NCBI GenBank assembly: GCA_934096705.1
Contig: CAKOMR010000002.1
Coordinates: 68,383-132,382 of the forward strand
Source: an uncultured Bacilli bacterium
Lineage (GTDB): Bacteria; Bacillota_I; Bacilli_A; RF39; UBA660
DNA: 64,000 nt
Direction of reading: 5' to 3'
The notes beneath the pieces are model-generated. The model was not told the DNA's origin. It searched no databases and worked only from the letters and a program-made list of their open reading frames with translations. Each line of letters starts with the position of its first letter. Positions within the stretch are counted from its first letter, which is position 1. Made by a program: the position numbers and the translations under genes. This document shows, piece by piece, positions 1 through 64,000 of the stretch.

Positions 1-41
1 GGGTATGAACCGGATGCTCTAGCCAGCTGAGCTACATCGCC
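1..41 (-). tRNA. tRNA-Met (anticodon CAU), elongator-like, 5' part only (the rest is off the left edge)
   Basis: Reverse complement reads GGCGATG-TA-GCTC-AGCTGGCTA-GAGC-A-TCCGG-TTCATAC-CC..., giving acceptor, D-arm and an anticodon loop with CAT. G1 argues against an initiator. An Ile2 (lysidine) tRNA cannot be excluded. Confidence 0.8.
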
Positions 42-147
42 ATGAAAACTAGATATATTTTAACAAACTTTTTTTAAAATATCAAGTGTTTATTGTTTTA
101 TATTTTTGATTATAGTATAATAATAAAAGAGAATAGGGTGAATAGTT

Positions 148-1074
148 ATGGCTAGAAAAAAAGTTAATCTTGATGTTAGTCCACTTGAATCAGTAACAAT
201 AGGAAGAACTGATAAAAGAAAACATAGTTGGATTGGAACAGTTGTACTTTTTGTATTATTTATATTAATTATATATTTTTTACCAGATATACAAAAAGCT
301 TATAGAGAATATTTATATAATAAAGCTTTTAGTAACAATACTACGAATATTGATCCATCACAAGGTGATAATAAAACTGGTAATGAAGTAATTAATAATA
401 CAGTTATTAAAGATAATCAAATATTTTCTATTGATAGTAATTCTAATATAACTATTGATAATACAGTTTTTAGTAATCTTAAGTATAATGAAAATAATAT
501 ATCTTTTGAAGCAACAAATAATGATGAAAAAGAATTGAATTTATCAGATAGTGGGTACTTTTTAAGATTATATGATGATAACAATATAATAAAAACAATT
601 AAAATTAATGGTGTAATTAGTGCTGATGCGAGTAAATCTTTTGGTTATTTAATTGATGTACAACCAAAAAGATATAGTATAGTTAAATTGTCAGAAAAAG
701 ACTATGATTTAATAATGTTAAATGTAGATAGTGAAAATAGGGCTAGTTTAACATGTTCTAATACGAATGAAACAATAGTTTATTATTTTCAAGATGATTC
801 GCTTTACAAACTTGAAGATAATGTTGTTTATGAAACATCAAATGCAAACTATAGTGAGATGTATAGTAAATATACCTCATATGTTAATTCTTATAGTGGT
901 AAACCTGGTATTGAAACTTCATTATCAAGTAATAGTTTAAGACTAAATTTTACTCTTTCTATTGATTATTTGCAATTTTATCAAAAAATTGATAACATAT
1001 ATTATTATGAAAAGGATACAAGTCCAATTAAAATAAATTATGAAATGAATGCAATGTTTTTTGATTGCAAATAG
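148..1074 (+). CDS. hypothetical membrane-anchored protein (single N-terminal TM, Asn/Ser-rich remainder)
   Basis: 308-aa ORF with an AGGGTG RBS upstream and the TM segment WIGTVVLFVLFILIIYFL. No family recognised. Confidence 0.6.
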   Translation: MARKKVNLDVSPLESVTIGRTDKRKHSWIGTVVLFVLFILIIYFLPDIQKAYREYLYNKAFSNNTTNIDPSQGDNKTGNEVINNTVIKDNQIFSIDSNSNITIDNTVFSNLKYNENNISFEATNNDEKELNLSDSGYFLRLYDDNNIIKTIKINGVISADASKSFGYLIDVQPKRYSIVKLSEKDYDLIMLNVDSENRASLTCSNTNETIVYYFQDDSLYKLEDNVVYETSNANYSEMYSKYTSYVNSYSGKPGIETSLSSNSLRLNFTLSIDYLQFYQKIDNIYYYEKDTSPIKINYEMNAMFFDCK

Positions 1075-1082
1075 GGAGTTAT

Positions 1083-1799
1083 ATGAATTTTAACATTAAA
1101 GATTTTACAGGACCACTTGATTTATTACTTCATATGGTAAAAAAACATGAACTTAATATATATGAAGTAGATTTAAAAGATATTATTGATGAATATATTG
1201 ATTTTATTAATACATTAGATAAAAATGATTTAGATAACAAAAGTGAATATTTAGTAATGGCATCAGAATTAATTCATTTGAAAAGCAAAATTATACTTGG
1301 TTTCGATGATGAAGAAGATGATAGCAATTACGAAATTAATAGTGAGGAAGATTTAAGAAATAGGTTGATTGAATATGAGAAATATCAAACTATAACGAAT
1401 GATTTTAGAGATTTAGAAAAAAATAGGCAATCATACTACACTAAATTACCAGAAAGTTTAAAAGAGTATGCTGAAGACGATAAACTTATGTATGGTTCTT
1501 GCAGTCTTGATGATCTTGTTAATGCCATTTTAGAGATTAGTGAAAGAATTGAATATAAAAAGCCAAGAATTACAAAAATAACTAAAAAAGAATATAGTGT
1601 AAAAGATAAAATTTCATATATAAAAGATATTTTAAATAAGAAAAAAAAGATTGAGTTTACAAAACTTTTTTCTGAATTTAGTAAAGAAGAAGTTGTTGTA
1701 ACTTTTTTAAGTGTTTTAGAAATGTGCAAGGATAATCTAATTACCTTGTCTCAAAGTGGAAATTTTAGTAAAATATATGTAGAGGTAAAAGATGAATAA
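1083..1799 (+). CDS. scpA: segregation and condensation protein A (ScpA kleisin)
   Basis: N-terminus FTGPLDLLLHMVKKHELNIYEVDLKDIIDEY is the typical ScpA motif, and scpB follows. ATG at 1083 sits behind a GGGAG RBS; the ORF track starts at 1065. Confidence 0.9.
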   Translation: MNFNIKDFTGPLDLLLHMVKKHELNIYEVDLKDIIDEYIDFINTLDKNDLDNKSEYLVMASELIHLKSKIILGFDDEEDDSNYEINSEEDLRNRLIEYEKYQTITNDFRDLEKNRQSYYTKLPESLKEYAEDDKLMYGSCSLDDLVNAILEISERIEYKKPRITKITKKEYSVKDKISYIKDILNKKKKIEFTKLFSEFSKEEVVVTFLSVLEMCKDNLITLSQSGNFSKIYVEVKDE

Positions 1800-2355
1800 A
1801 TTAGCAATTTTAGAAGGCCTTCTTTTTGTTGTTGGTGATGATGGAATTACTATTGAAGAAATATGTAGTGTTATGAACATAAATGAAAAAGAAGCTCAAA
1901 AATTATTAAAGCAACTACAAACTGAATATGAAAAAGAAACAAGGGGAATTAGAATTAGTTATTTATCTAATTCTTTTAAACTTACTTCAAAAAAAGAACA
2001 TATTGAGTATTATCAAAAATTATTAAAAGATACTACTTCTTCAAATATACTAAGTCAAGCAGCACTTGAAACACTTGCAATTATAGCATATAACGAGCCA
2101 ATAACCAGGGCAGGTGTAGATAGTTTAAGAGGTATTTCATCATCTTTTATGATAAAAAAACTAATGGCAAAGGATTTAATTAAAGTATGTGGAAAAAGTG
2201 AACTTCCGGGGCACCCTAATTTATATAGAACTACTAGAGAGTTTTTAGATTATTTTGGACTTGCTTCAATAAATGATTTGCCAGAAATTAAAATTGATAC
2301 AGCAAATGATGGTGAGGAAATAGATTTGTATAAAAGTACTTATAAAGAAAGTTAA
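1792..2355 (+). CDS. scpB: segregation and condensation protein B (ScpB)
   Basis: LEGLLFVVGDDGITIEE...ALETLAIIAYNEPITRAGVDSLRG winged-helix motifs. Start overlaps the scpA stop. Confidence 0.9.
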   Translation: MNKLAILEGLLFVVGDDGITIEEICSVMNINEKEAQKLLKQLQTEYEKETRGIRISYLSNSFKLTSKKEHIEYYQKLLKDTTSSNILSQAALETLAIIAYNEPITRAGVDSLRGISSSFMIKKLMAKDLIKVCGKSELPGHPNLYRTTREFLDYFGLASINDLPEIKIDTANDGEEIDLYKSTYKES

Positions 2356-2370
2356 AACAAAGGTGAATTT

Positions 2371-4194
2371 ATGTGTGGAATAGTGGGTTTTATAAATAAT
2401 AAACCAGAAAAAGAAACAATTATTAAAAAAATGTCTAAGAAAATTGAACATAGAGGTCCCGATGGTGAAGGATTTTATATAGATGACAAATGTGCATTAG
2501 CACATAGAAGGCTAGCAATAATTGATTTAAATACAGGAAAACAACCAATTTATAATGAAGATGAATCAGTTGTAATTGTTTATAATGGTGAGGTATATAA
2601 TTTTCAAGAATTACGTGATGCTTTAGAAAAGAAAAATCATGTATTTAAAACTAAAACAGATACTGAAGTTATTATTCATGGATATGAAGAATGGGGTTAT
2701 GATGTAGCAAAACATTTAAGAGGCATGTTTAGTTTTGCTATATGGGATAAAAATAAGAATGAATTATTTTTAGCTCGTGATGGATTTGGAATTAAACCAC
2801 TTTATTATGGCCTTTTTAATGATACATTTATGTTTTCTTCAGAACCTAAAGCTTTTTTAGCTAACCCGGATTTTGATAAAAAATTAAATGAAAATATTTT
2901 ATCTGCGTACTTATGTTTTAATTCAGTACCAACATCAGAAACGTTTTTTAAAGGCGTTTTTAGGTTAGAGCCAGGTTCATATTTGTTATATAAAGAAGGA
3001 AAAATCGAAATTAAAAGTTTTTTTAGGCTTAATTTTGATGAGAAAAATAATTCCATGGAAGATATTACTAAAGATATAACAAAAGCAATGGAAAATTCTG
3101 TTAAATATCATCAAATAAGTGATGTTGAAGTAGGTTCTTTTTTATCAAGTGGAATAGATTCTTCTTATATAGTTTCTCTTGCAAAGCCTGATAAGACATT
3201 TACCGTTGGATATGATAATCCTAAATTTGATGAAATCAAATATGCCAAAGATTTATCAAATAAATTAAATATTAAAAACTATTCAAAAAAAATAACTATG
3301 GATGAATATATTGATGCTTTTCCTAAAATACAATATTATATGGATGAACCACTTGCAGACCCTTCTGCTATAGCATTATATTTTGTTTCTGAAATCGCAT
3401 CTAAAAAAGTTAAGGTTGTACTTTCTGGAGAAGGTGCTGATGAATTATTTGCTGGTTATAATTCATATCAACAGGAACTTTCTATGCACTGGTATATGCG
3501 CATTCCATATTTTATAAGACATGGTATATCCTTAATTGCTGGATTATTTCCAGATGCTAAAGGATTTAACTTTCTTTATCGAAGAGGCCAAAAACTCGAA
3601 AATTATAATATTGGTCTTGGTAGAGTATTTTGGGATAAAGAAGCAAATAGTATAGTTAAATTAAAAAATCAAATAAAAACTAAAGATATAGTAAAAAAGG
3701 TTTATAAAGATTATGAAAATAATTCAACATTAGTCCAAAGACAAGCAATCGATTATTACTATTGGCTTGTAAATGATTTTTTACATGCAGTAGATAGAAA
3801 TACAATGATGTTTGGCCTTGAGGCAAGAACGCCATTTTTAGACAAAAAAGTTTATGAAGTAGCAAGAAAATTGCCTAGCTATGCAAAAATTAATAAAAAT
3901 ACAACGAAAGTTGCATTAAGAAAGGCTGCTCAAGGTGTTATTCCAACTGAGGCGTATAAAAAGAAAAAATTAGGCTTTCCAGTACCTTTGAAAGAATGGA
4001 TTAAAACTGATAAACTTTATAATTTAATAAAAGAAAAATTTGAAAGCGATAATGCTAAGAAATTTTTTGATACAAGAAAAATATTAAAACTTTTAGATAA
4101 TCATAAAAATGGTAAAAAAGATAATTATAAAAAAATATGGACTATATATACTTTTTTAGTTTGGTATGACATATATTTTAATCAAAATGATTAG
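2371..4194 (+). CDS. asnB: asparagine synthase (glutamine-hydrolysing)
   Basis: MCGIVGF N-terminal nucleophile, Ntn amidotransferase domain, and SGEGADELFAGY / SSGIDSS synthetase motifs. 607 aa. Confidence 0.9.
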   Translation: MCGIVGFINNKPEKETIIKKMSKKIEHRGPDGEGFYIDDKCALAHRRLAIIDLNTGKQPIYNEDESVVIVYNGEVYNFQELRDALEKKNHVFKTKTDTEVIIHGYEEWGYDVAKHLRGMFSFAIWDKNKNELFLARDGFGIKPLYYGLFNDTFMFSSEPKAFLANPDFDKKLNENILSAYLCFNSVPTSETFFKGVFRLEPGSYLLYKEGKIEIKSFFRLNFDEKNNSMEDITKDITKAMENSVKYHQISDVEVGSFLSSGIDSSYIVSLAKPDKTFTVGYDNPKFDEIKYAKDLSNKLNIKNYSKKITMDEYIDAFPKIQYYMDEPLADPSAIALYFVSEIASKKVKVVLSGEGADELFAGYNSYQQELSMHWYMRIPYFIRHGISLIAGLFPDAKGFNFLYRRGQKLENYNIGLGRVFWDKEANSIVKLKNQIKTKDIVKKVYKDYENNSTLVQRQAIDYYYWLVNDFLHAVDRNTMMFGLEARTPFLDKKVYEVARKLPSYAKINKNTTKVALRKAAQGVIPTEAYKKKKLGFPVPLKEWIKTDKLYNLIKEKFESDNAKKFFDTRKILKLLDNHKNGKKDNYKKIWTIYTFLVWYDIYFNQND

Positions 4195-4208
4195 AAAGGA
4201 AAATACAA

Positions 4209-5570
4209 ATGATAAATATAAAAACTGATTCAAGAAAAGTACAAAAAGGGGATACGTTTGTAGCAATAAAAGGTGCTACCGTTGATGGACATGATTATAT
4301 TGAAAGTGCTATTAAAAATGGTGCTACTAAGATAATATGTGAACATGGAAATTATGCTGTTGATACATTGATAGTTTCTGATACAAAAGAGTATTTACAA
4401 AACTACATAGTAAATAATTTTAAAGATGAAGTAAACAAACTAGATATAATAGGCATTACTGGTACAAATGGTAAAACTACCACAAGTTATTTAACATATC
4501 AAATGCTTAATAAACTCGGTATTAAGGCAGCATATATTGGTACTATTGGATTTTATATTAATAATGATATAAGGGAGCTTCCAAATACGACACCAGAAAT
4601 ACTTGAAATATACTCAATGCTTATTGAAGCACTTGAAAAAGGTTGCAAAGCTGTTGTTATGGAAGTTTCATCTCATGCTTTATCATTAAAAAGAGTTGAA
4701 GGATTAAACTTTAAGATTGAAGCCTTTACAAATCTTACTGAAGATCATTTAGACTATCATAAAACTATGGATAATTATCTTGAAGCTAAACTTAAAATAT
4801 TAAATCAATTAAAGACTAATGGAACTATTATTGTAAATAATGATGATGAATATGGAAAGTATTTTAAACAAAAGAATTTCAAAACTATTGGTTTTAATGA
4901 ATCAAATTATCAAATAATAAATTATGAAAATGATACTATTGGTACAACTATTAACTTTAAGTATGATAATGATGTTTTTTGTGTTAAAACAAATTTAAGG
5001 GGAAAATTTAATGTATACAATTATATGACAACTTTTGCTATAGTAAATACATACGGATTTAGTCTTAATGAAATAATTTCTATTACGAAAAGTATTTATC
5101 CACCAAAAGGAAGATGTGAACAAGTTGTCGTTCGTGATGCTGAAGCAATTATAGATTATGCTCATACACCAGATGCAGTTGAAAAAATTATAAATTCATT
5201 TTTAGAAAATAAAAAGGGAAGAATAATTACTATTGTTGGTTGTGGTGGTGATAGGGATCCGATGAAAAGACCGATTATGGGAAAAATAGCTACAGAAAAA
5301 AGTGATTATGTAATATTTACAAATGATAATCCTCGTACTGAGGATCCAAACGCTATTATGAATGATATTATAGCGGGTGTATCAAAAGATAATTATGAAA
5401 TTATTTTAGATAGAAAAAATGCGATTAACAAGGGTCTTAGTTTACTTAAAACAAATGATACATTATTGATTTTAGGTAAAGGTCATGAAGACTATCAAAT
5501 AATTGGTCATGAAAAACATCACCTTGATGATAAAGAAATTGTATTAGAATATTTAAAAAGCCTAGATTAA
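4209..5570 (+). CDS. murE: UDP-N-acetylmuramoyl-L-alanyl-D-glutamate--2,6-diaminopimelate ligase (MurE)
   Basis: GITGTNGKTTT P-loop and Mur ligase middle and C-terminal domains. The DNPRTEDP (DNPR) motif is associated with meso-DAP-adding MurE. Confidence 0.88.
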   Translation: MINIKTDSRKVQKGDTFVAIKGATVDGHDYIESAIKNGATKIICEHGNYAVDTLIVSDTKEYLQNYIVNNFKDEVNKLDIIGITGTNGKTTTSYLTYQMLNKLGIKAAYIGTIGFYINNDIRELPNTTPEILEIYSMLIEALEKGCKAVVMEVSSHALSLKRVEGLNFKIEAFTNLTEDHLDYHKTMDNYLEAKLKILNQLKTNGTIIVNNDDEYGKYFKQKNFKTIGFNESNYQIINYENDTIGTTINFKYDNDVFCVKTNLRGKFNVYNYMTTFAIVNTYGFSLNEIISITKSIYPPKGRCEQVVVRDAEAIIDYAHTPDAVEKIINSFLENKKGRIITIVGCGGDRDPMKRPIMGKIATEKSDYVIFTNDNPRTEDPNAIMNDIIAGVSKDNYEIILDRKNAINKGLSLLKTNDTLLILGKGHEDYQIIGHEKHHLDDKEIVLEYLKSLD

Positions 5571-5582
5571 AATTTAGGTGCG

Positions 5583-5591
5583 TGGTATAAT
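5583..5591 (+). promoter_or_regulatory. extended -10 element (TGgTATAAT), likely the tRNA-Leu promoter
   Basis: TGGTATAAT lies about 14 nt upstream of the mature tRNA 5' end. No good -35. Confidence 0.5.
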
Positions 5592-5604
5592 ATATATGTT
5601 GTTT

Positions 5605-5692
5605 GCTCGTATGGCGGAATTGGTAGACGCGATAGACTCAAAATCTATTTTTCCAAAAGAAAGTATCGGTTCGACCCCGATTACGAGCACCA
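5605..5692 (+). tRNA. tRNA-Leu (anticodon CAA), class II with long variable arm, CCA encoded
   Basis: Acceptor GCTCGTA/TACGAGC, anticodon stem ATAGA/TCTAT with loop CTCAAAA, long variable arm, T-arm ATCGG-TTCGACC-CCGAT, 3' ACCA. Confidence 0.93.
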
Positions 5693-5706
5693 ATATAATA
5701 TAATAG

Positions 5707-5730
5707 GGACAACAGCGTGTCCTTTTTTTT
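5707..5730 (+). terminator. intrinsic terminator after tRNA-Leu
   Basis: GGACA-acagcg-TGTCC hairpin followed by T8. Confidence 0.7.
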
Positions 5731-5765
5731 AACTGTAAATTATGCTAAAATATTGATGGAGGATT

Positions 5766-6851
5766 ATGGATAAACTTATCAAGAATATACTTAAGAAAAT
5801 AGAAAGTGAAGGATATGAAGCCTATGTAGTAGGTGGTTTTGTTCGTGACTCTTTACTTAAGAAAAATTCTTTTGATGTAGATATTTGTACTAATGCAAAA
5901 CCTAAAGACTTAGTAAATTTTTTAAGCATTAAACAAAGTACAAATAGTTATGGTGGTTTTAATATTAAAATTAAAAACTATAATATTGATATTACAACAT
6001 ATAGAAAAGAGAAAAAATATGATAAGCGTCATCCTGTGGAAATTGAATATGTAAATAATTTATTCGAAGATATAAAACGTAGAGATTTTACCATTAATTC
6101 TATTTGCATGGATAAAAATGATAAACTGATAGATTTATTAAATGGAAAAGAAGATATAAAAAATAAAATAGTACGTTCAATTGGATGCGCTAATGATAAA
6201 TTTTCAGAAGACCCATTAAGAATGCTTAGAGCAATTAGATTTGCCGCTATACTTGACTTTAAAATTGAAGAAAATACTTATGAAGCAATAAAAGAAAATG
6301 CTCAATTAGTTACAACTTTAAGTCCTATACGTATTAAAGAAGAGCTTACAAAAATATTAAGTAGTAAAAACTTTTTAAAAGGACTAAAGCTACTTGATGA
6401 TACTAAGATTAGTACATATATAGGACTTAAATACGATGATGTTGTATTTACTATGGATATACTTGGAATGTGGTCTCAAATCGATATTAATAAAGCAGAA
6501 TTTACAAAAGAAGAAAAAGAAAATATATCAAAAGTTAAAGAAATAATTATATCAAAAAAAATAAATAATTTTACATTGTTTAATTATGGACTATATTTAT
6601 CTTATGTTGCTGGTGAGGTTTTAAAAGTAAATAAACAGACTATTAACAAAATATATAAATCAATGCCAATAAAAAGTATGAAAGACATTGATATATCAGG
6701 TAAAGAAATAATGCAAATTTTAAATATTGAACCATGTAAGTTAATTAGTGAAATTATGAATGATTTAAAAATCAAAATATTAAAAAATGAATTAAAAAAT
6801 AAAAAAAATGAATTAAAAAAATACATTTTAGGGAAGTATAAAAATGAATAA
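5766..6851 (+). CDS. cca: CCA-adding enzyme / tRNA nucleotidyltransferase (PolyA polymerase family)
   Basis: VVGGFVRDSLL...DVDI nucleotidyltransferase motif, and RRDFTINS and EDPLRMLRAIRFA motifs. Confidence 0.85.
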   Translation: MDKLIKNILKKIESEGYEAYVVGGFVRDSLLKKNSFDVDICTNAKPKDLVNFLSIKQSTNSYGGFNIKIKNYNIDITTYRKEKKYDKRHPVEIEYVNNLFEDIKRRDFTINSICMDKNDKLIDLLNGKEDIKNKIVRSIGCANDKFSEDPLRMLRAIRFAAILDFKIEENTYEAIKENAQLVTTLSPIRIKEELTKILSSKNFLKGLKLLDDTKISTYIGLKYDDVVFTMDILGMWSQIDINKAEFTKEEKENISKVKEIIISKKINNFTLFNYGLYLSYVAGEVLKVNKQTINKIYKSMPIKSMKDIDISGKEIMQILNIEPCKLISEIMNDLKIKILKNELKNKKNELKKYILGKYKNE

Positions 6852-7485
6852 AGATAATAAAAAATTTGTAGTAGAAACTTTATTTTTAAAAGAAGCGTTA
6901 AAATACAATTTAACATTAAAAGAGTTTTTAATTTTAATGTATTTTGATAATGATTATGATTTAGTATTTGATGTAAAAAAAGTATCTAAAGCTATATGTC
7001 TTTCTGAAGAAGATACATTAATAGCATTTGAAAGCTTATTAACAAAAAGATTAATTAAATTAAGTTCAGTTAAAAATGAAAGTGGAAAATTGATTGATAA
7101 AATATCTTTAGATAATTTCTATAATAGTTTAAAAGAATCAATAAATTTAGAAAAAGAAGAAAAAGATGAAAATAGTATTTTCTATAAATTTCAAGAAATA
7201 TTTGGCAAAAGTTTATCTGGCATGGACTATGAGATTATTAATGCTTGGTTATCAAAAGGATTTAGTAAAGAACTTATTTTAGAAGCCTTAAATGAAGCTA
7301 TAAAAAATAATGCTCCATCACTAAGATATATTGATAAAGTATTATTTGATTGGAATAAAAAAGGGTATAAATCTATAAATGATATAAAAAAATATAATAA
7401 ATCAGAAAATAATTATTACACTGAAGAACAAAATTTTGAAAGTAGTGTATTTGATTATAATTGGTTAGATGATGATGAAAATTAA
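6844..7485 (+). CDS. dnaD: DnaD-domain replication initiation / membrane attachment protein
   Basis: C-terminal DnaD/DnaB_2 motif YEIINAWL...LILEALNEAIKNNAPSLRYIDKVLFDWNKKG. Sits directly upstream of nth, as in Bacillus. Confidence 0.8.
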   Translation: MNKDNKKFVVETLFLKEALKYNLTLKEFLILMYFDNDYDLVFDVKKVSKAICLSEEDTLIAFESLLTKRLIKLSSVKNESGKLIDKISLDNFYNSLKESINLEKEEKDENSIFYKFQEIFGKSLSGMDYEIINAWLSKGFSKELILEALNEAIKNNAPSLRYIDKVLFDWNKKGYKSINDIKKYNKSENNYYTEEQNFESSVFDYNWLDDDEN

Positions 7486-8095
7486 TGATTTAAGAGAAAA
7501 ATTAGATTTTTATATTCCAGATCCTAAATGTGAATTAAATTACAATAAGGATTATGAATTACTAATTGCAGTCATGTTATCGGCTCAGTGTACAGACAAG
7601 CGAGTTAATGAAGTCACACCAATACTTTTTAAACATACTTTACATGAACTTGCAAATTTAGATATTAAAACATTAGAAAAAATAATTAAGCCTTTAGGCT
7701 CTTATCATAAAAAGGCCATCTTTATAAAAGAAGATGCAAAAATTATTTTAAACGAATATGGCGGAATTGTACCTGATAATCGAGAAATGCTTGAGCGTAT
7801 GCCCGGCATTGGTAGAAAGTGTTCAAATGTGATTCTATCTGAACTATTTGATGTGCCTACGATTGCAGTTGACACACATGTTGAAAGAGTTGCTAAAAGA
7901 CTTGGTTTGGCTAATCAAAAAGATTCTGTGTATGATGTAGAACAAAAACTTTTAAAAAAATTTAATGAAAATGAATACAATAAAATTAATCATCAATTAC
8001 TTTTGTTTGGTAGATATTATTGTAAAGCTAAAAACCCTTTATGTGATAATTGTAAAATGAATTGCAAGTATAAACAAACAAAAAAAATGCTCTAG
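7469..8095 (+). CDS. nth: endonuclease III (Nth)
   Basis: HhH-GPD motif LERMPGIGRKCSNVIL, catalytic AVDTHV, and a C-terminal 4Fe-4S cluster CxxxxxxCxxCxxxxxC. Three adjacent ATGs make the exact start ambiguous. Confidence 0.9.
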   Translation: MMMKINDLREKLDFYIPDPKCELNYNKDYELLIAVMLSAQCTDKRVNEVTPILFKHTLHELANLDIKTLEKIIKPLGSYHKKAIFIKEDAKIILNEYGGIVPDNREMLERMPGIGRKCSNVILSELFDVPTIAVDTHVERVAKRLGLANQKDSVYDVEQKLLKKFNENEYNKINHQLLLFGRYYCKAKNPLCDNCKMNCKYKQTKKML

Positions 8096-8105
8096 AGCAT
8101 TTTTT

Positions 8106-10658
8106 TTAGTTTAAACCAGTATCTTTATTATCATTATTTTTATTATCTTCGATAATGCCTGGAATATTTGTATCAGTATTAGTGTTAACATTGATTATCA
8201 AACTATCTGAAGCATTATTTTTGAACAATGAATAAGAAGATTTAATAATAAACTTGTAAGTCTTTCCTGGTTCTATAGTTTGTTTATATGTAGTTCCTTC
8301 AGTCCACGTTAGACTTTTTAACGTGCCATCATCATTTTGAATAAAAACGTCATAACCAATTTTTCCAATGTATGATTCATTATACTTTATTCTTTCTTCA
8401 TAATATTTTGTAGCAAATGTGCCATAATTATCATTGAAATAATTTTGTAAATAACTATTATTTATTGCATCTGGAGTAGATATTGCTGTCCAACTAAGAG
8501 TTACTTCACTTCCATTATAACTTGCTTTACCATTACTTGGAGATGCGAGTTTTGCATATCTATTAGATACTTCTGTAGGCTCTGTACCTTCTTTAAATAA
8601 TTCTGTAACTTTCATGTCTTCTGGAGTATTTTCTGAGGCAAGCATCAATGGAATTGTATATTTTTCAACTTCGACAGAAATAACGCTACTTGGTTTTTTA
8701 AATGTTTTATTTGTACTATAAATATTTTTAGAAAGTGCTTCCATAATTCTACTTCTTGCTGCCCAACCAGTTGTAGTATTCATGTAATGCTCTGCACTAT
8801 GTTCATCATATCCGTACCAAAGTGCAATAGCATATTCTGGATTATATGTAATATTCCATGAATCAGGGATTAAATCTGCTGGTAAGTTTTTAGCTTTTAA
8901 TGTAGCAGCATCAATATTTGTAGTACCAGTTTTACCAGCTACTTCTGTACCACTTATCTTTATGTTACCACTCCATGTATCATTAACAGCATTTACTAGT
9001 ACGTTTGTAATCATATACGAAGTTTCTTCACTTAAAACCTTTTCTTTAGAATATTTATTTTCATAAGTTGTACCATCTTCATAAATAACTTTTGTAAAAG
9101 AATATGGTTCAATATAGTATCCTCCACGGCCAAATACAGCATAAGCAGCACTCATTTCAAGTGGGTTAGTACCATTAAATCCACCGATAGACGCTGACTC
9201 ATATAAGGCAGGGCCGTAATTAATACCAACACTATGAACAAAGTTTTCTATTAAAGAAATATCTTTAGCTGCAACTTTTTGAAATGCTTGTAAAGCAGTA
9301 ATATTTCTTGATCCAACTAAAGCTTGTCTTAAAGAAATCATTCCTTGGTATTTTCTATCTGCATCATTTATTGATTGCCCAGTAGAGTATGAATATGGCT
9401 CATCAAAGAAATAATCTCCTGGAGAACCATTTAAATATTCAATATATGGTGCGTAGTCAAATAATGGTTTAGCAGTTGAACCTGGTTGACGATTTAATCC
9501 AGTTGCTCGATTTAAACCTCTTGCTTTATAATTTCTTCCACCAGATAGAGCAACTATTGAACCATCTGCTATAGAGGTTATTGCAGTTCCTTCTTGATCG
9601 TAATCGTTATAGTATTTAAATAATTCACCTTTTTCAAGCTTTACAAGAACATCTTGAACTTTTAAATCGAAAGTTGTATATATTTTCATTGCTTCAACTC
9701 TAGGATTCTTTTTAGTTTTTTCTATAACATCATTAATAACATAATCAATTAATACTTGATAGTTATTACTTGACACAACTTCTTCTTTATCAACAATCAT
9801 ACTTTCAATAGGAATAGCAAGTACTGCTTCTTTTTCCTCTTCAGTAATATATCCATGATTTACCATTAAGGTTAAAACTGTTTTTTGTCTTGCTTTACAT
9901 CCCTCTGGATTAGAATATGGATTATACCAACTCGGATTTTGATACATTCCAACAAGTAAGGTAGCCTCTGCTAAGTTTATATCTCTAACACTTTTTCCAA
10001 AGAAATATTGGCTTGCTTGTTCTATACCATAAATGCCACCAGTATTGATATTTCCAGTAGCATACCATAAAGAATTTGAATAAAATTCTAATATTTCTTC
10101 TTTTGTATATGAACTTTCAATTTTAAATACAGCCATATATATATCTGTAAATTTACGAATAATACCTTTGATACCTTCAGATTTATCATTAGTATAAGTT
10201 TTTTTTACAAGTTGCATTGTGATAGTAGAAGCACCACCTGCTTTAGACGAAACAAGTTGTCCTAAAGAGGCTTTTAAAAATCTTGCTATATCAAGTCCAT
10301 TGTGCTGAAAGAACCTTGAATCTTCGGTTGCAATTAATGCATCTATATATACCTGAGGTAAATCTTTATATTCAATAAGTTCTCGATTTTCTTGACCAAC
10401 TCTTGCAAATTCCATACCGTTTTTATCGTAAATTATAGTAGCCTCTTTTTTATAAAGTAAATTTTTATCAAAATTCGGAGCACTTATAATAATATATAAA
10501 ACAAATATTAATACAGCACTTGCACAAAATATTAGAAAGCCAAAAATGATTTCCCAGATAAATCCTTTTTTTCCTTTCTTTTTTATTTCTCCATTAATTT
10601 TACTTTTCATATTTGTATTAAAATTTTTAAGCTTTTTTTGAATTTTTAATTTTTTCAT
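8106..10658 (-). CDS. ponA: class A penicillin-binding protein (PBP1A/1B type, glycosyltransferase + transpeptidase)
   Basis: GT51 motifs ATEDSRFFQHNG and GASTITMQL, transpeptidase STAKP and KTGTT, and an N-terminal TM. Start overlaps the recU stop (ATGA). Confidence 0.92.
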   Translation of the reverse strand: MKKLKIQKKLKNFNTNMKSKINGEIKKKGKKGFIWEIIFGFLIFCASAVLIFVLYIIISAPNFDKNLLYKKEATIIYDKNGMEFARVGQENRELIEYKDLPQVYIDALIATEDSRFFQHNGLDIARFLKASLGQLVSSKAGGASTITMQLVKKTYTNDKSEGIKGIIRKFTDIYMAVFKIESSYTKEEILEFYSNSLWYATGNINTGGIYGIEQASQYFFGKSVRDINLAEATLLVGMYQNPSWYNPYSNPEGCKARQKTVLTLMVNHGYITEEEKEAVLAIPIESMIVDKEEVVSSNNYQVLIDYVINDVIEKTKKNPRVEAMKIYTTFDLKVQDVLVKLEKGELFKYYNDYDQEGTAITSIADGSIVALSGGRNYKARGLNRATGLNRQPGSTAKPLFDYAPYIEYLNGSPGDYFFDEPYSYSTGQSINDADRKYQGMISLRQALVGSRNITALQAFQKVAAKDISLIENFVHSVGINYGPALYESASIGGFNGTNPLEMSAAYAVFGRGGYYIEPYSFTKVIYEDGTTYENKYSKEKVLSEETSYMITNVLVNAVNDTWSGNIKISGTEVAGKTGTTNIDAATLKAKNLPADLIPDSWNITYNPEYAIALWYGYDEHSAEHYMNTTTGWAARSRIMEALSKNIYSTNKTFKKPSSVISVEVEKYTIPLMLASENTPEDMKVTELFKEGTEPTEVSNRYAKLASPSNGKASYNGSEVTLSWTAISTPDAINNSYLQNYFNDNYGTFATKYYEERIKYNESYIGKIGYDVFIQNDDGTLKSLTWTEGTTYKQTIEPGKTYKFIIKSSYSLFKNNASDSLIINVNTNTDTNIPGIIEDNKNNDNKDTGLN

Positions 10659-11206
10659 ATATTCTCCTTTATCATACAGTCAACAGCTTTGATGTAATCA
10701 ATTCCTCTTAAATAATTATAACTTAGTTTATAACCATTTTCATTTATATAATCATAAGGTATGCTTTTTCTTTCTGCATTATTTATAAATTCAATTATTT
10801 TTGTTCCTGGTAATGCGAAAAATTCATTGTTAATACCTATTAATAAAAAGCAAATTCCTTTATGATTTAAAATATTTTTCATATGTTTTATTTGATGTTC
10901 AGCTATATTTGATAGTGGTAAATAGTTTTTATTTGTATTTTTTGCATCAAATTCTATATAATAGCCTTTATAAAGCCCATTATAATCAAGCGTTGATTCG
11001 GTTTTATAGAAAGCATCAGTAATTCTTTTTGTATTATAATCATACTTTACAACTTGAATTGGTGTAGGTTTTTTATATATAATTGCAATATTATTATCAA
11101 TATAATAGTCATTAATTTGGTTAATTAAACTTTCTAAATCCATTCCTCTGTTGGCGTAGTTTATAGTTTTTTTATAAACTTTATTAATGCTTTTTGGATA
11201 ATTCAT
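10655..11206 (-). CDS. recU: Holliday junction resolvase RecU
   Basis: 183 aa with YANRGMDLE...IYKKPTPIQVV...DYNG.Y.G..I.FDAK motifs. recU-ponA operon arrangement as in Bacillus. Confidence 0.88.
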   Translation of the reverse strand: MNYPKSINKVYKKTINYANRGMDLESLINQINDYYIDNNIAIIYKKPTPIQVVKYDYNTKRITDAFYKTESTLDYNGLYKGYYIEFDAKNTNKNYLPLSNIAEHQIKHMKNILNHKGICFLLIGINNEFFALPGTKIIEFINNAERKSIPYDYINENGYKLSYNYLRGIDYIKAVDCMIKENI

Positions 11207-11403
11207 TTATATTCACCATTATCAGTATAACACATATTTAAAATAAAATAAATGATAGGTTTTGTCGAAACTATTGAAAAATTAAAATAATTTATCATAT
11301 TATTAAATAGGTGATAAAATGAATATTGATTATTTAATTTCAAAATTACTTGAAGAAACTAATTATGCTAAAATTTTGGTTAATCTTGATAACCTTACCG
11401 ATG

Positions 11404-11433
11404 TTGACAAATAAGAACAATTTTTGCTATAAT
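11404..11433 (+). promoter_or_regulatory. near-consensus sigma-A promoter for gpsB (TTGACA-N18-TATAAT with TGc extended -10)
   Basis: TTGACA at 11404-11409 and TGCTATAAT ending at 11433, about 22 nt upstream of the gpsB ATG. Confidence 0.75.
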
Positions 11434-11455
11434 TTTTTTGTTAGAAGGTGTAAAA

Positions 11456-11788
11456 ATGTATAATGAAAAGATTTATTTGACACCAGGGGAAATATTGGAA
11501 CATGATTTCAAAATTGATGCAAGAGGTTATCGCCCACAAGAAGTCGATAAGTATCTTGACATGATTATAAGAGATTATACAGAATATAATAACATCATTA
11601 AGAATCTAAAGAAACAAATTAATGATTTAACTTCCGATAATTATACATTGAAGCAAGAAATTCGTTCACTTAGAGAAAAACTTGAAGCTCAAAGTGATGA
11701 TTCTAACACAACAAAGTCAGTAACAAATATTGACTTACTTCGAAGAATTAGCAACCTTGAAAAAATAGTATATGGAAAAAACGAATAA
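11456..11788 (+). CDS. gpsB: cell-cycle protein GpsB (DivIVA-domain)
   Basis: FKIDARGYRPQEVDKYLDMIIRDY DivIVA-like N-domain plus a short coiled coil. ATG at 11456 behind a GAAGGTG RBS; the track ORF starts at TTG 11438. Followed by rnpB. Confidence 0.88.
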   Translation: MYNEKIYLTPGEILEHDFKIDARGYRPQEVDKYLDMIIRDYTEYNNIIKNLKKQINDLTSDNYTLKQEIRSLREKLEAQSDDSNTTKSVTNIDLLRRISNLEKIVYGKNE

Positions 11789-12140
11789 TATCTTTAGACA
11801 AACGCTATAAATGAATTTTTATAGAGGAAAGTCCATGCTCACTTATCCTGCGATGGATAAAAATGTTCGTGTTTAAGGAAAAAATAACTTAAAGTAGTAA
11901 TTTATTACTAACGGCTCTGAAAATTTCTGAAAATGAAATGATTAAGTATAAAAGTGCCAAAGAGACGAGTCTTTTAGAAATAAAAGAAGTGGAACGTGGT
12001 AAACCCCACGAGTGAGAAACCCAAATTTTGGTAGGGGAGCTAGTCAAAGGAAACTGAACTGATGACTGGATGTAGCTTAGCTACATAGATAAATGTTTGT
12101 CACCATTTTATGGTACAGAACATGGCTTATTAAGATATTA
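11787..12140 (+). ncRNA. rnpB: RNase P RNA (bacterial, Firmicutes type B-like)
   Basis: Conserved GAGGAAAGTCCATGCTC (P4 5' strand) and ACAGAACATGGCTTA (P4 3' strand). P1 pairing AATATCTT/AAGATATT and P2 GACAAAC/GTTTGTC. T-run after the 3' end. Ends are good to about 5 nt. Confidence 0.9.
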
Positions 12141-12172
12141 TTTTTTTTATTTTAAATTAAGGAGAGATTTTT

Positions 12173-12643
12173 TTGAAAGATATTGGAAGCCTCTTACTAT
12201 CAACAAGAGAAGCTGCCGGACTTTCACTTGATGAAGTTAGCAGTGATCTTAGTATAGAAAAGGCAGTACTTGAAAATATCGAGGATGGGAAAACCGGAGC
12301 ATTTTCTGATATATTTTTATTAAAAAAATATATTAGTAACTATTCTAAATATTTAGGATTAGATGCCGACAAAATTGTAGATGAATTTAATGAATATGTA
12401 TTTGAATCAACTTCAAAGATCCCTGTAAAAGATATTGTTAAAAAAATAGAACAAAATAATAAAGAGTCAAATGATGATAAAATAATGTCACCTTATACAA
12501 GACTTGAAAAAAAGCCAAATAATGCATTATACTTATTTATATACATTCTTATTGTATTATTAGTAATTATAGCTGCATTTTGGGCTGTTAAACAAATAAC
12601 AATTAATACACAAGTTGCAAAAGATATAAGTTATAAGGAGTAA
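12173..12643 (+). CDS. rodZ: RodZ-like short protein (XRE-type HTH + single TM)
   Basis: N-terminal HTH LLSTREAAGLSLDEVSSDLSIEKAVLENIEDG and C-terminal TM LYLFIYILIVLLVIIAAFWAV. Sits directly upstream of pgsA like B. subtilis rodZ (ymfM). TTG start behind GGAGAG. Confidence 0.6.
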   Translation: MKDIGSLLLSTREAAGLSLDEVSSDLSIEKAVLENIEDGKTGAFSDIFLLKKYISNYSKYLGLDADKIVDEFNEYVFESTSKIPVKDIVKKIEQNNKESNDDKIMSPYTRLEKKPNNALYLFIYILIVLLVIIAAFWAVKQITINTQVAKDISYKE

Positions 12644-12646
12644 AAA

Positions 12647-13252
12647 ATGAATTTACCAAATAAATTAACTATTTCAAGAATAGTACTAGCATTTATAATA
12701 TTGGTTATGTTATGTTTGCCTTGGCATGCAATGGGTTTTAACTGGCCAGTATATTTATTTCATGGTGTAACGTTTAATTTAAAATATATTATAGCAGGAG
12801 TACTTTTCTTAATTGCCTCAGTGACAGATAAACTTGATGGTTACATTGCAAGAAAATATAATATGGTTACTGATTTTGGAAAAATGGCTGATGCAATAGC
12901 AGATAAAATATTAGTTAATGGAGTACTTATTATTTTAGCTTATGATAGAATTATACCTTTAGTAATACCAGTGGTAATTATTACACGTGATATAATCACT
13001 GACACTTGCAAAATGATTTCAGGAAATAAAGGGAAAGTTGTTGCAGCATCAAGTATGGGAAAAATTAAAACTGCTTTTATGATGGTTGGCTTAACACTTA
13101 CTTTCTTTAATAATTTCCCTTGTGAATTCTTTCATTTTCCACTTTCAAAATTATGTTTAATTATTGCTACAATATTTAGTGTAATAAGTGGTTGTCAATA
13201 TTATTATAAAACAAGAGAATTTGTTATTCCAAAAGATGAAAAGAAAAAATAA
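12647..13252 (+). CDS. pgsA: CDP-diacylglycerol--glycerol-3-phosphate 3-phosphatidyltransferase
   Basis: CDP-alcohol phosphotransferase motif DKLDGYIARKYNMVTDFGKMADAIADK; multi-TM. Confidence 0.9.
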   Translation: MNLPNKLTISRIVLAFIILVMLCLPWHAMGFNWPVYLFHGVTFNLKYIIAGVLFLIASVTDKLDGYIARKYNMVTDFGKMADAIADKILVNGVLIILAYDRIIPLVIPVVIITRDIITDTCKMISGNKGKVVAASSMGKIKTAFMMVGLTLTFFNNFPCEFFHFPLSKLCLIIATIFSVISGCQYYYKTREFVIPKDEKKK

Positions 13253-13329
13253 AGTGTTTTCATCTTTTTTTGTGCCCAAACAACATATTTTATTTCGAAT
13301 AATATAAAGTAAAAGGAGGATTACCTATA

Positions 13330-13584
13330 ATGAATTGTGAAAAAAGACCTGCAATGGAAGAAATGGGTAAAGTAGAAAATATGATGGGACAAATGTGTGA
13401 ACCAATTTACGAATGTCCTGAAGAAAGGGTTTGCCACAGATATATTTGTTACGAAGTACCACACATTAAACCATGCAACACAAGAATAATTAATCATCAT
13501 ATTTATAAACATACATTTACACCATGTAATACTTGCTGTGAAGAAAATGTAGTCGAAAATATTTATGATAGAAAATGTTGTTAA
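13330..13584 (+). CDS. small Cys/His-rich protein, CotD-like (inner spore coat protein D family) candidate
   Basis: 84 aa with a strong AAAGGAGGA RBS. Pattern VCHRYICYEVPHIKPCNTRIINHHIYKHTFTPC resembles CotD His/Pro-rich repeats. 11 Cys. Confidence 0.5.
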   Translation: MNCEKRPAMEEMGKVENMMGQMCEPIYECPEERVCHRYICYEVPHIKPCNTRIINHHIYKHTFTPCNTCCEENVVENIYDRKCC

Positions 13585-13585
13585 T

Positions 13586-13610
13586 AAAAGTTCTTAATTG
13601 AACTTTTTTA
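13586..13610 (+). terminator. intrinsic terminator
   Basis: AAAAGTTC-ttaatt-GAACTTTT hairpin plus T-run, just after the stop at 13584. Confidence 0.65.
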
Positions 13611-13643
13611 TTTATGTTGTTATAATGTTTTTATGGAGTAATT

Positions 13644-14051
13644 ATGATAATTGAATATCTTGTGCATTTAAATAATGATTCGTTTATTGTAAGTTTTGAT
13701 ACGCAGTATGTTATAAAAGAAAATGCTTATATTGTATTTAAAAAAAGTAAAAAAATATTTGAAACTAGTCAGATTAATAGGCTTTGTAAATTTATTGAAG
13801 ATGCTTTTAATGTTGAGGCCTTTAATGATTTGCTTAAAAAAACTCATGGTATATATGAGCTTTCTAGTGTACTATATATTTATTCATATTTTAATGAAAT
13901 AAATTCAATTACTGCATGTTATAATGATACAAAAACAATTTATAAAAAAGAATATATTGATAACATTATAGAAAAACTCGATATTAAAGTTAAAAATTTA
14001 TATCCGAAAGATATTAACGATGAAACTACTTGGAAAAAAATGGAGGGTTAA
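13644..14051 (+). CDS. hypothetical protein
   Basis: 135-aa ORF, codirectional and tightly spaced with the next gene. No family recognised. Confidence 0.5.
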   Translation: MIIEYLVHLNNDSFIVSFDTQYVIKENAYIVFKKSKKIFETSQINRLCKFIEDAFNVEAFNDLLKKTHGIYELSSVLYIYSYFNEINSITACYNDTKTIYKKEYIDNIIEKLDIKVKNLYPKDINDETTWKKMEG

Positions 14052-14052
14052 T

Positions 14053-15408
14053 ATGAAAGTAACAGAAAAAGCAAAAAAATTTGCAATAATGGCTCATTTT
14101 GGACAAGTTAGAAAAAGTGAAAAAGATAAGCCAATGATTATTCATCCAATAGATGTAGCATACATATTAAAAAAATATGGATTTGATGATAACGTTATTG
14201 CTGCGGGATACTTACATGATGTTATCGAAGATACCAAATATACAAAAAATGACATTTATAATAATTTTGGTGAAGATATATTATCTTTAGTTATGGGAGA
14301 TACAGAAAAAGATAAAAGTTTAAGCTGGGAAGAACGAAAAGAAGTTACTATTGAAGAAGTAAAAAAACTTGATTTAAGACATAAAGCTATTGTTTGTGCC
14401 GATAAAATAAGTAATCTTGAGGATTTGATTATTTGTTTTCAAAAATTTGGCAAAAAGTCTTTTTCTTGTTTCAAAAGAGGCTATGAAAAACAAAAATGGT
14501 ATTATGAAAGCATATACGAAAGTTTGATTTATAATGAAGATGAGAATATGCCAATGTTTGTATTTTTAAAAAATTTAATTAATGAAGCTTTTACTTTAGA
14601 GGAAAATAATTTTGCCAAAGATGAAATATTTAAAGGAAAACAAAAAGAATATAAAAAACTTAAAAATTTACATTTTAGAAAAGTTGAAATAATGAAATTA
14701 AAAAGATTATTTGATTTACCTACATATGTAATAGAGTTTACAGGTACTCCGCGTACAGGCAAAACAACTCTTATTAATAATTTAAAAGATTTTTTTAAAA
14801 AGGGTGGTTTTGAAGTTTCTGTTTTAGAGGAGTTTACTACATCTGAAAAATATAAAAAAGAAATATTTCCACTTTTAAAAGATAAGTATAAAAATATTGT
14901 AAATATAGAAATACCTAAATATGTAAGATGTCAACTTGAAGATGCTCTAAAAGAAAATAGTGATATTATTATTGTTGACCGAAGCCTATTTGATAGACTT
15001 ATTTGGGTAGAAAGATTACATATTAAAAATGGTATGAATGACCAAGAATATAATGATTTTTTTGAAGATTATACTAAAGTTATTCAAAAAGAAATAAATT
15101 CAATAATTGCAACATATACAGATAGTTTAACGTCATTAAAAAGAGATTATAATGCAAATTTATCACTTGAAAAAAGAAATTTTTTGAATATGGAAAATGT
15201 TAATGAATATAATGAAGCTTTATTAAATGTGAAAACTATAGCAGAAAGTAAGAATATTAATATTGATTTATTTGATACAACATTTAAAAGTGAAAGAACT
15301 ATTTCAATAAATGTTGCTGATAAATTATTAACACAAATGAGAGAATTTTATTTAAATAAAATAAAAATATATTTAGAAGGAAGTGAGGAGAAATATGATA
15401 AAATCTAA
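14053..15408 (+). CDS. fusion protein: SpoT/RelA-type HD (pp)pGpp-hydrolase-like domain + P-loop (deoxy)nucleoside-kinase-like domain
   Basis: N-terminal AHFGQVRKSEKDKPMIIHPIDVAYIL...AAGYLHDVIEDT (HD). C-terminal Walker A GTPRTGKTT and DRSLFDRLIW (ERS-like dNK motif). ATG at 14053 behind GGAGGG. Confidence 0.65.
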   Translation: MKVTEKAKKFAIMAHFGQVRKSEKDKPMIIHPIDVAYILKKYGFDDNVIAAGYLHDVIEDTKYTKNDIYNNFGEDILSLVMGDTEKDKSLSWEERKEVTIEEVKKLDLRHKAIVCADKISNLEDLIICFQKFGKKSFSCFKRGYEKQKWYYESIYESLIYNEDENMPMFVFLKNLINEAFTLEENNFAKDEIFKGKQKEYKKLKNLHFRKVEIMKLKRLFDLPTYVIEFTGTPRTGKTTLINNLKDFFKKGGFEVSVLEEFTTSEKYKKEIFPLLKDKYKNIVNIEIPKYVRCQLEDALKENSDIIIVDRSLFDRLIWVERLHIKNGMNDQEYNDFFEDYTKVIQKEINSIIATYTDSLTSLKRDYNANLSLEKRNFLNMENVNEYNEALLNVKTIAESKNINIDLFDTTFKSERTISINVADKLLTQMREFYLNKIKIYLEGSEEKYDKI

Positions 15409-16060
15409 AGGTTGGAATTGGGAAATTGTAAATAATGATAAAAATAATATTTGGAGAATACCTAGTATTGAATCTTATTATTTAGTTAATAGATGGCTAA
15501 GTATGGGTTTTAAGGATTTTCTTGATTTGGGATGTGGCTTAGGAAGACATACTGTTTTATTTGCTTCAAATGAATTTAATGTATATGCATTTGATATAAG
15601 TGAAAATGCTATTGAAAGAACAAAAAATTGGATTGATGAACTTAATTTAAAAGCTAGTTATAAGCATGGAGATATGGTTTGTCTGCCTTATGAAAATGAT
15701 AGCTTTGATTGTATTTTGTGTAGAAATGTTATATCTCACCAGGATACTGAAGGAGTAAAAAAAATAATTTTAGAATTAAAAAGAGTGCTAAGAAATGGTG
15801 GAGAATGTTATTTAACTTTAGGCTCAAAAGAGACATGGGGCTTTAAACAAGAAGACTGGCCTTTGGTAGATGAAAATACAAGACTTAGGATGGAAGAGGG
15901 TCCAGAGTATAAAGTACCTCATTTTTATGCAGATTATAATTTGATAAAAGAATTATTTAAAGATTTTAAGATTGAATTTATTAATCATATTGAAGATTTT
16001 TATGAATCAAATGGTAAAACGTATTCTTCGTTTCATTATCATGTTTTAATAAAAAAGTAA
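15395..16060 (+). CDS. class I SAM-dependent methyltransferase
   Basis: Motif I FLDLGCGLGRH and post-I YAFDIS. ATG at 15395 behind GAGGAG. Confidence 0.8.
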   Translation: MIKSKGWNWEIVNNDKNNIWRIPSIESYYLVNRWLSMGFKDFLDLGCGLGRHTVLFASNEFNVYAFDISENAIERTKNWIDELNLKASYKHGDMVCLPYENDSFDCILCRNVISHQDTEGVKKIILELKRVLRNGGECYLTLGSKETWGFKQEDWPLVDENTRLRMEEGPEYKVPHFYADYNLIKELFKDFKIEFINHIEDFYESNGKTYSSFHYHVLIKK

Positions 16061-16063
16061 TTT

Positions 16064-16089
16064 GAATAAGATTTTCTTATTCTTTTTTT
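16064..16089 (+). terminator. intrinsic terminator
   Basis: GAATAAG-atttt-CTTATTC followed by T7. Confidence 0.7.
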
Positions 16090-16128
16090 ATTGATAAAAA
16101 TAATGATATAATATAGAGGGTGAACATT

Positions 16129-16527
16129 ATGAAAAAAGAAATTAATGTAGTAGCAGCTTTAATTATAAAGAATAATAAAGCTTTAATAGCTAAAAGATCA
16201 ACACATAAAGATGGTTTTAATCAATGGGAGTTTCCTGGGGGTAAGGTTGAAGAAAATGAAACCGACTATGAAGCTATTGAAAGGGAAATAAGAGAAGAAT
16301 TTAATGTTGAAGTTAAAGCAATTTCTTTTGTAACAAATAGTTTTTATAAATATCCACATAATGATGTAAATTTAAAACTATATGAATGTAAATATATTTC
16401 AGGCACATTTACACTTAATGTGCATAGTGCGTTTGCATGGGTAGATATTAAAGATCTATTAAATTATGACTTTGCTCCTGCGGATGAAATTTTAGCAAAG
16501 TATGTTGTTGATAAATATAATAAATAA
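16129..16527 (+). CDS. NUDIX hydrolase, MutT/NudG-like (d)NTP pyrophosphohydrolase
   Basis: Nudix box GGKVEENETDYEAIEREIREEFNV; about 130 aa. Confidence 0.82.
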   Translation: MKKEINVVAALIIKNNKALIAKRSTHKDGFNQWEFPGGKVEENETDYEAIEREIREEFNVEVKAISFVTNSFYKYPHNDVNLKLYECKYISGTFTLNVHSAFAWVDIKDLLNYDFAPADEILAKYVVDKYNK

Positions 16528-16535
16528 GAGGGCAT

Positions 16536-17414
16536 ATGAATAAGAAAATTGAATACAGTAAAAAAGTAAGTTTGGTAGGCCTTATTGGCAATATCTTTCT
16601 TTTATCAATAAAATCTTTAGTGGCATTTTCAAGTAATAGTCAATCTCTTATCGCAGACACATTTAACAGTGCTGGTGATATATTGTCATCTTTTATGACA
16701 TATGTTGGTAGTAAAATTAGTTCGAAGAAGCCTGATGAAGATCATAATTTAGGACATGGAAAAGCAGAGTATATATATAGTCTTTTAGTAAGTATTATTA
16801 TGATATTATTTTGTGTAAATGTTATAAAAAACTCCATTTTATCGATAATATTTAATGAAAAATTAAACTATTCTTTTACATTAATTGTCATTTGTATTAT
16901 TACTATATTAGTTAAGTTTGTATTATTTTTATATTCTCATTTACTTTACAAAAAAAGTAAAAGTATATTAATTAAAACTTCATGTATAGATCATAGAAAT
17001 GATATGTTAATAACGCTTACAACATTAATATCAATTCTACTTTCCCATAATAACGTGATGTATATTGATTCAATTGTGGGTATTTTAATAAGCATTTGGA
17101 TAATGTATGTAGCAGTAAAATTATTTATTGAAAGTTATAATGTTCTTATGGATAAAAGTTTAAATGATGAAACGAAAGATAAAGTAATTAACATAGTTCA
17201 TAAATATAATGACATAAAAGGTATAAGACATTTTAATTCCACTCCAGTAGGATACAAATACCAAATATCATTTACAATATTTGTCGATGGGAATATGTCA
17301 ACATTTAAAAGTCACGAAATTGCAAATAAATTAGAAAAAGAAATTATTACAAATGTTCCAGAGATATATTTGACGGTAATACATGTTAATCCAATAAAGG
17401 AGAAAAGAAAATGA
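16536..17414 (+). CDS. cation diffusion facilitator (CDF) family metal efflux transporter
   Basis: Six TMs, ADTFNSAGD and HRNDM motifs, and a C-terminal cytoplasmic domain. Confidence 0.82.
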   Translation: MNKKIEYSKKVSLVGLIGNIFLLSIKSLVAFSSNSQSLIADTFNSAGDILSSFMTYVGSKISSKKPDEDHNLGHGKAEYIYSLLVSIIMILFCVNVIKNSILSIIFNEKLNYSFTLIVICIITILVKFVLFLYSHLLYKKSKSILIKTSCIDHRNDMLITLTTLISILLSHNNVMYIDSIVGILISIWIMYVAVKLFIESYNVLMDKSLNDETKDKVINIVHKYNDIKGIRHFNSTPVGYKYQISFTIFVDGNMSTFKSHEIANKLEKEIITNVPEIYLTVIHVNPIKEKRK

Positions 17415-17635
17415 AACTAATTCATGTTATCAATATGTTATTAAAAGAAATTAATTCTAAAATACCGGATAATAATAAAAAAGATTATTTAGATGATGAA
17501 ATGGTTGTCTATAATCTTAATGATGAAGAAAAAGAACTTGTAAAAAATGGTGAATATGATCCTTGTGATTTTGATACTGAAGGACCATTTGAGGAAGATG
17601 ATTATTATAATGATGACTATGACTATGATGATTAA
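17411..17635 (+). CDS. small highly acidic protein (Asp/Tyr-rich tail), hypothetical
   Basis: 74 aa; ATGA overlap with the CDF stop. The C-terminus is EEDDYYNDDYDYDD. Confidence 0.45.
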   Translation: MKLIHVINMLLKEINSKIPDNNKKDYLDDEMVVYNLNDEEKELVKNGEYDPCDFDTEGPFEEDDYYNDDYDYDD

Positions 17636-17737
17636 GTTTAACGAATTGTTAAACTTTTTTAATATAAAATTTATTTTAAATATAACCAAATTACATTTAA
17701 TGTTATAATGTTTTTATAGAAGTTATTGGAGAATATT

Positions 17738-18562
17738 ATGATTCATAGGATGAAATTAGGTAATGAACCATTTGTAGATATTAAAAATGGTGCGAAAAAA
17801 ATTGAAATTAGATTAAATGATGAAAAAAGACAAAAAATAAAAATTAATGATTATTTAGAATTTACAAATGTAGAAACTTTAGAAATAATTTACGTAAAAG
17901 TAACAAACTTGTATAAATTTTCAACATTTGAAGAATTATTTAAAAAGATTGAATCGGGTAGGCAAGCAAAGGATATGTATTTATATTATTCGATTGCAGA
18001 TGAGGTAAAATATGGAGTAATAGGAATAGAATTAAAATATGTCAAATCTATTGAGCAAATTATACATAATGATCAAAATTTGACTTTAAATGAAGTAACT
18101 AAAGTTGTGAGAAGGGCAAAAGTAATTATTGAAAATAGTAATGGTGAAATACTTTTATGCTTTTTAAATAACAATTATTTTCTTGTTGGAGGTCACGTAG
18201 AAAATAATGAAACTGATGAAGTAACTTTAATTCGAGAAATAAAAGAAGAAACCGGAGTAACAATTAATTTTAAAGAAAATTTTCCCATAGCTAATGTAAG
18301 CTATATAAATAAAGATTATCCAGAAAAAAATATGATAACATATACTAGTTCTAATTATTACTATATTAAATGTGATTTAATTCCTGACAAAGAAAATATT
18401 AATTTAACTCAGGAAGAATTATCCGGTAATTTTGAATTAATTTATATTCAAAAAAAAGAAATTTTAAAATTTTTAAAAAACTCTATGAAAAAATGTACCA
18501 GAAAAGGAACTTTGCACGATACTATATTTGCTATAGAAACCTATTTTGCTATAGAAAAATAA
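17738..18562 (+). CDS. ASCH-domain / NUDIX hydrolase fusion protein
   Basis: N-terminal MKLGNEPFVDIKNGAKKIEIRLNDEKRQKIKINDYLEF (ASCH/PUA-like). C-terminal Nudix box GGHVENNETDEVTLIREIKEETGV. ATG at 17738 behind TGGAGA. Confidence 0.65.
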   Translation: MIHRMKLGNEPFVDIKNGAKKIEIRLNDEKRQKIKINDYLEFTNVETLEIIYVKVTNLYKFSTFEELFKKIESGRQAKDMYLYYSIADEVKYGVIGIELKYVKSIEQIIHNDQNLTLNEVTKVVRRAKVIIENSNGEILLCFLNNNYFLVGGHVENNETDEVTLIREIKEETGVTINFKENFPIANVSYINKDYPEKNMITYTSSNYYYIKCDLIPDKENINLTQEELSGNFELIYIQKKEILKFLKNSMKKCTRKGTLHDTIFAIETYFAIEK

Positions 18563-18609
18563 TTTTACATAAGTGTTTATAACGTGCTATAATTAGTACG
18601 GGTGTATTT

Positions 18610-19599
18610 ATGAAAAAAGTAAGCATAATGTATGAAGATTTTTTGAAAGAAAAAACTAAGCAAGATATTATAGATTATCTTAATTTTTTTAACATAAAAT
18701 ATAGACATAATGGTTCTAAGGACAATTTAGAAAGAATTTTATTTAATAGTCTTGAGGAAATAGTAAGATATTCATTTAATTTGTTTCAGAATGATGAACT
18801 TGCAAATATAAAATTAGTTATTAAAAATTCTGGCTATGTAAAAATTAAAGCAAATTATTTATTACAATATTTTTTAGATAATTTATCACGATTTGGACTT
18901 GTTAAAGTGATTAGTGATAAAGAATATCTTATGCCAAAAGAAGTAGTTAAATATTTTAAATTATGTTTGAAAGATAAACAAATTCTAAAAAATGTAAAAC
19001 AAAATACAAAAGAGTATAATTTACTTTTAGGCATAGTAAACACATATGGAGTTTTAACATTTGAAAAATTCTATACAATTTATAGTAAATCTTTCAAATA
19101 TAATGAAAAAGAATTATATGAGAAACTATTAATTTTACAAAAATTTTATTTGGAATTTAATATTTTAACTGATAAAAATAATAAATATGTATGTAATAAA
19201 TATTTTGAAAAGTTAAAAGATGTAAAAAAATACATTAAGAAAAAAGCTGAATATAAAGAATTTTCACAAAAAGATTTAATAAATATATATAACTTTAAGT
19301 ATATGTGTAAATTTAAACCATATAAAAAACTTTTAACATTTATAAAAAAGAATTATTATTTAAATGAAAAAGATATTAAAGTTTTTCATAAATTTGTAAT
19401 TATTCCATATTTAAATGATGTTCAAATTGATTGTGCAGGAATCGAAGAAAATTTATCAAGAAATATTGACAAATACTTTGAATATAAAAATGAAAAGCAC
19501 AAAAATAAATTTATGGAATTAATTAAAGAAATTATAAATTACTATCCAATGTGGAAATATTATGGGTTTAGTCAAATGGAGGTACAATGCGAAAAATAA
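18610..19599 (+). CDS. hypothetical protein (Lys/Asn-rich, 329 aa)
   Basis: Long ORF preceded by a TGcTATAAT element at about 18582. No family recognised. Confidence 0.5.
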   Translation: MKKVSIMYEDFLKEKTKQDIIDYLNFFNIKYRHNGSKDNLERILFNSLEEIVRYSFNLFQNDELANIKLVIKNSGYVKIKANYLLQYFLDNLSRFGLVKVISDKEYLMPKEVVKYFKLCLKDKQILKNVKQNTKEYNLLLGIVNTYGVLTFEKFYTIYSKSFKYNEKELYEKLLILQKFYLEFNILTDKNNKYVCNKYFEKLKDVKKYIKKKAEYKEFSQKDLINIYNFKYMCKFKPYKKLLTFIKKNYYLNEKDIKVFHKFVIIPYLNDVQIDCAGIEENLSRNIDKYFEYKNEKHKNKFMELIKEIINYYPMWKYYGFSQMEVQCEK

Positions 19600-19955
19600 A
19601 AAATTGGCAATTATATGCATCTTTAATAATAATTTGTGTTTTTTCAATTTTCTATTTTGCTACCATGAATAAATACAGTTATGCATTTGCTTATGATAAA
19701 GAGAAAGAACAAAAGGCAAATCAATTGATGCTAATTAATAAATGTGCGGAAGTTTATGCAGAAAATAATTCAAAATTATTTTCAGATAAAGATACTATAT
19801 ATATTACGGTCAATGATTTAGTAACTAATAATATTTTGCCTGCAGAAGATGGAAAAGTCTATGAAGCTGGTAGCAATGTGAAGTTATTAAACGATAATAA
19901 GATAAGAATTACCTTAGTTGATGGTAAATATACAATAAAACTACTAAATGAATAA
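19587..19955 (+). CDS. hypothetical membrane-anchored protein
   Basis: 122 aa with N-terminal TM LYASLIIICVFSIFYF. Overlaps the upstream stop. Confidence 0.5.
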   Translation: MRKIKNWQLYASLIIICVFSIFYFATMNKYSYAFAYDKEKEQKANQLMLINKCAEVYAENNSKLFSDKDTIYITVNDLVTNNILPAEDGKVYEAGSNVKLLNDNKIRITLVDGKYTIKLLNE

Positions 19956-20043
19956 AATGTAAAGTAATTGTAAAAAACAACTAAAAATATTGCAACCATT
20001 TGGTAAAATTGGGTAAGATAGTATTGTAAGGAGCTGGTACAAT

Positions 20044-20256
20044 ATGATTTATCCATCTATAGATAAATTATTAAATATAGTTGATTCAAAATACATGCTT
20101 GTTCATGTTGCTGCTAAAAGAGCTAAACAAATGCTTGAATATGGTCATTACCAAATGGACAAAAAAGAGTATGTTAATAAGAAACCTTTAGGTAGAAGTT
20201 TAGAAGAAGTTGAAAAAGGTTTAATTACTGTAATAAGAAAAGAAAAAAAATCTTGA
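20044..20256 (+). CDS. rpoZ: DNA-directed RNA polymerase subunit omega
   Basis: MIYPSIDKLLNIVDSKYMLVHVAAKRAKQM is the typical RpoZ N-terminus. 70 aa, ends in TGA. Confidence 0.88.
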   Translation: MIYPSIDKLLNIVDSKYMLVHVAAKRAKQMLEYGHYQMDKKEYVNKKPLGRSLEEVEKGLITVIRKEKKS

Positions 20257-20294
20257 TTATCTTAAAAAAGTATGATAAGATAATCTAGTCTTAT

Positions 20295-20371
20295 GGGGAA
20301 TTAGCTCAGCTGGCTAGAGCACCTGCCCTGCACGCAGGGGGTCGCGGGTTCGAATCCCACATTCTCCACCA
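20295..20371 (+). tRNA. tRNA-Ala (anticodon UGC), CCA encoded, with unusual C33
   Basis: Acceptor GGGGAAT/ATTCTCC with the G3:U70 Ala identity pair. Anticodon stem CCTGC/GCAGG, loop CCTGCAC. T-arm GCGGG-TTCGAAT-CCCAC has one C-A mismatch. Confidence 0.85.
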
Positions 20372-20481
20372 AATAAGATTTAATAGTCACAATGGTGGCT
20401 TTTTTTATTTGTAAAATTATATCTTAATCATTGTAAAAAATATTTTTTTTTGCTATTCTTATATTAGAATAGGTGATAGAA

Positions 20482-20958
20482 ATGAGAAATTCATTAGTTA
20501 TTAAATTAGTTATAATATTTGTTTCATGTATTGCAGCAATAATACTTGCATCTTATGTTGTTAAACTTGCTAGAAATAGTAATTCTTTAACATATGATTT
20601 AGGTAAAAGTGTAACTGGGTATGAAGATACCTACATTAAAAGTTATGAAGAATATTTAGCTTTAGTAAAAAAATATAATATAAAAAAAGATTTAACTACA
20701 ACAAATTTTTCATCACATTATTTTATTGCTTCTTTTCAAGATTATGATTCTTGTTCTGAAAAAAAATATAAATTAGTAAAGTCTGTAAAAAAACAAAATG
20801 GAGAATACAACATTGATTTTGAAGTTTATAATAAATGTGGTTGGTGCAAAAAAAACATAATTTTATATTTGATAGAAATTGATAGATTTAGTGGTGATGA
20901 TCCTAAAATAAATTATAATTATACATTTGTAAATGATTTGAATTGTGGTAATGTATAA
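20482..20958 (+). CDS. hypothetical membrane-anchored protein
   Basis: N-terminal TM LVIKLVIIFVSCIAAIILASYVV and several Cys (CGWC). ATG at 20482 (track GTG 20473). Confidence 0.5.
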   Translation: MRNSLVIKLVIIFVSCIAAIILASYVVKLARNSNSLTYDLGKSVTGYEDTYIKSYEEYLALVKKYNIKKDLTTTNFSSHYFIASFQDYDSCSEKKYKLVKSVKKQNGEYNIDFEVYNKCGWCKKNIILYLIEIDRFSGDDPKINYNYTFVNDLNCGNV

Positions 20959-21042
20959 CACTTTTCTTGTGTAAATTTACAAAGAGTGATAAGATATACT
21001 CATAAATATTGTGTTTTATAAGTGCAAAAGAAAGGAATATTA

Positions 21043-21363
21043 ATGAATTCACAAATAGCAAATGAATTAATAAAGGGAATTAGTGTTTTAACTGATTTGA
21101 AGAATGACAATGATAGCCAAGCCTTAGACTATGTAATTGCAGTAATAAGAAATGAACTTAAAAATATGGCACCAAGTACAGATTATGTAAATAATAGTTA
21201 CTTTTATAATTTAAATAGAACAAGAGTTATGGTAATGCTTTTACTTGATGTATATAGACAAAAAAATGATCCTGAGTTTAATAAAAATTTTAATGAAGTT
21301 TTAGAAATTTTAAATATGGAAATTGAAAAAGAAAAGAAAAAACAAGATACAATTGGAAGATAA
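21043..21363 (+). CDS. hypothetical protein
   Basis: About 106 aa; ATG behind AAAGGAA. No family recognised. Confidence 0.45.
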   Translation: MNSQIANELIKGISVLTDLKNDNDSQALDYVIAVIRNELKNMAPSTDYVNNSYFYNLNRTRVMVMLLLDVYRQKNDPEFNKNFNEVLEILNMEIEKEKKKQDTIGR

Positions 21364-21372
21364 GAGGAATAA

Positions 21373-22140
21373 ATGAAAAATATTGCTATTGTAACTGGTG
21401 CTTCATCTGGCATTGGAAAAAAATTTGCTTTAACTTTACCAAATAATGTTGAAGTTGATGAAATTTGGGTTATTGCTCGTAATCTTGAAAATCTTGAAAA
21501 ATTATCAAGCGAAATAAAGGTTCCACTTAAACCAATTCCCCTTGATTTGAGTGATGAAGAAAATTATGAAAATTTCAAAAAACTTTTGGAAGATGAAAAA
21601 CCTAATGTCAAATTACTTATAAATGCATCTGGGTATGGAAAATTTGAAAAAAGTACTAAAATTAGTTTAGAAGATTCTTTAGGGATGATAAAATTAAATG
21701 ATATGGGTCTTACTGCTGTGTGTTTAATTGTGATACCTTACATGAAAAAAGATTCAAGTATTATTAATATTGCTTCGGTAGCAGCATTTCAACCTGTTCC
21801 ATATATAAACATTTATTCTGCAACGAAAGCATATGTTTTATCTTTTTCTCGCAGTTTAAATGCGGAATTAAAAAAAGATGGAATTCATGTTATGGCTGTG
21901 TGTCCGTTTTGGACAAAAACAAAATTTTTTGATAGAGCAGTGTCAAAAAATGAAGTTATTAAAAAGTATGTTGTGATGTATGAGCCTGATGATATTGTTA
22001 GAACTGCATGGTTAGATTTAAAAAAGAAAAAAGATATAAGTATATATGGGTTTGTAGCTAAATCTCAAAGAGTACTTAGCAAAATATTACCGAATAAATT
22101 AATTACGAGTATTTGGTTAAATCAACAAAAGTTAAAATAA
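21373..22140 (+). CDS. SDR-family short-chain dehydrogenase/reductase
   Basis: TGASSGIGKKFA cofactor motif; catalytic YSATKAYV. Confidence 0.85.
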   Translation: MKNIAIVTGASSGIGKKFALTLPNNVEVDEIWVIARNLENLEKLSSEIKVPLKPIPLDLSDEENYENFKKLLEDEKPNVKLLINASGYGKFEKSTKISLEDSLGMIKLNDMGLTAVCLIVIPYMKKDSSIINIASVAAFQPVPYINIYSATKAYVLSFSRSLNAELKKDGIHVMAVCPFWTKTKFFDRAVSKNEVIKKYVVMYEPDDIVRTAWLDLKKKKDISIYGFVAKSQRVLSKILPNKLITSIWLNQQKLK

Positions 22141-22152
22141 TATGGAGGTATT

Positions 22153-22920
22153 ATGGAATTTTTATTAGTTATTTTAGGAATAATTGTTGTTATTAATTTA
22201 GCTTCTTTAAAGCAGATTAATGAGTATGAAAGAGGAGTAAAATTTACTGCTGGAAGGTTCTCAAAAATTATGCAACCAGGATGGAGAGTAGTATTGCCAA
22301 TTTTTCAAAGTTATAAAAAGGTAGATATTAGAACAAAAGTTGATGATGTTCCAGAACAAGAAGCAATAACTAAAGATAATGTATCTGTTAAAATAAATGC
22401 AGTTATATACTATAAAGTGTTTGATGCTTCTTTAGCCGTTTTAGAAGTCGAAGATTTTTATTATGCAACTGCACAACTTGCACAAACAACTATGAGAAAT
22501 ATTGTTGGTAGTGTAACTCTTGATGAACTTTTATGTGAAAGGGAGAAAGTTAGCGAAAAAATAAAAGAAATAATTGATAAAGAAACTGATCCATGGGGAA
22601 TTAAAGTTGAAAATGTTGAACTTAAGGACATATCATTGACAGATGAAATGAAAAGAGTTATTGCTAGAGCAGCAGAAGCAGAAAGAGAAAAACAAGCAGT
22701 TATAACAAAATCTATAGGAGAAGCCCAAGCTGCAGAAAACTTAGCTAAAGCTGCTAAAATGTTAGCCGATAGTCCTGGAGCACTTCATTTAAGAACACTT
22801 GAGACGATTAATGATGTTTCTTCAGATCAATCAAATACGATTTTTTTTCCTATACCAATGGAATTACTTGAAGCCGTAAAAGGTTATGCTGATAAAACTA
22901 AAAATGAAAATAAAAAATAG
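22153..22920 (+). CDS. SPFH/band-7 (stomatin/prohibitin-like) membrane protein
   Basis: N-terminal TM, INEYERGVKFTAGRF..., and the Ala/Glu-rich coiled segment ARAAEAEREKQA. Confidence 0.85.
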   Translation: MEFLLVILGIIVVINLASLKQINEYERGVKFTAGRFSKIMQPGWRVVLPIFQSYKKVDIRTKVDDVPEQEAITKDNVSVKINAVIYYKVFDASLAVLEVEDFYYATAQLAQTTMRNIVGSVTLDELLCEREKVSEKIKEIIDKETDPWGIKVENVELKDISLTDEMKRVIARAAEAEREKQAVITKSIGEAQAAENLAKAAKMLADSPGALHLRTLETINDVSSDQSNTIFFPIPMELLEAVKGYADKTKNENKK

Positions 22921-22934
22921 TTAATTTATAAATT

Positions 22935-23849
22935 TTAACTATTTTTTTTGCCTTGATAAGTGTTTCTTTTAACCATTTCTTTATCAATGTCATTAAGTAA
23001 ACAAAATTTTTTAATTAACCATTTAGGTTCTACCAAATCTTCTTTAATAGGGTCGCCGGTTATTCTTTCAATCACAACAGTATCTTTTAATAATTCAAGC
23101 TGTGATATAACAATATCTATATATTCTTCTTTTGTTAATATATGAAACTTCTTTGCTTCGAACATTTTTGCAAGTTCAGTATCATTTAAAATATGTAACA
23201 TATGAATTTTTACCGCATCTATATTTAAATCATTTAAAAAATTTATAGTGTTTATCATATCTTCTTTAGTTTCATATGGAAGACCATTTATTATATGTGC
23301 TACAACAAAAATACCTAGTTTATGAAGTTTTTTAACCATTACTTCAAAATTTTTACTATCATGACCTCTGTTAATTAATTTTAATGTATTATTATTACTA
23401 CTTTGAAGCCCAAGTTCAATTGTTAAAAAAGTTCTTTTATTAAGCTCTTCAAAATACTTTAAGTAATCATCGGAAATAACATCGCTTCTTGTAGCGATAG
23501 ATAGACCTACAACATTTTCTTTTCCTAAAAGTGATTCAACATTATTTTTAAATTCATTTATATCCATAAAAGTATTACTTCCAGTCTGAAAATAAATAAT
23601 ATGTTTAGCATTTGGCCATTTTTTGTTTAATAATAAAACTTCTTGTTCATATTGTTTTTCAAGTGAAAGTGAACTATCCGTTATATTTGATTTGCTACTA
23701 TTTTTACAAAAAATACATCCACCATTTTTTATATTTGGACAACTTGCATGAGCATCAAGAGGCACTTTAAAAACTTTACATCCATATTTTTTCTTTAAAA
23801 AATAATTAAATGTATGATATCTTTTATTATCTAATGTGTATTTAAACAT
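22935..23849 (-). CDS. TIGR01212-family radical SAM protein (YtqA-like)
   Basis: KVPLDAHASCPN...GGCIFC cluster motif near the N-terminus; about 300 aa. Confidence 0.8.
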   Translation of the reverse strand: MFKYTLDNKRYHTFNYFLKKKYGCKVFKVPLDAHASCPNIKNGGCIFCKNSSKSNITDSSLSLEKQYEQEVLLLNKKWPNAKHIIYFQTGSNTFMDINEFKNNVESLLGKENVVGLSIATRSDVISDDYLKYFEELNKRTFLTIELGLQSSNNNTLKLINRGHDSKNFEVMVKKLHKLGIFVVAHIINGLPYETKEDMINTINFLNDLNIDAVKIHMLHILNDTELAKMFEAKKFHILTKEEYIDIVISQLELLKDTVVIERITGDPIKEDLVEPKWLIKKFCLLNDIDKEMVKRNTYQGKKNS

Positions 23850-23924
23850 ATTTTCTCACCTACAAATATTTTATCAAAAAAACTTGTATAAAAAAATAAA
23901 ATAGTGTATACTATTAATAGATTT

Positions 23925-24000
23925 GCTGGAGTAGCTCAGTTGGTAGAGCAATGCACTCGTAACGCATAGGTCATAAGTTCGATCCTTGTCTCCAGCACCA
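23925..24000 (+). tRNA. tRNA-Thr (anticodon CGU), CCA encoded
   Basis: Acceptor GCTGGAG/CTCCAGC, D-arm GCTC-AGTTGGTA-GAGC, loop CTCGTAA, T-arm ATAAG-TTCGATC-CTTGT. A31-C39 mismatch at the base of the anticodon stem. Confidence 0.88.
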
Positions 24001-24011
24001 TTGAAAAATAG

Positions 24012-24039
24012 ACTTGAAATTAATATTTCAAGTTTTTTA
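24012..24039 (+). terminator. intrinsic terminator after tRNA-Thr
   Basis: ACTTGAAAT-taat-ATTTCAAGT followed by T6. Confidence 0.8.
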
Positions 24040-24057
24040 TTTGTTTAATAATAAATC

Positions 24058-24086
24058 TTCACAATAAAATTGTGTCATGATATAAT
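24058..24086 (+). promoter_or_regulatory. sigma-A-type promoter (TTCACA-N17-TATAAT with TGa extended -10) for rlmB-sigH
   Basis: TTCACA 24058-24063, TGATATAAT ending 24086, about 27 nt before the ATG. Confidence 0.65.
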
Positions 24087-24112
24087 TATCTTGCAAAAAG
24101 GAGACTTTGATT

Positions 24113-24769
24113 ATGTTAGTTTATGGAAAGAATATTTTATATGAAGTAGATAGAAAAAAAATAAAAAAGGCTTTTATTTCAAGAAATGATTATGTTGGTT
24201 ATTTAAAAGAAAATAATATTAAATATGAGATTGTTGATAAATCTCGTCTTGATAAAATGGTTAAAGGGGTTCATCAAGGATTAGTATTAGACATTTTTGA
24301 CTATAATTATTACACAATGGATGATTTGGAGGGAGACTTTATAGTTATTTTAGATCATCTTACAGATCCTCACAATTTCGGTGCTATAATTAGAACATGC
24401 GAAAGTAAAGGAATTAAATCAATAATTATTCCGAAGGACAGAAGTGTTTTAGTAAATGATACAGTTTACAAAACTAGTGAAGGAGCTATAGATAACGTTA
24501 AGATAATTATGGTGACTAATATAATTAATGCAATTAATAAGTTAAAAGAAATGAATTATTTTGTTTATTGTGCTGATATGGATGGACAAGATTATAGAAA
24601 TATAGATTATGCACCAAAGAAAGTTTTGATTATTGGCAATGAAGGTATGGGTATAAGTTCTGCGGTAAAGAAAAATAGTGATGTTGTAGTAGCAATTCCA
24701 ATGAAAGGAAAAATAAATAGTTTAAATGCATCAGTAAGTGCCGGCATTATTATTTATAGAATGGACTAA
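24113..24769 (+). CDS. rlmB: 23S rRNA (guanosine-2'-O)-methyltransferase RlmB (SpoU/TrmH family, YacO-like)
   Basis: SpoU motifs LDHLTDPHNFGAIIRT, LIIGNEGMGIS and SLNASVSAGIIIY. Precedes sigH as in Bacillus. Confidence 0.85.
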   Translation: MLVYGKNILYEVDRKKIKKAFISRNDYVGYLKENNIKYEIVDKSRLDKMVKGVHQGLVLDIFDYNYYTMDDLEGDFIVILDHLTDPHNFGAIIRTCESKGIKSIIIPKDRSVLVNDTVYKTSEGAIDNVKIIMVTNIINAINKLKEMNYFVYCADMDGQDYRNIDYAPKKVLIIGNEGMGISSAVKKNSDVVVAIPMKGKINSLNASVSAGIIIYRMD

Positions 24770-24770
24770 T

Positions 24771-25397
24771 ATGAACTATAGTGAAATTGATGAGCAAGAA
24801 TTAATTTCTTTATTATCAGAAAATGATGAACATGTTCGTAATATTGTTTATGAAAAATACTCTTATTTAGTAGATATATTAATCAGAAAATATCAACCGG
24901 CCATAAGATATTTCAAAATAAGTAATGAAGATATTCGCTGTGAAGCACTTTACGGATTTAGTGATGGTATAAATTCTTTTTCAAATGAAAAATCAACGTC
25001 ATTGAAAACATTTTTATATATTTGCATAGAAAGACGATTATTAAAATATATTAGAAAATTTATGTCCGAAAAAATTCAATTATTAAATGAATCTTTATCT
25101 TTGGAATATTCATCTGATTCTGACAAAGCTACTTTAGCAGAACTTCTTGGCGATGATAATAGGTTTAATCCGTTAAATAATATAGTTGATGAAGAAACGT
25201 ATAGGGAAGTATATGCTTTAGCAAAGAATAATTTATCAAATTTTGAATATACAGTATTTAATTATATGGTTAATAGTTTTTCATATAATGAAATTGCTAC
25301 CATACTTGGAAAAACTCCAAAACAAATAGATAATGCAATTCAAAGAATAAAAACAAAAATGAAAGATTTAATGCAAAAAGAGGGAATAATAAAATAA
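24771..25397 (+). CDS. sigH: RNA polymerase sigma factor, SigH-like (sigma-70 family group 3/ECF-like)
   Basis: Region 2 (CEALYGFSDGINSF) and region 4 HTH (SYNEIATILGKTPKQIDNAIQRIKTK). Position after rlmB. ATG at 24771 just after the rlmB stop. Confidence 0.75.
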   Translation: MNYSEIDEQELISLLSENDEHVRNIVYEKYSYLVDILIRKYQPAIRYFKISNEDIRCEALYGFSDGINSFSNEKSTSLKTFLYICIERRLLKYIRKFMSEKIQLLNESLSLEYSSDSDKATLAELLGDDNRFNPLNNIVDEETYREVYALAKNNLSNFEYTVFNYMVNSFSYNEIATILGKTPKQIDNAIQRIKTKMKDLMQKEGIIK

Positions 25398-25422
25398 CCA
25401 CTTGCAAAGTGGTTATTTTTTT
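25394..25422 (+). terminator. intrinsic terminator after sigH
   Basis: ATAACCACT-tgcaa-AGTGGTTAT followed by T6; overlaps the stop codon. Confidence 0.8.
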
Positions 25423-25443
25423 GATATTCTATTTATGTCTTAT

Positions 25444-25520
25444 GGCGGAATTGGTGAAGTGGTTAACACGGTAGATTGTGGCTCTATTATGCAAGGGTTC
25501 GACTCCCTTATTTCGCCCCA
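25444..25520 (+). tRNA. tRNA-His (anticodon GUG) with encoded G-1, CCA encoded
   Basis: An extra 5' G opposite discriminator C73 (the His hallmark), acceptor GCGGAAT/ATTTCGC, loop TTGTGGC, T-arm AAGGG-TTCGACT-CCCTT. Confidence 0.9.
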
Positions 25521-25530
25521 TAGATAATAC

Positions 25531-25556
25531 AACTCTCTTTTTAGAGAGTTTTTTTC
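25531..25556 (+). terminator. intrinsic terminator after tRNA-His
   Basis: AACTCTCT-tttt-AGAGAGTT followed by a T-run. Confidence 0.8.
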
Positions 25557-25638
25557 AACTAAAAATTTAGATAACTCAACTATTAGTTTATTGTCAAAAA
25601 ATAGATCTAAAAGTATAATTTCTTTGAAGAGGTGAATT

Positions 25639-26757
25639 ATGATTTATTTAGATTATGCAGCTAATACTCCTGTTGATAAAAGAGTTTTAGATAAATATAA
25701 TGAAGTTACATTAAAATATTTTGGTAATCCAAATAGTTTACATGAATGTGGAATTGCCGCTAAAGATGAAATAGAAAAATCTAGTAATATTATTGCAAAG
25801 TATTTTAATACAAAAGGTAAGAATGTAATATATACAAGTGGTTCTAGTGAATCAAATAATTTAGTTATAAAAGGAATTGCAGATAGATATCAAACAAAAG
25901 GCAAACACATAATTATATCTGAAATCGAACATTCATCAGTTATAGCTCCATGTAATTATCTATCTTCAAAGGGATTTGATATTACTGTCATTTCATTGGA
26001 TAAAAATGGAAAACTTAATTTAGAACAATTAAAAAAATCTTTAAGAGATGATACTATTTTAGTTAGTGTTTGTACTGTTGATTCAGAACTTGGAACAATT
26101 CAACCAATAGGCGAAATAGCAAAAATTGTTAAAGAGAATTCTAATGCATATTTTCATACTGATGCAACACAAGCTATAGGAAAAATAAGCGTAGATTACA
26201 CCGACGTAGATTTTTTAACATTTGCTCCACATAAATTTTCTGGCATTAATGGTGTTGGTGTACTAATTAACTTTAACGATGTAAAAATTACTCCGTTAAT
26301 TCATGGTGGAAAGTCAACCACAATTTATAGAAGTGGAACGCCAGTTACCGCTAATGCAGTTTCTACCGCTATGGCATTAGAACTTGCAACAAAAGACTTA
26401 AATAAAAAAATAAAATATTTAACAAGTTTGAAAAACTATTTAATAGAAAATTTAGTTTATATTGATGGAATAAGTATTAATAGTCCAGAAGATTCTATTC
26501 CAAGTACAATCAACTTTAGTATAAAAGATGCAAGAAATATAGTTAATAAACTTTATGAAAAAGGTATTTATGTTTCAATGCAATCTGCATGTTCTCTAGG
26601 AACAAGCCCTTCAAAATCTGTATATGCAATTACTCACAGTGAGGATAAAGCAAATAATTCTATAAGAGTTAGTATAATGGATAAAACTACTAAAGAAGAA
26701 ATAACTGAATTTATTAAAATATTTAGGGAGATAGTTAATGAAAATAATAATAATTAA
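25639..26757 (+). CDS. cysteine desulfurase (class V aminotransferase, NifS/IscS-like)
   Basis: YLDYAANTP, HTDATQAIGK, FAPHKFSGINGVG (PLP Lys) and the active-site loop SACS. Confidence 0.82.
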   Translation: MIYLDYAANTPVDKRVLDKYNEVTLKYFGNPNSLHECGIAAKDEIEKSSNIIAKYFNTKGKNVIYTSGSSESNNLVIKGIADRYQTKGKHIIISEIEHSSVIAPCNYLSSKGFDITVISLDKNGKLNLEQLKKSLRDDTILVSVCTVDSELGTIQPIGEIAKIVKENSNAYFHTDATQAIGKISVDYTDVDFLTFAPHKFSGINGVGVLINFNDVKITPLIHGGKSTTIYRSGTPVTANAVSTAMALELATKDLNKKIKYLTSLKNYLIENLVYIDGISINSPEDSIPSTINFSIKDARNIVNKLYEKGIYVSMQSACSLGTSPSKSVYAITHSEDKANNSIRVSIMDKTTKEEITEFIKIFREIVNENNNN

Positions 26758-26998
26758 TGCAATGTGGTGCCCTGGTTGTTTAATATCTAAAGGTATTTGG
26801 AAAGAGATAAAGGAAATATATCCACATATTGAGTATATAAATTATGACTATGATTTAGATGAAGATAAAATTTTAAAATATAATATTGGTGATATTGTTC
26901 CCGTAGTTATAATTGAAAAAAATGATGTAGAAATAAAAAGAATAATTGGAGAAAAAAGTAAAAAAGAAATTTTAAATGAATTAGGAGAAGTGTTATGA
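26738..26998 (+). CDS. small thioredoxin/glutaredoxin-fold protein (WCPGC active site)
   Basis: 86 aa with the motif MWCPGC. Overlaps the desulfurase stop and the next gene's start. Confidence 0.7.
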   Translation: MKIIIINAMWCPGCLISKGIWKEIKEIYPHIEYINYDYDLDEDKILKYNIGDIVPVVIIEKNDVEIKRIIGEKSKKEILNELGEVL

Positions 26999-28170
26999 AA
27001 AACAAATTAAAACTTTTACTATTATTGCTGGTTTTAATACCATTTAATATTTTTGCTATCAGTAAAGATTATAAAGATGTTGTTTATAATATAACTAAAG
27101 AAAAAGTAGATAAAGACAAAATTAACTTATACTTTTTTAGAATGGATGGTTGTCCTCATTGTGCTGAAGAAGAAAAGTGGCTAGAAAATATAAAAGATAA
27201 ATATGGTAATTATTTAAATATATATGATTATGAGATTAAAAATAGTAATAAAAATAGAGAATATTATTATAACGTTAAGAAAGTATTAAATGATGAAATT
27301 ACAAAAAGCGTTCCATATACAGTTATTGGTGAAACTTATTTTGTAGGCTTTTCTGAAACTGTTGGTGAACAAATCGAAAATAAAATTAAAGAATTAATTG
27401 ATGAAAATACAAAAAGTAGTAATGATGTTAAAATTCCTTTATTAGGAAAAGTTAACATGAAAAAAGTTTCTATCCCATTAGTTGCCACTATTTTAGGAGC
27501 AGTGGATGGTTTTAATCCATGTGCTATGTGGATACTTTTATTACTTATAAATATGTGTATTTCCATTAAAGACAAGAAAAAAATGAAAGTTGTTGGATTT
27601 ACATTTGTATTATCATCCGGATTAGTTTATTTTCTTTCAATGTTAGGGATCGGAGTAATATTGGATTTTACAACCGTTATATACATAAGAAATATTATTG
27701 CTATTTTAGCTATTATTTTAGGAATATATAACTTATATGTTTATATTAAAACACGTAAAGACACTGGTTGTCATGTAATGAAAAAAGAAAAAAGAAAAAC
27801 AGTTATTACTAAAATAAATAAAATTTTATCTAATAAAAGTTTTATATTGATGATACTAGGAACAGTACTTTTATCTGTTTCAGTTAACTTAGTTGAACTT
27901 GCATGTTCACTTGGATTTCCAACAATATTTTTAGAAATTTTATCATTAAATAAGATTCATGGTTTTGGTAAAATTATTTATTTATTAATATATATATTCT
28001 TTTATATAATTGATGATTTAATAATTCTTATTTTGTCACTTAAAGCATTTGAAACTAAAGGAATAAGTACAAAGTATAATAAATATGTTAATTTGATAGG
28101 CGGAATACTACTTTTACTTATGGGAATATTACTTATTTTTAAACCAGATTGGGTAATGCTTAATTTTTAA
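26995..28170 (+). CDS. membrane thiol:disulfide oxidoreductase-like protein (exported thioredoxin-fold CPHC domain + DsbD/CcdA-like polytopic domain)
   Basis: Signal/TM, then MDGCPHCAEEEKWL, then about 6 TMs with membrane-embedded Cys in GFNPCAMW and ELACSLGFP. Confidence 0.6.
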   Translation: MKNKLKLLLLLLVLIPFNIFAISKDYKDVVYNITKEKVDKDKINLYFFRMDGCPHCAEEEKWLENIKDKYGNYLNIYDYEIKNSNKNREYYYNVKKVLNDEITKSVPYTVIGETYFVGFSETVGEQIENKIKELIDENTKSSNDVKIPLLGKVNMKKVSIPLVATILGAVDGFNPCAMWILLLLINMCISIKDKKKMKVVGFTFVLSSGLVYFLSMLGIGVILDFTTVIYIRNIIAILAIILGIYNLYVYIKTRKDTGCHVMKKEKRKTVITKINKILSNKSFILMILGTVLLSVSVNLVELACSLGFPTIFLEILSLNKIHGFGKIIYLLIYIFFYIIDDLIILILSLKAFETKGISTKYNKYVNLIGGILLLLMGILLIFKPDWVMLNF

Positions 28171-28191
28171 AGAAGTTCAACACTTCTTTTT
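28170..28191 (+). terminator. intrinsic terminator
   Basis: AAGAAGT-tcaac-ACTTCTT followed by a T-run. Confidence 0.7.
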
Positions 28192-28284
28192 ATTTGTAAT
28201 TTATTTTATTGTATTTTTATACTATAATATATATAACTGGCACATACATTTTTCATGTGTTGTAAATAATAATAAGGAATCTAT

Positions 28285-28773
28285 ATGAAATATGATCAAG
28301 AGTTTTTAAGTATTATTAATCCAATTATTATAAATGATGAATTTTTAAAAAGAAAAAAGTTTCATCATCATGAAAATGAATCAGTTTATGATCATAGTAT
28401 GGCTGTATCATACTTAGCTTATAAATATGCAAAAAAACACAAACTTGATTATAAAAGTGTTGCAATTGGAGGTTTACTTCATGATTTCTATTATAAAGAT
28501 TGGCAAATAAATAAAGAACATAAAAGTTTTTTCAAAATGCATGGCTTTGTTCATGCACGTGAAGCTTTAGAGAATTCAAAAAAACATTTTCCACAGTTAA
28601 TGAATGCTAAAGTTGAGGATATAATAGTTAAACATATGTTTCCACTTAATATAAGACCTCCTAAATATAAAGAAAGTTGGGTTGTAAGTTTAATGGATAA
28701 AAAATGTTCATTAAAAGTTTTAAAACATCCTAAAGTTTATTTAAAATATTTGGGAATAAGAAAGAAAGGTTAG
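28285..28773 (+). CDS. HD-domain phosphohydrolase
   Basis: HHHENESVYDHSMAVS...GGLLHDFY (H...HD...D pattern); 162 aa. Confidence 0.75.
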   Translation: MKYDQEFLSIINPIIINDEFLKRKKFHHHENESVYDHSMAVSYLAYKYAKKHKLDYKSVAIGGLLHDFYYKDWQINKEHKSFFKMHGFVHAREALENSKKHFPQLMNAKVEDIIVKHMFPLNIRPPKYKESWVVSLMDKKCSLKVLKHPKVYLKYLGIRKKG

Positions 28774-28775
28774 TT

Positions 28776-29537
28776 ATGAAAATTAAAATATATTTTATAT
28801 TGTTTATGCTTTATTCAATTTTTGGTTGGATTTGCGAAGAAATTGTTACTTATGATCCTAAAAAGGGTTTTATTAATAGAGGTTTTTTATTAGGCCCTTA
28901 TTGTCCGATATATGGATATTCCGCAATATTTATGACTCTTTTATTAAATAAATTTTCTAATGATTTAGTTATATTTTCTCTAGCGTTCATTATATGTTCG
29001 ACAGTTGAATATTTATCAAGTTACGTGATGGAAAAATTATTTAATGCTAGATGGTGGGACTATTCAAAAAAACCTTTTAATATAAATGGTAGAGTGTGTC
29101 TTAAAAATGCATTATGTTTCGGAGTTATGGGTTTAATTTTAATTAAAATTGTTGATCCTTATTTAAGAACTATAATACTTAGATTTTCTCCATCAAAAAT
29201 CAATTTAGCATTTTACGTAATGTTAATAACATTTATAATCGATAATATACTATCTTATATGTTGATATTTAAAATTAAAGCTGAAAATACGTTTAAAAAG
29301 CGTGATAATACAAGAGAAATATCTCAAAAAGGTAAAGAAATATTAAGTAAGTCCTTGTTAGGTAATAAATTTGTTATAATTTTCCCTGAAAAAATTAAAG
29401 AAGGAAAAGAAAAAATAAAAAGAGAAAGAGAAAAAATCAAAAAGAAACAAGAAAAATTTAAAAGTGAAATAAAAAAAGAAAAAGAAAAACTAAAGGATAG
29501 CATTAAAAATGAAAGAAGTAAAAAACGAAAAAAATAA
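28776..29537 (+). CDS. PF06541-like ('putative ABC-transporter type IV') membrane protein with Lys/Glu-rich C-terminal tail
   Basis: GWICEEIV...GFINRGFLLGPYCPIYG...EYLSSYVMEKLFNARWWDYSKKPFNINGRVCL, and the tail EKIKREREKIKKKQEKFKSEIKKEKEKLK. Confidence 0.6.
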   Translation: MKIKIYFILFMLYSIFGWICEEIVTYDPKKGFINRGFLLGPYCPIYGYSAIFMTLLLNKFSNDLVIFSLAFIICSTVEYLSSYVMEKLFNARWWDYSKKPFNINGRVCLKNALCFGVMGLILIKIVDPYLRTIILRFSPSKINLAFYVMLITFIIDNILSYMLIFKIKAENTFKKRDNTREISQKGKEILSKSLLGNKFVIIFPEKIKEGKEKIKREREKIKKKQEKFKSEIKKEKEKLKDSIKNERSKKRKK

Positions 29538-30063
29538 ATTATTTATATATGTAATGTTATTTTTTGTATTAGCATTTATAGGATGGTGTTTCGAGGTATT
29601 AAATGAAATAAGAAAGGGACATGGTTTTATTAATAGAGGTGTTCTACATGGACCCTGGCTTCCAATTTATGGTTGTGGAGGATTATTAATTTACTTGCTT
29701 TTAAAAAAGTATAGAGGTAAACCGGCCATTGTATTTGTTTTTTCATTTTTAATTAGCGCTACAGTAGAATATTTAACATCATTTTATCTCGAATTAACAA
29801 AAGGTATGGTATGGTGGGATTATTCAAAAAAGCCATTCAATATAAATAGCAGGATATGTCTTGGTTATACATTAATTTTTGCTTTATTAGCAACAATGCT
29901 TTATTACTTTGTAATTCCCAAGATAATTGAATTATTGAAAAAAATAAATTATAAGAGTCTTTCCATACTTAGTTTAGTATTACTTTGCTTATATTTAACA
30001 GATAATATTTATTCAATGAAAAAACCAAATATAGTAAGAGGAGCACACATAGTAAAAAAGTAG
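29509..30063 (+). CDS. PF06541-like membrane protein (paralog of the upstream gene)
   Basis: GWCFEVLNE...GFINRGVLHGPWLPIYG...EYLTSFYLELTKGMVWWDYSKKPFNINSRICL. Start overlaps the upstream tail by 29 nt. Confidence 0.6.
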   Translation: MKEVKNEKNKLFIYVMLFFVLAFIGWCFEVLNEIRKGHGFINRGVLHGPWLPIYGCGGLLIYLLLKKYRGKPAIVFVFSFLISATVEYLTSFYLELTKGMVWWDYSKKPFNINSRICLGYTLIFALLATMLYYFVIPKIIELLKKINYKSLSILSLVLLCLYLTDNIYSMKKPNIVRGAHIVKK

Positions 30064-30079
30064 AAAATTTTATGGTTTT

Positions 30080-31210
30080 CTACTTTTTATAATATACATC
30101 AATGTCAACATAATTATTTATTCCATCAACTTTACCATTACTTGCAAGTTGCCACATAACATAAGGTCCTTTGTAACTTGTTTTTTCCGTGTAATGTGCA
30201 AGCCAAATATCATGCTTTACGGGTAACCAAATATACTCTAAATATGATTTTGAACCGTAATGTACTGTTTCATAGCCAGCATTATTTAATATATCTAAAT
30301 ATGTATTTGAAATTTCTCTTAAGTCATATAAGTTAATCTGAGCAGCATTAAAATATTTAAAATTTTCCCAATCAAATGCGATGGGAAGGTCAATATTGTA
30401 GCCATTTAGATTATCAAGTACAAAATTTGCCTCTTCTTTAGCATCGTCAATGCTTTTGGCATATGAATAAAAATAAATTCCAACTTTAATGCCATTTTCT
30501 GTAGCACCTTTGATATTTTCTAAATAATAAGGATCAAGATTTAATGGTTCACCATAATAATATCTATAACCAAGTCTTATAATAGCAAATTCTACGCCTG
30601 CATTTTTAACTTTTTGCCAATCAATTTTTCCTTGATATTTTGATACATCAATACCAATCAAAGTGTCATCAGTTTTGTATTTTTGATAAACATCATTAAA
30701 GTCTAAGTAATTTGTTAAAATGTTATTTGTATAACCACCAGTACTTTTACTTTTTTCCTTTATGATTAACTTAAATTCTTTACTTGCTTTATTACCACTA
30801 TGGTCTTTGGCAATGTATTTTAGATTGTAAGTTCCGATAGTATTTACATCATAATCTCCTTCAATATAACATTTTGGTGTTCTATCAGCGTTATCCATAC
30901 AACTGATTTCATTTGCTATATCATTTTCATATCCAATATCTCTTGTTATAGAATTTGATACCCAAATTATTGGAGCTGTTGTATCAACAACATTATATTT
31001 AATTTTATAGTTTTTATTTTGACATTTTATGTTTTCTTCGTGATTTCCTAGAACTGACGTATCAAGTAATTTACTTTCACATTCAATGTTACTAACTATG
31101 TTTTTAATATCAACTTTAGAAAAATATTCAAAGGTATTTTCATTTAGTGTAATATTTCTTTTACATCCACATAATAAAAGTAAACTTATTAAAATAATTA
31201 TCTTTTTCAT
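30080..31210 (-). CDS. GH25 lysozyme/muramidase lipoprotein with an N-terminal Ig-like (DUF5011-type) domain
   Basis: Lipobox LLLLCGC, GIDVSKYQGKIDWQKVKNAGVEFAIIRLGYR (GH25), and Ig-like TTAPII...GTYNLKYIAKDHSGN. Start at MKK (31210) rather than the track's 31228. Confidence 0.82.
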   Translation of the reverse strand: MKKIIILISLLLLCGCKRNITLNENTFEYFSKVDIKNIVSNIECESKLLDTSVLGNHEENIKCQNKNYKIKYNVVDTTAPIIWVSNSITRDIGYENDIANEISCMDNADRTPKCYIEGDYDVNTIGTYNLKYIAKDHSGNKASKEFKLIIKEKSKSTGGYTNNILTNYLDFNDVYQKYKTDDTLIGIDVSKYQGKIDWQKVKNAGVEFAIIRLGYRYYYGEPLNLDPYYLENIKGATENGIKVGIYFYSYAKSIDDAKEEANFVLDNLNGYNIDLPIAFDWENFKYFNAAQINLYDLREISNTYLDILNNAGYETVHYGSKSYLEYIWLPVKHDIWLAHYTEKTSYKGPYVMWQLASNGKVDGINNYVDIDVYYKK

Positions 31211-31287
31211 ATATATAAATTTTATCAATAATCATTTGTTAATACAATAATTTTATGATAATATATTTGTGTTTAAGGATTTGGCTT

Positions 31288-31986
31288 ATGGAAGAAAAAT
31301 TTCAAAAAATAATAAAAGAAATTAGAATTAAAAATAATTTAACTCAAAATGAGTTTGCAAATATTCTTGGCGTAACGTACCAAGCTGTTTCTAAATGGGA
31401 AAATGGCAAAAGTATTCCAGATATTTTGATGATAAAAGAAATAAGCAAAAAATTTAATGTTGATTTAAATTATTTAATTAATGGAAGTGATGAATTGCCA
31501 GTGAAAAAAAGCAATCAAAATCATAAAAACAAACTTTTAATTACAATTATCACTTTACTAATTATAATAATTCTTTTGATAGTGTGTTATTTTGTATGTC
31601 ACAAACATAATTATGAATTCAAATCATTAAATGGTGAAATAAGGGATATCAAAGTTCAAGGTAGCGTTACTTATGATGAAAATAAATCTTCAATTTTCTT
31701 AAATATAGATTATAAAAAGGATGATAAAAAAATATATAAGAATGTTGAATGTGTCCTTTATGAAAAATACAATGATATTTTAAATATAATAAGTACTTAT
31801 AGTTATGATAATACATCTGAAGAGACTTTGAAGGATATTTTAAAAAATATCAATTTTGTGATTAATAACTATTCTCCAAGCTGTAAAAATTATGAAAATA
31901 GTGAATTATATTTGGAAATTAATGCAAAAATCGACGACGAAAAAACACTTACTTATAGGATTCCAATTACTTTTGAGGATTGTTAA
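31288..31986 (+). CDS. membrane-tethered XRE-family HTH regulator
   Basis: HTH LTQNEFANILGVTYQAVSKWENGKSIPD, a central TM LLITIITLLIIIILLIVCYFV, and an extracytoplasmic C-domain. ATG at 31288. Confidence 0.75.
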   Translation: MEEKFQKIIKEIRIKNNLTQNEFANILGVTYQAVSKWENGKSIPDILMIKEISKKFNVDLNYLINGSDELPVKKSNQNHKNKLLITIITLLIIIILLIVCYFVCHKHNYEFKSLNGEIRDIKVQGSVTYDENKSSIFLNIDYKKDDKKIYKNVECVLYEKYNDILNIISTYSYDNTSEETLKDILKNINFVINNYSPSCKNYENSELYLEINAKIDDEKTLTYRIPITFEDC

Positions 31987-32062
31987 TTTATGGAAAATAT
32001 TTACATAATTTGACATTTTTGAACGATTGTGATATAATTATTTCGTTATTCAGGGGGAAAGA

Positions 32063-32713
32063 ATGAATAAAAATAATTGTGTCCTCCACAATAAGTGGAG
32101 AATGATAGAAAAAGTTTATAATAAAAATTATGTTAATAAATTAGTGAATTTTGGTATAGCTTTGTGCATTCTATTTATTGTGATGTTTGTACCAAAAATT
32201 CATGGAATAAAACAAAATACTGTGAGTGTATCTTCATTTGATTCATTTTCTAGTGAAATTACTCAAAAAGATAAATTAAATTATATTTTACAAAAATATA
32301 ATTTAACTGATTATCAATTTAAAGTGTTATCTTCAATTGTTATAGCAGAAGCACAAAGCAATTCTTACGATGATGCTTATGCTGTTATTAATACGATTTA
32401 TAATAGGACACACGCTAAAAATTGGGTTAGATCATGTGCTAATTACTTTGGTCAAAAAAATGGGTCAAATTTATATTATCAGGCGATAATGCCAAATCAG
32501 TTTGTTGTTTATGAACATGGTACTTATCAAAAATATTTAAATAATGAATCATTAGTGGGTTATAATGCTATAATTGATTTTCTATATGACGAAAATATAA
32601 TGCATAATTATTTATCGTTTAGGGCAAACTCAGTTAAAGTAAGTGGTTCAGAAAAATTTAGTAATAATGGCAATAATTATTTTAATATTTTAATAGATTC
32701 TAATAAAATTTAA
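32063..32713 (+). CDS. SleB/CwlJ-type (Hydrolase_2-like) cell-wall hydrolase domain protein, membrane-anchored
   Basis: IVIAEAQSNSYDDAYAVINTIYNRTH...QFVVYEHG resembles the Hydrolase_2 core; N-terminal TM. Confidence 0.5.
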   Translation: MNKNNCVLHNKWRMIEKVYNKNYVNKLVNFGIALCILFIVMFVPKIHGIKQNTVSVSSFDSFSSEITQKDKLNYILQKYNLTDYQFKVLSSIVIAEAQSNSYDDAYAVINTIYNRTHAKNWVRSCANYFGQKNGSNLYYQAIMPNQFVVYEHGTYQKYLNNESLVGYNAIIDFLYDENIMHNYLSFRANSVKVSGSEKFSNNGNNYFNILIDSNKI

Positions 32714-32716
32714 AAG

Positions 32717-32742
32717 ATGCAAAGTTGTTTGCATTTTTTTTT
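32717..32742 (+). terminator. intrinsic terminator
   Basis: ATGCAAA-gttg-TTTGCAT followed by T9. Confidence 0.8.
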
Positions 32743-32774
32743 AAAATTAGATATTATTAAAATAGGATGGAATT

Positions 32775-33173
32775 ATGAAAAAGAAATATAATGTTTTTTG
32801 TGAAGTAAAGGTAACTAATATAGTTTTAATAATACTTGGAACGATTATGTGTGTTGTACCACTATTTACAAAACTTAAATTTGATACAACAATTTTAATT
32901 ATTTTAATATTATTAATTTTAATTTTTGTTAAGGATTTACGGAAATATTTAAATATAAAAAAATATGGAATAGAAGTAAAAGACGCAAATTACAAAATTG
33001 TAACTTTAAATAATAATAGAAAGATGCTTAAAATTCATTTTATTTATAATAATAAAAACTATGATTTAATGGGAAAAATAACATTCAATGGAAAAATACA
33101 AGAGGGAAAAACTAATATTATTTTCAATAAAAAAGATCCAAATGAATTTTATGCATTTGGACCTAATAACTAA
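32775..33173 (+). CDS. hypothetical membrane protein
   Basis: 132 aa with two N-terminal TM segments. No family recognised. Confidence 0.45.
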   Translation: MKKKYNVFCEVKVTNIVLIILGTIMCVVPLFTKLKFDTTILIILILLILIFVKDLRKYLNIKKYGIEVKDANYKIVTLNNNRKMLKIHFIYNNKNYDLMGKITFNGKIQEGKTNIIFNKKDPNEFYAFGPNN

Positions 33174-33339
33174 ATTCTAAATTGTAAGCATTATATTACT
33201 AATGATGAGAAAATTTAGAATTTTTTTGTGTTAAGTCATTTCTTAACACATTATTATTATGTAGCAAATGTCAAATATTATACATTTAATTATTTGCCTT
33301 TTATATATATTTATTTTATAATTTATGTGGTGATATTTA

Positions 33340-34188
33340 ATGAAAATAGCTTCGTGGGAAGATTATAAAATTATTAAGGCTAGTAATGGTTTAAAATTGG
33401 AAAAATGGAAAAATATTAAACTGCTTAGACCCGATCCAATAATAATTTGGAATGACGAAAAAATTACAAAAGATGAATGTGATGCATTTTATCATCGTTC
33501 AAATACTGGGGGAGGTTATTGGGAAAACGTTAATTCTGTACCAAGCCAATGGCAAGTTGGTTACAAGAATTTAACTTTTAATATTAAACAGATGGGTTTT
33601 AAACATACGGGATTATTTCCAGAGCAAGCTGTCAATTGGGACAGAATGATTGAAAAAATTAAAAATAGCGATAGAGAAATTAAAGTTTTAAATCTATTTG
33701 CATATACTGGAGGAGCTACTGTTGCATGCCTTTCTGCAGGCGCAAGCGTTGTACATGTCGATTCTTCGAAAGGTATGAATGATTGGGCAAAAGAAAATGT
33801 TAAAGCTTCAGGTTTAGAAAAAGCAAGTGTACGTTTTTTAGTAGATGATGTAGTTAAATTCGTTGAACGTGAAATAAGACGTGGAAATAAATATGATGCA
33901 ATAATAATGGATCCACCAAGTTATGGTAGAGGAAGTAATAAAGAAGTTTGGTCAATTGAAAAAGATTTAGATAATTTATTAAAACTTTGCAAATGTATTT
34001 TAAATGATGATTTCTTATTTATGTGCGTTAACACATACACTGCAAATTTATCAATTATGACTCTAGATGATTTATTGAAAGTAAATTTTAAAGATAGCAA
34101 TATTGCTGTTGATGAAATAGGTTTACCAATAGAAAATACTAATTTATATTTACCATGCGGAATAACTGGATGGATAACTAATGATTAA
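33340..34188 (+). CDS. class I SAM-dependent (RlmI/PF10672-like) RNA methyltransferase
   Basis: LNLFAYTGGATVA...VVHVDSS...IIMDPPSYGRG motifs. Overlaps the pseudouridine synthase gene. Confidence 0.75.
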   Translation: MKIASWEDYKIIKASNGLKLEKWKNIKLLRPDPIIIWNDEKITKDECDAFYHRSNTGGGYWENVNSVPSQWQVGYKNLTFNIKQMGFKHTGLFPEQAVNWDRMIEKIKNSDREIKVLNLFAYTGGATVACLSAGASVVHVDSSKGMNDWAKENVKASGLEKASVRFLVDDVVKFVEREIRRGNKYDAIIMDPPSYGRGSNKEVWSIEKDLDNLLKLCKCILNDDFLFMCVNTYTANLSIMTLDDLLKVNFKDSNIAVDEIGLPIENTNLYLPCGITGWITND

Positions 34189-34840
34189 ATTAAATATATT
34201 ATACGAAGATAATCATATAATTGTGGTATATAAATATCCTGGTATGCTTTCTCAAAGCGATAATACAAAAGATTTAGATATGTTATCTTTAATAAAATTA
34301 TATCTAAAAGATCGTTATCATAAACCAGGACAAGCTTATGTTGGTCTAGTTCATAGGCTTGATAGACCAGTAGGAGGAGTAATGGTATATGCTAAAACTT
34401 CCAAAGCTGCATCAAGACTATCTGAACAAATTCGTAATAAGCAAATGATAAAAAAGTATTATGCAATAATTCATGGCTATATGAATGAAGAAAATGGTAT
34501 ATTAAAAAATAAAATTGAAAAGTTGGATAATAAAAAAGTCCTTTTGGATTCAAAAAATGGGAAAGATGCGATTTTAAAATATGCTACTATAAAAAAATGG
34601 AATAATTATTCTTTGGTAGATATTACGTTATTAACTGGTAGATATCATCAAATAAGACTACAGTTCTCTTCGAGAAATCATCCACTTTATGGAGATTATT
34701 TGTACGGTGCTAAAAACGAAAAAGAATTAGCATTAATTGCATATAGTTTATTCTTTTTACACCCAGTAACAAAAGAACAACTAACTTTTCAAATAAATGT
34801 TAATAATACTTATTTTGGCAAAATTTTAAAAAATTGTTAA
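34181..34840 (+). CDS. RluA-family pseudouridine synthase
   Basis: Catalytic HRLDRPVGGVMVYAKT and GRYHQIRLQ motifs. Confidence 0.85.
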   Translation: MIKLNILYEDNHIIVVYKYPGMLSQSDNTKDLDMLSLIKLYLKDRYHKPGQAYVGLVHRLDRPVGGVMVYAKTSKAASRLSEQIRNKQMIKKYYAIIHGYMNEENGILKNKIEKLDNKKVLLDSKNGKDAILKYATIKKWNNYSLVDITLLTGRYHQIRLQFSSRNHPLYGDYLYGAKNEKELALIAYSLFFLHPVTKEQLTFQINVNNTYFGKILKNC

Positions 34841-34904
34841 AATTTGTTTACTTATGGTTAATATCCCTTTAAATTTAAGAAAATTGAGGTAGAATTAAAT
34901 TTGT

Positions 34905-35999
34905 ATGAAACAGTTAGATTTAGTTAAGGTTGGCAATTTTATTGCTAAATTAAGAAAAGAAAGTGGGTTAACTCAAGAAGAACTAGCAAATAAATTAATG
35001 ATTTCTGATAAAGCAGTTAGTAAGTGGGAAGGTGGAAAGAATTTACCAGATATAGAATGTCAGAGACAAATTTGCAAACTTTTTAATATTTCTTTAGAAG
35101 AGTTACATAATGGTGAAAGAGATTTAAAGAAAAGAACCAAAACAAAAAGAATATTTAAGGAAAATACAATGTTTAAAATAATGATAATTTGTTTATTTCC
35201 TGTATTTGTATTTTTATTTACATTTTTTATAATTAATTATAGAGCCATTAAAATTTATTATTCAAGAGATAATAGAAATGATTCTGAAGAAAGCTTAACT
35301 GCAGACTTTTTGATTATCAAAAATAGAAAACAACTTCTTTTAATGTTTGACCATATTACACCAATTAATGATGTGATAAATGAATCTGATTTAGTAACGT
35401 TAAATGTTTATTCTGATAATAGTTTAATTAGTACCACTAACGATTTAAATGATAAATCTTTACTTTTTAAAAATAGGAAAATAGATTTAGATAAACTTAA
35501 GATTGAAGTAGTAGTTACCACAATTGATGATGAAGTTAAAACATTTGTTTCTGAACCAATTTTACATAAATTAAACTATTATAAAGCTACTGATGATTAT
35601 ATAAATAGTAAATTAATTAATAAAAAAACAGAAGTTTTATCAAAGTCAGATATTATTAAAATTCTTGAAAGTGAAGAGTATAATAAAATTGATGATGAGA
35701 TTTATGAAAAAACTATAAAAAATAATGATAGCTGTTTAAAAATTAAATATAATCTAAGTATTAATAAGGTTGATATTATGTATGTTTTTAATAATTATGT
35801 AACAAAAATCAAAGGTGATTATGAAACAGAAAACATAAGCTCTGTAGTTTATAATAATGATAATTTAAATAACGTTGTCGAAAAATATTATTATAACTAT
35901 AAAACTAAAGAAAAAAACTGTGTAATCGGAGAGTGCACAACACTTAATAATGTCCGTAAAGATGTAGCAAAATACATAACTCTACCTCAAGTAGAGTAG
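34905..35999 (+). CDS. membrane-tethered XRE-family HTH regulator (second copy of this architecture)
   Basis: HTH LTQEELANKLMISDKAVSKWEGGKNLPD, TM MFKIMIICLFPVFVFLFTFFII, and a 250-aa extracytoplasmic domain. Confidence 0.72.
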   Translation: MKQLDLVKVGNFIAKLRKESGLTQEELANKLMISDKAVSKWEGGKNLPDIECQRQICKLFNISLEELHNGERDLKKRTKTKRIFKENTMFKIMIICLFPVFVFLFTFFIINYRAIKIYYSRDNRNDSEESLTADFLIIKNRKQLLLMFDHITPINDVINESDLVTLNVYSDNSLISTTNDLNDKSLLFKNRKIDLDKLKIEVVVTTIDDEVKTFVSEPILHKLNYYKATDDYINSKLINKKTEVLSKSDIIKILESEEYNKIDDEIYEKTIKNNDSCLKIKYNLSINKVDIMYVFNNYVTKIKGDYETENISSVVYNNDNLNNVVEKYYYNYKTKEKNCVIGECTTLNNVRKDVAKYITLPQVE

Positions 36000-36066
36000 T
36001 ATTCTACTTTATCTCGGTTGCCAAAATATGCCAAAATGCGTTATGATTTTCTCGAAAGGAGGGCAG

Positions 36067-36933
36067 TTGAAGAATAAAGTAGTAAAAGTTATATTTTTCT
36101 TTCTACTATTAATACCAATTTTAGTAAAAGCAGAAAGCCAAGATATTACTGAAGTACCTCATTATGTAAATACATTAGGAACAAAAATTAGACTTACAGA
36201 TTGTGAAAAGATAATTGCTGTTTATGATGAAGATTATATGGAAATGATGACTGAAGAAGATTATGAAAGATTTAGAAATAAAAATATTAATTTAGATAAT
36301 CTTGTTCAAAGTAAAACATATATTAAAACAACAATAAATCATATAACTGATGAGGTAAGTCATACTGAAGTAAGTGAAGCAGAGTATAATAACTATAATC
36401 CTGAAAATGATAGTATTGAAGTTTTTTTAGAAACAGAATATAAATATTTAACTTTATCAGGCACAGATTATGGTAATGGTCTTGGCGAAGTTACTTTAGG
36501 AGTAGTGTGGAAAGCAATACCAGTTCGAAGATCTTTTGATATCTTAGCAGTTAGATATGTTGGAATTGAAAGTATTGATGGTACACAAACTGGAAAACAA
36601 GTTTATAAAATAAACGGTGAACTTGGTTATATAGACTATGGTTGGAATGGAACAAATATTAACAGAAAAGACAATGGATTTGGTATATCTATGAATCTTA
36701 TTAATTCTGCGGATGTTGATTATTTCCGTATGTATATAGACTCAGAAATTAAATTTACAGGCCAAGGTCCAACAATTTATGGAACATATCAACATGCAAT
36801 CAAAAACGTTACTTTAGCCGCATCTAAAAACTATATATTCACTTCTGGCGGATTAGGTGGTGTAATTGATTATCAAAGTAGTTTTCAAGAAAAATATGAC
36901 GACATGCAAGGTCTAGCAATATATTTTTATTGA
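36067..36933 (+). CDS. secreted hypothetical protein
   Basis: TTG at 36067 behind AAGGAGGG; signal peptide KVIFFFLLLIPILVKA. No family recognised. Confidence 0.5.
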   Translation: MKNKVVKVIFFFLLLIPILVKAESQDITEVPHYVNTLGTKIRLTDCEKIIAVYDEDYMEMMTEEDYERFRNKNINLDNLVQSKTYIKTTINHITDEVSHTEVSEAEYNNYNPENDSIEVFLETEYKYLTLSGTDYGNGLGEVTLGVVWKAIPVRRSFDILAVRYVGIESIDGTQTGKQVYKINGELGYIDYGWNGTNINRKDNGFGISMNLINSADVDYFRMYIDSEIKFTGQGPTIYGTYQHAIKNVTLAASKNYIFTSGGLGGVIDYQSSFQEKYDDMQGLAIYFY

Positions 36934-37163
36934 TAGAAAATTAGAAAAAGTAAAACAAAAAATAGCAAGAAAAAAGGAAAAAAGTTTTTAACATAAAATA
37001 ATAGCATATTATTTAACGTAACAATTATAATACTTTAAAAGATTTATGAAGATGACATATTTTTATAAAAAAATATAAAGATAAATTACCCACGCACATT
37101 TTGTCATTTTCATATAATAAAATCTTCAAAATTTAAAAAATTTAAAAAAACAGCTAAAATCGA

Positions 37164-37192
37164 TTGACATATTGGGATTTATTTACTATAAT
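37164..37192 (+). promoter_or_regulatory. consensus sigma-A promoter (TTGACA-N17-TATAAT) for tRNA-Asn
   Basis: Perfect hexamers at 37164-37169 and 37187-37192, about 20 nt before the tRNA 5' end. Confidence 0.85.
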
Positions 37193-37211
37193 TTATCTTG
37201 TATTAAGGAAT

Positions 37212-37287
37212 GCCCAATTAGCTCAGTCGGTAGAGCGCACGGCTGTTAACCGTTAGGTCGTAGGTTCGAGTCCTACATTGGGCGCCA
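37212..37287 (+). tRNA. tRNA-Asn (anticodon GUU), CCA encoded
   Basis: Acceptor GCCCAAT/ATTGGGC, anticodon stem CACGG/CCGTT with loop CTGTTAA, T-arm GTAGG-TTCGAGT-CCTAC. Confidence 0.92.
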
Positions 37288-37334
37288 TTTTTTTAAAACA
37301 GATATTACATTAAAAATCTACATATATTGCTTAG

Positions 37335-37356
37335 GGTACCGAAAGGTACCTTTTTT
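37335..37356 (+). terminator. intrinsic terminator after tRNA-Asn
   Basis: GGTACC-gaaa-GGTACC followed by T6. Confidence 0.85.
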
Positions 37357-37408
37357 ATTGAAATTTTTAATAAATTATTTTATACTAATTAGGAAAGGTT
37401 GGGAATAT

Positions 37409-38326
37409 ATGAACGAAAAAATAAGTATGATAGAACGCTATGGAGATGATTTAACAAAAAAAACATATATTACAGATCCTGCGATAGCAAGAGATAATGA
37501 AATAAAAGAATGTATGCTTATTTTATTAACACCAGAAAAAAGTGCTTTATTAGTTGGTAAAGCTGGTATAGGTAAAACTGCCATAGTCGAGGGCATTGCT
37601 TATCGTATTCAAAACAATTTAGTTCCTGACGCTTTAAAAGGGTGGACTATTATTAAAATAAATATTACTAGTTTAATTGGAGAAACTCAAAGTGAGGGAC
37701 AAACTGAAAATCGTATTGACCTGCTTATGCAAGAATTAGCACAAAGATCAAAAACAATATTATTTATTGATGAAACACATTTGCTTGTTAATAGACAAGG
37801 TGGTCTTGATTTTGCAAATATGTTAAAGTCTGGACTAGATCGTGGTACAATCAAAATGATTGGTGCAACTACAACTGAAGAATATGAAACATATATTTTA
37901 AGAGATAGAGCTTTTTTAAGACGTTTTCAAAAAGTTGACGTTTTGGAAGCGTCACAAGATGATTGTGTAAAAATATTGATGGGTACTTATCCAAAGCTTG
38001 AAAAACAAATTGGCGTAAGATTAAACTATACACCATTTATTATAGAAAAAATAATGCGTTTTATTGTTGAAATGACTGATGAATACAAAAGGATTTATGA
38101 AATATCAAATAGATATCCAGATATTTGCTTAACGATTGTGGCTAATGCGTTTACATATGCTTTATATGACAATAGTAGTGTAGTAACTATAAAGCATTTT
38201 TATAAAGCAATTTGCAATGCGAAAAGTATTTATCCGGATGCTTTAATAAGAGAGAAACAAAGATTTATTACTTTATTTAGTGATATGTTAAAAAATGAAA
38301 ATGTTGATTTAAATGATGTTAAATAG
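37409..38326 (+). CDS. stand-alone Clp/Hsp100-type AAA+ module (homologous to the ClpA/B/C D1 domain only)
   Basis: ERYGDDLT...ARDNEI...[21 protein letters not shown] (Walker A), ILFIDETH (Walker B), [10 protein letters not shown]...[13 protein letters not shown]. Only about 305 aa, with no N-domain, M-domain or D2. ATG at 37409. Confidence 0.7.
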
Positions 38327-38403
38327 CATTTTTCTTGCATTTTATTAAAAAGTATTGTATATTATAAATGAACACGAAAAAGTGTTTTTTTATTGGAGGA
38401 AAA

Positions 38404-38652
38404 ATGGCAAAAGATAGTGAAAATACGAAAGAAATTAAACAAACAAAAAAAGTAACTAAAAAAAATAAACCAAAAGTAAAAAAAGAAAGTTATTTAAAAG
38501 GCGTAAAAAAGGAAATGAAACTTGTTAAATGGCCAACATTTAAAGAAGTTATTAAGTACACTATTGCTACAGTTGTAATGTGTCTTATTGTATGTGGTTT
38601 CTTTTTACTTTTAAATTTATTATTATCATTAATAAAAGGATGGTTGGTGTAG
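38404..38652 (+). CDS. secE: preprotein translocase subunit SecE
   Basis: Lys-rich N-terminus, then GVKKEMKLVKWPTFKEV plus a single TM. Immediately upstream of nusG. ATG behind GGAGG. Confidence 0.85.
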   Translation: MAKDSENTKEIKQTKKVTKKNKPKVKKESYLKGVKKEMKLVKWPTFKEVIKYTIATVVMCLIVCGFFLLLNLLLSLIKGWLV

Positions 38653-38656
38653 TATT

Positions 38657-39199
38657 ATGGAAGAAAATCAAAAATTATGGTATGTAGTTAATACATATTC
38701 TGGACATGAACTTTCAGTTAAAGAAAAACTTGAAATGCGTACAGAAAGCATGGGAATGCAGGATTATATTTTTAGAGTAATTATTCCTGAAACAACTGAA
38801 GTTGAAGTAAAAGATGGAGTAAAAAAAGAAAAAGTTAAAAAAATGTTCCCTGGATATGTTTTAGTCGAAATGATAATGACAGACGAAGCATGGTATATTG
38901 TTCGTAATACTCCGGGTGTTACTGGATTTATTGGTTCTAGTGGTAAAGGAGCTAAACCAACTCCATTATTACCTCAAGAAATTGATAGAATACTTGCATC
39001 AATGGGAATGAGCAGAGTAAATGTTGATGCTGAAATGAAAGTTGGAGACAATGTTAATATAATTGATGGACCATTTAAAGGAATGAATGGAAAAATTGAT
39101 AGTATAGATGCGGAAAATAATCGTTTAACTATAATTATTGACTTATTTGGTCAAGAAACATCTGTAGATGTTGAAAATTATCAAGTTAGTAAATACTAA
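38657..39199 (+). CDS. nusG: transcription termination/antitermination factor NusG
   Basis: WYVVNTYSGHE, PGYVLVEM, TPGVTGFIG and the KOW motif GDNVNIIDGPFKGMNGKI. Confidence 0.93.
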   Translation: MEENQKLWYVVNTYSGHELSVKEKLEMRTESMGMQDYIFRVIIPETTEVEVKDGVKKEKVKKMFPGYVLVEMIMTDEAWYIVRNTPGVTGFIGSSGKGAKPTPLLPQEIDRILASMGMSRVNVDAEMKVGDNVNIIDGPFKGMNGKIDSIDAENNRLTIIIDLFGQETSVDVENYQVSKY

Positions 39200-39229
39200 A
39201 AAATTAATCGTTTTTGATTAATTTTTTTT
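39198..39229. terminator. bidirectional intrinsic terminator between convergent nusG and the ABC permease
   Basis: A6-TTAATC-gttttt-GATTAA-T8. The hairpin overlaps the last codons of the minus-strand permease. Confidence 0.7.
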
Positions 39230-39998
39230 CTGTTAAGGAAACAATTAAATATAATAAATAGGAAAAAATAATTAATATAAATATTGATGACATTACTAGA
39301 TCCAAATCAAAAACTTGTGTGCCATACATTATTAGGTATCCAATACCTTTTTTACATGAAAGAAATTCTCCAGTTATAACTCCTATAAGTGTTAGTGAAA
39401 TGTTAAGCTTTAAACTTGAAATGATACTTTTATAACTTGATGGTACTACAAGCTTAGTTAGTATTTGCCATTTGCTAGCATTAAATGTTTTAAACATTTT
39501 AATTTTAATTTTGTCTATGTTAATGAATCCATTATAGATACTTAGCATACTAACAATTAAATTTATTAAAAGCGCCATTATAATTATACTTTTTGTATTA
39601 GCACCAAATATGATTATAATAATTGGTCCTAGTGCGACTTTAGGTAGTGCATTCAAAATTGTTAAAAATGGTTCAAATATTTTTGAAATAAATGGATATT
39701 CATAAAAAATAGTTGCTATAATAAATCCAATTAACGTACCTAACAAAAATGATATTATTACTTCATTTAGTGTAGTAAAAATGTGCGGAAATAAATTATT
39801 TTGAAGAATTAAACTTTTTATTGTTTTAAATATGTTAGATGGGCTAGAGTAAATAAATGAATTAATAATCTGTTTTTTTGTTAATATTTCCCAAAGAGAA
39901 AAAAATATAATAATAATAAATATTTGAATAAATCTTACTAAAAATTTTTCCTTTTTTTGTTTTCTTAAAAAAATCTTTTGTCTATCAGATTGATACAT
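39204..39998 (-). CDS. ABC transporter permease (BPD_transp_1; nitrate/sulfonate/bicarbonate NitT/TauT-like)
   Basis: Six TMs and the EAA-like loop FNASKWQILTKLVVPSSYKSIISSLKLNISLTLIGVITGEF. Start overlaps the ATPase 3' end. Confidence 0.8.
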   Translation of the reverse strand: MYQSDRQKIFLRKQKKEKFLVRFIQIFIIIIFFSLWEILTKKQIINSFIYSSPSNIFKTIKSLILQNNLFPHIFTTLNEVIISFLLGTLIGFIIATIFYEYPFISKIFEPFLTILNALPKVALGPIIIIIFGANTKSIIIMALLINLIVSMLSIYNGFINIDKIKIKMFKTFNASKWQILTKLVVPSSYKSIISSLKLNISLTLIGVITGEFLSCKKGIGYLIMYGTQVFDLDLVMSSIFILIIFSYLLYLIVSLTEKKLIKND

Positions 39999-40320
39999 CT
40001 AAATCCCTCCATATTAAATCATAATAATTTGAAAATTCTTTGCATTTTCTATTTTCTATTGGATTACTTTTACCTTTCATTTCTATATTATATATTTTTT
40101 TTACAACTGCAGGCCTTTTTGAAAATACTATAATTCTATCACTTAAACTAATTGCTTCAGCTATGTCATGAGTTATCATTATTACGGTTTTATTTTCTTT
40201 TTTTATGATATTAAAAACGTCATCCGAAACTTTTAACCTTGATTGATAATCAAGTGCTGAAAATGGTTCATCTAAAAGTAAAATATCTGGTTTTATAGCA
40301 AGTGTCCTAATAAGAGCAAC
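39985..40320 (-). pseudogene. ABC transporter ATP-binding protein, C-terminal fragment (Walker B to end) of a gene split by the insertion
   Basis: Reverse-strand frame reads VALIRTLAIKPDILLLDEPFSALD...VIMITHDIAEA... to stop. No start codon or Walker A. Continues exactly from the fragment at 48203-48631. Confidence 0.88.
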
Positions 40321-40342
40321 TGTTTGAATGTAGCAAAGACAC
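40315..40342. repeat. left junction (att): core AGCAACT + element arm TTGAATGTA-N5-GACAC
   Basis: The arm is the inverted repeat of GTGTC-N5-TACATTCAA at the right end, with identical spacing. Confidence 0.8.
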
Positions 40343-40365
40343 TTAAAAAAAAGTATATATATTTT

Positions 40366-41952
40366 TTAAAAATTCCAAATAATTTTTATAATTCTCTTAT
40401 TATTTTCATCTAGTTTTCCAATGTAAATTTTGAGGATAAATTCATCAACAATGAACTTATTTAATTTTTTTATAACTTTATATTTTATAAATGAATTTTT
40501 ATTATCATTAATTGTAAATTTCTTATTTTTACAAAGATTAATTTTACTTTCAATAAATTTTATTTGATTTGTGTAAAAATTTTCATTATTAGTATAATTA
40601 ATAGTTAATTCTTTAAATTGTTCATTAGTAATTATTTTATTAATCTTATCTTCGTATAGTGATTTTAAATATTTTTTATTTTCTAATAATTTTTTTTTAT
40701 ATTCTATTTTTTGCTTTTCTAGTAAACTTAATTCATTTATCATTGTATTTTTGATATTATTAGTCACAATTTTAGATAAAATCTTTTCATCATAATAATT
40801 TTTTATTTTTTTATTGATTGCTCTTAATATAACATTTTCTAAATCATCATATCTAATAGATTTTTTATTTATACAATCATTGTATCCATTATTAACACTT
40901 GAGCAAACTAAATATTCATGTAATTTAGAATTCTTTTTTTTCATATATTTATTGCACTCTAAACAAAATACTTTACCAGAAAAATTATGCACAATTCCCG
41001 TATTTTTTCCAGCTTTTGTTCTTTCATTAATATACTTTTGTACTTTATCAAATGTTTTATTATCAATAATAGCTTCATGAGTATTTTCTCTTCTTATCCA
41101 ACTGTTTTTATTTTTTTTAATAATTTTATGATTTTTATAACTTATTGTAGTTCTTTTACCTTGCACTAAATTACCAATATATAATTCATTTGTCAGTATC
41201 GTTTTAATAGCATTTGCAGACCATTTTATTTCTTCTATAGGCCTATTACTTATTATGTTTAGTTTACTTCCTTTTTTATATTTATAAAATGAAGGAGATG
41301 GTATTTTTTTTTCATTTAAATATTTGGCTATTTCTGTAAAGCACATTCCTTTTAAATATAATCTAAAAATGTCTTTTACTATTTTAGCAGCCACAGGGTC
41401 TATTATTATTTTGTTATTATTTTCTTTTGAAATTTCATAACCAAAAGAAGTAAAAGGGGAAATAAATTCACCTTGTTTCATTTTTGTTTGAAAAGCACTT
41501 CTAATATTATTTGAGATATCTTCTAAGTACCATTCATTAACAAGGCCATTTATTTGCCTAGATTTTTTATTGCCTTGGATATTAGTATCTGCATTATCAA
41601 CTAAACCGATAAATCTAATATTCCATTCAATAAACTTATTGTGAATATATTTTTCAATTATTTCCATATCTCTAGAAAATCTGGATTGACTTTTACATAG
41701 GACTATATCAATTTTTCCATTTTCACAATCCTTAATTAATCTTTCAAATTCAGGTCTATAAGTACCGGCACCTGACAAATCTTCATCACAATATTCATCA
41801 ACAAGTTTAAATTTGGGATTTTTTCTAATTTCGTCTAAAAGTAAATTTCTTTGATTTTTAATGGACTCACTATCGTCAAGTTTATTTGTTTTGTCTTTAT
41901 CTTCATCAGATAATCTTAAATAAATAGCTACTTTTAAATAATCTTTATTCAT
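40366..41952 (-). CDS. large serine recombinase (resolvase catalytic domain + recombinase domain + zinc ribbon + coiled coil)
   Basis: VAIYLRLSDED...SIKNQR (catalytic Ser region), DIVLCKSQSRFSRD, FGYEI recombinase domain, CLECNKYM...LVCSS...C zinc ribbon, and a Lys/Asn-rich coiled C-terminus. 528 aa. Confidence 0.9.
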   Translation of the reverse strand: MNKDYLKVAIYLRLSDEDKDKTNKLDDSESIKNQRNLLLDEIRKNPKFKLVDEYCDEDLSGAGTYRPEFERLIKDCENGKIDIVLCKSQSRFSRDMEIIEKYIHNKFIEWNIRFIGLVDNADTNIQGNKKSRQINGLVNEWYLEDISNNIRSAFQTKMKQGEFISPFTSFGYEISKENNNKIIIDPVAAKIVKDIFRLYLKGMCFTEIAKYLNEKKIPSPSFYKYKKGSKLNIISNRPIEEIKWSANAIKTILTNELYIGNLVQGKRTTISYKNHKIIKKNKNSWIRRENTHEAIIDNKTFDKVQKYINERTKAGKNTGIVHNFSGKVFCLECNKYMKKKNSKLHEYLVCSSVNNGYNDCINKKSIRYDDLENVILRAINKKIKNYYDEKILSKIVTNNIKNTMINELSLLEKQKIEYKKKLLENKKYLKSLYEDKINKIITNEQFKELTINYTNNENFYTNQIKFIESKINLCKNKKFTINDNKNSFIKYKVIKKLNKFIVDEFILKIYIGKLDENNKRIIKIIWNF

Positions 41953-41966
41953 AAAGCCTCCAATAG

Positions 41967-42050
41967 TTAATTAAAGCTATATTCTATAATATTAAATATT
42001 TTTTCATTAATTATTTGTTTTAACTTTGTATCGGTTATATTTTTATCCAT
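41967..42050 (-). CDS. possible small ORF upstream of the recombinase (27 aa from ATG; open in frame up to an AAGGAGG RBS at 42088-42094)
   Basis: MDKNITDTKLKQIINEKIFNIIEYSFN, ending 14 nt before the recombinase ATG. A strong RBS lies 30 nt upstream with an in-frame ATT/ATA. No homology recognised. Confidence 0.25.
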   Translation of the reverse strand: MDKNITDTKLKQIINEKIFNIIEYSFN

Positions 42051-42218
42051 AACTTCTATAACGTTATATTTAGTATTTATAAAAATGCCTCCTTTTTTTA
42101 CAATAGTTGTTTTTTATTTATCAATATATTTTATTTATTTTATAGTAAAAAAATAATCTTTATGATATTATATATTTATAATAGTGCGGTTGCATTAATT
42201 TTTGGTGGTATGTGATTT

Positions 42219-45200
42219 ATGAATGAAAAAATGACTTTAGAACAATTTCAACAAATAAAAAATCAATTAATAAGTTTAGCAAATGAGGCTACATATGATG
42301 ATCCTGATATAGAGCAGAGGATAGTTGAACAATATTTAAAAATTCAAAATCAATTATTAGAATATGATTTAAGTGACATTCCATTTGAAGCATGGGATGG
42401 TGTGACAATAGTTTCAGATAAAGATCATGTAGTGGATTTTTCTAAAACAAAAGCTAATATAGATTTTGGCTTAATTTCATATTATGGATATGGCAATTTT
42501 AGGGATTGCAATATAAAAAATCTTAATTTACTTGGTAGTTATTTAAATCCTAGTGAATTTGATGAGAAAACAATTAGAGCTAATTCTACATTATTTTTAT
42601 CTAATATTTTTAATGAAGAATTTAAACGTAAATATTATAGTAGAACTTTAAATATTAGTGATTTGACATCATTAACTAGTCAGCAATTAGATGAATTAAT
42701 GCAAAAAAACATATTGATACATATAAATCAGCAAGAAAGAACTAGCGTTTTAATAGATACAATTGGTATTGATAAAGCTATAGAGTTTTATAAAAATTTT
42801 CCTAAAGAATATGAAAATGTTAATAAAATAGTACAATTACATAATGATTTTAGTGGTTTTATACGTGAAAGCAATAATATACCAACATTTGATGAATTTT
42901 TACAACAAATTAAAACTGCTGATATTTCAAAATTAAAGGATATATGTTTTTCTTATGCAAGAAGACAAATTATAAATTCTAATATAAAAATTATGAAAAA
43001 TGAATATCCAGAAGCATTTATTCAGGAAAATTCGGATATATTTTTAATTAATACCAATATTCCACAAGATGTAAAACAAAGATATTTTAATAGGTCTTTA
43101 TTAATTCAAGATCTTCTTGATTATCCTGATGTTTTTAGCAATATTTCTATAGATTATTTCATGGATTTTAGTAATAATATATCACAATTTTTTAGAGATA
43201 CTTTTGGTATCGGCACATTTCAAGAGTTGATAAAAAAGCACCCTGATGTATTTAACCATATTTTACAAGAAAATCATATTTATGAATTTAGTCATTTTTT
43301 GAAACCAGGAAAAGATGCAGATACTACATTTACAAATGCAGTTAAAGATTATTTTTTCAGTTATTGTAATCCTGAACAATTTTTTGCCTATGAAGATCAG
43401 ATGCCAAATGATAACTTAAAATGGTTATCATCTATGAAATTTAAATTTGTAAATAAATTAAAAACTAAAGAAGATTTGTTACAATGTGATAATTCAGTTT
43501 TAATTTTTGATTACAAACAAAGAAAAGTATTAGCTGGGCTTGGTATTGATAATGTAAAAAAATTTGAGCAAGACACAGGCTTTTTTACTCATAAAGAATT
43601 TGAGTGGTCAGAAGATTTAAACATGCTTAATTTTTGCTTTAGTTATTATGAAGAACTATATTCAATATTTAAAAATGGTAGTTTATCTTATGATGAATTT
43701 TTAAATAAATTTGCAGAATACTTGAATGAAGTTCGCAAACATAATGGTTTTTCTTTACATCAATCTTATGATTGGATTCAAGGTAAATTTAGAGAAAATC
43801 ATCCTGAAATATTTATGGATTCAAATCTGCCTAAAGAATTAAGAGAAGCATTTTATAAAAATAAACTTACTTCAACATTTATATATGAACATCAGGATTA
43901 TATAAAATATTTGGTAAATAGAGATTTATTAAGTACTATAAATGTTGATATGAAATTATTTGCTCCCGGAGAAACTGATGAAAATGGTTTTGTATTTCCT
44001 AGTTACAAAAATTTTGTAAAAGAATATATTTCAAGATATGGTAATGAAAAGTTTCTACAACTTTGTGTTAAATATGATGGTATTCTTTCAGATATTGAAG
44101 TAAATAATTCGAATGATGAAATTGAAGATGAACAAGCCATAGAGCAATCATTAAGAAATTCTATTTATGAAAAAATATTAGAAGGAGGCATAGATTATTC
44201 ATTTCTTAGTAGTAATCAAGACTTTATAATTGAACATCCAGAAATATTTATAAATCTCGATAGTCTATCTAATATACCTCAAACTGTTAAAAATGTAATT
44301 TTAAAAAATTTTTACAGCGGGAGTCTAAATTTTAATATTATAAAAATATACCCAGAGCTAGTAGATGTACTTAAAGACAAGAATTTATTTGTAGCATTTA
44401 ATCGTATTGATGGAAGACATTATAATGAAAGAATATATATAGGTCAAACTTATGAAGAAAAATATAGTGATTTAGAATTATTGCAAGTATTTGGTAATGA
44501 AAAGTTTTTACAATTGTGTGCTAAATATGGAAGATACATGGATGGTGTTGCACAACAATTTAGCAAAAATGTAACTATAAAAAATGGTAAATATATTGAT
44601 ATTAGGCAAGGTAATAAGAAATTAAATTTCGAGGATATTTCCAAGATAATTGAAGATATTATTATTCTTGAATGCAAAAAGGGTAATATTGAATATAGAC
44701 CAGATGATGTACCAGAATTTTTAAAAGAAAAGTCCCCGGAATTGTTTTTGGAAGAAAATGCTCCTGATGATTTAAAAAAACATTTTTATAATAGTAGTGC
44801 GGGTAGTTATCCTTTAACTTTTGAATTATTGCAAAAGAATAAAGATTGGTTGCCATTTTTAAAAGGAAAAGCCTTAGCTACTTCATTAATTAGGGGTGAA
44901 GAGTATAAATATCAATTAAGACAATATTTTGAATTGTTTGGTGAAGAAAAAGCTATTAAATTAGGAATTAGTAAGCCTGAAACAATTAAAGAAATGCTAG
45001 TGGATAATCAGATTGAACTAATGAAACGTTGGTATGATAAAACTGGTGGTAAGTTTATTCCTGACTATGTTGTAATGCAAAACTTTCCTTTAGAAGAAGC
45101 AGATAAATTTTTATCATCTGGTGCAAATTGGAGCAGTTTGATGAAAATTAAAAGTTTTTCTAAAAAAGCTGAATCAAGGGCAGCTATGTTAAAACTAGCT

Positions 45201-47141
45201 TATTCATTTGGAGCTTTTGATCAAGATCAAAGAGGCCTAAAAAAAGTACAAGATTTATTAACCGGTTTACCCAAAAAGATTGATGCTGATAATGGATTTA
45301 TTATAGATCAAATTGATTATCAAATAAATCTTTATAGTCAAAAAAATGTTTTCTATTATAATGAATCAAATAATAGTATTCTATTGCCTGAAGAAAAGGA
45401 AAAAGCATATCAACAAATGATTGAATATATAAAGAAACATGATTTTACTGATTTAATTGATACAGATACTTTACTTAATTTACTTGAATCATTAAGAAAA
45501 GAAAATGTTACAATTGATTTCTCTAAGCCAATATTTGCACAGCTTTATAATAAAAATGAAGATGGTTCATATTCTTTAACAATTAATCCTCAAAGTTGTC
45601 AAAAATCGGCTCAAATTATTAGGGGTATTTTAGAAAAATTTTGGACATTACCAATGTTGACACCTGATAAAGCACATCAATTATTTGGTGGATTTTCCTT
45701 AACTTATGATCCTGATTTTAGAGAGTTTTTACTTGCCAATTTAGATACAATTTTGCATGATTCACAACAATATACTGGTCTAGTTTCTAGTGTTCAAAGA
45801 CAATTTAAAGATATTAAAACAATAAATAGTAATAGATTTTTAACCTGGGATTTAGCAATAAGTTTTGTTCAAAAAAATAAATATGAATCAGTTAATGTAG
45901 GTAATGAACGAGTTGCTGAAGTATCCGCTATTGCTGGATATAGTCAAAATGATTTTAATGTATTACAACAAATTTATAATTATGGTAAACAAAGAACATT
46001 TAGTAGTATTCCAAGAATTGAAAATAAAGTAGAAAAAACAAGTGGCAAATATACTTATCAAATTTTAAGATTGGATGATCCTTATGCTATGGCAATTGGT
46101 ACTTTAACAGATTGTTGCCAGGAATTAAATAATTGTGCTGAAGTTTGTATGGAGCACAGCATGGTTGATAAAAATGGTCGTATATTTCTTATTAGGGATG
46201 AAAATGGTAAAGAAGTTGCACAAAGCTGGGTATGGAGAAACAAAGATGTGCTATGTTTTGATAATATAGAAATACCAAACAGGACCTTTGATAGAATTGA
46301 TAAAGAACATCCAGAATTGGGTAGGAAAGGGTTTACTGATGAAATTTTTGCAATATACAAACAAGCAGCACATGATTTAATAGAAGAAGATGAAAAAGTA
46401 TATAAAGAGCTATTAAAAAGTGGAAAAATTACGAAAGAACAATATGATGGTTTAAGATTAGGAAAAATAACTGTTGGATTGGGATACAATGATATAGCGG
46501 AATCATTAAAGCAAAACGCAGTAGTTGATGATGGAAACTTATCAAGACCATTACCATTTAAAGAACCCGTAAAATTAACACAACGACTATATACAAATGA
46601 CTCTACGACACAATATATTTTAGAAAAAAGAAATGATAGAAAAGAATTTAATGGGGAAACGCTTTCTGTGCATAGTGACACTTATACTGAGTATACTGAT
46701 ACAAATTTTACGCCACAATTTTTAGACTTTCTAATAAAATTGGAAGTTGTTACTAAAAATAATTCAAGAGATTTGGGCGTTTCTGCCAGTTATTATAAAG
46801 ATTCACAACATCTTGTTAGTGATATAGCAATAAGTTATGGATTGAATCCTAAAACAACAAAAATAATAATGAATCCCAATTTTGCAATTATTTATGATAT
46901 TAATGGTAATAAACTCAAAATTGGAGATTTATTATTTAACACTAGAGTAGATAATAAAGAACAACAAATGGATATTGAAAATAATGTTGTTATGCAAATA
47001 AGGTTAGCTTTAAATCAGATTTCAAATGGAAACGAAATAGATATATCCAATTTAGAGGAAAATCAAAAGATAATGTATGAAAAAGCTATAAGTCTAACTG
47101 ATGAACTAGATAATGAAAGAGGTGTTGGCCATGGAAGATAA
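42219..47141 (+). CDS. giant (1640 aa) repeat-containing protein of unknown function; main cargo of the element
   Basis: Uninterrupted 4.9-kb ORF with no signal peptide or TM seen. Internal repeats (HPEIF...P..L+..FY and GNEKFLQLC.KY) and a C-terminal Cys-rich block. No family recognised by eye. Confidence 0.8.
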   Translation: MNEKMTLEQFQQIKNQLISLANEATYDDPDIEQRIVEQYLKIQNQLLEYDLSDIPFEAWDGVTIVSDKDHVVDFSKTKANIDFGLISYYGYGNFRDCNIKNLNLLGSYLNPSEFDEKTIRANSTLFLSNIFNEEFKRKYYSRTLNISDLTSLTSQQLDELMQKNILIHINQQERTSVLIDTIGIDKAIEFYKNFPKEYENVNKIVQLHNDFSGFIRESNNIPTFDEFLQQIKTADISKLKDICFSYARRQIINSNIKIMKNEYPEAFIQENSDIFLINTNIPQDVKQRYFNRSLLIQDLLDYPDVFSNISIDYFMDFSNNISQFFRDTFGIGTFQELIKKHPDVFNHILQENHIYEFSHFLKPGKDADTTFTNAVKDYFFSYCNPEQFFAYEDQMPNDNLKWLSSMKFKFVNKLKTKEDLLQCDNSVLIFDYKQRKVLAGLGIDNVKKFEQDTGFFTHKEFEWSEDLNMLNFCFSYYEELYSIFKNGSLSYDEFLNKFAEYLNEVRKHNGFSLHQSYDWIQGKFRENHPEIFMDSNLPKELREAFYKNKLTSTFIYEHQDYIKYLVNRDLLSTINVDMKLFAPGETDENGFVFPSYKNFVKEYISRYGNEKFLQLCVKYDGILSDIEVNNSNDEIEDEQAIEQSLRNSIYEKILEGGIDYSFLSSNQDFIIEHPEIFINLDSLSNIPQTVKNVILKNFYSGSLNFNIIKIYPELVDVLKDKNLFVAFNRIDGRHYNERIYIGQTYEEKYSDLELLQVFGNEKFLQLCAKYGRYMDGVAQQFSKNVTIKNGKYIDIRQGNKKLNFEDISKIIEDIIILECKKGNIEYRPDDVPEFLKEKSPELFLEENAPDDLKKHFYNSSAGSYPLTFELLQKNKDWLPFLKGKALATSLIRGEEYKYQLRQYFELFGEEKAIKLGISKPETIKEMLVDNQIELMKRWYDKTGGKFIPDYVVMQNFPLEEADKFLSSGANWSSLMKIKSFSKKAESRAAMLKLAYSFGAFDQDQRGLKKVQDLLTGLPKKIDADNGFIIDQIDYQINLYSQKNVFYYNESNNSILLPEEKEKAYQQMIEYIKKHDFTDLIDTDTLLNLLESLRKENVTIDFSKPIFAQLYNKNEDGSYSLTINPQSCQKSAQIIRGILEKFWTLPMLTPDKAHQLFGGFSLTYDPDFREFLLANLDTILHDSQQYTGLVSSVQRQFKDIKTINSNRFLTWDLAISFVQKNKYESVNVGNERVAEVSAIAGYSQNDFNVLQQIYNYGKQRTFSSIPRIENKVEKTSGKYTYQILRLDDPYAMAIGTLTDCCQELNNCAEVCMEHSMVDKNGRIFLIRDENGKEVAQSWVWRNKDVLCFDNIEIPNRTFDRIDKEHPELGRKGFTDEIFAIYKQAAHDLIEEDEKVYKELLKSGKITKEQYDGLRLGKITVGLGYNDIAESLKQNAVVDDGNLSRPLPFKEPVKLTQRLYTNDSTTQYILEKRNDRKEFNGETLSVHSDTYTEYTDTNFTPQFLDFLIKLEVVTKNNSRDLGVSASYYKDSQHLVSDIAISYGLNPKTTKIIMNPNFAIIYDINGNKLKIGDLLFNTRVDNKEQQMDIENNVVMQIRLALNQISNGNEIDISNLEENQKIMYEKAISLTDELDNERGVGHGR

Positions 47142-48138
47142 AGATATTAGCAAAATAATAACAAATGCTTTACAAGTTAATAAAGATAAATTAAGTGAAA
47201 ATATAAAGTCAATAATTATGCAAATGAAAAAAGCTTTTGAAAGCAATAAGAAAATTATTGAACAGGCAAATTCTATTGATCAAAAAAATAATAATGGCTT
47301 TATTTTAGACTTTAATGTTATTGATAATATATTTACTGATTTAAAAGAAGAAAATATATTTTATGGTGATGTTATTCTTTCTCAAAAAGATGAAAATAAA
47401 AATATTATATATGGAACTCAAATAATGGATTATGGAAATGTAATTGTTATTACTGATGGTAATCCATATATTACTATTGAAATGGCCATTAGAAATATAA
47501 TGGCTGGTAATACAACAATTTTTGTAAACGAAGGTTTTATGTTTGGCACTAATCAATTATTAATTCAAATAATACAAAGTGTTTTAGAAATATTCAGTTT
47601 GTCTAAAAATTTAATTCAAATGTATGTATCTGAAAGTTTTGACGAGGTATTAGCAAATTTTTCTAATATCGATTTAGTAGTTTGCATAGGTAATCATAAT
47701 TTACAAAATCTAGTTTTAAATAAATCAAAAAACAAAACTATTGTTAGTGGGTATGAAAACTTTGACTTGTATATTGAGGATGCAACTCATATAGACTTTC
47801 TTAATAAAATGCTTGATACTGGACTAAATATTCAAGTATATATAAATAGTGATATTAATTTAGATTATCCTAATGCTATAATAGTTAGTGATATCGAAGA
47901 AGCAATTGCTCAAATTAATTACAATGGAAGTAGGTATAGTTCTGCTATATTTACTGCTGAAACAAAAAATGCTTCTAAATTTATTAAAGAAGTAAAATCA
48001 AAAATAGTAACAGTTAATACTAGTCCCACTATAGAAAGAATATTAGATATAAAACAAACGGACTTAATAAATAAAAAAACTATAATATATCCATTCAGCT
48101 TTAAATTAGATGGTAATAATGAAAAAATACAATTATAG
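47131..48138 (+). CDS. ProA (gamma-glutamyl-phosphate reductase)/ALDH-fold-like protein, apparently catalytically degenerate
   Basis: Collinear resemblance to ProA: GNVIVITDGNPYITIEMAIRNIMAGNTTIF vs G..Y.ARPNVT.D...L.LK.GNA.ILRGG; IDLVVCIGN vs IDL.IPRGG; YNGSRYSSAIFT...VTVNTSP vs HGS.HS.AI.T...VYVNASTRF. About 335 aa with a single Cys. ATG at 47131 overlaps the giant ORF's stop. Confidence 0.6.
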   Translation: MEDKDISKIITNALQVNKDKLSENIKSIIMQMKKAFESNKKIIEQANSIDQKNNNGFILDFNVIDNIFTDLKEENIFYGDVILSQKDENKNIIYGTQIMDYGNVIVITDGNPYITIEMAIRNIMAGNTTIFVNEGFMFGTNQLLIQIIQSVLEIFSLSKNLIQMYVSESFDEVLANFSNIDLVVCIGNHNLQNLVLNKSKNKTIVSGYENFDLYIEDATHIDFLNKMLDTGLNIQVYINSDINLDYPNAIIVSDIEEAIAQINYNGSRYSSAIFTAETKNASKFIKEVKSKIVTVNTSPTIERILDIKQTDLINKKTIIYPFSFKLDGNNEKIQL

Positions 48139-48175
48139 AAAAATCTAATAAGTAATATGCTTATTAGATTTTTTA
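48139..48175 (+). terminator. intrinsic terminator closing the cargo operon, inside the element
   Basis: AAATCTAATAAG-taatatg-CTTATTAGATTT followed by a T-run. Confidence 0.85.
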
Positions 48176-48187
48176 TTGTTATAATTG

Positions 48188-48212
48188 GTGTCCACATTAC
48201 ATTCAAGCAACT
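48188..48212. repeat. right junction (att): element arm GTGTC-N5-TACATTCAA + core AGCAACT
   Basis: See the left junction. Joining the two ends gives GTGTC-N5-TACATTCAA-N8-TTGAATGTA-N5-GACAC. Confidence 0.8.
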
Positions 48213-48622
48213 CTTTGTTTCATGCCACCAGATAAAGATGCCGGATATTTATCCATAAAATCTTTTAATCCGTACGTAGTTAGTAAATTTTTTACATATT
48301 CAACATTTTCCTTTGTATCTATTTTTTTAATTTTTAAGCCTAAAATTGCATTTTCAAATATATTTAAATAGGGAAGAAGAGCATCCTCTTGAAGCATATA
48401 TCCTATAATTGGTTTTTCTTTAGAAAAAATCATTTTTCCATTATAATTTTCAAGTCCTGCAATAATGTTTAATAAGGTTGATTTACCACAACCAGATGAA
48501 CCGACAATTGCAATAAATTCATTTTCAAACACATCAAAAGAGATATCATCTATAGCATTTACTTCACCCTTGGGTGTATTAAAAATTTTGTTAATATTTT
48601 GTAAACTTAAAAGTGGTTTCAT
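48203..48622 (-). pseudogene. ABC transporter ATP-binding protein, N-terminal fragment (Walker A to signature motif), truncated by the insertion
   Basis: LSLQNINKIF...GSSGCGKSTLLN (Walker A)...[10 protein letters not shown], then TGA contributed by element sequence. ATG at 48622 behind AGGTGA (track start 48631). Confidence 0.88.
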
Positions 48623-48721
48623 TTTCATCACCTATGATATTTTATTCAACTAATAAATTATGAACTATTGAAATAGTTTAGAAGTATATTTAAAAAATTT
48701 AATAATTATGTTATATTTATA

Positions 48722-50350
48722 ATGGTGATGATAGTGAAATCAATTTATATATTTGGACATAAAAATCCTGATACTGACTCAGTTTGTAGTGCAATTGCCC
48801 TTGCATATTTAAAAAATGCACAAAATATTAATGCGACAGCAAAAGTTATAGGGCAAATTAATAATGGAACAAAATATGTTTTAGATTATTTTAATGTGCC
48901 AATTCCTTCTTATATAAATGATGTAAAAGTCCAAATAAAAGATTTGAAATATGAAAAGGGTGCTTTTATAAATGAAAAAGCAAGTATTGGTAATACTATC
49001 AGATTTATGCGTCAAAAAGATCTAAATGCAATTCCTATTGTAAATGACAAAAATATTTTAACAGGTTATGTAAATCTTAAGGATATAGTAAATTATTTAG
49101 CGTTAACTCCAGAAATTGTTCTAGACACATCGCTTGAAAATATAGTAACACTACTTGATGCAAAAGTATTATGTAATCCGATAGAAAATGTAAAAGGACA
49201 TATAAAATATATAACTTGTTCTAATGAAGAATTTGTTAAAAATCAAGATTTAGATGAAGATACTATTTTAGTAGTAGGAGATCGTTATCATATAATAGAA
49301 AGTGCTTTAAACAAAAAAGTTAAGATGATTATTTTGACTAAAAATAGAACTATTTCTCAAAGATTAATTAGAAAAGCACAAAAAAATAATGTTTGCGTTA
49401 TAAACAGTCCAAATTCTACGGCATCACTTTGTACTTTGTTACCAAATACAAATTTTATTAAAAATTTAAATACAAATTCAAATAATTTAACTACAGTAAA
49501 TATTCATAGTTACTATACAGATTTTGTATCTTTATCAAAAAGAATTAGTTATACAAATTATCCAGTTATAAAAGATAATAATGAATGTTTAGGTGTTATA
49601 AAAGTTACACACATGACTGAATATGAAAAGAAAAAAGTTATATTAGTTGATCATAATAATTATTCGCAATCTGTAGACGGGCTTGAAGAAGCAGATATAC
49701 TAGAAATAATAGACCATCATAATTTGGGGGATATTGGCACAAGCGCTCCAATAACATTTTTGTGTAAGCCAGTTGGATGTACTGCTACAATTATATATGA
49801 ACAATTTAAAAAAGAAAAAATTAAAATTCCTCATGATATAGCGGGATTATTACTTTCTGCGGTTATATCTGATACACTTCTTTTTACATCACCAACAACT
49901 ACGAAAGATGATATTACTGCTGCAAATGAATTAGCAAAAATAGCTAAAGTTGATATAAATGAATATGGAATAAAAATGCTTAAAGCCGCAAGTTCAATTA
50001 AGGGATTAACGATAAGTGAATTAATTCATCAAGACTTTAAAACATATACAATTAATAATAAAAACTATGGTATAGCGGTTATTACTACAATGGATTTTGA
50101 TGAAATAGAAAAAGATATGGACAAATATATTGCCAAATTAGATGAAATGAGTCAGAATAATTTTAAAGCAGTTTTAATATTTATAACAGACATATTAAAA
50201 AAAGGAAGTTATGTAATTTATAATGAAAATAGTAAAAATTTAGTAAAAAATGCATTTAATTTAAAAGATGTAAATGAAGGAGAATTTTTACCAGGATTAA
50301 TATCTAGAAAAAAACAAATACTACCTGCAATAATGAAAGTAGTGGATTAA
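48722..50350 (+). CDS. ppaC: CBS-domain-containing family II (DHH/DHHA2) inorganic pyrophosphatase
   Basis: IFGHKNPDTDS, inserted CBS pair, VDHHNLGD, and the DHHA2 C-terminus. The start is ambiguous (ATG 48722/48728 or GTG 48734 behind GGTGA). Confidence 0.8.
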   Translation: MVMIVKSIYIFGHKNPDTDSVCSAIALAYLKNAQNINATAKVIGQINNGTKYVLDYFNVPIPSYINDVKVQIKDLKYEKGAFINEKASIGNTIRFMRQKDLNAIPIVNDKNILTGYVNLKDIVNYLALTPEIVLDTSLENIVTLLDAKVLCNPIENVKGHIKYITCSNEEFVKNQDLDEDTILVVGDRYHIIESALNKKVKMIILTKNRTISQRLIRKAQKNNVCVINSPNSTASLCTLLPNTNFIKNLNTNSNNLTTVNIHSYYTDFVSLSKRISYTNYPVIKDNNECLGVIKVTHMTEYEKKKVILVDHNNYSQSVDGLEEADILEIIDHHNLGDIGTSAPITFLCKPVGCTATIIYEQFKKEKIKIPHDIAGLLLSAVISDTLLFTSPTTTKDDITAANELAKIAKVDINEYGIKMLKAASSIKGLTISELIHQDFKTYTINNKNYGIAVITTMDFDEIEKDMDKYIAKLDEMSQNNFKAVLIFITDILKKGSYVIYNENSKNLVKNAFNLKDVNEGEFLPGLISRKKQILPAIMKVVD

Positions 50351-50412
50351 AAAGTTTATTTTCTAGACTTTTTTTCTCAAATAGACTATACTAAGTTAAG
50401 TAGGTGAAATAA

Positions 50413-51294
50413 GTGCACAAGAAAATAATTAATATAGCTATTACGTTTATAATAATTTTATTAATAATATTGTTACCAGTTTTATTTGGCAGACCTTCTG
50501 AAGCAAGTGTTAAATATGGTATTGGTAAAGAACTTGACGAAAATGGTAATAAAACCGGTTGGTATATATTTTATTTCAAATTAGATGATACAGAAAAATT
50601 TAATAGTTTAAAATTTAGTATTAAGCAAAAAAATGTTGATATTAAAAAAATTGAATACGAATACGGCTTTTTTCAAACAGATTATAAGGTTTCAAGCAAA
50701 GAAAACATTTTTACAATAAGTTCAAATACAACTGTAACTTCTTCTGATGGCAAAAATATATCTTATTTAGATGAAAATGATAAAAAAGTTACTGATAGGG
50801 TTATTATTTTAGCTAAATATTATCTAGAACCTAAAAATAGTAAAGATTTTAATTTTGAAATAACTAATGTTGAACTTAACTTAGTTCAGGCCAATTCTTT
50901 TGAACTTACAGTAACACCACAAAAGCTTAAAGGTAAAAACTCTTATGATGAAGATGAAATATTTTTAATAAATAAAGATGAATATTTTATTTATGATGTT
51001 ACAATAAAAAATGTTAGTACAATTAATACGGATACAATTATTTTAAGAGATATATTTTCAGATTATTTTAGTGATTTTAGTATTGTAGGAAGTAAAAATT
51101 ATGTCGTTGATGAAAATACGCTATTTTTAAATATTGGTAAATTTAAGGTCGGAGAAAGTAAAAGTTTTAAGATTAAAGCTAGAGTAACTGAATCAAGTGA
51201 AAAAAAACTGGGTAATAAGATATGCGTGTTTTCTGTAACTGAAATGTATGAAACTTCTTGTGAAGGAGTATATGTAAGATTAAATAATGATTAA
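50413..51294 (+). CDS. secreted/anchored hypothetical protein (beta-rich)
   Basis: GTG start behind TAGGTGA; N-terminal TM IAITFIIILLIILLPVLF. No family recognised. Confidence 0.5.
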   Translation: MHKKIINIAITFIIILLIILLPVLFGRPSEASVKYGIGKELDENGNKTGWYIFYFKLDDTEKFNSLKFSIKQKNVDIKKIEYEYGFFQTDYKVSSKENIFTISSNTTVTSSDGKNISYLDENDKKVTDRVIILAKYYLEPKNSKDFNFEITNVELNLVQANSFELTVTPQKLKGKNSYDEDEIFLINKDEYFIYDVTIKNVSTINTDTIILRDIFSDYFSDFSIVGSKNYVVDENTLFLNIGKFKVGESKSFKIKARVTESSEKKLGNKICVFSVTEMYETSCEGVYVRLNND

Positions 51295-51362
51295 TTCATT
51301 ATTTTTTTTGTCACTTAAAAGTCATTTTGTTATAATAAAATTATTTTTGAAAGAAGGAAATT

Positions 51363-52046
51363 ATGGAAATTTTAAGAGTTGAAAATCTAAGTAAAATTTA
51401 TGGAAAAGGAGTAAATAAGGTTGTTGCTTTAAATAATCTATCGTTTACTGTCCAAAAAGGAGAATTTGTTGCAATTGTTGGAGCAAGTGGTTCAGGAAAG
51501 TCCACACTTTTACATTTGATTGGTGGAGTAGATAGACCTACAAGTGGAAAAGTTTTTATAAATGATGAAGATATATATAAATTAAACAATGATAATTTAG
51601 CTATTTTTCGAAGAAGACAAATCGGGTTAATTTATCAATTTTATAATTTAATACCAATCTTAAATGTGAAAGAAAATATAGCTTTACCTTTAGAACTTGA
51701 TGGTAGAAAAGTTAATCCTGATGACGAAAAAGAAATGCTAGAACTTTTAGGCCTTGAAAATAGAAAAACTCATTTGCCTAATGAACTTTCTGGTGGACAA
51801 CAACAAAGAGTTTCAATAGGAAGAGCTCTTATAACAAGACCAGCTTTAGTTCTTGCAGATGAACCAACTGGAAATTTGGATTCTAAATCTAGTGATGAAA
51901 TTGTAAATTTACTAAAGATGTCTAATAAAAAGTATAATCAAACAATTATTATGATTACTCATAATATGGAAATTGCTAAAATGGCTGATAGAATAATTAA
52001 AATTGAAGATGGTAAAATCGTGGGTGACACTAATGAAAGAGCTTAA
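51363..52046 (+). CDS. ABC transporter ATP-binding protein (MacB/LolD/FtsE-like)
   Basis: GASGSGKSTLL, LSGGQQQRVSIGRAL, LADEPTGNLD and ITHN. Confidence 0.9.
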   Translation: MEILRVENLSKIYGKGVNKVVALNNLSFTVQKGEFVAIVGASGSGKSTLLHLIGGVDRPTSGKVFINDEDIYKLNNDNLAIFRRRQIGLIYQFYNLIPILNVKENIALPLELDGRKVNPDDEKEMLELLGLENRKTHLPNELSGGQQQRVSIGRALITRPALVLADEPTGNLDSKSSDEIVNLLKMSNKKYNQTIIMITHNMEIAKMADRIIKIEDGKIVGDTNERA

Positions 52047-54600
52047 AAAAATAACGATTCAAAACTTAAAATTAAATAAAAAAAGGAGTATTGTAACAAT
52101 TATAGGAATTTTACTTTCAGTTGCATTAATTACGGCAGTTGCAACTATGGTAACAAGTTTTAGAGAAAGTATGATCGAATATGAAAAAAAGGTATCAGGA
52201 AATTATGAATATGCTTTTTTTGATGTTCCAAGTAGTGAAATTTCATTTTTAAAAAGTAACCGAAGTATTAGTGATTTATTTATTACAAATGAAGTAGGTT
52301 ATGCAAAGGTTGCTAGCCAAAATTTAGCTAAGCCATATGTGTATGTTATATCGATGGATAAAAAGGCTATGGATAATTTAGGGGTAAGTTTGGTAGAAGG
52401 AGCATTACCTAAAAATGATAATGAAATTGTTATTCCTACGAGTCTAAAAACTAACGGAAGGCTAGATTATAAAATTGGTGATTATATAACTTTAAATATT
52501 GGTAAAAGAGAAAGTGATGGATATAAATTAAATCAAAATAATCCTTACGATGATGAAGTTAAAGAAGAAATAACAAATATTAATACTAAGACATATAAAA
52601 TCGTAGGTATTATAAAAAGACTTGATATGGAGCCTTATACTGCACCTGGTTATACTTTAGTTACATATTCAGAAAAAGAATCGGAATTAAATAATGTTTA
52701 TGTAAGTCTTTCAAGTAGTGGCTTAAAAAATAGATACAATGTTGTCGGTGGCATAATTGGTGTATCTGGAAAAACTTTAGAAAATTTTGAAAATGGAGAA
52801 GTTAGTGACGAAATGGAAAAAGCCAAATATGATCATACAGCAAATACATATTTAATTAAAATACTAGCATCTTCATTTGATGATGGAACAATGAGAGCAC
52901 TTATTACAGTAGCTACAGTTGTAATAATAATTATCATTTTTACAAGTGTTTATTGTATAAAATCAAGTTTTAATATTTCTTATACTGAAAAAATTAAAAG
53001 TTATGCTCATCTTATAACTGTTGGTGCTACGTCAAAGCAAATTAAAAAAAGTGTTTATTATGAAAGTTTTATTTTAGGATTTATTGGAATAATATTAGGC
53101 CTTTTAGGTGGTGTTTTTGCAGCATATGTTCTTATTAAGATTGTTAATTTACTTTTAGGTAAATCATTTGTAGTCGAAGGATTTTTAATATTTAAAACAA
53201 ATTTTTTTGCAATCATAATTTCTATCATTTTAAGTTTGCTTACAATATATTTATCTAGTAGAAAAATCGCTAAAAAAGCCTCAAAAGTTTCACCAATTGA
53301 AGCATTACGAAATCCTGGTGAAATAAGTATTAAATCAAATAAAATTAAAAGTCCTAAATTAATTGATAAATTGTTTGGTGTTGGTGGAGTAATATCTTAT
53401 AAAAACATTAAAAGAAATGGTAAAAAATATCGTACAACAGTTGTGTCAATTATCTTTTGTGTTGCGGTTTATATAGGACTTTCTTATTTCATTAATTCTG
53501 CATTTACTGTTATCAAAAAAGAACTTGGTGAGTATAACTATAATATTGAGGTTATATTTAATGACGAAGATGATAAATTACGAAAAGAAAAAATTAGTCA
53601 AATAGATAACCTTGATAATATTAATAGAATTTCAATCATGAGGACTGTTTTTGTAAACACTAAAGATTTAAAATTTACTGAAAAAGCTTTAGAATATGGT
53701 TTTAGTAATGATGCTACAAGCACAGTTTCTATAAAAACACTTGGTAAAAAAGAATATGAAAGTTACTTACAAAAATTACATATTTCAGATGCTAAGGATT
53801 ATGATGCAATAATAATTAACAATTCTATATATGAAGAAAATGGTAGTAAAGTTGAGTATAACGTACTTAACTGTAAAGAAGGCGACACTTTGACTTTTAC
53901 AAATGAATCCTCAAATGCAGAAATAAAATTAACAAATATAAAAAGTACATCACAAAGACCATTAGGTCTTGAAAATAGTGGAGAAGCTCCAATAATAATT
54001 GTTAGTGATGAAACTATGGATAAAATAAATGATGCTAATATTATTAAAACTACAACCACAACAACAGTAATATATATAGATTCAAAAAATCCAGATGATA
54101 CTCAAGATGAGATAGAAAAAATGTTTCTTAATGATGATGGTATTTACATAAATAACGTAAATGAATCTGTAGAACAAATGAACTCTTTATATTTAATTGT
54201 AGCAATATTTCTTTATGGATTTATTATTGTTATTGCAATTATTGGACTTACAAACATATTTAATACAATTACAACAAATGTTAGTCTTAGAACTAGTGAA
54301 TTTGCATCTTTACGAAGTATTGGTATGACTACAAAAGAATTTAATAGAATGATATTTTTAGAAAGTTTCTTTTATTGTACAAAAGCACTTATTATAGGCA
54401 TTCCAATAGGCATAATTCTTTCGGTTATTATCCATAGAGCTCTTGTTGGCGAAATGACATTAATTTATCATTTACCTTTAAAGGGAATAACCATTAGTGT
54501 GATAGTAGTATTTATATTAATATTCTCGCTTATGAAGTATAGTACAAAAAAGGTTAATTCAAAAAATATCCTTGAAGCAATAAGAAATGAAAATATTTAA
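52033..54600 (+). CDS. ABC transporter permease with two FtsX/MacB-type modules, each preceded by a large extracytoplasmic domain
   Basis: About 856 aa. TM plus about 250-aa loop plus 3 TMs, repeated twice. ATG at 52033 overlaps the ATPase stop. Confidence 0.8.
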   Translation: MKELKKITIQNLKLNKKRSIVTIIGILLSVALITAVATMVTSFRESMIEYEKKVSGNYEYAFFDVPSSEISFLKSNRSISDLFITNEVGYAKVASQNLAKPYVYVISMDKKAMDNLGVSLVEGALPKNDNEIVIPTSLKTNGRLDYKIGDYITLNIGKRESDGYKLNQNNPYDDEVKEEITNINTKTYKIVGIIKRLDMEPYTAPGYTLVTYSEKESELNNVYVSLSSSGLKNRYNVVGGIIGVSGKTLENFENGEVSDEMEKAKYDHTANTYLIKILASSFDDGTMRALITVATVVIIIIIFTSVYCIKSSFNISYTEKIKSYAHLITVGATSKQIKKSVYYESFILGFIGIILGLLGGVFAAYVLIKIVNLLLGKSFVVEGFLIFKTNFFAIIISIILSLLTIYLSSRKIAKKASKVSPIEALRNPGEISIKSNKIKSPKLIDKLFGVGGVISYKNIKRNGKKYRTTVVSIIFCVAVYIGLSYFINSAFTVIKKELGEYNYNIEVIFNDEDDKLRKEKISQIDNLDNINRISIMRTVFVNTKDLKFTEKALEYGFSNDATSTVSIKTLGKKEYESYLQKLHISDAKDYDAIIINNSIYEENGSKVEYNVLNCKEGDTLTFTNESSNAEIKLTNIKSTSQRPLGLENSGEAPIIIVSDETMDKINDANIIKTTTTTTVIYIDSKNPDDTQDEIEKMFLNDDGIYINNVNESVEQMNSLYLIVAIFLYGFIIVIAIIGLTNIFNTITTNVSLRTSEFASLRSIGMTTKEFNRMIFLESFFYCTKALIIGIPIGIILSVIIHRALVGEMTLIYHLPLKGITISVIVVFILIFSLMKYSTKKVNSKNILEAIRNENI

Positions 54601-54601
54601 G

Positions 54602-54630
54602 ACTTAAAGATAAACTCTTTAAGTTTTTTT
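54602..54630 (+). terminator. intrinsic terminator
   Basis: ACTTAAAG-ataaact-CTTTAAGT followed by T7. Confidence 0.8.
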
Positions 54631-54683
54631 GTAAAATTGATGAAAAAAAATAAATTGTATGCTAATATATTTTTAGGAAGATT

Positions 54684-55586
54684 ATGGAAGTAGAGAAATT
54701 AGAAAATTTAAGAAAGAAAATTAAGAAAAATAGTATTATTGGTTTTATAGTAGTAGTCATAGTAAATGTAATAATAGCTATGGTTTTAAGAAAAAGTAAT
54801 ATTTTACCTTTTAAATATTATTATGTGTTACTATTTACATTAGCTATTAGTGCTATAATTGCCAGTATGTTTAACAACAAATATTATAATGAGTATACTA
54901 CTATTTATAAAAACACTTTTGTTTTGGGTGCTCTAAAAGATATTTTTAGTGATTTAAAGTATAATTTTGATGAAGGTTTTGAAGAAGAAATTTTAGAAGA
55001 AACAGATATGATTTATTTAGGAGATATCTATCACTCAAACGATTATATCGAAGGAAAATATAAAGGAATAAATTTTAAATCATCAGATGTTCACATTAAG
55101 GAAGAACATGAAACGGAAGATAGTGATGGTAATAAAAAAACAGAATATGTTACTATATTTTTTGGAAGATGGTTTATATTTGATTTTAATAAACCTTTTA
55201 AGGCGGATTTGTGTGTTACACAAATTCCACATATGTTCAGATGTTATAATAAAAAATATGAAAAAGTAAAACTTGAAGATGAAGTATTTAACAAAAACTT
55301 TTTAGTTTATGCACAAAATGAACATGAGGCGTTTTATATTTTAACTCCATCATTTATGGAAAAGTTAAAGGAATTAAGTGAAAAAATGGGAGGCCATTTA
55401 ATGTTATGTTTTACAGATAGCAAGTTATATATTGGTTTAAATAATTATAAAGATGCTTTCGAGCCAGATTTTCATAAAAAAGTTAATGAAGAAATAATAA
55501 AAAATGATATAAAAAACGATATAAAAATTATTACTGATTTTATTGAAAAGTTAGATTTAGATAATGATTTATTTAAGGAGATTTAA
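54684..55586 (+). CDS. membrane protein, DUF3137-like candidate
   Basis: Two N-terminal TMs and a 230-aa cytoplasmic domain. Immediately precedes lemA, a pairing I recall for DUF3137. The assignment is tentative. Confidence 0.4.
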   Translation: MEVEKLENLRKKIKKNSIIGFIVVVIVNVIIAMVLRKSNILPFKYYYVLLFTLAISAIIASMFNNKYYNEYTTIYKNTFVLGALKDIFSDLKYNFDEGFEEEILEETDMIYLGDIYHSNDYIEGKYKGINFKSSDVHIKEEHETEDSDGNKKTEYVTIFFGRWFIFDFNKPFKADLCVTQIPHMFRCYNKKYEKVKLEDEVFNKNFLVYAQNEHEAFYILTPSFMEKLKELSEKMGGHLMLCFTDSKLYIGLNNYKDAFEPDFHKKVNEEIIKNDIKNDIKIITDFIEKLDLDNDLFKEI

Positions 55587-55589
55587 AAT

Positions 55590-56138
55590 ATGGAAACAAA
55601 ATATATAATATTAATTATAATAGGAATTATTTTATTAATTATAATATGTAACTATATAAATACATTAAATAGTTTAAAAAAGTTATCACTTAAAGTTAAT
55701 GAAGCTTTATCTGGCATAGACGTAGCACTTTCAAAAAGGTATAATGTTTTATCAAAAATGGTGGAAACTGTTAAAGGATATACGAAACATGAAAAAGAGG
55801 TTTTATTTAAAACTATTGAAATGCGCTCTAATATGAATTTAAGTGAATTAAAAAATGCTAAAAATGATATGGATGAAAATATAAATCAAATAAATTTTGT
55901 TATAGAAAAATATCCAGAACTAAAGGCTAATGAAAATTTTTTAGCTCTTCAAAAAGCAATAATAGATGCTGAAGAGCATTTACAGGCGGCACGAAGATTA
56001 TATAATTCAAATACTTCATTATACAATGAAAAAGTTATAACATTTCCATCTTTGATTATTGCAAAGATTCACCATTTTAAACAAAAAGAATATTTTGAAA
56101 TTGAGGAAAAAGAGAAAAATATTAACATTAATTTATAA
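55590..56138 (+). CDS. lemA: LemA family protein
   Basis: N-terminal TM, then YNTLNSLK..V.EALSGIDVALSKRYN...YPELKANENFLALQ..I...E..LQAARR.YN. Confidence 0.85.
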   Translation: METKYIILIIIGIILLIIICNYINTLNSLKKLSLKVNEALSGIDVALSKRYNVLSKMVETVKGYTKHEKEVLFKTIEMRSNMNLSELKNAKNDMDENINQINFVIEKYPELKANENFLALQKAIIDAEEHLQAARRLYNSNTSLYNEKVITFPSLIIAKIHHFKQKEYFEIEEKEKNININL

Positions 56139-56206
56139 TTTTTGGAGGCATTTCATGCTTCCTTTTTAATAGACTTTTTAGTAAAATATGAAAGAAAGGA
56201 ATTTTT

Positions 56207-56854
56207 ATGAAAATACTTTTAATCGAAGATAATATCGAAATAGCCTCAAGTCTAGAGTATACTTTTAAAGAAAACAATTATGATTTTTATCATGTAAATA
56301 ATTTGGAAAAGGCAAAAAACATTTTAAATAAAATAAATTTTGATCTAATAATTTTAGATGTAACTCTTTCTGATGGAAATGGATTTGAATTTTATAAATC
56401 GTGTTTTTACTTAAAAAATATACCAGTAATTTTTTTGACTGCTAATGATAATGAAGATGATATTGTAAAAGGCTTTGAACTTGGAGCACAAGATTATATT
56501 ACAAAACCATTTTCAACAAAAGAATTGCTTGCTAGAGTAAAAAGGTTAATTAGTAAAAAAAGTAATATTATTAAAATAAAAGATATTTCTTTTGATATAG
56601 ATAAAATGCAGGTTACAAAAGATGAAAATGTAATAAATTTAACATCTTTAGAATTAAAAATTTTATATTTATTTGCTACAAATATAGGTAAAGTGATAAC
56701 TAGAGATTCTCTTTTAAACTACATATATAATTTAACTGGAAATGATGTTAATGATAATACAATTACAGTATATTTAAAAAGAATCAGAGAAAAAATTGGC
56801 GATAGTATAATTGAAACTAAAAAAGGTATAGGATATATAATAAATGAAAACTAA
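56207..56854 (+). CDS. OmpR/PhoB-family response regulator
   Basis: Receiver domain (LIILDVTLSDGNGFE, phospho-acceptor Asp) plus a winged-helix output domain. Confidence 0.88.
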   Translation: MKILLIEDNIEIASSLEYTFKENNYDFYHVNNLEKAKNILNKINFDLIILDVTLSDGNGFEFYKSCFYLKNIPVIFLTANDNEDDIVKGFELGAQDYITKPFSTKELLARVKRLISKKSNIIKIKDISFDIDKMQVTKDENVINLTSLELKILYLFATNIGKVITRDSLLNYIYNLTGNDVNDNTITVYLKRIREKIGDSIIETKKGIGYIINEN

Positions 56855-58037
56855 GAAATTTTATATTTTATTATGTTGTGTTATGATGCTTTATTCTATA
56901 GTATTTAACATAATCTTTATTTGTGAAATAGATTCATATAAGAAAAATGAGAATATTTTTATTAACAATGTATTAAATGCATTATATGAAAAATATCCAA
57001 ATCTTACTAAAAATGATATTCAAAAAATTTTTTCTTTAGAAAAAGCTGATAAAGACTATTTAATAGAATACGGAATTAATTTAGATAATGATTTTACATT
57101 AAAAAATAATACTAAAAAATATCAAATTTATCTAATAATAAATAATGTAGTAGTGGCTATTTCTTTTATAAGCATTTTAATAGTAATAATAAAAGATAAT
57201 AAAATGCAAAATATGAAAATAAAAGAAATAACTTCATTAATAGAAAAAATTAATAAACAAATATATGATTTAACAATCGAAGATAACGACGAATCAACTT
57301 TATCTATATTAAAAAATGAAATTTATAAAACTACTATAATGCTTAAAACAAATGCAGAAAATTCTTTAAAAGATAAAATAATTATAAAAAAGTATATTGA
57401 AGACATTTCACATCAATTAAAAACGCCACTTACTGTAATTAGTATATCTTTAGAAAATTTAATAGATAATCCTAAAATGGATGAAACAAATAGAAATAAT
57501 TTTATTTTAAAAATAAATAAAGAAGTTAATAATATTAATTATTTAATTCAAAACTTATTAAAATTATCTAAATTTGATGTTAATGCGGTTAAGTATAATA
57601 ATAAAAAAGTAAGTATAAAAAAAATTATAGATAATGTATATGACAAAATATCTATTCTGTGTGATCTTAAAAATATAGAAATAGAAATAAACTATATAAA
57701 TGTTTTTTACTTATATTGTGATGAATCATGGCAAACTGAGGCAATAACCAATATTGTAAAAAATGCTATAGAAAATTCAAAAGAATATGATAATGTAATC
57801 ATAAATGTTGATGATAATAAAGTATATTCTTTAGTGGAAATAATTAATAATGGGGAAATTTTAGAAAGTGATATAAACAAAATATTTGAAAGATTTTATA
57901 CTGGAAATATATATAAAGAAAATAGTACTGGAATAGGCCTTTCTTTAGCAAAATCAATTGTAGAAAAAAATAATGGTAAGATATATGTTAATCAAGATTC
58001 TGGTAAAGTTATTTTTCAAATAAAATATTTTAAATAA
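56844..58037 (+). CDS. sensor histidine kinase
   Basis: Two TMs flanking a loop of about 75 aa, H-box SHQLKTPLT, N-box VKNAIENS, G-box TGIGLSLAKSI. Overlaps the response-regulator stop. Confidence 0.85.
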   Translation: MKTKKFYILLCCVMMLYSIVFNIIFICEIDSYKKNENIFINNVLNALYEKYPNLTKNDIQKIFSLEKADKDYLIEYGINLDNDFTLKNNTKKYQIYLIINNVVVAISFISILIVIIKDNKMQNMKIKEITSLIEKINKQIYDLTIEDNDESTLSILKNEIYKTTIMLKTNAENSLKDKIIIKKYIEDISHQLKTPLTVISISLENLIDNPKMDETNRNNFILKINKEVNNINYLIQNLLKLSKFDVNAVKYNNKKVSIKKIIDNVYDKISILCDLKNIEIEINYINVFYLYCDESWQTEAITNIVKNAIENSKEYDNVIINVDDNKVYSLVEIINNGEILESDINKIFERFYTGNIYKENSTGIGLSLAKSIVEKNNGKIYVNQDSGKVIFQIKYFK

Positions 58038-58907
58038 TTATTTTTTCGTAGAATAAATAACCCCAATAATCATGAAAATTAAACTTATTAGTACTGAGAT
58101 TGATAATTGATCTTTAAATAATAAAAATGATAATATGGTGCTAAAAAATGGACTAAATGAAAAAATTATAGCGGTCCTGTTAGCACCAATTTTTTTTGTA
58201 GAATATGCATAAAACAAAAAACTTAAGCCATAACTAAAAAATCCAATTATAAGTAATATATAATTATTTGAAATTAAACTAATTAAATTAGTGCTTTTTA
58301 TAAAAAATAAAAGATTAAATAATGATATTGTTAAACATTTATAAAAAATTAAAATAGGAATATTTTTTTGATTTACACACGGAGTTAAGTTATTTTCAAG
58401 GCCCCATAGGATAGTGGCAATTAAGATTATCAAAATATATATTGATATATTAAAATTCATTATTTCATTAATTGATAAAATTAGTCCACCAATTGTAACA
58501 AATATAGCCGATAAAATTAAATTTTTATTAATTTTATTTTTAAAAAATAAATAAGAAATCATAAGAGTGAAAACTGTTTCTAATAAACTTAGTAGTGATA
58601 CTGTGCTTGCGTTAACAAATTTTAAGGATAATACAATAAATAGACTTGCTAGCATATCACATAAAATAATAATTCCTTCGGTTTTTAAGTCTCTTTTAAT
58701 TTTTGCTTCATTTTTTTTGTGAAATATATTAACTATTAAAAGGCCTATACTACTTCCAAGGTATGTTAAAAATAATAATTCATGTGAAGATACTTTATTT
58801 AAAAAATATTTTGATGTAGGAATATTTAGACTATAAAATATTGCAGCCAAAAAGGCAAATATAAATCCTAGCATTAACTTATAATTATCTTTACTTATTT
58901 TTTTCAT
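58038..58907 (-). CDS. EamA/DMT-superfamily transporter
   Basis: About 10 TM helices in two EamA-like halves; 289 aa. Confidence 0.7.
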   Translation of the reverse strand: MKKISKDNYKLMLGFIFAFLAAIFYSLNIPTSKYFLNKVSSHELLFLTYLGSSIGLLIVNIFHKKNEAKIKRDLKTEGIIILCDMLASLFIVLSLKFVNASTVSLLSLLETVFTLMISYLFFKNKINKNLILSAIFVTIGGLILSINEIMNFNISIYILIILIATILWGLENNLTPCVNQKNIPILIFYKCLTISLFNLLFFIKSTNLISLISNNYILLIIGFFSYGLSFLFYAYSTKKIGANRTAIIFSFSPFFSTILSFLLFKDQLSISVLISLIFMIIGVIYSTKK

Positions 58908-59002
58908 ATCATATATATTTTACTAAATATAATAAAAAAAGTCATTATAAAAAGTTGTGAAAAAAAATTATAAATGATATTATATATAATAGGTGATAGT
59001 AT

Positions 59003-59515
59003 ATGAAGTATCTACTTAATGATAATATTAATTTAGTTCTTGCAAATGTAAATGACATAGATATGTTATTAAATTTTCAAAAAGAAATTATTGAAGATAT
59101 GCCGAGAAAAGAATTTTTTACACCACTTTTAAAAGAAGAATTTTCATATCCCATTGAAAATAATGGTAGGGTATATATGGCTTTTTCTGAAAATGAAATG
59201 ATTGGACTATATGTTTTAACAATAAACCCTTTAAAAGAGATAATTAATGAATATAGACTTGAAAATATTGATGGCGTTGCCATTTTTGATAGTGTAATGA
59301 TAAAAAAAGAATATAGAGGTAGTAATTTACAGGCTCGAGGAATGGAAATTATTTATAATGATGCCAAAAAATTAGGAGTAAAACAAATTATAGCAACAGT
59401 TCATCCAGAAAATATATATAGTATCATGAACTTTCAAAAAGAGGATTATAAACATACTAAAACTATACCTGTTCACGGAGGAGAAAGACTAATATTTCAA
59501 AAGGAAATTAATTAG
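59003..59515 (+). CDS. GNAT-family N-acetyltransferase
   Basis: VMIKKEYRGSNLQARGM (acetyl-CoA binding R/Q-x-x-G-x-G/A-like region); 170 aa. Confidence 0.7.
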   Translation: MKYLLNDNINLVLANVNDIDMLLNFQKEIIEDMPRKEFFTPLLKEEFSYPIENNGRVYMAFSENEMIGLYVLTINPLKEIINEYRLENIDGVAIFDSVMIKKEYRGSNLQARGMEIIYNDAKKLGVKQIIATVHPENIYSIMNFQKEDYKHTKTIPVHGGERLIFQKEIN

Positions 59516-59526
59516 TTAAAAATGTT

Positions 59527-60687
59527 ATGAAATGTTTAAATTGTGAGAAAGAAAATCTTGATGAAAGTTATAACTTTTGTCCATATTGTGGTAATTGGAC
59601 GGCCAAAGGATATAAATTTTTTCAAGATAAGGAAAACGTAAATAAAGTATTAAATGGCTCTTTAATTAAACAGGACAAAAGAGTGAATCTTTTGACTATT
59701 GTTTTTATGTGCGGTTTATTATTATTTATATCAATGTATTTAATACGTAAAGATGATTTATTTAAACCAATTATATTTTTAAAAAAGAAAATAACAAATT
59801 ATTCTTATGGTTATAATACATCACCTATTAAAACTGATAATATATATTTAAATGAAAATGTTAATTCTTATGAAGATGCAATAAATTATATAAAAAATGA
59901 TTTTGAATCACAAAAGTGGTTATGTGATAGTAATGTAGAAGTGTCAAAGGTTGAATATGAATTGGAGGAAAAATTTAATATACCAAGTGTTACTTTATGT
60001 GATGTTAACACGGATATAAGTTTAGATATAAAAAATGTAATTGAAAAAATGTATTATTTATTTCCTAATATAAAAGGCTCACTTACAAATATTACAATTA
60101 CCAATGCTAAGACAAATTCTGAATATATAGCTTATTTTCAACCAACGTATGAGTTTGTCAATACAAATCTAGATATTAATGATTATAGCAAAGTAAATAA
60201 AACCCAAATTTTATTAAATAGCTATTATTTTTTAAATGAAAAATATACAAAAGGTTCAATAGATAATATTGTAGATAAAGATTTTTATGTTAAAGATGCT
60301 ACTTTAATTTCTACTATAGCACATGAACTAGGACACTATATTTCTTTTAAAATTTTTTTGAAAAGTAATAATTTAGATAATATTACTTATATTACAAAAA
60401 CAAATGAAGATAAGATAAACTTTTTATTAAAAGATTTTAATAGTGGAGTATTTTCTAAAAAAATTATTTTAAATGCTTTAAACAATTATAATGTTAAATA
60501 TGGTAATAATTTAAGTGAATTTGAATTTGCAAAAAGAATTTCTAATTATGCGGGTAAATTAAATGATAATAATACTTTAATATATGATGAGGTTATTGCA
60601 GAAGCGGTACATGATTATTATTTACACGAAAATAATTGTAGCAATTATTCTAAAGAAATAATTAATATTATTTTAGAAAGGCTTTAG
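59527..60687 (+). CDS. zinc-ribbon / TM / extracytoplasmic HExxH-motif protein (possible zincin-like metallopeptidase)
   Basis: N-terminal CLNC...CPYCG zinc ribbon, TM LLTIVFMCGLLLFISMYLI, and later TIAHELGHYISF. Confidence 0.5.
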   Translation: MKCLNCEKENLDESYNFCPYCGNWTAKGYKFFQDKENVNKVLNGSLIKQDKRVNLLTIVFMCGLLLFISMYLIRKDDLFKPIIFLKKKITNYSYGYNTSPIKTDNIYLNENVNSYEDAINYIKNDFESQKWLCDSNVEVSKVEYELEEKFNIPSVTLCDVNTDISLDIKNVIEKMYYLFPNIKGSLTNITITNAKTNSEYIAYFQPTYEFVNTNLDINDYSKVNKTQILLNSYYFLNEKYTKGSIDNIVDKDFYVKDATLISTIAHELGHYISFKIFLKSNNLDNITYITKTNEDKINFLLKDFNSGVFSKKIILNALNNYNVKYGNNLSEFEFAKRISNYAGKLNDNNTLIYDEVIAEAVHDYYLHENNCSNYSKEIINIILERL

Positions 60688-60688
60688 T

Positions 60689-60871
60689 ATGAAAAAATGT
60701 ATTAATTGTAAAACCTCTTTGGAGGATGATTTTAATTATTGTACATATTGTGGATGCAAACAAATTAACAATTCACATTACATTATTGAAAATATTATGA
60801 TATTTTTCATGATAATTTTAATAATTCTATTAATAGTTTTATTTGTTATATCTTATATAATGTTTAAATAA
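60689..60871 (+). CDS. small zinc-ribbon membrane protein
   Basis: CINC...CTYCG plus a C-terminal TM; 60 aa. Starts 2 nt after the upstream stop. Confidence 0.5.
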   Translation: MKKCINCKTSLEDDFNYCTYCGCKQINNSHYIIENIMIFFMIILIILLIVLFVISYIMFK

Positions 60872-60880
60872 AGGAGTAAA

Positions 60881-63490
60881 ATGGAAAATAAAGAATTTTA
60901 TAATAAGACGGTGGAAGAAGTTTATAAAGAGTTTTCTACGTCTTTAAATGGATTAACAGAGAAAGAAGCACAGTTAAGGCTTTCAAAAAATGGTCAAAAT
61001 AAACTTGTTGAACGAAAGAAAACCCCAAATGTTTTATTATTCTTAAATCAGTTTAGTGATTTTATGGTTATATTGTTAATTTGCGCTTCTATATTTTCTT
61101 TTATAGTTTCATATATAAGAAAAGAGAGTTATATTGATTCAATTATTATAATTGTTATTGTAATTATAAATGCTATTTTAAGTTTTATCCAAGAGAAAAA
61201 GGCTGATGCTGCAATCGAAGAACTTAATAAAATGTTTGTTACAAATACTTTTGTTATAAGAGATGGTAATAAAGAATCTATTGATGTAAGAAATGTTGTA
61301 GTCGGAGATATTTTAGAGTTAGAAGCAGGGGATTATATTTCTGCAGATGCAAGAGTTATCTCTTCGAGTAATTTTGAAGTTGATGAATCAACTTTAACGG
61401 GAGAATCAAGACCTGTTAAAAAAAATAATATCAATATATATGAAACTAAAGAATTATACGAAAGAGAAAATATGTTATATGCTGGATGTAATGTTAAAAA
61501 TGGACATGCTTTTGCAGTTGTTTGTGCAACAGGTATGAATACTGAACTTGGAAAAATAGCTAATAGTTTAATTAATAAAAAAAGTGATTTAACGCCTTTG
61601 CAAAAAAAAGTTAATCAGGTTAGCAAGATTTTAACATATATTATTTTAGGTATAATTTTAGTAATGATGGCTGTTGGTCTTCTTATGAAAAATGATTTTT
61701 TTGATATTTTAATGTTGTCAATATCTTTAGCTGTTGCCGCAATACCAGAGGGATTATCTTCTATTATAACTATAATTCTATCATTAGGAATGAGCTCTAT
61801 GGCCAAAAGAAATGTTATTATTAGAAAAATGGCTTCAGTAGAAACATTAGGTTCAACAGATATAATTTGTTCTGACAAAACAGGCACAATAACTCAAAAT
61901 AAAATGTTAGTTAAAAGAATATTTGTAAATGATAAAATTTATACTGATGAAGAAAATATTGAAAATATTCAAATGCTTAATTTATGTGCTGCATGTTGTC
62001 AAAATGTTACTAAAAATGAAAATGGTTATATTGGCGATGAAACTGAGATTTCCATATATAAATATTTAGAAAAATATAATATTGATTATACAAAGTTAAA
62101 AAGAGAAAATGAATACCCTTTTGATTCGGATAGAAAAATGATGAGCACATTAAATGTAATTAATGAAAATAAATATTTATTTACAAAAGGAAGTTTAGAT
62201 TCAATAATAAATAATTGTAGCTATTATCTTTTAGATAATAAAATATATCCACTTACAAACGAATATAAGAAAAGAGTAATGCAAATCGAAAAGGAAGAAT
62301 CACAAAAGTCTTATAGATTACTTGCATTTGCTTATAAAAATACAGATTTAGATAATATTGAAAAAAACATGATATTTATAGGACTTATTGGCATGATAGA
62401 TCCACCAAGAGATAGTGTTTTAAAAGCAATTCAAATTTGCTATAATGCTGGATTAAAACCAATTATGATTACTGGAGACTCAATCAATACTGCTCTTGCA
62501 ATAGGCAAAGATGTTGGAATTATTAGCAATGATGAAAGTGCAATTGAAGGAAAATATATTGATAAAATGAGTGATGAAGAACTTGAAAAAGAAATTTCTA
62601 AATATCAAGTTTTTGCAAGAATTTCACCTAATACAAAACTAAGAATAGTTGAAACACTTCAAAAACAAGGCTATGTTGTGGCAATGACTGGTGATGGAGT
62701 AAATGATGCTCCGGCAATACAAAAAGCGGATATAGGTATAGGTATGGGAGTTACTGGAACAGAAGTTGTTAAGAAAGTAGCCGATTGTATTTTAGTAGAT
62801 GATAGTTTTTCTACTATTGTTGATGGCGTTGAAGAAGGAAGAAGAATAACTAGTAATATAAAAAAGGTAATGCTATATTTGCTAGCAGGTAATGTTGTTG
62901 AAGTTATATTAGTATTTGTTTCGATGATTATGAATATGGAAATGTTTAATACTTTGCAACTTCTTTGGCTAAATTTAATAACTGATTCAATCCCTGCAAT
63001 ATGTTTAGCTTTTGAACCTGCTGATAGTGAAATTATGAAAAATAATCCTTCGAATAAGGCGAGTCAAAGCTTTTTTACTCCTTTATTAGCATCAAAAATA
63101 ATTATTGGTGCAATATTTAAATCTTTAGTAATGATTTTATTATTTGTGTATTTTTCAAAAAATCAAAATGTAAATGTAGCAAGTTCACTTTTATTTATTT
63201 TCCTAATTGGTCATGAACTTTTATATGCATTTTCATGTAGAAATATAAAAAAATCAGTTCTAAATAAAAATATCTTTAAAAATAAAAAACTTGATTTGGG
63301 TATTGGAATTTTAATAATTATTCAGGTTATAATTTTAACAACTGGTCTTTCAAAATTTTTTATAGTTAATGGAATAAGTATAGAAAATATAATAATAACA
63401 TTAACAGTTTTACTAGTTATATTCGTTATAGGAGAATTTGTAAAACCATTATATAATAAATTATTTAAAGATTATGTGGAGGTAAAATGA
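60881..63490 (+). CDS. P-type IIA Ca2+-transporting ATPase (YloB/SERCA-like)
   Basis: TGES, CSDKTGTITQNKM (phosphorylation site), MITGD, MTGDGVNDAPAIQKADIGIGMG. 869 aa, about 10 TMs. Confidence 0.88.
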   Translation: MENKEFYNKTVEEVYKEFSTSLNGLTEKEAQLRLSKNGQNKLVERKKTPNVLLFLNQFSDFMVILLICASIFSFIVSYIRKESYIDSIIIIVIVIINAILSFIQEKKADAAIEELNKMFVTNTFVIRDGNKESIDVRNVVVGDILELEAGDYISADARVISSSNFEVDESTLTGESRPVKKNNINIYETKELYERENMLYAGCNVKNGHAFAVVCATGMNTELGKIANSLINKKSDLTPLQKKVNQVSKILTYIILGIILVMMAVGLLMKNDFFDILMLSISLAVAAIPEGLSSIITIILSLGMSSMAKRNVIIRKMASVETLGSTDIICSDKTGTITQNKMLVKRIFVNDKIYTDEENIENIQMLNLCAACCQNVTKNENGYIGDETEISIYKYLEKYNIDYTKLKRENEYPFDSDRKMMSTLNVINENKYLFTKGSLDSIINNCSYYLLDNKIYPLTNEYKKRVMQIEKEESQKSYRLLAFAYKNTDLDNIEKNMIFIGLIGMIDPPRDSVLKAIQICYNAGLKPIMITGDSINTALAIGKDVGIISNDESAIEGKYIDKMSDEELEKEISKYQVFARISPNTKLRIVETLQKQGYVVAMTGDGVNDAPAIQKADIGIGMGVTGTEVVKKVADCILVDDSFSTIVDGVEEGRRITSNIKKVMLYLLAGNVVEVILVFVSMIMNMEMFNTLQLLWLNLITDSIPAICLAFEPADSEIMKNNPSNKASQSFFTPLLASKIIIGAIFKSLVMILLFVYFSKNQNVNVASSLLFIFLIGHELLYAFSCRNIKKSVLNKNIFKNKKLDLGIGILIIIQVIILTTGLSKFFIVNGISIENIIITLTVLLVIFVIGEFVKPLYNKLFKDYVEVK

Positions 63491-63870
63491 AAAAAAATAA
63501 TTTAACAACTTTTATTGCAATTTCTGGTTTAGTAGTATTTACAGTATTTGTTACTGTAGCGGTAATTAATTTAATGCCTAATCATGAAAGCAATTCTTTT
63601 TATGTAAAAGTAAATGATAAAATGGATGCTAAAGTTGAAGGTTTAGAAGTTAAAGAGGGAAAACTTATTATAGAAACATCTGGTGATGCTACACAGGTAT
63701 GTGTTAAATCAACTGTTTCAACCCCAACATTAAATTCACTATGTTGGAATAATATTAAAAATAATAAAACAGAAGTTGCAATATTTGAACATAAAAAATA
63801 TTATGTTTGGCTTAAAGACACTAATAATAATGTAAGTAGTCCTTTAAGTATTAACACAAAAGAAAACTAG
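63487..63870 (+). CDS. hypothetical membrane-anchored protein
   Basis: ATGA overlap with the ATPase stop; N-terminal TM FIAISGLVVFTVFVTVAVI. Confidence 0.5.
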   Translation: MKKNNLTTFIAISGLVVFTVFVTVAVINLMPNHESNSFYVKVNDKMDAKVEGLEVKEGKLIIETSGDATQVCVKSTVSTPTLNSLCWNNIKNNKTEVAIFEHKKYYVWLKDTNNNVSSPLSINTKEN

Positions 63871-63943
63871 TTATGTAAAGTAGACACTTTATTGGCTATA
63901 TTGACATAATATATGATAAAATAAAAATAGAGGTGAGTAAAGT

Positions 63944-64000
63944 TTGAAAAAAAGAGTTTTTAGTGTAATAGGGTTACTGGTTATAGCACTTTCATTAAGT
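63944..64000 (+). CDS. 5' end of a secreted or membrane protein (partial, runs off the window)
   Basis: TTG behind AGAGGTGAG; signal-like LKKRVFSVIGLLVIALSLS, open to the window edge. Confidence 0.4.
   Translation, partial: MKKRVFSVIGLLVIALSLS

Follow-up and report, generated by a model that had tools for sequence, protein, structure and literature searches.

A mobile two-gene cargo module of uncultured gut Bacillota with a GNAT-like giant protein and a degenerate ProA-like partner

We analyzed a 64,000-nucleotide stretch of DNA from an uncultured Bacilli bacterium (referred to here as the window) and conclude that a gene for a 1,640-residue protein, together with the ProA-like gene that follows it, makes up a mobile cargo module of two genes that has not been described before. 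The giant protein has a modular build, is cytoplasmic and belongs to no described family. The role of the module would most likely be that of a target-directed group-transferase in genetic conflict or element maintenance.

The giant gene and its ProA-like partner

The features of the locus in the window are the following:

39985..40320, minus strand: C-terminal half of an ABC ATPase gene, resuming at ...VA LIRTLAIKPDILLLDEPFSALD
40315..40342, no strand: left junction of the element, with a 6-bp core (40315-40320) and the terminal inverted-repeat arm GTGTC....TACATTCA
40366..41952, minus strand: large serine recombinase, 528 aa, with Resolvase, Recombinase and Zn_ribbon_recom domains
42100..42218, plus strand: promoter and leader of the pair, a diverged copy of a cross-species motif
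42219..47141, plus strand: giant ORF of the "type A" family, 1640 aa
47131..48138, plus strand: ProA-like partner, 335 aa (mechanical ORF start 47113)
48181..48211, no strand: right junction of the element, with the terminal inverted-repeat arm TGAATGTA....GACAC and a 6-bp core (48206-48211)
48203..48631, minus strand: N-terminal half of the ABC ATPase gene, ending ...LSGGMKQRVA, then an element-supplied stop

The giant ORF is present exactly as the original prediction described it. It is a genuine gene with 72 homologues, the majority of which have the full length of about 1,500-1,700 aa. Homologous reading frames are kept in at least 66 species-level loci, about 50 of which span the whole C-terminal half. 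The hosts of these relatives are uncultured gut Bacillota (at least 66 species, a lower bound among the about 185,000 species genomes scanned). The protein had been described as having no recognizable family, and it indeed gave no match in Pfam, NCBIfam, PHROGs, PADLOC or PDB sequences. Nine diverse relatives and the isolated core likewise returned nothing from Pfam, NCBIfam, PHROGs and PADLOC, and PDB sequence searches with single sequences and two family profiles found no match to the giant family. The expected cytoplasmic location was confirmed by the lack of a transmembrane segment (maximum Kyte-Doolittle score over 19 residues, 0.70) and of signal-peptide-like features at the N-terminus, and a motif scan agreed with the original observation that Walker A, HExxH and methylase motifs are missing. 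Nor did the segments of the protein all fall into families with a housekeeping role, an outcome that the original prediction had considered.

A tight coupling of the giant gene to a ProA-like gene, noted previously in the window, is found across the family. The ProA-like gene lies downstream of the giant gene in 46 of 53 loci, and the 11-nt overlap between the two is conserved at the nucleotide level across loci. In the window, the true start of the ProA-like gene is most likely 47131, overlapping the end of the giant ORF by 11 nt, and its AGAGGTG ribosome-binding site lies inside the last codons of the giant ORF. With this arrangement, translation of the ProA-like gene is coupled to that of the giant gene.

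The partner itself stays below the curated cut-offs of the ProA equivalog models, with 67.6 bits for NF001221 (cut-off 289) and 61.8 for TIGR00407 (cut-off 317). Its similarity to the ProA structures 8zok and 1o20 covers residues ~39-229 and 242-305, which correspond to the cofactor-binding part and the C-terminal signature region; a stretch of ~70 residues, from ProA positions ~238 to ~307, has collapsed. Among 39 members of the ProA-like family no cysteine is conserved, and therefore the partner is not a working ProA. It is best read as a pseudo-enzyme, a remnant of the ALDH/ProA fold. One source annotates a member of the ProA-like family as gamma-glutamyl phosphate reductase.

The leader motif consists of an extended -10 element (TG.TATAAT), followed by GATA(A/G)TAG and a GG(A)TGGTG ribosome-binding region. 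A riboswitch-type structured RNA was considered for the leader and rejected, as the RNAalifold consensus had an energy of -0.5 kcal/mol, many of its pairs were broken and Rfam returned no match. A consensus terminator scan found no terminator after the pair. Inspection by eye shows, past the ProA-like stop at about 48143-48180, an AT-rich hairpin (AATCTAATAAG-N7-CTTATTAGATT) with a T-run behind it; this hairpin fails the G+C pair requirement of the scan.

The integrative element and related loci

The pair and the large serine recombinase make up an element of 7,891 bp, inserted so that an ABC ATPase gene is split precisely in two. Given this length, the giant ORF fills 62% of the element, in agreement with the earlier estimate. 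The recombinase was identified with Pfam E-values of 9e-20 (Resolvase), 4e-25 (Recombinase) and 3e-10 (zinc ribbon), and its best NCBIfam similarities are XisF and CcrB/C. The element sits just past the ABC-signature codons (LSGGQ) of the ssuB-like ATPase gene, with the 6-bp core GTTGCT duplicated at both junctions. When rejoined in silico, the two ATPase halves encode 248 aa that are collinear with an intact orthologue (locus L026), and a homologous insertion site is present in another species (L001). The element is fixed in the species of the window: all 15 contigs of this species with an identical permease carry it, and an empty site was not found among them. Neither the attB junction AAACAAAGAGTTGCTCTTATTAGGACA nor the attP (circular) junction CTACATTCAAACAGTTGCTTGAATGTAATGTGG was present in the JGI metagenome contigs, a collection that may lack the species.

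The proposed carriage by a site-specific recombinase holds for part of the family. Mobile carriage is recurrent, with a serine recombinase near the pair in seven loci, a Mob_Pre relaxase and IS fragments adjoining it at some loci, and direct repeats of 30-185 bp bracketing it in at least eight; the recombinase itself, however, is absent within 10 kb in 46 of the 53 loci compared. In L048 the direct repeat duplicates the 3' end of a gene, and in L011 it is the 3' end of tRNA-Gly. Strain-variable IS/recombinase DNA was also observed downstream of the pair.

The integrase-free copies flanked by direct repeats could be explained if the giant protein itself served to move or replicate the cassette. 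The cassettes bounded by direct repeats hold only the pair, and promoter and pair move together. Still, we find this explanation scarcely credible, as profile and fold searches revealed no nuclease, recombinase, transposase, primase, helicase or DNA-binding motif or fold in the giant protein, and the window element has its own complete serine recombinase. Furthermore, repeats of 30-185 bp that duplicate the ends of target genes are what conventional site-specific integration typically leaves once the integrase has been lost.

The flanks of the pair show no synteny between species, and several loci adjoin recA or argS. The 149 neighboring genes represent 128 Pfam families, mostly housekeeping, and carry no defence-island signal, PADLOC hits there being generic only. 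Neither the giant nor the ProA-like protein was matched by PADLOC v2. With these searches empty, the defence or anti-defence function originally suggested by analogy remains an analogy. Tandem giant paralogues were found in three loci (L082, L025 and L029). In tandem arrays of 3-4 giants no ProA-like gene lies in between, and the contigs end there.

Such neighborhoods would also be expected of a lineage-specific housekeeping enzyme complex that acylates or otherwise modifies a host protein, RNA or metabolite in the normal physiology of these bacteria, with its occasional capture by a recombinase element being incidental. Many loci lie amid housekeeping genes (recA, argS, cysS and ffh) with the surrounding 10 kb free of mobile genes, and members of a paralogous family, type B, occur in core contexts beside uvrC/mutL or xerD/deoB. 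The family is kept, sometimes in multiple copies, in reduced genomes, its promoter and leader are conserved, and the element is fixed in the species of the window. We nonetheless regard a housekeeping complex as unlikely. Its flanks would not be expected to lack synteny between species, nor the family to be seen in so few species genomes (at least 66 of about 185,000), and direct repeats around the pair in at least eight loci, as well as the repeated linkage to recombinase, relaxase or IS genes, argue for mobility. Additionally, no other cargo accompanies the pair in the 7.9-kb element of the window, whose insertion inactivates a host gene, and phages have versions of the catalytic module.

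Architecture of the giant protein

Four regions can be distinguished in the giant protein:

42219..44978, plus strand: N-terminal array, aa 1-920 (model pLDDT 88.5)
44976..45980, plus strand: conserved helical region before the catalytic-looking core, aa 920-1254
45981..46553, plus strand: core domain, aa 1255-1445, with GNAT topology b1-a1-a2-b2-b3-b4-a3-b5-a4
46611..47093, plus strand: second alpha/beta domain, aa ~1465-1625, from the order of secondary structure

The N-terminal array opens with two helices and a small beta unit (aa ~60-100), and then holds about six degenerate helical repeats of ~150 aa with the signature hP(E/D)hF...(N/D)hP..hK..FY. These repeats are visible only as the recurring motif and as out-of-register matches to homologues; self-BLAST detected no internal repeats, and a fold search with the model of aa 1-920 found no structural neighbor. 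The paralogous type B family has the same N-terminal array with a different C-terminus. Median identity is 40% for the N-terminus, 59% for the C-terminus and 66% for the ProA-like partner, and the N-terminus falls below the C-terminus in 25 of 25 loci. By sequence identity, the array is thus the fastest-evolving part of the giant protein.

The suggestion of a "polyvalent" multidomain enzyme was not borne out, as we could see only one catalytic-looking module, which is GNAT-like and C-terminal. Its core carries the motif DDP..IG.LTDCCQ...E.C.EHS...GRIF.I.D..G..VAQSWVWRN..VLCFDNIE. In a diverse alignment of 20 members, P1265, C1300 (within a CC pair), D1348 and E1351 are invariant, and H1313, G1320, S1336, W1337, W1339 and C1346 are conserved to at least 90%. 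The 721-residue C-terminal part was modeled with a pLDDT of 86.7 (both models are confident, at about 87-88), and DSSP places the strands and helices of aa 1276-1433 of this model in exact GNAT order. In this order, C1300, H1313, D1348 and E1351 fall on the a1-a2 loop, helix a2 and strand b4. From topology, we infer that they cluster where GNAT enzymes build their active site.

Fold searches of PDB and BFVD were performed with the 721-residue multidomain model as the query. All 50 PDB matches listed have the GNAT fold, the best being VipF (E=0.018), with TM-scores normalized to the target of at most 0.47; further matches include NatD (probability 0.94), FemX, SpeG and Gcn5. BFVD returned phage acetyltransferases with probabilities of 0.96-1.0 and E-values of about 5e-3 to 2e-2. 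The matches to solved GNATs are weak (no E at or below 1e-3), and GNAT sequence profiles (e.g., Pfam Acetyltransf_1) gave no match at E<=1 with either the whole protein or the core alone. The acetyl-CoA pyrophosphate motif Q/R-x-x-G-x-G/A (b4-a3) is absent from the window core and not conserved in the diverse alignment. Therefore, the use of acyl-CoA is only putative. The second alpha/beta domain is probably a degenerate second GNAT-like lobe, a reading of the model in keeping with the length of the alignments to VipF and FemX, both tandem-GNAT proteins.

The weakness of the GNAT fold matches and the missing CoA-binding motif would also suit a thiol hydrolase (protease, deamidase or amidase) with a Cys1300-His1313-Asp/Glu triad, whose likeness to GNAT would reflect only a shared alpha/beta sandwich. 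The universally conserved polar residues, being only one Cys, one His and two acids, point the same way. We are nevertheless very doubtful of a hydrolase, as the order of secondary structure is exactly that of GNAT and the top matches in two libraries are GNAT, with papain-, transglutaminase- and NlpC/P60-type hydrolases absent from them. In papain-like folds, the His lies on the beta-strand following the Cys helix, whereas DSSP places H1313 in a helix.

The conserved helical region (aa 920-1254) belongs, with the core, to a C-terminal module that is found as a standalone protein in large phages (fold matches E=1.5e-9 and 6e-4). Cyanophage MaMV gp083 has the core motif too. The module is common to 1,394 representative clusters (50% identity). 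The viral contigs of IMG/VR contained no relatives of the giant family, and the core had no match in the plasmid collection.

Two of the BFVD fold matches are named PcfJ-like (E=4e-3 and 1e-2). Membership in the PcfJ family was rejected, with BLASTP, profile-versus-sequence and profile-versus-profile comparisons to pCF10 PcfJ and six plasmid homologues all negative. PF14284 matched no giant-family member tested, while the control, pCF10 PcfJ, was matched at 1e-43, and hhalign of a 96-sequence core profile against a seven-member PcfJ profile gave a probability of 8%, out of register. PcfJ adjoins a PcfK/AcrIIA9-family gene in five of seven plasmid loci (the Alicyclobacillus and C. sporogenes plasmids being the exceptions), and no such gene lies beside the giant gene in the window or in related loci. 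Literature searches on PcfJ, on PcfK/AcrIIA9 and on ProA together with defence found nothing relevant.

Proposed role of the module and comparison with known systems

As a whole, the best explanation, which we put forward tentatively and with somewhat less than even confidence, is a mobile two-gene cargo that combines a C-terminal transferase, recognition by the array, a dead ProA-like regulator and a role in conflict or maintenance. The module rides small integrative elements of uncultured gut Bacillota. The C-terminal module would act as a group transferase, probably for acyl groups and possibly via a Cys-bound intermediate, while the N-terminal array may pick the target or sense a trigger. 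Without catalysis of its own, the dead ProA-like subunit could bind a ligand or nucleotide and regulate the C-terminal module or act as its adaptor; module and subunit appear to co-evolve at similar, slower rates. We favor conflict or maintenance over core metabolism because minimal mobile elements carry the pair and no other cargo, the giants show tandem expansion, the presumed recognition part evolves fastest and the catalytic module occurs by itself in phages.

Several of these traits could also be accommodated by a toxin/antidote pair, in which the C-terminal module is toxic like GNAT-fold TA toxins and the ProA-like protein neutralizes it, stabilizing the element. The partner lies downstream and is strictly translationally coupled, it is conserved to a similar degree as the C-terminal module, as expected of an interacting pair, and its lack of catalysis fits a binding role; moreover, the pair is the only cargo of a minimal element. 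We hold such a pair to be very unlikely, as a protein of 1,640 aa, 900 of them in an N-terminal array, does not resemble the toxins of known toxin-antitoxin systems, and no secretion, LXG, Rhs or other trafficking domain was found in the giant protein. Polymorphic toxins have a variable C-terminus and a conserved N-terminus, the reverse of what is observed here, and the giants in tandem arrays of 3-4 members have no ProA-like gene between them (the contigs end there).

The favored transferase reading can be extended to a new conflict system borne by mobile elements, in which the fast-evolving array recognizes an invader or competitor and unleashes a Cys-dependent, GNAT-like transferase lacking the CoA motif that covalently modifies a macromolecule. 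The co-translated, dead ProA-like subunit would gate this activity, and large phages would use the bare module for counter-attack or host takeover. In this full form we consider the proposal rather unlikely. If true, the core would constitute a new enzymatic branch of the GNAT fold with more than 1,000 sequence clusters.

The C-terminal module represents a large family (the 1,394 clusters at 50% identity) without sequence annotation, and the sharp conservation of Cys, His, Asp and Glu on a GNAT-like scaffold lacking the CoA motif suggests unexplored chemistry in a much-used fold. The obligatory pairing with a degenerate ProA would be a clean case of recruitment, with a metabolic enzyme turned into a subunit that has no catalytic part to play. 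The cassette is compact (promoter, two genes and sometimes one recombinase) and can easily be cloned and tested, and its hosts are uncultured gut Bacillota with small genomes, whose accessory biology is almost unknown.

In comparison with ProA (glutamate-5-semialdehyde dehydrogenase), the partner shares similarity to the ALDH fold in the cofactor-binding region, but it is shorter (335 aa versus about 415), has lost the catalytic Cys segment and lacks a proB/proC context. PcfJ-like proteins (PF14284; Gram-positive conjugative plasmids and phages) resemble the giant protein in being uncharacterized and borne by mobile elements, and in PcfJ, too, beta-strands come after an "xC" motif whose Cys is conserved. 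The pair differs from polymorphic toxin/immunity pairs in having no trafficking domain, in the variability of its N-terminus and in a partner that is a 335-aa ALDH-fold protein and not a small immunity gene.

Among GNAT proteins, the tandem-GNAT Legionella VipF and Weissella FemX share the same core order, and alignments of more than 300 columns fit two lobes. The conserved residues of the giant core are placed alike, in the a1-a2 region and at the end of b4. In contrast to GNAT proteins, the giant core has no sequence or profile match and no CoA pyrophosphate-binding motif, its invariant Cys and near-invariant His are not GNAT hallmarks, and it is embedded in 1,640 aa behind a 900-aa helical array.

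The element in the window resembles known large-serine-recombinase elements (SCCmec Ccr, the fdxN element with XisF, and the gene-interrupting elements of spore formers). Its recombinase has the same three domains, and the precise rejoinable split, the short core repeat and the imperfect terminal inverted repeats are alike. Compared with these elements, that of the window is minimal, consisting of the recombinase and the two-gene cargo only, and it targets the sequence just after LSGGQ of an ssuB-like ATPase.

Insertion of the element into an ABC transporter gene

The giant gene is carried by an inserted element of 7,891 bp that holds only three genes and truncates a host gene for an ABC-transporter ATPase, in agreement with the original prediction that it travels with a site-specific recombinase. 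The giant ORF fills 62% of the element.

Features of the element and its insertion site (window positions)
48631 to 48203, minus strand: first part of the host ABC-transporter ATPase, ending prematurely (...LSGGMKQRVA, then stop)
from 40320, minus strand: remainder of the ATPase, resuming with VALIRTLAIKPDILLLDEPFSALD... and overlapping the permease gene at 39204..39998
40315-40342 and 48181-48211: element junctions
within the element: large serine recombinase, 528 aa (Resolvase, Recombinase, Zn ribbon)
42219..47141, plus strand: giant ORF, 1,640 codons, uninterrupted
from 47131 (most likely start): ProA-like partner, 335 aa

When joined, the two ATPase halves give a protein of 248 aa that is exactly collinear with the intact orthologue in another genome (L026). 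Both junctions carry the hexamer GTTGCT, with imperfect inverted repeats (GTGTC....TACATTCA) just inside them. The same three genes, with similar terminal repeats, occupy the homologous ATPase codon in a second species (L001-L003; L001 junctions at about 5950-6080 and 16430-16470). The shared insertion codon lies just after LSGGxxQRV of an ssuB-like ABC ATPase gene; between the two species the giant proteins are 58% identical and the ATPases only 50%. The apparent target of this recombinase lineage is the conserved sequence coding for the region after the ABC signature motif.

All 15 public contigs encoding an identical permease carried the element, one of them with a frameshifted giant gene. 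A search of JGI metagenome contigs, which may not include this species, found neither the predicted empty-site string nor the circular-junction string. In a near-identical strain (L087 2872-7780), the giant gene was called as two ORFs of 1,342 and 307 aa, reflecting either an assembly error or a natural frameshifted allele. The element lies one operon away from the secE-nusG genes (window 38368-39199) in an otherwise housekeeping stretch. A nusG gene is also found about 5 kb from the core-domain gene of a distant relative (L072), and this shared proximity is probably coincidence.

The giant protein and its conserved C-terminal centre

The giant ORF represents a genuine gene. Among 5.8 billion proteins searched, 72 homologues were recovered, the majority full length (about 1,500-1,700 aa) and all without annotation. 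Scanning one genome per species placed relatives in at least 66 species, almost all represented by gut-sample MAGs labelled uncultured Bacilli, "Tenericutes"/Mycoplasmatota or Clostridia (for example Clostridium sp. CAG:914 and CAG:710, Mycoplasma sp. CAG:877 and CAG:956). The protein had been described accurately from the sequence: besides its size, it lacks a hydrophobic segment (maximum 19-residue Kyte-Doolittle score 0.70), inspection found no signal-peptide-like N-terminus, a string search found no classic Walker A, HExxH, methylase or nuclease strings, and Pfam, NCBIfam, PHROGs, PADLOC and PDB sequences gave no match. An antisense ORF of 199 aa with a GTG start (window 46082-46681, minus strand) lies inside the best-conserved part of the gene. 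It is most likely spurious, since it is rich in Ser, Leu and Phe as expected of the reverse strand of an A+T-rich coding region; G+C in the window is about 25%.

Confident AlphaFold2 models were built on family alignments in two pieces, with pLDDT values of 88.5 for aa 1-920 and 86.7 for aa 920-1640. The N-terminal piece is predicted to begin with two helices and a small beta unit (aa ~60-100), which lead into a long and largely helical array with about six degenerate repeats of ~150 aa with the recurring string hP(E/D)hF...(N/D)hP..hK..FY. In the C-terminal half, a conserved helical region (aa 920-1254) is modelled ahead of two alpha/beta domains, the first of which (aa 1276-1433) shows the order b1-a1-a2-b2-b3-b4-a3-b5-a4 of the GNAT fold. 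Foldseek found no structural neighbour for aa 1-920 (best E-value 1.0, to CAND1 and importin-beta alpha-solenoids, at noise level), and weak GNAT-type matches for the C-terminal half. Among the PDB matches listed, 50 of 50 were GNAT-fold proteins, including VipF (E = 0.018), NatD (probability 0.94), FemX, SpeG and Gcn5, none of them at E ≤ 1e-3. The top matches in the viral structure library BFVD were true homologues, namely an uncharacterised phage protein (E = 1.5e-9) and Orf137 of Lactobacillus phage LP65 (6e-4). Below them ranked phage acetyltransferases, with probabilities reaching 1.0, and two entries named "PcfJ-like". Residues ~1465-1625 may form a second, degenerate GNAT-like lobe, as suggested by their secondary-structure order and by alignments to the tandem-GNAT proteins VipF and FemX that exceed 300 columns.

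Conservation among 47 full-length relatives peaks at aa 1280-1351. In an alignment of the 20 most diverse cores (A3), just four residues never vary, namely P1265, C1300 (the second residue of a CC pair), D1348 and E1351; conservation is at least 90% at H1313, G1320, S1336, W1337, W1339 and C1346. Placed on the GNAT topology, C1300 would fall in the a1-a2 loop, H1313 in a2 and D1348/E1351 at the end of b4; this same region binds the acceptor and holds the general base in GNAT enzymes. The Q/RxxGxG/A CoA-pyrophosphate motif is absent from the core of the window protein and not conserved in A3, and GNAT sequence profiles matched neither the giant protein nor the core. For these reasons we do not file the core as a proven acyl-CoA acetyltransferase. 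The model is consistent with a GNAT-like fold whose centre is non-canonical and may depend on a thiol; a thiol hydrolase is an alternative reading of the same residues.

The C-terminal module was common to 1,394 representative clusters (exhaustive HMMER search, E ≤ 1e-3). Distant module-bearing proteins measure 630-1,400 aa and have unrelated N-termini, in one case BspA-type leucine-rich repeats. Standalone proteins of 530-700 aa with the module and the core motif CCQ...AQSW.W.N...CFDN.E are encoded by large phages whose hosts are unrelated (Microcystis, Lactobacillus), and all are annotated as hypothetical: gp083 of the Microcystis cyanophage MaMV-DH01 (L073 1346-3433), BFVD A0A7G9A3X2 and LP65 Orf137.

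The ProA-like partner and small cassettes in other genomes

Of the 53 loci compared, 46 have the partner just downstream of the giant gene; the exceptions are mostly contig ends, and the order is reversed in L049. Gene callers place an 11-nt overlap between the two genes in five loci, and the sequence ...GAAAGAGGTGTTGG(T/C)CATG... is kept at the nucleotide level in at least 25 loci. This conservation indicates that the two genes are translationally coupled, and bears out the tight linkage that the original prediction had noted.

Resemblance of the partner to ProA is only partial. It scored 67.6 bits against the ProA model (cut-off 289), and its alignment with ProA structures is split into two blocks (residues ~39-229 and 242-305), between which about 70 ProA residues are collapsed to about 12. 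No cysteine is conserved among 39 family members, and the ALDH superfamily requires a catalytic Cys; therefore, the partner cannot function as a gamma-glutamyl-phosphate reductase. In total, 871 members of the partner family were detectable, the majority 76-79% identical to the window copy. Over the 25 loci with full coverage, identity to the window copies had a median of 40% in the N-terminal array, 59% in the C-terminal module and 66% in the partner, and the N-terminus was the less conserved end of the giant protein in all 25.

Apart from the partner, the compared loci have no conserved neighbours. Among the 149 genes lying up to three positions from the pair, 128 different Pfam families are represented, mostly housekeeping ones, without a defence-island signature; PADLOC matches were generic. 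The main rival explanation is a lineage-specific cellular enzyme that is occasionally captured by mobile elements. A paralogous family, type B, shares the N-terminal helical array of ~860 aa and occurs in core chromosomal contexts (uvrC/mutL; xerD/deoB). Its C-terminal ~800 aa are different and highly conserved, without the core motif or a family match, and it has no ProA-like neighbour. Some genomes have two to four tandem type-A (giant) genes, 48-53% identical to each other, in L082 directly after recA; these contigs or loci end before any closing ProA-like gene could be visible.

Paralogues and tandem copies
L004 10001-14977; L005 10001-14272: type B (proteins P0052-P0072)
L082 10001-24752; L025 3093-12779; L029 7073-15625: tandem type A

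Signs of mobility accompany the pair elsewhere. Seven loci have serine recombinases from different lineages (24-74% identity) no more than a few kb away, IS3-type and recombinase DNA 3' of the pair is strain-variable in L090-L092, and a Mob_Pre (MobV-type) relaxase cluster and a small-protein cluster without Pfam match recur beside it. The small protein adjoins serine recombinases or direct repeats and may be an accessory factor of the elements, e.g., a directionality factor. At least eight loci have the pair bracketed by imperfect direct repeats (30-185 bp), which lie 5.3-7.5 kb apart with no integrase between them. In L048, the upstream repeat corresponds to the genuine 3' end of a DUF6320 gene, of which the downstream repeat is an orphan duplicate; in L011, the downstream repeat abuts the 3' end of a tRNA-Gly gene. 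Six loci have tRNA genes (Gly, His, Cys) a short distance 3' of the pair. The repeats and duplicated gene ends are footprints of site-specific integration.

Mobility-associated features
L008 7010-8338, 10860-11135; L011 83-409; L031 7436-7810; L036 12770-13552; L051 17727-18041: recurrent relaxase or small-protein neighbours
L007 6976-7129 / 13402-13556; L011 426-470 / 6748-6792; L048 7944-8128 / 13247-13431: direct repeats
L022, L031, L036, L042, L053: further direct-repeat loci

The ~100 nt 5' of the giant gene are 75-92% identical between species, more than the downstream coding sequence (window 42100-42218; L001 9900-10000; L007 7140-7246; equivalents in L008, L011, L013, L021, L036 and L051). 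They comprise an extended -10 (TGTTATAAT), a start region (GATAGTAG) and a ribosome-binding region (AGGATGGTG). A candidate leader hairpin received no support from RNAalifold, and Rfam gave no match to the leader. The moving unit is essentially the promoter, the giant gene and the partner.

A two-gene module and its relation to known systems

The giant gene and its partner form a conserved two-gene module, in which a modular cytoplasmic protein, comprising a fast-evolving helical array and a C-terminal centre of GNAT-like type, is joined, by coupled translation, to a catalytically dead ProA-like protein. The pair is recurrently the sole cargo of small integrative cassettes, and the window copy travels with a serine recombinase that seems to target the sequence after the ABC signature. 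We propose that the C-terminal module would act as a group transferase (probably acyl), possibly via Cys1300, that the N-terminal array might select the target or sense a trigger, and that the partner could be a regulatory or ligand-binding subunit. The setting is suggestive of a role in inter-genome conflict or element maintenance, although this is unproven and nothing in this analysis demonstrates defence or anti-defence activity. A toxin/antidote pair would be another reading of the two genes.

Despite the two "PcfJ-like" viral fold matches to the C-terminal half, membership in the PcfJ family of Gram-positive conjugative plasmids and phages was rejected: PF14284 recognises pCF10 PcfJ (1e-43) and none of the giant-family members tested, and the profile-profile probability was 8%. 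As a separate observation, PcfJ-domain genes on Enterococcus, Carnobacterium, Listeria and Bacteroides plasmids adjoin, and often overlap, a gene for an AcrIIA9-family Cas9 inhibitor or PcfK-like protein (L074 15874-17984; also L075, L076, L077 and L080), an arrangement suggestive of a conserved two-gene unit within anti-defence regions of plasmids.

The catalytic-looking domain of the giant protein appears to have a fold of known, GNAT-like kind. The sequence family, the conserved centre lacking a CoA motif, the architecture, and the obligatory pseudo-ProA partner and cassette are undescribed in the libraries and literature searched. The module is a well-defined, clonable and widespread unknown whose link to conflict biology is suggestive but unproven.
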